Of a stretch of 25,323 nucleotides of DNA, positions 1 to 25,323 are shown piece after piece. The position numbers and the translations under genes were made by a program. The stretch is taken from positions 1-25,323 of the forward strand of contig CACXGJ010000138.1 in the NCBI GenBank assembly GCA_902767125.1, given 5' to 3'. Positions within the stretch are counted from its first letter, which is position 1. The number at the start of each line of letters is the position of its first letter. The DNA comes from an uncultured Ruminococcus sp. (GTDB lineage Bacteria; Bacillota; Clostridia; Oscillospirales; Acutalibacteraceae). The notes below the pieces were generated by a model, which had not been told where the DNA came from, searched no databases, and was given only the letters and a program-made list of their open reading frames with translations.

Positions 1-9
1 ACATAAATT

Positions 10-49
10 TGACCGCCCGTAAAGAATAAAATCCTTTACGGACGGTCAC
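10..49 (-). terminator. Probable intrinsic terminator downstream of infB
   Basis: Inverted repeat TGACCGCCCGTAAAG / CTTTACGGACGGTCA; its one mismatch is a G-U pair on the minus strand; about 20 nt after the infB stop; U-tract is weak (AAUUUAUGU). Confidence 0.7.
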
Positions 50-68
50 TTGTTTATTTATTATTCTA

Positions 69-2621
69 TCATTCTTTTATCTGTTCCATCTGATATATCT
101 CGAAAATATCGCCCTCTTTTATATCGGAGAAACGTTCAAGAGTTATACCACATTCAAAGCCCTGTGCTACCTCCTTGACGGAATCCTTGAACCTCTGGAG
201 AGAGGCTATTGTATCATCTGCAATTATTATACCGTCACGGACAACTCTGACGCTTGCTCCACGGACAACCTTTCCCGAAAGCACATAAGAGCCTGATACA
301 AGACCGACATTTGTTATCTTATAGGTCTGACGTACTTCGACCTTACCGAGAACGGTCTCTTTGAATTTAGGTGCAAGCATACCTTTCATGGCAGCCTGTA
401 TTTCCTCGATACAATCATATATGACTCTGTACAGACGCATATCCACACCGTCATTTTTGGCATTTTCTTCAGCAACGGGATCGGGACGTACATTGAAGCC
501 GACTATAATTGCATTTGATGCTGATGCGAGCATCACATCGGATTCTCTTATTGCACCTACACCGCTGTGTATCACATTGACACGTATCTCATCATTTGTC
601 AGCTTTTCGAGTGATTGCCTTACCGCCTCGACAGAACCCTGAACATCAGCTTTTACGATTATCTTCAGTTCTTTCATATCTTCAAGCTTCATCTGATCAA
701 AGAGATTATCGAGAGTGATTTTTGTACGGGCATTGAATTTTTCTTCCTTCTGTGCAGTCTTCCTCTGATCAACAAGCTCTCTTGCAAGACGCTCATCGGA
801 TACAGAGTTGAATACATCACCGCCTGTCGGGACATTATCAAGACCTGTTATCTCAACAGGTACCGAAGGACCTGCATTCTTTACTTTATTGCCCTTATCA
901 TCGCTCATTGCACGGACACGTCCGACCGTTGTACCTGCAACGATTATATCACCTACATTGAGAGTACCGTTCTGAACGAGTACCGTTGCAACAGGACCAC
1001 GACCTTTGTCAAGTCTTGCTTCGATGACAGTACCCTTTGCAGCTCTTTCGGGATTCGCCTTCAGCTCCTTCATGTCTGCAATAAGGAGTACCATTTCAAG
1101 AAGCTCATTGAGATTTTCCTTTGTTTTTGCAGAAACGCCTATAACGGGAGTATCTCCGCCGAAGTCCTCGGGAACTATCTCATATTCCATAAGCTGTGTT
1201 TTAACTTTGTTTATGTCTGCCGCAGGCTTGTCTATTTTATTTGCTGCAACGATTATTGAAACTCCCGCAGCCTTTGCATGGTTTATAGCCTCAATGGTTT
1301 GAGGCATGATGCCGTCGTCGGCAGCCACGACAAGTATAGCAATATCCGTTACTTGAGCTCCTCTTGCACGCATTGTTGTAAATGCCTCATGTCCGGGAGT
1401 GTCGAGGAAAGTTATATCCCTGCCGTCAATATTTACACGATAAGCACCAATATGTTGAGTTATGCCGCCTGCCTCGGTTGACGTTACATTTGCATGGCGT
1501 ATGGCATCAAGGAGAGAGGTCTTGCCGTGGTCAACGTGTCCCATCACGACAACGACGGGAGCTCTCGGAACAAGATTTTCGTCATCATCATCACTGTCAT
1601 CAATGATTCTTTCTTCAATGGTCTCAATGGTTTCCTTTTCTATTCTTGCATGGAATTCAAGTGCCACAAGAGAGGCTGTATCGAAGTCGATGTTATCATT
1701 GACGCTTGCCATTACACCAAGATTCATGAGCTTCATGATGACTTCGGCAGCTCTCGCCTTAAGACGCAGTGCAAGCTCACCGACAGTTATCTCATCAGGA
1801 ATCTGAACAGTTATAGGCTTTGTTTTTCTTTCTCTTTCGATACGGTTGATTCTTTCCATTTCGGTTTCCTTGCGGGAATTTTTGGGTTTTCCACGCTGTT
1901 GGGAACGCTGATTTATCTTTTCCTTGCCCGGACCTGTATTGACATTGTGCATTTTTTCGCTTGCAAGACGGTCATATTTTTCATTGTATCTTTCGATATC
2001 GACATTTGACTGACGGGTATTTATCACCCTGCTTCTTTTTTCAAATGAGCCTTCCTGCTTTGGAGCTTCGGGTTCGGTATTTTGTTTTTCGGGTTTTTGG
2101 TTATTGTTGTTCTGAACAGGTTTTTTATCGGGATTTTTGAACTTGCTTCCATTGATGCCTTTGGTTTTTTTATCGGGCTTGGATTCAAATCTTTTTTCCT
2201 TTTTGGCATCCGACCTTTCAGTCTTTTCGGACTTTTCTGTTTTTTCTTTTTTATCCCTGTCCTTATCGGGCTTATCCTTTTTGTCTTTTTTATATTTATC
2301 AAACTTATCGTTTTTGTCTTTGTCGGATTTTCTGTCTTTTTTCTCTGACTTTTCCGTTTTTTCGATTTTATCCTTCTTGTCCGGGGCAGAGGGCTTTTCA
2401 TCTTCAACGGGATCGTTTTTTGAAGCAAAATATTTTTGAAAATCGGGTACACTGTTATCAAGAGTTACTTTTTCAAATACAAAATTAAGCTCATCCTCCG
2501 TAAGAACGGTATTAGGCTTTCTTATGGTATTGAAATTTTGTTTTATCATATCTGCAATATCCTTGACCTGCATATTAAGGTCCTTTGCCAGATCACCAAG
2601 TTTATATTTTATCATACACAA
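69..2621 (-). CDS. infB: Translation initiation factor IF-2
   Basis: 850 aa; [13 protein letters not shown] and NKID GTPase motifs; IF-2 C-terminal domains ([15 protein letters not shown]); last gene of the rimP-nusA cluster; AGGAGG RBS before GTG at 2621 (alternative ATG at 2615). Confidence 0.99.
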
Positions 2622-2636
2622 ATTCCTCCTGTTACA

Positions 2637-2945
2637 TCAAGCTAAAAGCTGTTGCAGCTTTTTTGCAAATCCTTCATCATTCACGGAAACAACTCCCACA
2701 AGCTTTCCGACGGCTGCCCCGAGATCAGCCATAGGTATATTTGAGGCAATGATATTTATATTATTGCTTTCTGCTTTTTTATAAAATGCAGAGAGCGTTC
2801 TCTCGGAAATATCAACAGCGGTTATTATCAGCCTTGATTTTTTCTTTATGACAGATTCCTCCGCCGAGTCGAATCCGAGAGAGAGCTTGCCGGCTCTTCT
2901 CGCAAGACCTAAAAGATTCAAAGCCGATCTGATATTATTGTCCAT
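2637..2945 (-). CDS. ylxQ: L7Ae/L30e-family RNA-binding protein (YlxQ-like), 102 aa
   Basis: LLGLARRAGKLSLG motif; position between ylxR and infB; start moved to the MDNN ATG at 2945, overlapping the ylxR stop. Confidence 0.93.
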   Translation of the reverse strand: MDNNIRSALNLLGLARRAGKLSLGFDSAEESVIKKKSRLIITAVDISERTLSAFYKKAESNNINIIASNIPMADLGAAVGKLVGVVSVNDEGFAKKLQQLLA

Positions 2946-3249
2946 TTGATTCAGCCGCCTCCAGTTCTTTTTCAAGCTGTAGGTAGACCTCATCGGGTAT
3001 CCTGCATGAAAATGCTTTTTCAAGTCTCCTTGCCTTTCTTGCAGCCTTAAGACATTCAGAGTTAGAGCATATATAAGCACCTCTGCCCGATTTTTTGCCT
3101 GTCAGGTCAACAATGATCTCGCTTTTCAGTATGATATTTCCGTTTTCATCCGTTTTATCGGGTGTTTTTACTATCCTTACAAGCTGCTTTTTTTCCTTCA
3201 TCTCATTGCAGCCCGTACATTTTCTCAAAGGGATCTTCTTTTGGTGCAT
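2935..3249 (-). CDS. ylxR: YlxR/RnpM (DUF448) RNA-binding protein
   Basis: PLRKCTGC...GKKSGRGAYIC...ECL signature; directly after nusA. Confidence 0.95.
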   Translation of the reverse strand: MHQKKIPLRKCTGCNEMKEKKQLVRIVKTPDKTDENGNIILKSEIIVDLTGKKSGRGAYICSNSECLKAARKARRLEKAFSCRIPDEVYLQLEKELEAAESNGQ

Positions 3250-3265
3250 ATATTATCTCCTTCAA

Positions 3266-4459
3266 TTATGCTTCAGAGTCAACCGTCGTGTCCTTGCCTT
3301 CCGTATCAGTATCGTCAGCAGCCTCTGTAATATCAGCTTTTGTTTCTGTATCTTCATATTCATCATCTTCTTCGTCATCATAAGGATTGCTCTCGGGACG
3401 GATATCTATTTTCCATCCGGTGAGCTTTGCGGCAAGACGAACATTTTGCCCCTTGTTTCCTATTGCAAGTGAAAGCTGGCTGTCAGGCACTACTGCACGG
3501 CAGGTTCTTTCGGTTCTCGGATCTATGTCTACCCACTTTACCTCGGCGGGAGAAAGTGATGCGGAAACGAATTTTATAGGATCCTCATCATATTCGATGA
3601 TATCTATTTTTTCACCGTTGAGAGCAGCAACTATTGTGCTGACTCTCTGACCTCTCGGACCTATGCAGGCTCCGACAGCATCTACATTTTCATCATGGCT
3701 GAATACAGCTATTTTAGTTCTTGAGCCTGCTTCTCTCGATATTGATTTTATCTCGACAACACCGTCAAATATCTCGGGAACCTCGGATTCAAAGAGTTTT
3801 TTGACAAAATCGGGATGAGTCCTTGAGACTATGGCACGGGATTCCTTATTATCGGGCTTCATACCGAGAACATATACTTTTATGACATCATTTTCATGCA
3901 ATACCTCTCCGACAACCTGTTCATTTTTTGCAAGGACTGCAACGGATTTTCCGAGACGTACATTTGCATTGCCCGTATTCTTGTCGATCTGCTCAACGGT
4001 AACTGTAACTATCTCTGCCCTTTTGCTTTCAAAGTCGGCAAGAGCCTGTCCCTTTTCGCTGTCACGGATGCCCTGACGTATTGTATTCTTGGCTTTTTGT
4101 GCAGCGATTCTTCCAAAGTCCTTTGTATCAAGTCTTATACCGACCTTATCGCCTATCACGGCATTGGCATTGATCTTTCTTGCTTCATCAAGCTGTATCT
4201 CATACTTGGGATTCAACACCTCATCAACGACCTCTTTATTGAGGAATACCTCGAAGATGCTTGTATCGGGATCCATGTTTATAAGTATGTCATCATCACT
4301 GTTGCCGTACATTTTCTTGCAGGCAAGCTTTATAGCCTTTTGTATCTGGACTATCATATAGTCAACGGCTATGCCCTTTTCCTTTTCGATAGCCTTCAGA
4401 ACCTCATAGAGTTCTGGATTTTTATTTATCTCTGTTTTATTTTCATTTTTAGCTTTCAT
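3266..4459 (-). CDS. nusA: Transcription termination/antitermination factor NusA
   Basis: FGRIAAQKAK, S1 and KH motifs (REAGSRTKIAV, GACIGPRGQRV, LAIGNKGQNVRLAAKLTGWKIDI); acidic tail; start placed at ATG 4459 behind GGAGG (4471-4475). Confidence 0.98.
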   Translation of the reverse strand: MKAKNENKTEINKNPELYEVLKAIEKEKGIAVDYMIVQIQKAIKLACKKMYGNSDDDILINMDPDTSIFEVFLNKEVVDEVLNPKYEIQLDEARKINANAVIGDKVGIRLDTKDFGRIAAQKAKNTIRQGIRDSEKGQALADFESKRAEIVTVTVEQIDKNTGNANVRLGKSVAVLAKNEQVVGEVLHENDVIKVYVLGMKPDNKESRAIVSRTHPDFVKKLFESEVPEIFDGVVEIKSISREAGSRTKIAVFSHDENVDAVGACIGPRGQRVSTIVAALNGEKIDIIEYDEDPIKFVSASLSPAEVKWVDIDPRTERTCRAVVPDSQLSLAIGNKGQNVRLAAKLTGWKIDIRPESNPYDDEEDDEYEDTETKADITEAADDTDTEGKDTTVDSEA

Positions 4460-4480
4460 TTTTGTAAGTGCCTCCATTTA

Positions 4481-4963
4481 TCAAAGGTTGAAATCATCTA
4501 ATTTAATATATACGGCATCTTTTTTGTTTATTACGATCCGAGAGCCGTTTTCGGAATTTACGGTGACAGTATCCTTGTCATGTGCGATAAGAGTACCCTT
4601 AAATTCACGGATACCGTTTTGATCAGGTCTGTGGAGCTTGACCATAACAGGTGCTGCAAGAAATGCGTCAAAATGCTCCGGTCTTATCAGCTCCCTTTCA
4701 ATGCCCGGTGATGAGACCTCAAGACAATAATTCTGTTCTATCGGATCAAGATCATCAAGGGGCTTGTCGACAGCTCTTGTAACATTTTCACAGTCCTCGA
4801 TAGTAACGCCGCTGTCCTTGTCAATGAATATTCTCAAGTACCACATGGCACCCTCCTTGACAAATCGTACATCCCATAGTACAAGACCAAGCTGTTCAAT
4901 GATAGGTTGAACGCATTGAGTGACAGCTTCAACGGTATTGAGTTTAGATTTTTTTTCTCTCAT
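4481..4963 (-). CDS. rimP: Ribosome maturation factor RimP
   Basis: LRIFIDK...VTIEDC...LEVSSPGIER signature; first gene of the nusA operon. Confidence 0.98.
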   Translation of the reverse strand: MREKKSKLNTVEAVTQCVQPIIEQLGLVLWDVRFVKEGAMWYLRIFIDKDSGVTIEDCENVTRAVDKPLDDLDPIEQNYCLEVSSPGIERELIRPEHFDAFLAAPVMVKLHRPDQNGIREFKGTLIAHDKDTVTVNSENGSRIVINKKDAVYIKLDDFNL

Positions 4964-5007
4964 AGCAATCTCCGTTCCATAAAATATATTTTTGTCATAT
5001 TAACGAT

Positions 5008-5032
5008 AAAAGAGCGGGTCACCCCACTCTTT
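5008..5032 (-). promoter_or_regulatory. rimP-leader-type attenuator hairpin
   Basis: RNA AAAGAGUGGG-GUGA-CCCGCUCUUUU: GNRA tetraloop and short U-tract, between the promoter and the rimP start; resembles the described rimP leader. Confidence 0.8.
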
Positions 5033-5062
5033 CGTCAACCAACACAATATCTACCATAATTA

Positions 5063-5091
5063 ATTCTACCACAGTGTATTGAAATATGCAA
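5063..5091 (-). promoter_or_regulatory. sigmaA promoter of the rimP-nusA-infB operon
   Basis: TTGCAT-N17-TAGAAT with extended -10 TG. Confidence 0.75.
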
Positions 5092-5108
5092 GAAGTTTTT
5101 TAAAAAAA

Positions 5109-6770
5109 TTACTCACTTTCGAGTAATTTAACAGCTTCGGTCGTATCAAGCTTATCTATCTTGTTGAGTTTTCTGTTCATCTGACGTGTACGCACTCCGA
5201 CAAGCAGTTCAAGACTGTCTTCTGTATCTTTAAGATTTTTTCTTGCCTTTTCGAGAACGCCCTCAAATTTTGCAAATTCTGTTTTGACAGCTCCGAGAAC
5301 TTCCCAAACTTCACCGCTTCGTTTTTGAATTGCGAGTGTCTGAAAGCCCATTTTGAGAGAATTGAGCATTGCCGCCATAGTAGACGGACCTGCTGCATTT
5401 ATGTTGTAGGTACGCTGTAATTCCTCGACAAGTCCCGGTGTATTCACTACCTCGGCATACAGTCCCTCAAACGGCAGGAACATTATTGCAAACTGTGTTG
5501 TGTAGGGCGATTCTATGTATTTTGTGCTTATATCCTTTGCACACTTCTTGACAACATCAACAAGTTCTTTTTTTGCTGACGAGATAAGCTCCTTGTCGCC
5601 TGTTTCATAAGCATCCTGAAGATGAGCGAATCTGTCGCCGGGGAATTTTGAATCTATCGGAAGATATACTGTTTTGCCTTCTTCAAGTCCCGGCAGTTTG
5701 ACTGCAAATTCAACACGGTTTTTGCTTTTGGGAACAGTTGCAACATTTTCGTCATACTGTTCGGGAGTAAGTATCTCTTTGAGGATAGCTCCAAGCTGTA
5801 TTTCACCGAGTATGCCACGTGTCTTGACATTTGAGAGGACTTTCTTCAGATCACCGACACCCTGTGCAACATTCTGCATTTCACCGAGTCCCTTATATAC
5901 CTGTTCAAGTCTTTCGCTGACGAGCTTAAAGGATTCATTCATCTTATTTTCGAGAGTAGTCTGCAATTTCTCGTCAACAGTTCCTCTTATCTGTTCAAGC
6001 TGTTTGTTGTTGTCGTCACGAATATTTTTGAGCTGATTCTGAACAGTAGTTTCGAGAGTGGCAAAACGGCTTTCAAGCTGTTGAAGATTGCCTGATATGC
6101 TTCCGTTCATGCTTTCGAGATTGGTCTGTAATTTTTCGTCAACGGTTCTCCTTATCTGCTCAAGCTGTTTGCTGTTGTCATCACGGATATTTTGGAGTTT
6201 GGTTTCGGTATTGTTTTCAAGTGTGGCAAAACGGCTTTCAAGCTGTTTGAGATTGGCTGATATGCTTCCGTTCATGCTTTCAAGATTAGTCTGTAATTTT
6301 TCGTCAACGGTTCCTCTTATCTGTTCAAGATGTTTGCTGTTGTCGTCACGGATATTTTGGAGTTTGGTTTCGGTACTGTTTTCAAGTGTAGCAAAACGAC
6401 TTTCAAGCTGTTTAAGCTGATTCGAGATGTTGGTATTCATTGAAGAAAGCTGTTCAAGCTGTGAATTTCCGACAATTTCAAGCTGTTCTCTTTGAGCCTT
6501 GGCTAATTTTATCTGTTCATTTCCGGAGCGTTCCTGACCTGCTGTAAGCTGACTGCCAAAAGCGGTCATGTTATCCTTTATGCTTGAAGAAACTTCTTGT
6601 CGGAGAGAGCTTTGTGAATCACGATTTTCTTTTTGTATCATTTCAAGGTATGATCTTATAGAATCCATTTCGGGTTTAATATCAGTCTTTTGGGAGGCTC
6701 CCGTTCTGACGATCAAAAATATAAGTAAAACTATGATTATTATTCCAACGATGAGCAATGCAATGTCCAT
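5109..6770 (-). CDS. rmuC: RmuC-family protein with N-terminal membrane anchor and expanded coiled coil
   Basis: Hydrophobic N-terminus, long coiled coil, RmuC core (KTRGILGEIQL, LPIDSKFP, FAIMFLPFEGLYAE). Confidence 0.92.
   Translation of the reverse strand: MDIALLIVGIIIIVLLIFLIVRTGASQKTDIKPEMDSIRSYLEMIQKENRDSQSSLRQEVSSSIKDNMTAFGSQLTAGQERSGNEQIKLAKAQREQLEIVGNSQLEQLSSMNTNISNQLKQLESRFATLENSTETKLQNIRDDNSKHLEQIRGTVDEKLQTNLESMNGSISANLKQLESRFATLENNTETKLQNIRDDNSKQLEQIRRTVDEKLQTNLESMNGSISGNLQQLESRFATLETTVQNQLKNIRDDNNKQLEQIRGTVDEKLQTTLENKMNESFKLVSERLEQVYKGLGEMQNVAQGVGDLKKVLSNVKTRGILGEIQLGAILKEILTPEQYDENVATVPKSKNRVEFAVKLPGLEEGKTVYLPIDSKFPGDRFAHLQDAYETGDKELISSAKKELVDVVKKCAKDISTKYIESPYTTQFAIMFLPFEGLYAEVVNTPGLVEELQRTYNINAAGPSTMAAMLNSLKMGFQTLAIQKRSGEVWEVLGAVKTEFAKFEGVLEKARKNLKDTEDSLELLVGVRTRQMNRKLNKIDKLDTTEAVKLLESE
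5961..6420. repeat. In-frame 165-bp tandem repeat (about 2.8 copies) within rmuC
   Basis: GCAAAACG(G/A)CTTTCAAGCTG starts at 6061, 6226 and 6391; 55-aa unit LKQLESRFATLE...TVDEKLQT. Confidence 0.97.
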
Positions 6771-6786
6771 TGATTTTTACACTCCT

Positions 6787-7227
6787 TCAAATATAATATC
6801 CGTCGCCCTGTGCAAAAGGGCTTTTGTCGATGATGTCCTTGAGTGTTATGCTGTCAAGGTATTCGTTTATCACATCATAGAGTCCCTTCCAAACGGGGAG
6901 TGTTATACATTCATTTGCCCTCGGACAATCATTTATATCCGTTTCAAGACAGGCGACAGGTGCAAGGCTTCCTTCAGTCAGGCGAAGTATTTCACCGACA
7001 GTATATTTATCGGCAGGCTTTGAGAGCATATATCCGCCCTGATATCCTCTGTTGGCTTTAAGCAGTCCCGCCTTGCTCAAAAGAGGAACTATTTGTTCAA
7101 GATATTTTTTTGAAATGTTCTGTCTTTCGGCGATATCCTTAAGTGAAACATATTCTCCCTCCTTGCAGTTAAGGGCAAGGTCTATAAGCATTCTCAAAGA
7201 ATATCTTCCTTTTGTCGAGATTTTCAT
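6787..7227 (-). CDS. Rrf2-family transcriptional regulator (IscR/CymR-like, three Cys), 146 aa
   Basis: MKISTKGRY start behind AAGGAG; winged HTH (ISKKYLEQI, RGYQGGYML); C-X7-C-X5-C cluster. Confidence 0.95.
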   Translation of the reverse strand: MKISTKGRYSLRMLIDLALNCKEGEYVSLKDIAERQNISKKYLEQIVPLLSKAGLLKANRGYQGGYMLSKPADKYTVGEILRLTEGSLAPVACLETDINDCPRANECITLPVWKGLYDVINEYLDSITLKDIIDKSPFAQGDGYYI

Positions 7228-7269
7228 AAAAAATTCTCCTTTCCACACAAGATTTACACAATTTATACT

Positions 7270-7299
7270 ATTATATCACAACAATAATGTTTTTTTCAA
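7270..7299 (-). promoter_or_regulatory. Probable sigmaA promoter for rrf2-rmuC
   Basis: TTGAAA-N18-TATAAT with extended -10 TG. Confidence 0.6.
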
Positions 7300-7312
7300 T
7301 ACAAAATATAAC

Positions 7313-7351
7313 AAAAAAACAGCAGAACAGAAAAAACAAATTCTGTTCTGC
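7313..7351 (-). terminator. Intrinsic terminator of the tandem-HTH gene
   Basis: Perfect 11-bp stem GCAGAACAGAA/TTCTGTTCTGC followed by a U-run on the minus strand, just after the stop at 7358. Confidence 0.85.
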
Positions 7352-7357
7352 AATGTG

Positions 7358-9001
7358 CTAAAGCATTTCCTCAAAAGCCCTGCGTATCTTTGGATGTCGG
7401 ATGATGAAGTGTATCGGCTGACAGTCGTTTTTTGATATCATCACCCATTTATCATTGTGCATAATTATATTTACATTTTTCAGTTTATACCTGTTGTCAA
7501 ATTCAATATTATAATTATCGTACTTTTCGGCAAATTCAATGGTCTGTTTTTTGTGTTCGATGTATTCTGAATAATCATTGTAGAAAAAAGGTCTTTCCTG
7601 AAAGGCTCCCGTAACTGACAGCCCAAAGGGTTCTTTTTCAAATTCCTCCCTTGAAAACAGTGTTATACGATCATCTATGGTGAATGACTTAAGGATTGAA
7701 ATGATATTTTCCTTTGCGTGCCTGTAAACATCCATTATTTTTGCAATCTCGGCTTCGGATGCCTTCTGATTTTGCAGAACAGATATCAGGAGATCCCTTT
7801 TCATAGTCCACAGAGGAAATACTGACCATATGCCCCGTCTTTCGCCTGATGTATGGACATCGGCATTCAGGAATTGTATTAATGTATCCACATTGTCATG
7901 CTTGTAAACATTCATAAGAGACCGTGATTTTTGGAGTATCACTCTCATTTCCCGATTGTAGTATTTCAACGATTCACTTGTACGGTCAAGATTCAGTTTT
8001 ACATGAGTCTCGTGTCCGTACACTCCCTCACCATACATAACGATCTTGTCTGTACATCCGCATACATGATAGTATATGCCGCTTTTTGCAGTGGGCAGAT
8101 AAAACGGCTTCAAGCCTCCGCTCATAAAAAGAGGGAACATTTTTTGGATAGCTATCGTAATATCCTCGAATGGTCTTTCGATATTATGCACAAAGATAAC
8201 GGATACTCCCTTTTTGATTATCTCGGACATCAGATATATCCATTCATCCGAAAGCTGTTCATGGCGAAATATGAAGTGAGGCATTTCGCTGAAAACATAC
8301 AATTCTTTTGTGTCTTCGTCTGCAAGAACATACCGAAGGAAATCGAGTTCTCCACGGCAGACATTTTCCTTGCCGATATAAGACCTTACCTTGTTGAAAG
8401 CGGGCAGAACGATATCATAATTTCTTGGAGGTTTGTCATTGTGGAACTGAATGACATGATCTGTAGCCGCAATTTTTTCCGACAAAAACCATTCCCGTAC
8501 ACCGTTGATATATGTCTCATTGGTTTTGGTCATTTCGGCGTTATCCATCAAAGCCGAGATCATACTGTCATATTTTTCATTTCTGTATTTGAGATTAAGG
8601 AACTCTCCGATTTTCTCGGCAAAGCTGCTTGAATCGGATATATTTCGCTGCTTGCTTCTTACTCTTGATATAAATGACGGATCATAATTGGAGAATCTTG
8701 CAAAATCATTCATGTTTATGTCGAGAGTGGAGACAAGGATATTGAACTTTCTCACAAACATATCCATATTATTGTTTTCGTCGGATATGTCCATATCAGA
8801 CAAATCAAATTCTTCCCCGTGTTTTTTTGCGATGACCTCAAAGCCCTTTGCAAGCTTTTGAAGCTGCTGCTTTGAAGGGTGTCTTGTGCCGTTGCGGTAT
8901 CGGCTTATCACGGAAACTGAAAGATCAGAGGCATTGGCAAGCTCTTTGGCAGTACACCTGTATTTCTCTATCAAATCATTGATCTGTTTGGAAACTTCCA
9001 T
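7358..9001 (-). CDS. 547-aa putative transcriptional regulator with two XRE-like HTH domains and an unrecognised C-terminal region
   Basis: HTH1 TAKELANASDLSVSVISRYRNGTR; HTH2 NMNDFARFSNYDPSFISRVRSKQR; long ORF with own terminator. Confidence 0.8.
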   Translation of the reverse strand: MEVSKQINDLIEKYRCTAKELANASDLSVSVISRYRNGTRHPSKQQLQKLAKGFEVIAKKHGEEFDLSDMDISDENNNMDMFVRKFNILVSTLDINMNDFARFSNYDPSFISRVRSKQRNISDSSSFAEKIGEFLNLKYRNEKYDSMISALMDNAEMTKTNETYINGVREWFLSEKIAATDHVIQFHNDKPPRNYDIVLPAFNKVRSYIGKENVCRGELDFLRYVLADEDTKELYVFSEMPHFIFRHEQLSDEWIYLMSEIIKKGVSVIFVHNIERPFEDITIAIQKMFPLFMSGGLKPFYLPTAKSGIYYHVCGCTDKIVMYGEGVYGHETHVKLNLDRTSESLKYYNREMRVILQKSRSLMNVYKHDNVDTLIQFLNADVHTSGERRGIWSVFPLWTMKRDLLISVLQNQKASEAEIAKIMDVYRHAKENIISILKSFTIDDRITLFSREEFEKEPFGLSVTGAFQERPFFYNDYSEYIEHKKQTIEFAEKYDNYNIEFDNRYKLKNVNIIMHNDKWVMISKNDCQPIHFIIRHPKIRRAFEEML

Positions 9002-9091
9002 TTTTTGAGTATCACACTTTCCGTATAATGCTTTATTAATGGTGTATTATACCAATAATTTACCATATTTTAGAAAATATTGGCAATCACA

Positions 9092-9120
9092 TTGCCAAAC
9101 GGTCATTGACTCATTGGCAA
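9092..9120. promoter_or_regulatory. Putative operator, copy 1 of a 29-bp dyad-symmetric element
   Basis: TTGCCA-AACG-GTCATTGAC-TCAT-TGGCAA fits TTGNCA-N4-GTCAWTGAC-N4-TGNCAA. Confidence 0.6.
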
Positions 9121-9220
9121 TTATGATTTAAAAATCTAATATGGTATTATAATATTTTACAATTATATTATAATGGTATTTAAAGACAGTTATTTTTATA
9201 ATTCAGTGTTAAGATAGGAG

Positions 9221-9249
9221 TTGACATTAAGTCAATGACATTATGTCAA
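9221..9249. promoter_or_regulatory. Putative operator, copy 2 of the 29-bp dyad-symmetric element
   Basis: TTGACA-TTAA-GTCAATGAC-ATTA-TGTCAA fits the same pattern. Confidence 0.6.
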
Positions 9250-9274
9250 TAATCGACAAAAAATCCTTGAAAGT

Positions 9275-9303
9275 ATTATAATATAGACAAAGGGAAATGT
9301 CAA
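9275..9303 (-). promoter_or_regulatory. Consensus sigmaA promoter facing the tandem-HTH gene
   Basis: TTGACA-N17-TATAAT on the minus strand; implies a leader of about 265 nt containing both putative operators. Confidence 0.75.
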
Positions 9304-9354
9304 TTATTGGTAATAAAAAATTTTTATAAAATTGCTTATAAGTTTTTATTCGTC

Positions 9355-9412
9355 TATAGAACCCCCCAAAGTGAGCGGATATGTTCTGTATCTGCTCACT
9401 TGGCGTTCTATA
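9355..9412. other. Long imperfect intergenic hairpin, function unknown
   Basis: TATAGAAC/GTTCTATA outer stem plus CCAAAGTGAGCGGATA/TATCTGCTCACTTGG inner stem with a 7-nt loop. Confidence 0.7.
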
Positions 9413-9425
9413 TAAAATTTTTATA

Positions 9426-9465
9426 TAAAAAGAGCGGAGCCTGTATTACAAAAGCTCCGCTCTTT
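9426..9465. terminator. Terminator of pcrA/phospholipase-family unit, possibly bidirectional
   Basis: Perfect 12-bp stem AAAGAGCGGAGC/GCTCCGCTCTTT immediately after the stop at 9467, with T-runs on both strands. Confidence 0.85.
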
Positions 9466-9466
9466 G

Positions 9467-10369
9467 TTATTTTGATTTGCCCGTGAAAGGCTCACGGCAC
9501 TGGTCGGGATTCAGCATTCTTTCTGTAAGTACAGATGATATAAGCATAAGAGCCTTTTCCTCCGCAATGTCGGTAAGCTCAAAAAAATTTTCCTTATGCT
9601 TTTTGCCGTCTATTTGAGAATACCATTCGGAGTGGGACATATTGGCATAGTCGAATGACAGATCGGGATAGGATGTTCTTATGATAGGAGAAAGCACAGG
9701 ACTTATTTTGAGCAGTCTTTCACCGAGCTTTACGATGGATTTTTTGAGTGATCGCCTGTCATTGAGCATGACAAGACTGTGATGCCAGTCCTTCTGAACC
9801 TGAACAAGCTCATCCGTTTTTATATCCTGCCTGAAATATTCGAGCAAGAAGCCATGCCACATTTCCGCTATCAGGCGATTGACTCTTTCCTTCATCGGAG
9901 CAGTCGATTGAAGCTTGAAGGAGGATATCTTCTGCTTCCGCTCATATCTTAAAAAAAGGCTGTCAAGATTAGCCTCTATTTCGTTGTGGCATATACTGTT
10001 GAGCATATCAAGACGCTGTTCTTCGAGTACATCCGAAAAATATACTATAAACGGATGTGCCGTTGCATCAAAAGCATAATGGGTGATGAATCCCAAAGTA
10101 TAGCTCATTGCAATATCACTTTGATTATTCCTTGCAAAGCCTATAAAATAATTTATTATTTTTTCCGCACTCATAGAATGTATCCTTGAGCCGTATTCTT
10201 TAAGGCTTCTGCCCTTTTGATACGGCATCACTCTATGAAGAAAGAATATATCGGGACCTGACGCTCCCCATATAAAAGCAGTATGATCAAGCTCAAGCTG
10301 GGGCTGATATTCAAGAAGCACATCATATATTCTTTCCGCCAATAAGTAATGTGATACTACCGCAGGCAT
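9467..10369 (-). CDS. Zinc-dependent phospholipase C / S1-P1-like family protein, 300 aa
   Basis: SHYLLA, GASGPDIFFLH, GFITHYAFDATAHPFI and HNEIE metal-ligand motifs; start moved to MPAVV behind AAGGAG. Confidence 0.8.
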   Translation of the reverse strand: MPAVVSHYLLAERIYDVLLEYQPQLELDHTAFIWGASGPDIFFLHRVMPYQKGRSLKEYGSRIHSMSAEKIINYFIGFARNNQSDIAMSYTLGFITHYAFDATAHPFIVYFSDVLEEQRLDMLNSICHNEIEANLDSLFLRYERKQKISSFKLQSTAPMKERVNRLIAEMWHGFLLEYFRQDIKTDELVQVQKDWHHSLVMLNDRRSLKKSIVKLGERLLKISPVLSPIIRTSYPDLSFDYANMSHSEWYSQIDGKKHKENFFELTDIAEEKALMLISSVLTERMLNPDQCREPFTGKSK

Positions 10370-10465
10370 TTTTTCATCTCCTTTATCCGACACAGAGAAA
10401 GAAATGATAAACTGCAAAAGCCTGTCATTTCTCGCTCCCGACTCCTCACTTATTTGTTACCTTAT

Positions 10466-12835
10466 TCAGTCAAGAACAGTCAGCTTGGCTATATTTCCCA
10501 TAAGCTTTTTTGTGCCGACCTTGTCGAATGCTATTTCAAGCATACTGTCGGAAGCCATGGGCTTGACATTTATTATTGTTCCTTCTCCGAAGGTATTGTG
10601 TATAACTCTCATACCGACAGTATAATTTATCATAACAGGCTTTGGTGTCACTCCCGAAGTTATCGTTCTGCTTCGCTCTATCTCCTCACGTCTTGCAGCC
10701 TTGGGTTCAGGAATCTTTACATTGGGATCACGAACTATCTCACGCTTTTTATTTTCGACAAGATGTTCGGGAAGCTCCTTCAGAAAACGTGAAGGGCGGT
10801 TTCTTGTTGTATGACCGAACAGCATTCGGCTTTCAGATGCACTTATGTAAAGCCTTCTTTTAGCCCTTGTTATACCGACATAGGCAAGCCGTCTTTCTTC
10901 CTGCATATCATCGGCATCCGACATTATAGCCTGAAAGCTCGGAAACATATTTTCTTCCATTCCCGGAATAAACACATTGTCAAATTCAAGTCCCTTTGCC
11001 GAATGTATCGTCATCATCACCACTTTATCCTCATCATCTGCATATGAATCTATATCGGTCAGAAGTGCCGTATATTCGAGGAAGCCCTGAAGGGAAGCCT
11101 CATCACCGTATTCCTTTTCATACTGTATGATATTTGACGTAAGTTCATGGACATTTTCAACGGCAGCCTCTCCCCTTTCGCTCTCTCTTTTTATAAAGGG
11201 ATCATAATCCGTTTCCTTGACAAGAGCCTCGTACATATCGGATATCTGCGAACCGTCATCAAGCATTTTATTCATCCTGTCTATCATTGAAACAAAGCTC
11301 TGAAGCTTTTCACAGCTTTTCAAGAGGATATCGAACTGTTCTGCCTGACGCATTGTTTCAAACATACTCTGACCGAGTGTATAGCTTATTTCTTCTATCT
11401 GTGATATGGTTCTGTCGCCGATGCCACGCTTCGGAACATTTATTATTCTTTTAAGTCTGTTGTTGTCAAACGGATTGCTTATGACATTGAGATATGCCAT
11501 CATATCTCTTATTTCCCTGTACTCGAAGAATTTTCTTCCGCCTATTATCTTGTAGGGGATTCTTGAACGAAGGAAATTTCTTTCTATTGCCTGTGATTGA
11601 GTATTCATTCTGTAAAGGACTGCATGGTCGGAGTATTTTCCGCCCTTTGCAACATCATCCTTTATAGTTTTTGAGATAAAGCCGCTCTCGTCCTGCTCAT
11701 CGCTTGCTGTATAGACGATGATCTTGTCTCCCGCTTCATTTTGTGTCCAAAGACTTTTTTCATGCCTTGCATAGTTGTTCTTTATAATATAGTTTGCCGC
11801 ATTGAGGATATTTTTAGTCGAGCGGTAATTTTGCTCCAGCTTCACAACTTTGGCATTTTCATAGTCATTATCAAATTCAAGTATATTTTCGACAGTTGCT
11901 CCCCTGAATTTATATATGCTCTGATCATCGTCGCCCACAACGCATACATTATGATATTTCTCCGAAAGAAGCCTTACAAGCTCATACTGGATAGTATTTG
12001 TATCCTGATATTCGTCTACCATGATATATTTGAACTGCTCCTGATATTTTTCGAGTATATCGGGAAATTCATTGAAAAGCTCAACGGTATTATATATAAT
12101 ATCATCAAAATCCATTGCATTTGCCTCAAGAAGTCTTTTCTGATATTCTTTATATATATTTGCGATCGAAATAAGTCTGACATCGGTTCCCGCACGTTTT
12201 TTGAATTTTTCGGGACTTACAATAGAATCCTTTGCATGGGATATTTCGGGTATAACACTTTTCAACGGAAGTATCTTATCATCAATGTTGAGTGCTTTCA
12301 TGCAGTCCCTGATAATCCTTTTCTGGTCATCGGTGTCATATATGGTGAAATGCTCACGATAGCCGAGTCTTTCGCCGTATCTGCGGAGTATCCTTACACA
12401 CGCACTATGAAAGGTAGATGCCCATATATCATGTCCTGCGGAGCCGACTTTTTTGACGATTCTGTCTTTGAGTTCATTTGCAGCTTTGTTTGTGAAGGTT
12501 ATGGCAAGTATTCTCCACGGCTGTACCTTTGAAACGGCAAGTCTGTCAGTGAGTTCATCGGACAGTTCTGTTTTTGCGTCAGCGGCATCTTTCATTTGTT
12601 CGATATCATCATCACTGTACTGACCGTACAGCTCCTCGCTTTCATATGCCTCACCCCAGCGAAGTATATGGGCAATGCGGTTCACGAGTACAGTAGTTTT
12701 TCCGCTGCCTGCTCCCGCAAGCACAAGCAACGGTCCTTTTACTGTAAGTACTGCTTCCCTCTGTCTGTTATTAAGACCTGTAAATTCTCTTTCTATGATA
12801 TTTTTTCTGATCTGTATGATCTCCGTTCTTGTCAT
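10466..12835 (-). CDS. pcrA: ATP-dependent DNA helicase PcrA/UvrD
   Basis: LAGAGSGKT, TFTNKAA, DEYQD, VVGDDDQSIY, LEQNYRS, MTIHSAKGLEF and EERRLAYVGITRA; C-terminal Tudor-like domain (VIHNTFGEG). Confidence 0.97.
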   Translation of the reverse strand: MTRTEIIQIRKNIIEREFTGLNNRQREAVLTVKGPLLVLAGAGSGKTTVLVNRIAHILRWGEAYESEELYGQYSDDDIEQMKDAADAKTELSDELTDRLAVSKVQPWRILAITFTNKAANELKDRIVKKVGSAGHDIWASTFHSACVRILRRYGERLGYREHFTIYDTDDQKRIIRDCMKALNIDDKILPLKSVIPEISHAKDSIVSPEKFKKRAGTDVRLISIANIYKEYQKRLLEANAMDFDDIIYNTVELFNEFPDILEKYQEQFKYIMVDEYQDTNTIQYELVRLLSEKYHNVCVVGDDDQSIYKFRGATVENILEFDNDYENAKVVKLEQNYRSTKNILNAANYIIKNNYARHEKSLWTQNEAGDKIIVYTASDEQDESGFISKTIKDDVAKGGKYSDHAVLYRMNTQSQAIERNFLRSRIPYKIIGGRKFFEYREIRDMMAYLNVISNPFDNNRLKRIINVPKRGIGDRTISQIEEISYTLGQSMFETMRQAEQFDILLKSCEKLQSFVSMIDRMNKMLDDGSQISDMYEALVKETDYDPFIKRESERGEAAVENVHELTSNIIQYEKEYGDEASLQGFLEYTALLTDIDSYADDEDKVVMMTIHSAKGLEFDNVFIPGMEENMFPSFQAIMSDADDMQEERRLAYVGITRAKRRLYISASESRMLFGHTTRNRPSRFLKELPEHLVENKKREIVRDPNVKIPEPKAARREEIERSRTITSGVTPKPVMINYTVGMRVIHNTFGEGTIINVKPMASDSMLEIAFDKVGTKKLMGNIAKLTVLD

Positions 12836-13013
12836 TGGAACGTCCCCCTAAATTTTTTTAATAGCTTGTTTTTACTATTCTATTTTACCTCAAAATCAAA
12901 ATAATATCAAATATTATTCATAAATTTATTTTGATTTGTCATAAATATATTTCAGGGAAAAAATAAAAAAATTTCCCGAATGATAATTTTCTTGAAACGG
13001 AGGAATAATTTTT

Positions 13014-13985
13014 ATGTCAAGAAAAAAAGGTATTGATGTATCCTATGCACAAGGAAATATAGATTTTTCAAAAATAGATAAGAATGAAGTGCAGTTTGCT
13101 ATAGTAAGAAGCAGCTTCGGCTGGTACGAAGGGCAGAAGGACAGTAAATTCGACAGAAATATAAAGGGATTTCAGGGAGCGGATATCCCATGCGGAGCAT
13201 ATCATTATTCATATGCACAAAACAGGGATGATGCAGTAAAGGAAGCAAAATACTGTATATCCTGTATAAAGGGCTATAAGCTGCAGCTTCCTGTGTTTTA
13301 TGACCTTGAGGACAGCTCTGTAGCCGTACTCGGAAAACGTACCTGTACCGATATTGCAAAAGCATTTTGCGACTATATGAAAAAAGCCGGCTTCAAAACA
13401 GGAATTTATATGAATCTCAATTGGCTCGACAATTATGTTTATAAAGATGAGCTTATCGGAAAATATGAGCTGTGGCTCGCCCAATGGGACTCTGTAAGAC
13501 CATATTACAAGTGTTCGTTCTGGCAGTATAAGGTCGGTCAGTCGGGAAGCATAAAGGGCATTTCCGGAGAAATAGACATGGACTATATGTATACGGACGG
13601 CGATCAAAATAAGGATGATGACGATACACAAAAATTTCAGGTCGGAGATATAGTGAAGGTGCTTGATCCGATAGACTATGATACGGGAAAAAGATTTCAG
13701 GTTTATGACGGTGTGACATACTCGGTAATAGAGGCTGTCGGTGACAGGATAGTCATCGGCATTGACGGTCAGGTCACTGCCGCAATAAATGCAAAATATC
13801 TTGAAAAGCTCCCTTCAGAATCGGAAAAAAATAAACATACCTATACTTATATAATAAGGAGCGGTGATACGCTCACGTCAATAGCAGAAAAATATCATAC
13901 CACTGTCCGGAAAATAGCAGAAGAAAATCATATAGCAAACCCCAATATAATATACGCAGGTCAGATACTTCACATAACAGTTTAA
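13014..13985 (+). CDS. GH25 muramidase with SH3-like module and C-terminal LysM; no signal peptide seen
   Basis: GIDVSYAQG and VFYDLED GH25 motifs; LWLAQW; FQVGDIVKV...AAINAKYL module; LysM YIIRSGDTLTSIA...IANPNIIYAGQIL; GGAGG RBS. Confidence 0.9.
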   Translation: MSRKKGIDVSYAQGNIDFSKIDKNEVQFAIVRSSFGWYEGQKDSKFDRNIKGFQGADIPCGAYHYSYAQNRDDAVKEAKYCISCIKGYKLQLPVFYDLEDSSVAVLGKRTCTDIAKAFCDYMKKAGFKTGIYMNLNWLDNYVYKDELIGKYELWLAQWDSVRPYYKCSFWQYKVGQSGSIKGISGEIDMDYMYTDGDQNKDDDDTQKFQVGDIVKVLDPIDYDTGKRFQVYDGVTYSVIEAVGDRIVIGIDGQVTAAINAKYLEKLPSESEKNKHTYTYIIRSGDTLTSIAEKYHTTVRKIAEENHIANPNIIYAGQILHITV

Positions 13986-14047
13986 GCAGATTGTACAGAA
14001 AAATCAGTTAAATTCAATGCAACTTTAATAAAAATAACATTATCGAC

Positions 14048-14077
14048 TTGACAATAGTGTAATAATAGTTATAAAAT
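14048..14077 (+). promoter_or_regulatory. Candidate sigmaA promoter upstream of rny
   Basis: TTGACA-N18-TAAAAT. Confidence 0.55.
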
Positions 14078-14446
14078 ACAAGATGTGCAGAATCGTGTTT
14101 TTTACTTCATAAATATCATTTATCCGACTCTGCTTTTTGGTCATCATCTCAATGATGTCGTTGAGATATTTTTATATAAATTTTCATAAACATTCAAAGC
14201 GTTTCCAATAAAAACAGTTGAAAAAATCCCATAGAAAATTTTTTGATAATTTTTTCGGTTTGAGATTTCAATTTAAACGAGGGTTCTTATTAAATTAGGA
14301 AATATTTTTATATGAAGGAGATTTTTTTGAGTATAATAAAGAAAAACTGAATAAAAATATTTGACAGCGACACCTTCTTGAGCTGATCTTATGAACAAAA
14401 TATAAAAACCTTTAACAAACAAAAATCATAGGAGGTGCAAATCAAA

Positions 14447-16000
14447 ATGGATCCGGTGCTGGCAATATTCCTGATAGTAGCTATTTCGATAGTAGTCGGA
14501 GGATGTGCTTTTTTTGCAGGCGTTCAGTACAGAAAAAAAGTCGGTGAGGACAAAATCGGCTCTGCCGAAACCGAGGCAAAGAGGATAATTGATGAGGCTC
14601 AACGTCTTGGAGATGCGGCAAAAAAGGAAGCGGTCATAGCAGGTAAGGATGAGGCTCACAAGCTTCTTACCAATGCTGAACATGAGATCGCAGACAGACG
14701 AAAAGAAATGCAGCGTCAGGAAAGACGTATCCAACAAAAAGAAGAATCTGTAGAGAAAAAGCTCGAAAGTCTTGAGAAGAAGGATGAATCCGTTTCACAG
14801 AAGCTCAAGGCTGCCGAACAGCGTCTTGCTGAAGCTGAACAGATCAAACAAAGTGAACTTGGTGTTCTCGAAAAAATATCCGGATTTACTTCCGAACAGG
14901 CTAAAGCCTATATCCTGAATAATCTTGACAATGAGCTTACACATGAAAAGGCTGTCAAGATAATGGATTTTCAGCAGAAAACCAAGGAAGAATCCGAAAA
15001 GACCGCAAGAGAGATCGTATCCCTTGCAATACAGCGTATAGCTGCCGACCATGTGAGTGAATCGACTGTATCTGTCGTTCCTTTGCCGAATGACGATATG
15101 AAAGGAAGGATAATCGGTCGTGAGGGCAGAAATATACGTGCAATAGAGACCTTGACAGGTGTTGACCTCATAATAGACGATACACCCGAGGCAATCACCC
15201 TCTCATGCTTTGAACCCGTAAGGCGTGAAATAGCAAAGGTCACTCTTACAAAGCTCATTTCCGACGGCAGAATACATCCCGCCAAAATCGAGGAAATGTA
15301 TGAAAAGGCAAAGCGTGAGGTCGAATACACGATAAAATCCGAGGGTGAACGTGCTATCATCGAAGCAGGCATAAACAATATCCATCCCGAACTTGTGAAG
15401 CTCCTCGGAAGACTCCATTTCCGTACAAGCTATGGTCAGAATGTCCTCGAGCATTCGCTTGAGGTGGCATATCTCGCAGGTATAATGGCATCCGAGCTTG
15501 GACTTGATCCTACACTTGCAAGACGTGCAGGACTTCTGCATGACATAGGCAAGGCTCTTGATCAGGAGGTAGAAGGCTCACATATCGAAATAGGCGTTGA
15601 TATTGCAAGGAAATATAAAGAGAGTGAGGCAGTCGTTCATGCAATACACGCCCATCACGGTGATGTAGAGGCAAAGACTGTTATAGCCTGCCTTGTACAG
15701 GCAGCAGATGCGATATCCGCTGCAAGACCCGGGGCAAGGCGTGAAAATCTCGAAAATTATATCAAGCGTCTCGAAAAGCTCGAGGAAGTCGCTTCTTCAT
15801 TTGAGGGCGTTGAAAGATGCTTTGCAATACAGGCAGGACGTGAGGTAAGAATCATCGTGCGACCTGAAGTGGTCAAGGATGATTCAATGGTACTGCTTGC
15901 CCGTGACATATGCAAGAAGATCGAAGACGAGGTAGAGTATCCCGGACAGATAAAAGTAAATATCATCCGTGAGAGTCGTGCCGTTGAATACGCTAAATAA
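14447..16000 (+). CDS. rny: Ribonuclease Y, 517 aa
   Basis: N-terminal TM helix, coiled coil, KH ([13 protein letters not shown]) and HD (LLHDIGKA) domains; ATG 14447 behind AGGAGG. Confidence 0.99.
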
Positions 16001-16017
16001 ATCAGCAATCAACAATG

Positions 16018-16054
16018 ACAGACAGGCAATTTTTATTTTGCCTGTCTGTTTTTT
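16018..16054 (+). terminator. Intrinsic terminator after rny
   Basis: Perfect 12-bp stem ACAGACAGGCAA/TTGCCTGTCTGT plus T-run. Confidence 0.88.
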
Positions 16055-16124
16055 ATTTTCCTTTCACTTTTTGAGAGACTATGAATAATATGGTGATATA
16101 GGAAGATATAAGGAGGAAACATAT

Positions 16125-16952
16125 ATGCCAGAAAATTTTTTATGCAACGGCTGTAATGATTGTTATCCGAGTGATAAGATAAAAGAGGCTGTCTGCATAA
16201 ATGCCTCACGTATTTATGACTCATGCTCGGATAAGGACTGCCTTGAAGACCTGCCCGTGCTTCTCACAAAGGCAGGTCAGTGCATGATAGACAAGGCTGC
16301 AAATGTCCGTCTTAATGATGTCAGCGTCTGCAATGTTTCGACAGGCCTGCAGCCCGTGCCATTCCACAAGGGTTTCTATGCGGTGGATATGACATTTTAC
16401 TTTGATGTGAACCTTGATGTATTCATGGCTCCGAATGCAATGCCGATGCCTGTGAAGGGACTTGCCGTATTTTCAAAAAGAGCCGTACTTTTCGGCAGTG
16501 ACGGCAGCGTGAAGATATTCAGCTCTGACGGCAATCCCGAAACTACCGATCCCGCCAATGCTCCGACAAGAAACTGCCCGAAGGCTATCGTCCAGATAGC
16601 AGAACCCATACCTCTCTCTGCAAGGCTCATTGACAGAAAAGCTCCGCCTCAAATGCCTCCGTTCCGTATTCCCGAAAGCATCGTAAGAAGATACGGCGGC
16701 GAATTTTCATCGAATGAGGCTGAAAAGCAGGTACTCGTATCAGTAGGAATATTCACCATCGTACAGCTTGAAAGAAATGTTCAGATGCTGATTCCTGCCT
16801 ATGATTTCTGCATACCTCACAAGGAATGTGTCAGCAGCTCGGAGGATCCATGCGAATTGTTCAGCAGCATTGATTTCCCGACAAGCGAATTTTTCCCGTC
16901 AAATCTGCCTCTCGAAAATAAAAAGCGTACAGGCTTTGAAGCCTCTGAATAA
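16125..16952 (+). CDS. Cys-rich hypothetical protein, 275 aa (possibly spore coat/exosporium-associated)
   Basis: Strong AGGAGG RBS; flanked by terminators; EAVCINASRIYDSCSDKDC and YDFCIPHKEC motifs; function is inference only. Confidence 0.75.
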   Translation: MPENFLCNGCNDCYPSDKIKEAVCINASRIYDSCSDKDCLEDLPVLLTKAGQCMIDKAANVRLNDVSVCNVSTGLQPVPFHKGFYAVDMTFYFDVNLDVFMAPNAMPMPVKGLAVFSKRAVLFGSDGSVKIFSSDGNPETTDPANAPTRNCPKAIVQIAEPIPLSARLIDRKAPPQMPPFRIPESIVRRYGGEFSSNEAEKQVLVSVGIFTIVQLERNVQMLIPAYDFCIPHKECVSSSEDPCELFSSIDFPTSEFFPSNLPLENKKRTGFEASE

Positions 16953-16957
16953 TATTG

Positions 16958-17000
16958 ATTCCCCTGTAAGATATCTGCATCTTCAGGGGAATTTCTATTA
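16958..17000 (+). terminator. Terminator after the 275-aa gene
   Basis: ATTCCCCTG(T)AAGAT / ATCTTCAGGGGAAT stem followed by a T-rich tract. Confidence 0.75.
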
Positions 17001-17017
17001 TTTTTTCAAAAAAATAA

Positions 17018-17046
17018 TTGACAACAGAGCCGTTTGCATTTAAAAT
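17018..17046 (+). promoter_or_regulatory. sigmaA promoter of ymdB
   Basis: TTGACA-N17-TAAAAT, about 35 nt before the start codon. Confidence 0.78.
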
Positions 17047-17081
17047 TATAATGTCAGATTTTATTAGAAACAGGTGCTTTA

Positions 17082-17852
17082 ATGAATATATTGGCAATAG
17101 GTGATATAGTCGGAACAGTCGGCTGTCAGTTTCTTCGTGAAAGGCTCCCGTCACTCAAAAAAGCCGAGAATATAGACCTTGTTATCGCAAACGGCGAAAA
17201 TTCGGCAGACGGCAACGGCATTACAAAACTATCCGCTGAATTTATATTCTCAAGCGGTGTCGATGTTATAACCCTCGGAAACCATACCTTTAAAAGAAAA
17301 GAAATATATGAAGTGCTTGATAATTCTATCAGCATCATAAGACCTGCCAATTATCCCGAAAATACTACCCCCGGAAACGGCTTTACAGTATATGATCTCG
17401 GCAGGATACAGATCACTGTCATAAATCTCATGGGCTGTATGTTTATGGAACCTCTCAACGATCCATATACAACCATTGACGATATCCTCAAAAAGACCGA
17501 TACCAAAATCAAAATACTTGACTTCCATGCGGAAGCAACTGCCGAAAAGCTGGCTATGGCATACTATCTTGACGGAAAGGTCTCCGCAATGTTCGGGACA
17601 CATACTCATGTTCAGACCTCTGACGAAAGGATATTCCCAAAGGGTATGGGATATATAACCGATGTCGGAATGACAGGTCCGTATGAATCGGTGCTTGGAG
17701 TTGTACCTGAAATCGCTGTTAAAAAATTCAGGGAGAAATTGCCTGTGAAATTTGAAACGGCTTCGGGAAAATGCAAACTTGATTGTATCAAATTTACGAT
17801 CAATGACAAGACAGGCAAAACTGTTGATATAAAAAGGATAGAACTTGTATAA
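17082..17852 (+). CDS. ymdB: YmdB-like metallophosphoesterase (TIGR00282 type)
   Basis: GDIVG, ANGEN, TLGNH, DFHAEATAEK, GTHTHVQT and TDVGMTG; rny-ymdB-spoVS synteny. Confidence 0.96.
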   Translation: MNILAIGDIVGTVGCQFLRERLPSLKKAENIDLVIANGENSADGNGITKLSAEFIFSSGVDVITLGNHTFKRKEIYEVLDNSISIIRPANYPENTTPGNGFTVYDLGRIQITVINLMGCMFMEPLNDPYTTIDDILKKTDTKIKILDFHAEATAEKLAMAYYLDGKVSAMFGTHTHVQTSDERIFPKGMGYITDVGMTGPYESVLGVVPEIAVKKFREKLPVKFETASGKCKLDCIKFTINDKTGKTVDIKRIELV

Positions 17853-17887
17853 AATATAAAATTTACAGGTTTTTTTACACAAAATAC

Positions 17888-17916
17888 TTGCATAATATTA
17901 AAATTGCATATATTAT
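17888..17916 (+). promoter_or_regulatory. Candidate promoter of spoVS
   Basis: TTGCAT-N17-TATTAT in an AT-rich gap. Confidence 0.45.
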
Positions 17917-17967
17917 ATAGATATATGTTTTTTATTTTTTTTAATGTTTTTAGGAGGAAATTCAAAA

Positions 17968-18228
17968 ATGGAAATTTTAAAGGTTTCATCAAAATCATCA
18001 CCAAATTCTGTTGCAGGTGCTATTGCAGGTGTCATAAGAGATTACGGCTGTGTTGAGGTACAGGCTGTAGGTGCAGGTGCTACCAATCAGGCTCTTAAAT
18101 CTATCGCTGTTGCAAGAGGCTATCTTGCTCCGATGGGTATCGACCTTGTTTGTATACCTGCTTTCACCAGCATTGAAATTGACGGTGTTGAGCGTACTGC
18201 AATGAAGCTTATAGTAGAGACCAAATAA
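17968..18228 (+). CDS. spoVS: Stage V sporulation protein S, 86 aa
   Basis: MEILKVSSKSSPNSVAGAIA...QAVGAGATNQALKSIAVARG; AGGAGG RBS. Confidence 0.98.
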   Translation: MEILKVSSKSSPNSVAGAIAGVIRDYGCVEVQAVGAGATNQALKSIAVARGYLAPMGIDLVCIPAFTSIEIDGVERTAMKLIVETK

Positions 18229-18281
18229 TTTTTGATATCAGATGTGAGATGACTATTTTTTTATGAAGGAAGTGCGAAACG

Positions 18282-19973
18282 ATGATAAACGGTTCATGCT
18301 ATAAAAATGCTCTTATTTCAGGTGCAAATAATATCATAAAGCATACGGAAGAAATAAATGCCCTTAATATTTTTCCTGTCCCCGACGGCGATACGGGTAC
18401 AAATATGTCTATGACGATAAAGGCTGCAGGTCAGGCACTTGAGGAGCTTGATTCAAAAAGCATAGCTGAAATTTCTTCGGCTGCTGCATCGGCAATGCTG
18501 AAGTCTGCCCGTGGAAATTCGGGAGTTATACTCTCTCTGCTTTTCAGAGGTATCGCAAACGGTCTTAAGGGCAAAGAAAGTATCAATGGCAAGGATTTTA
18601 CACTCGCCTTGCGTGAGGGTGTCAAGACAGCTTATCAGGCTGTTATGAATCCTACCGAGGGTACTATCCTCACAGTCGCAAGAATGGCGTGCGAGGCAGG
18701 AGAACTTCTCTCGAAAAATGAAGATGATCCCGTTATCGTATTCGGTGAGATATGTGCCGCTGCCAATGCCGCACTTGCAAAAACTCCGAATATGCTGCCC
18801 GTACTCAAAAAAGCGGGTGTTGTGGATGCAGGCGGTAAGGGACTCTGCATGATATTTGACGGTATGCTCTCATTGCTCCGTGACGGTGTTATGATAGAAA
18901 ATGAGGAGGATACAGAAAAAACTCCCTCAAAGGAAGAATCGACTGCCGAATTTTTCAGAAATGCCGCTGCTGAATTTGATTCGGTCATAAACTTTACTTA
19001 CTGTACGGAATTTATTATAGGCAAGAATCCTGATGTTACAAAAAGCTATATGGAGCTGAAAGCCTACCTCGAAACATTGGGCGACTGTGTAGTTGTAGCT
19101 GATGACGAGGATATAATAAAGGTTCATGTCCATACGGAAAATCCCGGAAAGGCTCTTGAGGAAGCACTGACCTTCGGTCAGCTCCTCACCGTGAAGATAG
19201 AAAATATGAAGGAGCAGCACAGAAAGGCTGCCGAAAAATATGAGCGTGAAAAAGCAAAGGCAGAAGCCGAAGAAAAAAAGCGTCAGGCTCTGAAACCTGT
19301 TGCACCGGTTGATGAGATAGGCTTTGTGTCAGTCGCAACAGGTGAGGGTATTGAAAATGTATTCAAGGAGCTTGGCTGTCAGCATATCGTGAGCGGCGGT
19401 CAAAGCATGAATCCGAGTACCGAGGATATATATGAAGCTGTTATCGCTACACCCGCAAAGAATGTATTCGTTCTTCCGAACAACAAAAATATCATACTCG
19501 CTGCCGAACAGGTAGTGCCGATAGTTCAGGACAGAAATGTTATTATAATCCCTACCAGGACTATCCCACAGGGACTCGGTGCATTGCTTGCCTATTCCGA
19601 TGATGCTACCGTTGAGCTTAATGCGGAATATATGACGGCTGCTGCAAAAAAAGTCTCCACAGGTATGGTCACCTATGCGGCAAGAAATTCCGAGTTCGGA
19701 AGCACAAAGATTAAAGAGGGTGAAATAATCGCTCTCAATAACGGAAAACTCACCCACAAGGATAAGGATCCTGTTCATGCTGTTGTGAAGCTCGCAAAAG
19801 AAATGATACATCGTGATACCTCCTATGTTACCGTTATATACGGCAACGGCATAAATGAAGCTCAAGCCGAAGCGGCTATGCAGTCGATACAGTCAAAAGT
19901 CGGCTCCAATACAGAGGTCTCCCTTATTGAAGGCGGTCAGCCGATATACTACTTCATTCTTTCAGTGGAATGA
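18282..19973 (+). CDS. fakA: DAK2-domain fatty acid kinase catalytic subunit (YloV/FakA-like)
   Basis: NIFPVPDGDTGTNM, ARGNSGVILS, VVDAGG, YCTEF, KVHVHT, GGQSMNPS and GGQPIYYFILSVE; precedes recG. Confidence 0.92.
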   Translation: MINGSCYKNALISGANNIIKHTEEINALNIFPVPDGDTGTNMSMTIKAAGQALEELDSKSIAEISSAAASAMLKSARGNSGVILSLLFRGIANGLKGKESINGKDFTLALREGVKTAYQAVMNPTEGTILTVARMACEAGELLSKNEDDPVIVFGEICAAANAALAKTPNMLPVLKKAGVVDAGGKGLCMIFDGMLSLLRDGVMIENEEDTEKTPSKEESTAEFFRNAAAEFDSVINFTYCTEFIIGKNPDVTKSYMELKAYLETLGDCVVVADDEDIIKVHVHTENPGKALEEALTFGQLLTVKIENMKEQHRKAAEKYEREKAKAEAEEKKRQALKPVAPVDEIGFVSVATGEGIENVFKELGCQHIVSGGQSMNPSTEDIYEAVIATPAKNVFVLPNNKNIILAAEQVVPIVQDRNVIIIPTRTIPQGLGALLAYSDDATVELNAEYMTAAAKKVSTGMVTYAARNSEFGSTKIKEGEIIALNNGKLTHKDKDPVHAVVKLAKEMIHRDTSYVTVIYGNGINEAQAEAAMQSIQSKVGSNTEVSLIEGGQPIYYFILSVE

Positions 19974-19982
19974 TACCTGATG

Positions 19983-20024
19983 AAAATGGTAAGCCTTTGA
20001 TCAAAAAAAGGTTTACCGTTTTTT
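19983..20024 (+). terminator. Terminator-like hairpin between fakA and recG
   Basis: 16-bp stem AAAATGGTAAGCCTTT/AAAGGTTTACCGTTTT whose two mismatches are G-U pairs on the plus strand; T-run. Confidence 0.7.
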
Positions 20025-20054
20025 GAAATAAAAATTTTTTTGAAGGAGGAGCTT

Positions 20055-22121
20055 ATGCCTTCACTTTTTAAAATACCCGTAAATCAGCTTTGGGGCATAG
20101 GAAAAACAAAAGAAAACGCTTTTAACAGACTTGGTATATATACTGTCGGAGACCTGTTAGAATTTTATCCGAAAAACTATGAGGACTGGAGCAATCCGCT
20201 TTGTATAAACGATGCCTGTATATTCAGCAGAAGCTATCATAACACCCCCTGCTGTATCAAAGCTGATGTAAGACGTGTCTATGAGCCTCATATTGTAAGA
20301 AACAATATGACTATATACAAGGTCGAGGTAAAGGACGAATATAATGATCGTATGACAGTGACCTTCTTCAATCAGTATTATACCTATCAAAAGCTGGTGA
20401 ATGGCGGAGAATACTTATTCTACGGTGTCGTAAAGGACAGTGAATACGGCTATCAGATGGCATCACCGTCAGTCCTTGATGTGTCAAATATGTGTATACA
20501 TCCCGTGTATCCCCAGACTGCCAACCTTACCACAAAACAGATAGAATTTGCTGTAAAACAGTCAATAAATATGCTTCCCGAAAAAGTCAATGATCCTGTT
20601 CCGCCCGATATACTTGAAAAATACAATCTGTGTGAGCTTGGATATGCCATCAAAAATATACATTTCCCCGAAGATCATATTGCCTTGAGCAATGCAAGAC
20701 AAAGACTGATATTCGAGGAGCTTCTGATACTTCAATTGGGTATGGCACGCCTCAAGGGCGGAAGACATGAGGAAACTGCACATAAAATAAAAAAAGACTT
20801 CACAAAGGAATTTTTCAAGATACTTCCATTTAAGCCGACTAATGCTCAAAAGCGGGCTATCGGTGAATGTATATCCGATATGAAAGAAAATGATTATCCT
20901 ATGAACAGGCTTATCCAGGGAGATGTCGGTTCAGGAAAAACCGCTGTTGCGGCAGCAGTGTGCTACAGTGCAGTAAAAAATTCCTTCCAGTGTGCATTCA
21001 TGGCTCCCACAGAGATTCTTGCAGAACAGCATTACAGGACTTTCACCGAATTATTCAAGGATACCGACATAACCGTAGGACTCCTTACAGGCTCCATGAG
21101 AGCCTCTCAAAAGAAAAAAATACAGGAACAGATAAAAAACGGTCAGATAGATATAACTATCGGAACTCATGCCCTTATCTCCGATAAAGTAGAGTTCGAT
21201 TCTCTCGGACTCGTCATAACAGATGAACAGCACCGTTTCGGAGTCGCTCAAAGAGCTGAACTTATTTCAAGGGGCAATAATCCTCATATACTCGTAATGT
21301 CTGCAACCCCCATCCCCCGAACACTTGCCCTGATGATATTCGGAGACCTTGATTTGTCGGTGCTGGATGAGATGCCTCCCGGAAGACAAAAAATAGATAC
21401 GCATTTAATAAGCAGTCGGGCGAAGCCAAAGGCTTATGACTTTATAAAAAGAGAAATAGATAACGGCAGACAATGCTATATAGTATGCCCCGTTGTCGCT
21501 CAAAATGACGAAAACAATCTCATATCCGCCGAAGAATACAGCGATATCCTTGACAGGACAGTCCTGAAAAATTACAGAAGGGCAGTCATTCACGGCAAAA
21601 TGAAGGCTTCCGAAAAGGACAGGATAATGCGGGATTTTTCAGCGGGAAATATTGATATTATCATTGCAACGACTGTTATCGAGGTCGGGATAGATGTCCC
21701 GAACAGTACCATAATTATGATAGAAAATGCAGAAAGATTCGGTCTTTCACAGCTCCATCAGCTTCGAGGACGTGTCGGCAGAGGAAAATATAAATCCTGC
21801 TGTATACTTGTTTCCGATACTCAAAAGAGCAGTACACTTGAAAGATTGAATGTCATGAGAAAAACAAATGACGGATTTGTGATAGCCGATGAAGACCTTA
21901 AGCTCCGAGGTCCGGGGGACTTCTTCGGTGCAAGACAGCATGGACTGCCTGAACTCAAGATAGCTAACCTGTCAAATGCTTCATCTGTCGAAAACGCCAA
22001 AATGGCTGCTCATGTGATACTTGAAAGTGATCCCGACCTGTCATTGAAGGAACACAGGGGACTTTATGTTGAGACTCAAAGGCTCTTTGCGGCAGTGGGT
22101 TCAACAGAAAGACTCCAGTAA
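20055..22121 (+). CDS. recG: ATP-dependent DNA helicase RecG, 688 aa
   Basis: QGDVGSGKT, MAPTEILAEQH, DEQHRFG, MSATPIPRT, QLHQLRGRVGRG and DLKLRGPG; ATG 20055 behind AGGAGG. Confidence 0.98.
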   Translation: MPSLFKIPVNQLWGIGKTKENAFNRLGIYTVGDLLEFYPKNYEDWSNPLCINDACIFSRSYHNTPCCIKADVRRVYEPHIVRNNMTIYKVEVKDEYNDRMTVTFFNQYYTYQKLVNGGEYLFYGVVKDSEYGYQMASPSVLDVSNMCIHPVYPQTANLTTKQIEFAVKQSINMLPEKVNDPVPPDILEKYNLCELGYAIKNIHFPEDHIALSNARQRLIFEELLILQLGMARLKGGRHEETAHKIKKDFTKEFFKILPFKPTNAQKRAIGECISDMKENDYPMNRLIQGDVGSGKTAVAAAVCYSAVKNSFQCAFMAPTEILAEQHYRTFTELFKDTDITVGLLTGSMRASQKKKIQEQIKNGQIDITIGTHALISDKVEFDSLGLVITDEQHRFGVAQRAELISRGNNPHILVMSATPIPRTLALMIFGDLDLSVLDEMPPGRQKIDTHLISSRAKPKAYDFIKREIDNGRQCYIVCPVVAQNDENNLISAEEYSDILDRTVLKNYRRAVIHGKMKASEKDRIMRDFSAGNIDIIIATTVIEVGIDVPNSTIIMIENAERFGLSQLHQLRGRVGRGKYKSCCILVSDTQKSSTLERLNVMRKTNDGFVIADEDLKLRGPGDFFGARQHGLPELKIANLSNASSVENAKMAAHVILESDPDLSLKEHRGLYVETQRLFAAVGSTERLQ

Positions 22122-22155
22122 TAAAAAAATATATTTTCAGAAAGGAAGCAATGAA

Positions 22156-22869
22156 ATGGAAAACTATAATGACTTTTTACAGAGAATAAGCTATCAGCAG
22201 ACCGAACTCCAGATCAGAGACGGGGATTTTACGCCTAATGAGCGAGTTTTTCAGAAAGTAGCTCCCGAAAATTCATTCAAGGCATTCTTTGGTGATACAG
22301 TTGTCTTTGACCTCCCCAAAAAAGTCAAAAAGGCAATTTATCCGATACTTGACAAATTGTATGAAAAATGTCCCGAATGTTTTTGTCAAAGGCTTAATGA
22401 AAATACTATGCACATGACACTGCATGACCTTAATGCTTCCGATAATCTCAATGAGATTGCGTGTGATGTATTCAGCAATGAGATAAAGCTCCTTGAAGTC
22501 CTCGCAAAGAATCCCGTTGAGCATCATAAGATAAAAATGAAGACTAATTTCATTGTCAACATGGTCGATACAAGTCTTGTGCTTACCCTTGTACCCATTG
22601 ATGAGGATGAATGGAACAAGCTCCAAGCCCTCTATGACATGATAAACGAAGTCAGGGTATGCGGATATCCGTTTCTCACTCCGCATATAACCCTCGCTTA
22701 CTTCAATTACAACGGCTTTGACAAGTCATCATCCGACAAGCTCAAAAAAGTGGTTACTTCACTTAATGAAAAACTCGACCTTGAGATACATCTCGATACA
22801 AAGAAACTTTATTATCAGAAATTTGTCAGCATGAACGAATATATAAATATTTTCCGTCTTGCAGAATAA
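22156..22869 (+). CDS. 2H-phosphoesterase-superfamily protein (DUF1868-like), 237 aa
   Basis: Two HxT motifs (MHMTLHDL, PHITLAYF) about 90 aa apart and an N-terminal FFGDTVVFDL motif; start moved to MENYN behind AAAGGA. Confidence 0.75.
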   Translation: MENYNDFLQRISYQQTELQIRDGDFTPNERVFQKVAPENSFKAFFGDTVVFDLPKKVKKAIYPILDKLYEKCPECFCQRLNENTMHMTLHDLNASDNLNEIACDVFSNEIKLLEVLAKNPVEHHKIKMKTNFIVNMVDTSLVLTLVPIDEDEWNKLQALYDMINEVRVCGYPFLTPHITLAYFNYNGFDKSSSDKLKKVVTSLNEKLDLEIHLDTKKLYYQKFVSMNEYINIFRLAE

Positions 22870-22878
22870 AAAAATCTA

Positions 22879-22918
22879 TCCCTTGCGGAAAAAAACATCT
22901 TCCGCAAGGGAGTTTTTT
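22879..22918 (+). terminator. Intrinsic terminator of recG-2H
   Basis: Perfect 12-bp stem TCCCTTGCGGAA/TTCCGCAAGGGA followed by GTTTTTT. Confidence 0.9.
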
Positions 22919-22930
22919 ATTCACTCTGTA

Positions 22931-22959
22931 TTGACAAACATATCACACTGTTATATAAT
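22931..22959 (+). promoter_or_regulatory. Perfect-consensus sigmaA promoter upstream of the mini-array
   Basis: TTGACA-N17-TATAAT; no same-strand ORF downstream. Confidence 0.88.
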
Positions 22960-22980
22960 AAAATCACAGCGTGAAACGTT

Positions 22981-23134
22981 GTTCTTATAATTCCCCATAG
23001 GGGACGAAAGAAGCCCACCGCCATAAATTACCCGTGCATTTCCGTTTTCACAACTCCCTATAGGGGACGATACGCCAGACGGGATATAGTTTATCAAAGC
23101 GTACTCCCTTACAATTCCCCATAGGGGACAAAAA
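22981..23134 (+). CRISPR. Orphan, degenerate CRISPR-like mini-array: 3 repeats of about 30 bp and 2 spacers (33 and 31 bp)
   Basis: R1 22981 GTTCTTATAATTCCCCATAGGGGACGAAAG; R2 23044 GTTTTCACAACTCCCTATAGGGGACGATAC; R3 23105 TCCCTTACAATTCCCCATAGGGGACAAAAA; TCCCC-ATA-GGGGA hairpin; period 63/61 bp; unique spacers; no cas genes in the window. Confidence 0.72.
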
Positions 23135-23138
23135 ATAG

Positions 23139-23172
23139 ACTCCAAAACAAATAATGTTTTGGAGTTATTTTT
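23139..23172 (+). terminator. Terminator closing the mini-array transcript
   Basis: Perfect 11-bp stem ACTCCAAAACA/TGTTTTGGAGT plus TATTTTT, 4 bp after repeat 3. Confidence 0.8.
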
Positions 23173-23184
23173 ATTGCAACAAAG

Positions 23185-23219
23185 AAAAAACCGAACTGCT
23201 TTTCTCAAAAACAGTTCGG
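23185..23219 (-). terminator. Terminator of the EF-G paralogue
   Basis: CCGAACTG/CAGTTCGG stem with a 6-U run on the minus strand, about 20 nt after the stop. Confidence 0.8.
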
Positions 23220-23238
23220 CTCAATTATTGATCGTTAA

Positions 23239-25296
23239 TTATTCTTTTGTGTCGGCAATAACCTTTTGTGCGACCATTGCAGGTGCTTCTTCATAGCGGA
23301 CAAATTCAAAGCTGAAATATCCTCTGCCTTGAGTTGCCTGACGAACAAATGTCGAAAAGTCGCTCATCTCTGCCTGCGGAACTTCCGCTTCAATGGTCTG
23401 CATACGGTCTTCTGACGGGTTCATGCCAAGCACACGTCCACGACGTTTTGTAACTTCGCCCATGACATCACCCATGTTTGCATCAGGCACTGTTGCCTTG
23501 AGCAAACCTACAGGCTCAAGCAGTACAGGACTTGCTTTCGGCATACCGTCTTTATATGCAAGTGCGGCGGCTGTTTTGAATGACATTTCGGAGGAGTCTA
23601 CGGGGTGATATGAACCGTCATAGAGAGTTGCTTTGAGTCCGACAACGGGGAAGCCTGCAAGAGGTCCCTTTGAAATGCTGTCACGGAGTCCCTTTTCGAC
23701 TGCAGGGAAGAAGCCCTTCGGAACCGCACCGCCGACTACTCTTTCTTCAAATATCATATCATCACTTTCACATGGGGAGAACTCTATCCATACATCACCG
23801 AACTGTCCGTGACCGCCTGTCTGTTTCTTGTAACGTCCCTGAACCTTGACGGTTTTTCTGATGGTCTCACGGTATGCTACCTTCGGCTTTGACAGTACAA
23901 CGTCTACACTGTACTTTGATTTAAGTTTGGAAACAACTACATCAAGGTGTTGTTCGCCCATTCCGCTGACAAGCATCTGATGTGTTTCGTGATTTGTTTC
24001 AAATTTGATGGTGGGGTCTTCTTCGCAAAGTTTAGCTATACCGAGTGCAACCTTTTCTTCATCGCCCTTTGTCTTCGGAGCAATAGCCATTGTAAGTGAC
24101 GGTGCAGGATATTCTATACCGTCAAGGACAACTTTTCTTGCAGGAGCTGAAAGGGTATCGCCTGTATTTGTTGCAGAGAGCTTTGCAACTGCACCAATAT
24201 CACCTGCACCTATATAGGGAGCATCCTCAAGCTTCTTTCCTTTGATGGTCATGACCTTTGCTATTCTTTCGGTGTTGCCCGTTCTCATGTTCACAAGAGG
24301 AGTATCGGCTGATACCTTACCCGAAATTACTTTGAAGTATGACAGCTTACCTACAAACGGATCGGCTATTGTTTTGAATACGATAGCGGCAGGCATAGCA
24401 TCATCCTTTACATTCAGCTCAACAGGGTTGCCCTCTGTATCAACTGCAAGCTCGCCTGATTTTTCCTCGGCACTCGGTGCAAGCCATATAAGACCGTTCA
24501 AAAGCTGTTCAACGCCGTAAGTCAAAAGAGCATCACCGCAGAATACAGGGCTTATTGTACCATTCTTTACACCGTGACTTATACCTACGATTATTTCTTC
24601 GGGAGTAAATTCCTCGCCCGAGAAATATTTCTCGAACATTTCATCGCTTGTTTCGGCAACTGCTTCATTTATGGCAGTTCTCAAGCCCTCAAGGCGATCA
24701 CCCATATCGGGGATCGGAACAACGGTTACTTTGCCGTTTATATATTTATAAGCCTTGTATTCAAGAAGATTTACATAACAATCTGCCTGACCGTCAACTA
24801 TATACGGAACTACAACAGGGCATACAGATGGACCGAAGGATGATTTAAGGCTTTCAAAAACACGGTAGAATCTTGCACTTTCATCGCAAAGACCGTTTAC
24901 GAAGAATACCTTTGTAAGACCTCTTTTATCGGCAGCTTTTACAGCCTTTTCGGTACCGACGCTTACACCGCCCTTGCCCGAAACCGTGATGAGCATTGTA
25001 TCGGCAGCTCTTGAAGCTTCACACAGACCGCCTTCAAAGTCAAAAAGCCCGGGAGCATCAATGATATTTATCTTCTTATTTTTCCATTCAAGAGGAGCTA
25101 CACAAGCCTGTACAGAGGTTTTTCTCTTTATTTCTTCGGGATCGAAGTCGCATACGGTGTTGCCTTCGCTGACTTTACCGAGTCTTTCGGAGCCGCCGCA
25201 CAAATAAAGCATAGCTTCCGCAAGAGATGTCTTACCCGAGCCACTGTGACCGGCAAGGGCAATATTGATAATATTTTTTGCGTTATACTGTTTCAA
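23239..25296 (-). CDS. fusA2: Elongation factor G paralogue (EF-G2/FusA2-type), 685 aa
   Basis: EF-G layout (GMGEQHL, KQTGGHGQFG, DGSYHPVDSSEMSF, LLEPV); variant G1 GHSGSGKT; not in an rpsL-rpsG-tuf context as far as visible; TTG start behind AGGAGG. Confidence 0.92.
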   Translation of the reverse strand: MKQYNAKNIINIALAGHSGSGKTSLAEAMLYLCGGSERLGKVSEGNTVCDFDPEEIKRKTSVQACVAPLEWKNKKINIIDAPGLFDFEGGLCEASRAADTMLITVSGKGGVSVGTEKAVKAADKRGLTKVFFVNGLCDESARFYRVFESLKSSFGPSVCPVVVPYIVDGQADCYVNLLEYKAYKYINGKVTVVPIPDMGDRLEGLRTAINEAVAETSDEMFEKYFSGEEFTPEEIIVGISHGVKNGTISPVFCGDALLTYGVEQLLNGLIWLAPSAEEKSGELAVDTEGNPVELNVKDDAMPAAIVFKTIADPFVGKLSYFKVISGKVSADTPLVNMRTGNTERIAKVMTIKGKKLEDAPYIGAGDIGAVAKLSATNTGDTLSAPARKVVLDGIEYPAPSLTMAIAPKTKGDEEKVALGIAKLCEEDPTIKFETNHETHQMLVSGMGEQHLDVVVSKLKSKYSVDVVLSKPKVAYRETIRKTVKVQGRYKKQTGGHGQFGDVWIEFSPCESDDMIFEERVVGGAVPKGFFPAVEKGLRDSISKGPLAGFPVVGLKATLYDGSYHPVDSSEMSFKTAAALAYKDGMPKASPVLLEPVGLLKATVPDANMGDVMGEVTKRRGRVLGMNPSEDRMQTIEAEVPQAEMSDFSTFVRQATQGRGYFSFEFVRYEEAPAMVAQKVIADTKE

Positions 25297-25323
25297 AAGT
25301 TTTGCCTCCTTGTAATTAGAATA

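Follow-up and report, generated by a model that had tools for sequence, protein, structure and literature searches.

Anatomy of the array locus

The window analysed here (the whole stretch of 25,323 nt) is contig C138 of a 1.67-Mb metagenome-assembled genome (MAG), G000, which comprises 295 contigs, is 76% complete and originates from bovine rumen or gut samples. A small array unit occupies the interval 22870-23238, which is flanked by a LigT/2H-like gene on the plus strand, ending at 22869 and overlapping the 3' end of recG, and by the convergent gene of an EF-G paralogue (CDS 23239-25296, minus strand). Profile searches identify the neighbours as RecG, a weak LigT/2H-like protein and the EF-G paralogue, and the locus is thus free of cas genes locally, as the first-pass annotation had described it. 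The LigT Pfam match of the upstream ORF (16.6 bits) is under the cut-off, so that the name "2H phosphoesterase" is tentative. The overlap of this ORF with recG spans 56 nt (22066-22121), in a different frame.

The unit opens with a sigma-70-type promoter (22931-22959, plus strand), in which TTGACA (22931-22936) and TATAAT (22954-22959) are separated by a 17-nt spacer and match the consensus at 12 of 12 positions. A short leader follows (22960-22983, plus strand), with TTGTT immediately 5' of the first repeat. The block TATAATAAAATCA..GC..TTGTT of this promoter and leader is common to arrays in three related species (G025, G022 and G017), and TTGTT precedes the first repeat in nine of ten compared leaders of the 28-nt repeat family described below, the exception being G025:C7 with TTGTA. 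At the distal end, the array possesses its own intrinsic terminator (23138-23176, plus strand), a 12-bp stem (23138-23166) followed by a T run, whose hairpin CTCCAAAAC..GTTTTGGAG is kept in G017, G025, G033, G087, G022 and the metagenome contig L110. The whole is framed by the terminators of the neighbouring genes. That of the LigT/2H-like gene, a bidirectional hairpin (22879-22911) detected by terminator scan and as an inverted repeat, insulates the array from read-through, while that of the EF-G paralogue is on the minus strand at 23188-23222. The perfect promoter and the self-contained transcription unit between neighbouring terminators, both proposed at first pass, are therefore present as claimed.

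The predicted array RNA folds far below shuffled controls (z = -4.1), a value to which the terminator and inter-repeat pairing contribute much. Rfam, searched at a permissive threshold over 22500-23600, returned sub-threshold chance matches only, none of them credible. An 85-aa minus-strand ORF running across the array was rejected as coding, being broken by a 1-nt indel in the 98.9%-identical strain L111.

Repeats and spacers

The repeat core TYCCCYATAGGGGAC occurs at 22991, 23054 and 23115, giving periods of 63 and 61 nt; when up to one mismatch is allowed, the window contains three copies, versus none in 100 dinucleotide shuffles of it. Comparison with intact relatives sets the repeat unit at 28 nt. 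All features of the array are read on the plus strand. Repeat 1 (22984-23011, 28 nt) is formed by a 5' half, CTTATAAT, the hairpin UCCCC-AUA-GGGGA and the tag CGAAAGA. Repeat 2 (23047-23073, 27 nt) has a degenerate 5' half, a stem with a U-G wobble (CCCT..GGGG) and a tag, CGATAC, that is one base short. The terminal repeat 3 (23108-23133) retains the full 5' half and the hairpin, with an A run in place of the tag. The two spacers are unique: spacer 1 (23012-23046) is about 35 nt long and identical in strain L111, and spacer 2 (23074-23107) is about 34 nt long and carries two substitutions in that strain. At least three direct repeats, a regular period and unique spacers of similar length are what defines a CRISPR array in generic terms, and the three hairpin repeats with two unique spacers seen at first pass are retained here with a refined unit length.

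The hairpin folds in all three repeats, whereas the 5' halves and tags deviate from the family consensus, which agrees with the earlier description of degenerate repeats that keep their hairpin. The C-to-T change in repeat 2 does pair as U-G, and the T at 23059 is a strain polymorphism (C in L111). The consensus tag of the 28-nt family is CGAATAC and that of the other arrays of the genome is CGAAAC; the window tags CGAAAGA and CGATAC match neither exactly. The hairpin and the first five tag bases of the window array are those of the type III-A arrays of the genome.

Related arrays and cas genes in the same genome

The hairpin and tag (CCCC-RTA-GGGG-ACGAAAC) are found at two further loci of the genome, and both are arrays. 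That on C244 comprises seven repeats with the full 33-nt unit GTTGCAACTCGCACACCCCGTAGGGGACGAAAC. That on C254 (4795-5140) comprises four repeats ending in CCCCATAGGGGACGAAAC, follows an rluD-like pseudouridine synthase gene and possesses its own promoter and terminator. In both, a near-consensus promoter lies about 30 nt from the first repeat and a GAAAC-less terminal repeat is followed by a terminator, a layout identical to that of the window unit. The three arrays of the genome (C138, C244 and C254) have shortened leaders and non-identical repeats; the C244 leader resembles the leader of about 200 nt of G087:C23 minus its distal part. The motif is confined to these three arrays, with no dispersed single copy in the assembly, which excludes a REP-like element. 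Both the search for arrays with a related repeat and the search for dispersed copies had been suggested in the first-pass annotation, the latter as a possible refutation, and both outcomes favour a CRISPR array.

A search for cas loci, suggested in the same place, was likewise productive. A complete type I-C operon, cas3-cas5-cas8c-cas7-cas4-cas1-cas2, is located on C116 (1-9247); its repeat, GTCACACCTCGCATGAGGTGTGTGAGTAGAAAT, present in at least eight copies at C116, is unrelated to the window repeat. To note, a second array fragment with the type I-C repeat is found at C141:4199-4462. A type III-A operon, csm1-csm2-csm3-csm4-csm5-cas6, is located on C68, where csm1 is cut by the contig end (TIGR02578, 274 bits). 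The C68 Cas6 (PF10040, 51.6 bits; PADLOC Cas6_IIIa, 154 bits) is the only Cas6 found in the assembly, and all RAMP matches are on C68. A terminator lies 3' of cas6, and the contig ends 77 nt beyond. Neither Cas6b nor a type III-B Cmr locus was found in this 76%-complete assembly, and no cas1/cas2 or other adaptation genes were seen linked to the type III locus. The window array thus resides in a genome endowed with type III-A and type I-C cas genes. Of the idea that a cas-free unit might rely on Cas6/Cas proteins encoded elsewhere, the first part is borne out by the csm-cas6 operon on C68; the guide or decoy use made of them is not, as discussed below.

Orthologous units and linked cas loci in the genus

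Related arrays were sought in 69 species representatives of the genus. The 33-nt repeat family is present as ordinary arrays in G003, G011, G022 and G087. In G079, a single CCCCATAGGGGAC repeat, with its promoter, leader and terminator, comes directly after the orthologous csm5-cas6 genes, and the hairpin type is thus physically linked to a Csm locus. The 36-nt repeat of a Lachnospirales MAG ends in AATTCCCCATAGGGGACGGAAAC, the classic type III-A repeat style. Both observations uphold the original view of the hairpin and tag as type III-style.

A search with the window flanks revealed homologous units in G017 and G025, both beside the terminator of the EF-G paralogue. The array unit therefore occupies the EF-G site in three species (G000, G017 and G025), and the arrays at this site are always tiny, with 1-2 spacers. 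Homologous units also exist at a second locus, adjoining a GTPase-like gene, in G033, G022 and G087. At the same locus, a repeat-pattern search identified G017:C36, which has at least 11 perfect repeats, its end being unassembled, and which is tied to the scaffold family through its L110-like leader and flank. Homologous units possess from two to at least 11 repeats, and their spacers differ in every lineage, none being shared with the window. The 28-nt repeat of the relatives is CTTTACCTTTCCCATTGGGAATTGATAC. In the units that can be read to the end, a truncated terminal repeat and a terminator hairpin are common features: a tag-less terminal repeat stands directly 5' of the terminator in six of the seven relatives' arrays with a readable end, the terminal repeat of G022:C167 being more decayed.

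The leaders belong to two related types. The first, with the -10 region TATAATAAAATCA, is found in G000, G025 and G022:C167, and the second in G017, G087 and L110, while G033 assembles the upstream part of the second type and the TATAATAAAATCA -10 region. A promoter-leader of about 30 nt heads relatives' arrays of 5 to at least 11 perfect repeats, and such a short leader is thus not the sign of a regulatory mini-array. The lack of a long leader had been singled out at first pass; the leader is indeed short, but this is the normal state of the repeat family and not a peculiarity of the locus.

In G017 and G011, the 28-nt family flanks a second kind of Cas6 (TIGR01877, 99.5 bits), beside which are encoded Cmr1 (PADLOC, 233 bits) and Cas10/Cmr2 (TIGR02577, 99 bits), that is, a type III-B locus. 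A type III operon is thus found linked to this hairpin type in G079 (Csm) and to the 28-nt scaffold in G017 and G011 (Cmr). The repeat family is tied to type III by this adjacency in relatives, together with the resident csm-cas6 operon. Across the genus, where most genomes are fragmented MAGs, no clear correspondence between repeat sub-family and Cas6 type emerges, several genomes having arrays without the expected Cas6, or the reverse.

Repeat sub-families and strain variants

Two informative contigs, L110 and L111, were retrieved by a scan of JGI metagenomes. L110 exhibits three perfect CTTACAATTCCCCATAGGGGACGAATAC copies and a terminal repeat, with the same leader and terminator layout as the window. 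Compared to the L110 consensus, repeat 1 of the window has one difference in the 5' half and three in the tag, and repeat 2 has four differences in the 5' half, the C-to-T change in the stem and one missing tag base. These differences identify the window array as a degenerate member of the L110-type sub-family. Between the two 28-nt sub-families, 10 of 28 positions are different, among them a stem pair with a compensatory change (U-A to C-G; UUCCC/GGGAA to UCCCC/GGGGA), and the tag shifts from AUUGAUAC to ACGAAUAC. Upstream of the array, L110 and G017:C36 are 96.5% identical over 285 aligned nt, yet their repeats belong to different sub-families, which indicates that repeats have been swapped or seeded anew on a scaffold that hardly changed.

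L111 is a strain variant of the window locus, with 98.9% identity over 1235 nt and the same two spacers. Inside the unit, the differences are confined to repeat 2 and spacer 2 (T23059 to C, an extra G and two substitutions in spacer 2), which amounts to three substitutions and one indel over 242 nt, compared with a divergence of about 1% in the flanks. Two other studies yielded DNA contigs that also contain the window array with the same two spacers: record 10 of run X2 spans 22532-23544 with five differences, and records 14 and 16 of run X5 also lie over the array. The unchanged spacers give no sign of ongoing acquisition. Other contigs of runs X2, X5 and X9, the last from an RNA library, display the same repeat with different spacers, as does L110, demonstrating that this repeat forms other arrays. 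A 1667-nt contig of X2 ends in the terminator of the window array followed by diverged EF-G-side sequence. Spacer content hence varies between lineages, as expected for CRISPR, and the array of this strain is stable. The comparison of fixed and variable spacers envisaged at first pass has a divided outcome: the spacers are fixed in samples of this strain and different between species and in other rumen samples.

Spacer targets and expression

Using blastn-short, all spacers of the three arrays were compared with the whole assembly, and only matches of 13-16 nt were obtained, with nothing beyond 13-15 nt for spacer 1. In the assembled 76% of the genome, host complementarity does not exceed 16 nt, and seeds of 10-12 nt are indistinguishable from chance. 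Blastn searches of INPHARED with the spacers of the window array returned no match, and those with the 11-repeat array of G017 (10 full spacers) returned one chance-level match, to a Shewanella phage. Nor did exact scans of IMG/VR yield a match, whether with four 21-22-mers covering both window spacers or with a degenerate 23-mer representing a spacer whose form C244 and G003 share. Among the 69 congeners, including those with the cognate cas loci, the best matches of the two spacers are 20-28 nt long with 86-95% identity, in unrelated genes and with per-genome E values of at least 0.008; this outcome speaks against targets in prophages or cas genes of the sampled genomes.

At the EF-G locus, the alignment of the single G017 spacer with the single G025 spacer scores 12, a value reached by none of 500 shuffles, and this likeness is only suggestive of an old, vertically inherited spacer; the same score is also reached by 4 of 992 unrelated spacer pairs. 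The window spacers are unrelated to both. As regards expression, RNA-library contigs stop short of the window spacers, the strain in those runs departing from the window at 22791, and among the RNA runs searched with the array alone, none matched. Expression is not disproved by the missing RNA match.

Functional interpretation

The unit is best explained as a genuine small type III array of the 28-nt family, remote from cas genes and following the standard route from promoter through Cas6 to crRNA, a reading to which a probability of about 0.68 can be given. From the sequence, we infer transcription, Cas6 processing, effector loading and a target as follows. The sigma-70 promoter would drive an RNA of about 205 nt ending at the array's own terminator, in which each repeat is predicted to form a 5-bp C/G hairpin. 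A Cas6 made elsewhere, for which the type III-A Cas6 of C68 is the only candidate found, would cut at the 3' base of each hairpin. Cleavage would release two crRNAs whose 5' tags of 7-8 nt derive from the repeat and which may serve RNA-guided immunity in a type III (Csm) effector.

Small CRISPR arrays remote from cas genes are well known, and it is common for type III effectors to draw on arrays at other loci. The type III-A (Csm) arrays of Staphylococcus epidermidis and Streptococcus thermophilus are Cas6-processed, with repeats ending in GGGGACGAGAAC or GGGGACGGAAAC that provide an 8-nt 5' tag. The window array shares with them a C/G hairpin followed by an ACGxxAC-type tail, and its genome encodes Cas6 and csm1-5. 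It differs in its 28-nt repeat (versus about 36 nt), a loop of only 3 nt, degenerate tags, a position on another contig than csm, between housekeeping genes, and in that no cas1/cas2 were found linked to the type III locus of the genome. The mini-arrays flanking the type III-B (Cmr)/Cas6 loci of G017 and G011 are closer in form, having a 28-nt repeat, a tag-less terminal repeat, a terminator hairpin and the same leader layout with related sequence (the leaders of G017 itself being of the second type). Their repeats harbor UUCCC/GGGAA and the tag UUGAUAC, whereas those of the window harbor UCCCC/GGGGA and a CGAAUAC-like tag, and, unlike in G017 and G011, a Cas6/Cmr locus was not found in the window's assembly.

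A comparison can also be drawn with orphan arrays, as covered by the review PMC8616872. The E. coli orphan I-F arrays (Almendros et al. 2016, summarised in PMC8616872) carry anti-cas spacers and are the source of the anti-cas idea. Like the orphan arrays outlined there, the window array is small, has its own promoter and lies far from cas genes, and its repeat is akin to a family linked to cas genes in the same genome or in relatives. Unlike them, it has a compatible effector class in its own genome, and, unlike those of the E. coli I-F orphan arrays (CRISPR4 type) as summarised there, its spacers lack a match to the cas loci of the 69 congeners.

Being one of a genus-wide family of small type III arrays, the window array is probably an ordinary immune array, static or decaying, and not a new kind of regulatory RNA. 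The shortened leaders, non-identical repeats and lack of type III adaptation genes suggest that the arrays of this genome are expressed but no longer growing. With its degenerate repeats and tags, its constant spacers and no type III-linked adaptation genes, the window array looks static, and it may be weakly functional at most or heading to decay. The first-pass preference for a working RNA "rather than a decaying array" is consequently not sustained, the repeats and tags being degenerate relative to the intact consensus and the two spacers unchanged in other studies. Use of the resident type III-A machinery meets an objection: in relatives, it is another Cas6 and type III-B Cmr that accompany the 28-nt scaffold. 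As that Cmr/Cas6 locus was not found in the 76%-complete assembly, the cognate nuclease of the scaffold may be absent.

The main rival, unlikely as it is, is a non-functional relic, left after loss of the cognate Cas6/type III-B (Cmr) module and now drifting, in which promoter and terminator persist through the little time elapsed or through the insulation that they give to the two neighbouring genes. The degenerate 5' halves and tags, the wobble and 1-nt deletion of repeat 2 when set against the perfect L110 consensus, the failure to find either Cas6b or Cmr in the assembly, the restriction of in-unit strain differences to repeat 2 and spacer 2 (three substitutions and one indel per 242 nt, flanks about 1%) and the invariably tiny size of the EF-G-locus arrays (1-2 spacers) are all consistent with drift. 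However, the promoter is perfect (12 of 12), none of the three hairpins has lost its fold, and both the terminal repeat and the terminator remain intact. Furthermore, the two other arrays of the genome, which accompany the resident Csm/Cas6, have an identical hairpin and tag start, the unit is retained beside the EF-G gene in three species, and 24% of the genome is unassembled.

It is doubtful, though conceivable, that the promoter-leader-array-terminator assembly is a long-lived scaffold in which repeats are re-tuned or swapped as the type III/Cas6 module changes. The idea draws on the different repeats of L110 and G017:C36 behind nearly identical upstream sequence, and on the window repeats, whose hairpin and tag start match those of the resident type III-A arrays in an assembly where no Cmr/Cas6 module was found. 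If true, a second type III system would have recruited the mini-array from a first, and the two guides would be maintained as a fixed cassette.

The proposal of the first-pass annotation, a trans-acting regulatory guide (crlRNA/CreA-like) or a decoy (Racr-like) that uses or titrates Cas6 and type III proteins, is decidedly improbable. A complete transcription unit is retained at one chromosomal site in three species, and a common origin is possible for the single spacers of G017 and G025 (score 12, 0 of 500 shuffles). In addition, the preprint 10.1101/2024.12.27.630466 reports crlRNAs controlling defence genes away from cas loci, for other CRISPR types. As portrayed in the sources on crlRNA/CreA mini-arrays and on phage Racr or solitary-repeat decoys (10.1101/2024.12.27.630466, 10.1101/2024.10.29.618823 and PMC8616872), these elements resemble the window unit in being short, with few and degenerate repeats. 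In contrast with crlRNA/CreA so described, the window unit adjoins no cas, toxin or defence gene, and its spacers have no detected partial self-complementarity in the assembled genome, no spacer of the three arrays having a self match above 16 nt. In contrast with the decoys so described, it occupies a chromosomal EF-G site in G000, G017 and G025 and lies neither on a phage or plasmid nor in another mobile element. Unlike either class as characterised there, it has homologous scaffolds in relatives that bear normal many-spacer arrays. The spacers are also unmatched in the 69 congeners, carriers of cas loci included, and unrelated to those of G017 and G025, whose mutual score is equally attained by 4 of 992 unrelated pairs.

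A non-CRISPR origin, either as a REP-like dispersed palindrome or as an unrelated structured small RNA with three protein-binding hairpins, may draw on the few repeats and the lack of local cas genes but is hardly credible, given that the motif is present only in three regularly spaced clusters of the genome, that identical repeats form variable-spacer arrays in relatives and metagenomes (which also contradicts REP-like palindromes) and that Rfam gave no match.

Implications for compact type III arrays

With the small type III array as the preferred reading, the locus resolves into an ordinary, known kind of element, namely a small, cas-remote type III array. Beyond the locus itself, the analysis documents compact type III arrays as a family that extends across this genus of rumen bacteria. 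In its members, about 30 nt separate the promoter from the first repeat, and the terminator comes right after a terminal repeat without a tag. Such compact units will often be overlooked by annotation pipelines or labelled as orphan. The orthologous scaffolds with two repeat sub-families provide a natural data set on the co-evolution of Cas6/effector specificity and repeats.

Additional features of the array family

Several minor features of these arrays deserve description. In C254, one repeat has an extended tag, GAAAAAC, and the 5' half GTTTAACAAACA also occurs in a mixed array of the congener G011. In C244, one "spacer" is 252 nt long (G000:C244:2304-2555, minus strand; about 1640-1900 of locus L003), a count that includes the 15-nt 5' half of the next repeat. 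A 63-aa ORF (MSLIFPPRELIGKF...) lies within it, has a plausible ribosome-binding site, runs into the next repeat and lacks a Pfam match; this ORF could be a captured fragment of a gene, or else a small gene that was inserted into a CRISPR array or is expressed from one. Position 1 of contig C213 lies about 30 nt from the array promoter site of L110 (L110:428), with 89% identity, and a fourth array is thus probably present in the genome, unassembled.

In relatives, an insert resembling a MITE, about 110-180 nt long and with inverted TAGCAAT/ATTGCTA heptamer runs at its borders, splits a 28-nt-family repeat in G022:C167 (L051) and G011:C76 (L127), and runs of GAGAGTGGAG-like decamers are found upstream of several arrays of the family. 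Finally, directly 3' of the type III-B cas6 in G011:C76 (L127) stands a solitary repeat with the hairpin TCCCCATTGGGGA and the tail TTGAGAT. It is intermediate between the 28-nt sub-families, and the C/G-rich stem thus also occurs in a Cmr-linked context.

Follow-up and report, generated by a model that had tools for sequence, protein, structure and literature searches.

A predicted EFG II-type second elongation factor G with an apparently rebuilt base pocket in an uncultured Ruminococcus sp.

In the 25,323-nucleotide stretch of DNA from an uncultured Ruminococcus sp. analyzed here (the window), we found a gene for a paralogue of elongation factor G (EF-G) that is predicted to be a functional member of EFG II (EF-G2-type), a known family of second EF-Gs. 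Its likely role, judged from its sequence, is that of a hydrolysis-poor alternative translocase, and its base pocket looks rebuilt, with nucleotide binding rewired rather than lost. The explanation that we favor, and that we hold to be moderately probable, combines an NTP-Mg switch, hydrolysis-poor translocation and a base-reading carboxylate relocated from G4 to G5. According to this model, the protein would still bind a nucleoside triphosphate and Mg as a conformational switch, and its ribosome-stimulated hydrolysis would be little or none. The intact domain IV would bind the ribosomal A site and bring about slow, hydrolysis-independent translocation, or ribosome holding, when energy is limiting. 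The carboxylate would have moved from G4 to Asp255 of the spatially adjacent G5 loop, and a purine, most likely still guanine, would be recognized through the rebuilt pocket. The paralogue would work beside the canonical fusA product of the cell as a second factor.

The 685-residue protein has the complete five-domain architecture of EF-G (G with G', II, III, IV and V), which Pfam resolves into GTP_EFTU (residues 7-274), EF-G_D2 (303-383), EFG_III (397-469), EFG_IV (471-589) and EFG_C (591-678). The EFG II (EF-G2-type) model NF009381 scored 836.2 bits, above its curated cut-off of 583, and was also the top-scoring model for all 13 family representatives tested. The canonical EF-G equivalog TIGR00484 (fusA) gave 573.8, under its cut-off of 659.4, while full-length canonical copies of relatives reached 1023-1209; the original prediction of an EF-G paralogue distinct from the canonical factor is thereby upheld. 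Scores also fell under the cut-off for NF058620 (Bacteroidota-type EF-G2; 531.1, cut-off 1000) and NF009377 (EF-G-like protein EF-G2; 531.7, cut-off 890). A tetracycline ribosomal protection protein was considered and rejected (NF012153, 272.1 against a cut-off of 775). The family is the EFG II of Margus, Remm & Tenson 2011 (PMC3150367) and the 'EFGII' of Atkinson 2015 (PMC4342817), here NF009381 (PRK12740.1-5) in its Clostridia sub-subgroup. The type-I signature reported by Margus 2011 (PMC3150367), consisting of Gly16, Leu25, Ser61, Thr291(316), Gly333(360) and Lys352(379), is present at all six positions (G16, L25, S61, T309, G353 and K372 in the alignment to T. thermophilus EF-G). In addition to the architecture and this signature, EFG II and the window protein have in common a switch I of the form RxxS[IV], the lack of the catalytic His and a conserved domain IV, and the relatives of the window gene share with EFG II the coexistence with canonical EF-G.

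Table 1. Coordinates of the paralogue gene, its motifs and its flanking signals in the window.
Feature	Position	Strand	Basis or remark
CDS, EFG II-type EF-G paralogue, 685 aa, TTG start, TAA stop	23239..25296	-	ORF list, Pfam, NCBIfam, alignment
G1 / P-loop GHSGSGKTSL, residues 16-25	25222..25251	-	EFG II-type Gly16 and Leu25; Lys22 and Thr23 intact
G2 / switch I RKTSV, residues 58-62	25111..25125	-	Ser61 replaces the Mg-binding Thr; Clostridia EFG II pattern RxxS[IV]
G3 / switch II DAPGLFDF, residues 80-87	25036..25059	-	Leu84 at the catalytic His position
G4 NGLCD, residues 134-138	24883..24897	-	Gly135 for Lys, Cys137 for Asp; genus-specific
G5 CGDAL, residues 253-257	24526..24540	-	Asp255 at the Ser position
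Acidic stretch of G' subdomain, residues 214-234, AETSDEMFEKYFSGEEFTPEE	24595..24657	-	Sequence; putative role here
Domain IV loop 1 KQTGGHGQFG, residues 491-500	23797..23826	-	Intact in alignment
Domain IV loop 2 GSYHPVDSS, residues 561-569	23590..23616	-	Intact in alignment
Shine-Dalgarno AAGGAGG, 8 nt ahead of the TTG start	25305..25311	-	Sequence
Intrinsic-terminator-like hairpin, 16 pairs then T run, 17 nt past the stop	23188..23222	-	Sequence
Second terminator-like hairpin	23139-23165		Downstream of the paralogue gene

Motif differences were read from a residue-by-residue alignment with T. thermophilus EF-G, in which GHSGSGKT (residues 16-23) stands against AHIDAGKT, RKTSV (58-62) against RGITI, DAPGL (80-84) against DxPGH, NGLC (134-137) against NKMD and GDA (254-256) against GSA. 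The canonical hallmarks are thus absent from switch I and from the His of DxPGH, as is the NKxD with Lys and Asp that classically marks guanine-specific TRAFAC GTPases. All five differences proposed in the original prediction were recovered, and the two domain IV loops are intact as it had stated; its description of the motifs as degenerate holds only in part. While each of the five differs from canonical EF-G, three are hallmarks of the family, a circumstance hidden from a comparison made with canonical EF-G alone. Among 144 EFG II representatives, Gly16 occurs in 114, Ser61 in 112 and the ribosome-activated catalytic His in three, and in this alignment the P-loop Gly, the switch I Ser and the missing His are features of the EFG II / EF-G2 family as a whole. 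At G4 of the same representatives, the Asp position holds D or E in 134 and the Lys position K in 91; on these sequences, and with a homologue set of 150 out of the approximately 29,000 homologues found, the changes from NKxD to NGLC and from GSA to GDA are specific to the genus of the window. An acidic patch in the G' subdomain is likewise reported to be conserved in EFG II (Margus 2011, PMC3150367). A redox or metal pair formed by Cys137 and Cys253 was also considered, for which no evidence was found; Cys253 is ancestral in the EFG II family.

The two genus-specific changes concern the base pocket, in which Asp255 is the sole newly gained carboxylate; Asp138, directly after G4, matches a Glu that outgroups already have. 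All 11 sister-family paralogues combine [NST][KR]xD with a non-acidic G5; in the gut-bacterial genus of the window, G4 went from NKLD to NGLC and G5 exchanged its Ser for Asp, two states that have been frozen since. According to Margus 2011 (PMC3150367), EFG II conserves NKxD at G4 and gSAx at G5, unlike this genus, in which NGLC and GDA are fixed. Across 276 pooled sequences, an acidic residue occupies G5 in 59 of the 63 that lost the G4 Asp, compared with 18 of the 213 that retain it, and the four exceptions have N, N, S and N where the Asp stood. A missing G4 Asp combined with Asp or Glu in place of the G5 Ser turns up repeatedly, in about six unrelated lineages; identity between the swap lineages is 35-48%, and they have canonical neighbors. 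In one of them (P0259), an acidic G4 residue is found in none of 120 sequences and the position drifts among K/T/S/R/G/C/Q/N, with Asp at G5 in 119 of the 120; in another set (P0270), G5 is acidic in 38 of 39 G4-lost sequences, 14 sequences have both carboxylates and one has neither. This repeated pairing of a lost G4 Asp with a new G5 Asp or Glu suggests a base pocket that was rebuilt and did not decay. A phylogenetically paired sign test for the G4/G5 association was not significant (median p 0.0625 for the 144 representatives and 0.125 for the 276 pooled rows), and binomial figures for the coupling, which count clades as events, are rough. The accessible portions of the EFG II literature hold no mention of this coupling that we could find. 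The same swap was also seen in Aminicenantes- and Armatimonadota-type lineages.

Published work on other GTPases indicates how such a pocket might operate. In FeoB, the side chains of the G4 Asp and the G5 Ser are reported to lie within hydrogen-bond reach, and a data-mining paper on 298 GTP complexes gives 20.5% in which N1/N2 are read by D/E outside NKxD. The original prediction had taken the loss of Lys and Asp as a sign of impaired guanine recognition; this now appears doubtful, with the lost G4 Asp matched by a new invariant G5 Asp and the coupling recurring in unrelated lineages. Nucleotide binding may nevertheless be weak, since Gly135 stands in place of the NKxD Lys and, in the ranking of the same data-mining paper, cation-pi contacts of Lys contribute most to guanine affinity.

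A switch of specificity is an alternative that we consider unlikely: with the Lys and Asp of NKxD gone and the G5 acid gained, the G domain would have become an ATP-preferring or promiscuous NTP-binding domain, and the paralogue would run on, or sense, ATP in place of GTP. The precedent is SpoIVA (Updegrove et al. 2021, PMC7952092), comparable only in how it works, which lost the NKxD Lys and Asp, has a former Asp position free of constraint and gained a G5 acid; it differs from the window protein in being a spore-coat polymer ATPase derived from an Era-like TRAFAC GTPase, of unrelated family and function. Era given NSxR and SAE prefers ATP (PMC7952092). No case of G4 loss with a new G5 acid other than SpoIVA/Era has been dissected by experiment, and its outcome was ATP preference, not continued GTP binding. 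Residues of G5 are also reported to govern ATP use in V. cholerae FeoB, with G4 and G5 acting in concert. Both Lys and Asp are gone in the clade of the window, and the free drift at the former Asp position in P0259 resembles that in SpoIVA. However, the acid of SpoIVA lies two residues past the Ser (SxE) and that of the window protein at the Ser position itself, and a carboxylate beside N1/N2 is reported to suit guanine donors. Moreover, states with both carboxylates exist (the 18 G4-retaining rows and the 14 in P0270), whereas the state with neither is nearly absent, so that redundancy of a single function fits better than two opposed specificities. An ATP-using translational GTPase is not met with in the portions of the literature available.

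Patterns of conservation bear on whether the nucleotide site is used at all. All 121 close homologues (76-95% identity) and all 31 genus loci, that of the window included, have the motif states of the window protein, NGLC and GDA among them; in those 31 loci, each motif codon shows synonymous turnover with its amino acid unchanged. Fixation in both sets despite this turnover indicates that the five motif states are due neither to chance nor to error. Strong purifying selection acts on every domain: omega is 0.012-0.064 against 28 relatives, with a median of 0.042 over 102 pairs, and constraint on the G domain (median 0.041) matches that on the remainder of the sequence. The most conserved positions are the phosphate- and Mg-binding residues (GKT, DxPG and the switch I Ser) and the tip of domain IV. 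In the 144 representatives, K22, D80 and G83 are each present in 143, T23 in 138 (Ser in the other six), S or T at residue 61 in 143, and H564 of domain IV loop 2 in all; Q492, G494, G495, G497, G561 and D567 of domain IV are invariant in 76 sequences.

These values weigh on a further alternative, that of a nucleotide-independent factor whose G domain has lost useful nucleotide binding and acts purely as a scaffold for docking on the ribosome. The catalytic His and the NKxD Lys and Asp are all missing, and the EF-G2 of B. thetaiotaomicron has been cited as translocating without GTP hydrolysis, but the phosphate and Mg ligands are the best-kept part of the G domain and are fixed in the genus loci in the face of synonymous turnover, and omega there equals that of other domains. 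The rebuilt G4 and G5 residues are also invariant, and such invariance would be needless in a dispensable pocket. We therefore regard this proposal, which the original prediction had entertained, as doubtful and rather improbable.

That the motifs were lost under relaxed selection, in a redundant copy heading toward a pseudogene, is barely credible. EFG II is described as evolving fast, under selection that is weakened in domains I-III (Margus 2011, PMC3150367), yet 54 of 61 genus genomes carry an intact gene, none of the 54 with a match contains an internal stop, and for the same six species pairs its dN exceeds that of canonical fusA by a factor of only 1.2-2.1. Omega of about 0.04 in all domains, motif residues that stay invariant under synonymous turnover, a Shine-Dalgarno sequence and terminator of its own and the presence of the gene in RNA-library contigs all stand against decay. 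Relaxed selection or pseudogenisation, which the original prediction had named as evidence that would count against it, is thus clearly contradicted by omega, by dN relative to fusA and by codon turnover.

Characterized relatives inform the favored model of a hydrolysis-poor second EF-G. The chain in PDB 7UVP/8DMF, labeled 'TetQ' by its depositors, is presumably the B. thetaiotaomicron EF-G2 of Han et al. In the alignment with 7UVP, this protein resembles that of the window in lacking the catalytic His (DCPGS) and in its Gly-type P-loop and switch I Ser, and differs in keeping the G4 Asp (NQLD) and a non-acidic G5 (411 bits). It is cited as performing translocation without GTP hydrolysis (Han et al. 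2023). The M. smegmatis EF-G2 (PDB 9K0Z/9K10), also an EFG II-type paralogue without the catalytic His, is more diverged from the window protein (375.8 bits) and, unlike it, keeps the Lys and Asp of NKMD, only the Asn and Met being replaced (Thr148 and Leu150). It is reported to have Tyr98 in place of His and minimal GTPase activity dependent on the ribosome, and to be a stress-specific factor and not a recycling factor, while H88Y abolishes the GTPase of EF-G1 (bioRxiv 10.64898/2026.05.25.727771). The missing His of the window protein, pointed out in the original prediction, accordingly has counterparts in two EF-G2 proteins described as GTPase-poor. The structural prototype of EFG II is T. 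thermophilus EF-G-2 (PDB 1WDT/2DY1; 454.8 bits), by which the signature positions of the window protein are likewise numbered; ribosome-dependent and intrinsic GTPase as well as translocation activity have been reported for it. Since GTPase activity is reported for this fellow member of the family, absence of the His is no proof of absent hydrolysis. When the EFG II family profile was run against the PDB, canonical EF-G ranked above both T. thermophilus EF-G-2 and M. smegmatis EF-G2.

Paralogues of the EF-G2 type occur widely, and two of those studied are important for surviving stress and for colonizing the gut. In the present case, the loss of NKxD, the most alarming-looking 'degeneration', looks like a selected rebuild with a change of its G5 partner that has arisen repeatedly. 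This bears on how far the guanine recognition of P-loop GTPases can be rewired and on whether there is a translational GTPase that has given up GTP. Should the paralogue of this genus and those of the Aminicenantes- and Armatimonadota-type lineages bind or use ATP or any NTP in place of GTP, which we consider unlikely, the recurrent move of the carboxylate from G4 to G5 would mark a specificity change inside a translational GTPase family and would couple translocation or ribosome holding to the adenylate pool when energy is limiting. There is also a caution for annotation: the label 'elongation factor G' may, in Clostridia and in many candidate phyla, cover a functionally distinct protein.

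We also considered the co-occurrence of the paralogue with canonical fusA. No EF-G above the TIGR00484 equivalog cut-off is present in the assembly of the window, and several genus MAGs show the paralogue only, which would agree with the divergent copy having replaced canonical EF-G as the sole or main factor of the source organism. We judge this very improbable. The MAG, 76% complete, is missing EF-Tu and S7 as well, which suggests that the whole str operon is unassembled; the absence of fusA is explained in this way, not proven. Similarly, four genus MAGs without canonical fusA are also without rpsG. Where the operon is assembled it carries the canonical copy and the paralogue is encoded in the same genome: one relative (G040) has rpsL-rpsG-fusA plus the paralogue, and both genes occur together in four more (G002, G003, G007 and G018). 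Both EF-Gs are likewise found in 11 of 12 genomes from other families of the order, and EFG II is reported always to be accompanied by another EF-G in the genome. The paralogue of the window sits outside the str operon, in contrast to the canonical copy of G040, which follows rpsL-rpsG. In metatranscriptome contigs (Logan RNA libraries) from three studies, the gene is covered at an identity of at least 99% and depth collapses in the intergenic gap, with a contribution of DNA possible; the contig depth permits no ranking of expression, including against canonical fusA.

The genomic context suggests that the paralogue would be a stand-alone, monocistronic gene. It is convergent to a 2H-like ORF and recG in the window, and these neighbors are adjacent to it in none of the 29 genus loci compared, so there is no conserved operon around it. 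An Rfam search across the whole window returned no family at gathering thresholds, and the intergenic gap gave chance-level matches only. The TTG start is considered real, with AAGGAGG 8 nt upstream of it and, in relatives, ATG as the corresponding codon. A sigma-A-like promoter is known from relatives, one of which (L010) has the promoter-like sequence TTGTAA-17-TATAAT at 1420-1448; in the window, the corresponding position would fall past the contig end.

The EF-G paralogue is encoded by an ORF of 685 codons on the minus strand, in whose product all five EF-G domains were found with Pfam. AAGGAGG precedes the TTG start by 8 nt, and the corresponding codon is ATG in relatives; the start is genuine. 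Among the sequences examined, TTG, at 25294-25296 in the window, is used by the window paralogue and its 3 closest relatives, and ATG by the more distant genus members, with a strong AAGGAGG ahead in all. A hairpin of 16 bp with a T run begins 17 nt past the stop, and a sigma-A-like promoter (TTGTAA-17-TATAAT) lies ~50 nt upstream of the start in relatives; the window contig ends before the equivalent region. Alignment to T. thermophilus EF-G (513 bits) displayed every one of the five departures from canonical EF-G listed in the original prediction, namely GHSGSGKT versus AHIDAGKT at G1, RKTSV versus RGITI at switch I, DAPGL versus DxPGH at switch II, NGLC versus NKMD at G4, and GDA versus GSA at G5, and the two domain IV loops are intact, as claimed.

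Within NCBIfam, the protein matched the EFG II model NF009381 (836 bits, cut-off 583) and stayed below the thresholds for the canonical EF-G equivalog (574 versus 659), the EF-G2 models NF009377 and NF058620, and the Tet protection model. Margus, Remm and Tenson (2011; PMC3150367) define EFG II by six differentially conserved positions, all of which are present in the paralogue (G16, L25, S61, T309, G353 and K372), and RKTSV fits RxxSI, the switch I pattern described in the same paper for the Clostridia subgroup. The source names of close homologues lead to Acutalibacteraceae and Clostridia.

For the family-wide analysis, 150 representatives (50% clusters) were drawn from 28,945 homologues; those of ≥600 aa (146) were aligned and 2 misaligned rows removed, leaving 144. 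The catalytic His position held Tyr in 69, Phe in 35, Asp in 10, Leu in 6 and His in 3 of these representatives. Gly16 was found in 114 and Ser61 in 112 (Thr in 31), while Lys22, Asp80 and Gly83 were each conserved in 143, and domain IV His564 in all 144. Because of these tallies, three of the five motifs that had been called degenerate (the Gly P-loop, the Ser in switch I and the missing His) are hallmarks of a known family and ordinary for EFG II, although all five differences are real. Among second EF-Gs, M. smegmatis EF-G2 has Tyr98 in place of the His and very low activity as a ribosome-dependent GTPase, and H88Y nearly abolishes the GTPase of EF-G1 (bioRxiv 10.64898/2026.05.25.727771); the B. 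thetaiotaomicron EF-G2 chain (7UVP) carries GSSGSGKT, YGYSV, DCPGS and NQLD.

The G4 and G5 changes are confined to a narrower group. VNGLCDES at G4 together with CGDA at G5 was shared by all 121 homologues of 76-95% identity, and NGLC with GDA by 31 of 31 genus loci, the window's own included. SKLD and NKLD stand at G4 in the two representatives next in identity (58-61%), and [NST][KR]xD is kept by all 11 paralogues (47-56% identity) obtained from other families of the order; G5 is non-acidic in every one of them. Since the Asp following the G4 Cys aligns with a pre-existing Glu of the outgroups (GLCDES versus KLDEEN), Asp255 at G5 is the only new carboxylate. Loss of NKxD is real, selected and specific to the genus, and a compensating Asp at G5 accompanies it.

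Relaxed selection or pseudogenisation, the outcome that the original prediction had set against itself, was absent: the paralogue is intact in 54 of 61 sampled genus genomes, its median omega (Nei-Gojobori) is 0.042 overall (102 pairs, dS 0.05-1.5), and synonymous codons alternate at each motif position while its amino acid is the same in 31 of 31 loci (for example Cys137, TGC 20 and TGT 11; Asp255, GAT 17 and GAC 14). Against the window gene, omega ranged from 0.012 to 0.064 for 28 relatives, with 2 pairs saturated, and the medians by domain (102 pairs) were 0.041 (G domain), 0.050 (II), 0.047 (III), 0.027 (IV) and 0.046 (V), all approximate because dS often exceeds 1. With low omega, fixed motif residues and a dN 1.2-2.1 times that of canonical fusA (six same-species pairs), decay was rejected. 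One genus genome (G017) holds two full-length copies, on contigs C20 and C104, whose products match the window's at 98% and 94% identity; they come either from a recent duplication or from two strains placed in one bin.

Across EFG II, Asp occupied the G5 Ser position in 7 of 10 representatives without an acid at the NKxD Asp versus 5 of 134 keeping it (n = 144). The seven are 35-48% identical to each other, have canonical nearest neighbours (one pair excepted) and bear source names from WOR-3 through Bacteroidota/Armatimonadota. Two independent replicates comprised 120 sequences each. In the P0259 lineage (67-100% identity; Aminicenantes, Acidobacteriota and Omnitrophota names), the G4 Asp position was acidic in 0 of 120, drifting among K, T, S, R, G, C, Q and N, and G5 was Asp in 119, the remaining one being a gap. 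In the P0270 set (Armatimonadota names), G5 was acidic in 38 of 39 sequences that had lost the G4 acid versus 14 of 81 retaining it, with both acids 14 times and neither once. Of the pooled 276 rows, 195 were canonical and 59 swapped; both acids occurred in 18, and neither in 4 (N, N, S and N at the G4 Asp position). In the most divergent rows the G5 columns may be misaligned. The pattern reads as though the base pocket needs at least one carboxylate, G4 being freed only once G5 is acidic, and this solution evolved repeatedly. Phylogenetically paired sign tests lacked power and did not reach significance (median p 0.0625 for the 144 representatives and 0.125 for the 276 pooled rows); rough clade-count binomials gave p ~6e-5 when 16 of 20 clades, or conservatively 6 of 10 events, were set against the 18/213 background. 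In the literature searched, the coupling was not found described for EF-G paralogues.

Precedents for what such a pocket recognises point in different directions. In a survey of 298 GTP complexes, NKxD was absent in 43.3%, and in 20.5% guanine N1/N2 was read by a D/E located elsewhere (PMC11594714), while the authors' models of V. cholerae FeoB bring the side chains of the G4 Asp and the G5 Ser to within about 2.7 Å, the two motifs being said to 'work in concert' (PMC11406355); a relocated carboxylate still reading guanine is therefore plausible. SpoIVA, in contrast, turned into an ATPase by losing the Lys and Asp of NKxD and gaining an acid in G5, and Era preferred ATP once these changes had been made in it (PMC7952092). 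ATP binding or nucleotide promiscuity of the paralogue is a live rival. Retained purine (guanine) recognition is nevertheless favoured, because both-acid states exist among EFG II sequences and the paralogue's acid occupies the Ser position itself.

The window's assembly is a MAG of 1.67 Mb, 76% complete, in which canonical EF-G was not found. EF-Tu and S7 were likewise not found there, so the str operon is taken as unassembled, which would explain the missing fusA; rpsG is also missing in four genus MAGs without canonical fusA. In genus genome G040, the gene after rpsL-rpsG is a fusA with canonical motifs throughout (AHIDAGKT, RGITI, DTPGH, NKMD), with the paralogue in the same genome, and both EF-G copies occur in 11 of 12 genomes from other families of the order. 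The remaining translational GTPases of the window's MAG have canonical motifs. Metatranscriptomic contigs from animal gut samples (three studies) hold the paralogue at ≥99% identity, one of 1,933 nt covering 23365-25297, which is consistent with transcription, although such libraries can contain DNA. Their depth, which cannot rank genes, falls from hundreds to <4 in the convergent intergenic gap beside the paralogue. The paralogue is identified as a functional EFG II-type second EF-G; by analogy with relatives, it is likely a nucleotide-bound, hydrolysis-poor factor, whose intact domain IV would likely permit it to translocate slowly, or to hold ribosomes, when energy is short.

Coordinates of the paralogue gene and neighbouring features in the window
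Feature	Position	Strand	Remarks
EF-G paralogue	23239-25296	-	
Perfect sigma-70 consensus promoter, TTGACA-17-TATAAT	22931-22959	+	convergent gap between 2H-like ORF and EF-G paralogue
26-nt repeat, palindromic core TCCCYATAGGGGAC, 3 copies	22984, 23047, 23108	+	spacing 61-63 nt, past the promoter
Terminator-like hairpin	23138-23166	+	after the repeat copies
Promoter-repeat-hairpin layout	22931-23175		
2H-like ORF	22066-22869	+	probable start near 22153; two HxTL motifs, HMTLHD and HITLAY

The neighbourhood of the paralogue is not conserved: the genes downstream of it in the window lie next to it in 0 of 29 genus loci. In the window, the repeat cluster comes next, then the 2H-like ORF and recG, and infB lies at the opposite contig end; in genome G044, a convergent infB follows and a divergent citrate-synthase-like gene precedes the paralogue. 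The flanks of this locus (L010) and of 22870-25323 thus differ despite 99% protein identity, because either the DNA was rearranged at the repeat cluster or the MAG assemblies differ. The promoter-repeat-hairpin layout, for which Rfam gave no match, looks like a mini-array or REP-like cluster. Contig C254 has three further repeat copies and C244 has one, and RNA-library contigs carry a variant replacing 99 nt between 23008 and 23108. The 2H-like ORF in its long form shares 56 nt with the 3' end of recG, and it had no Pfam match at default thresholds. Sub-threshold matches were to LigT_PEase (E 0.007) and to 2_5_RNA_ligase2 (E 0.012), and its probable identity is a divergent 2H phosphoesterase. 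A Tet/EF-G-like translational GTPase of 855 aa at locus L003 (genome G000, contig C117, 1039-3606) has canonical motifs (AHVDAGKT, DTPGH, NKMD, GSAL) and a C-terminal extension of ~200 aa; Clostridiales Tet-like proteins fused to a YacP-like NYN RNase domain are mentioned in Atkinson 2015 (PMC4342817).
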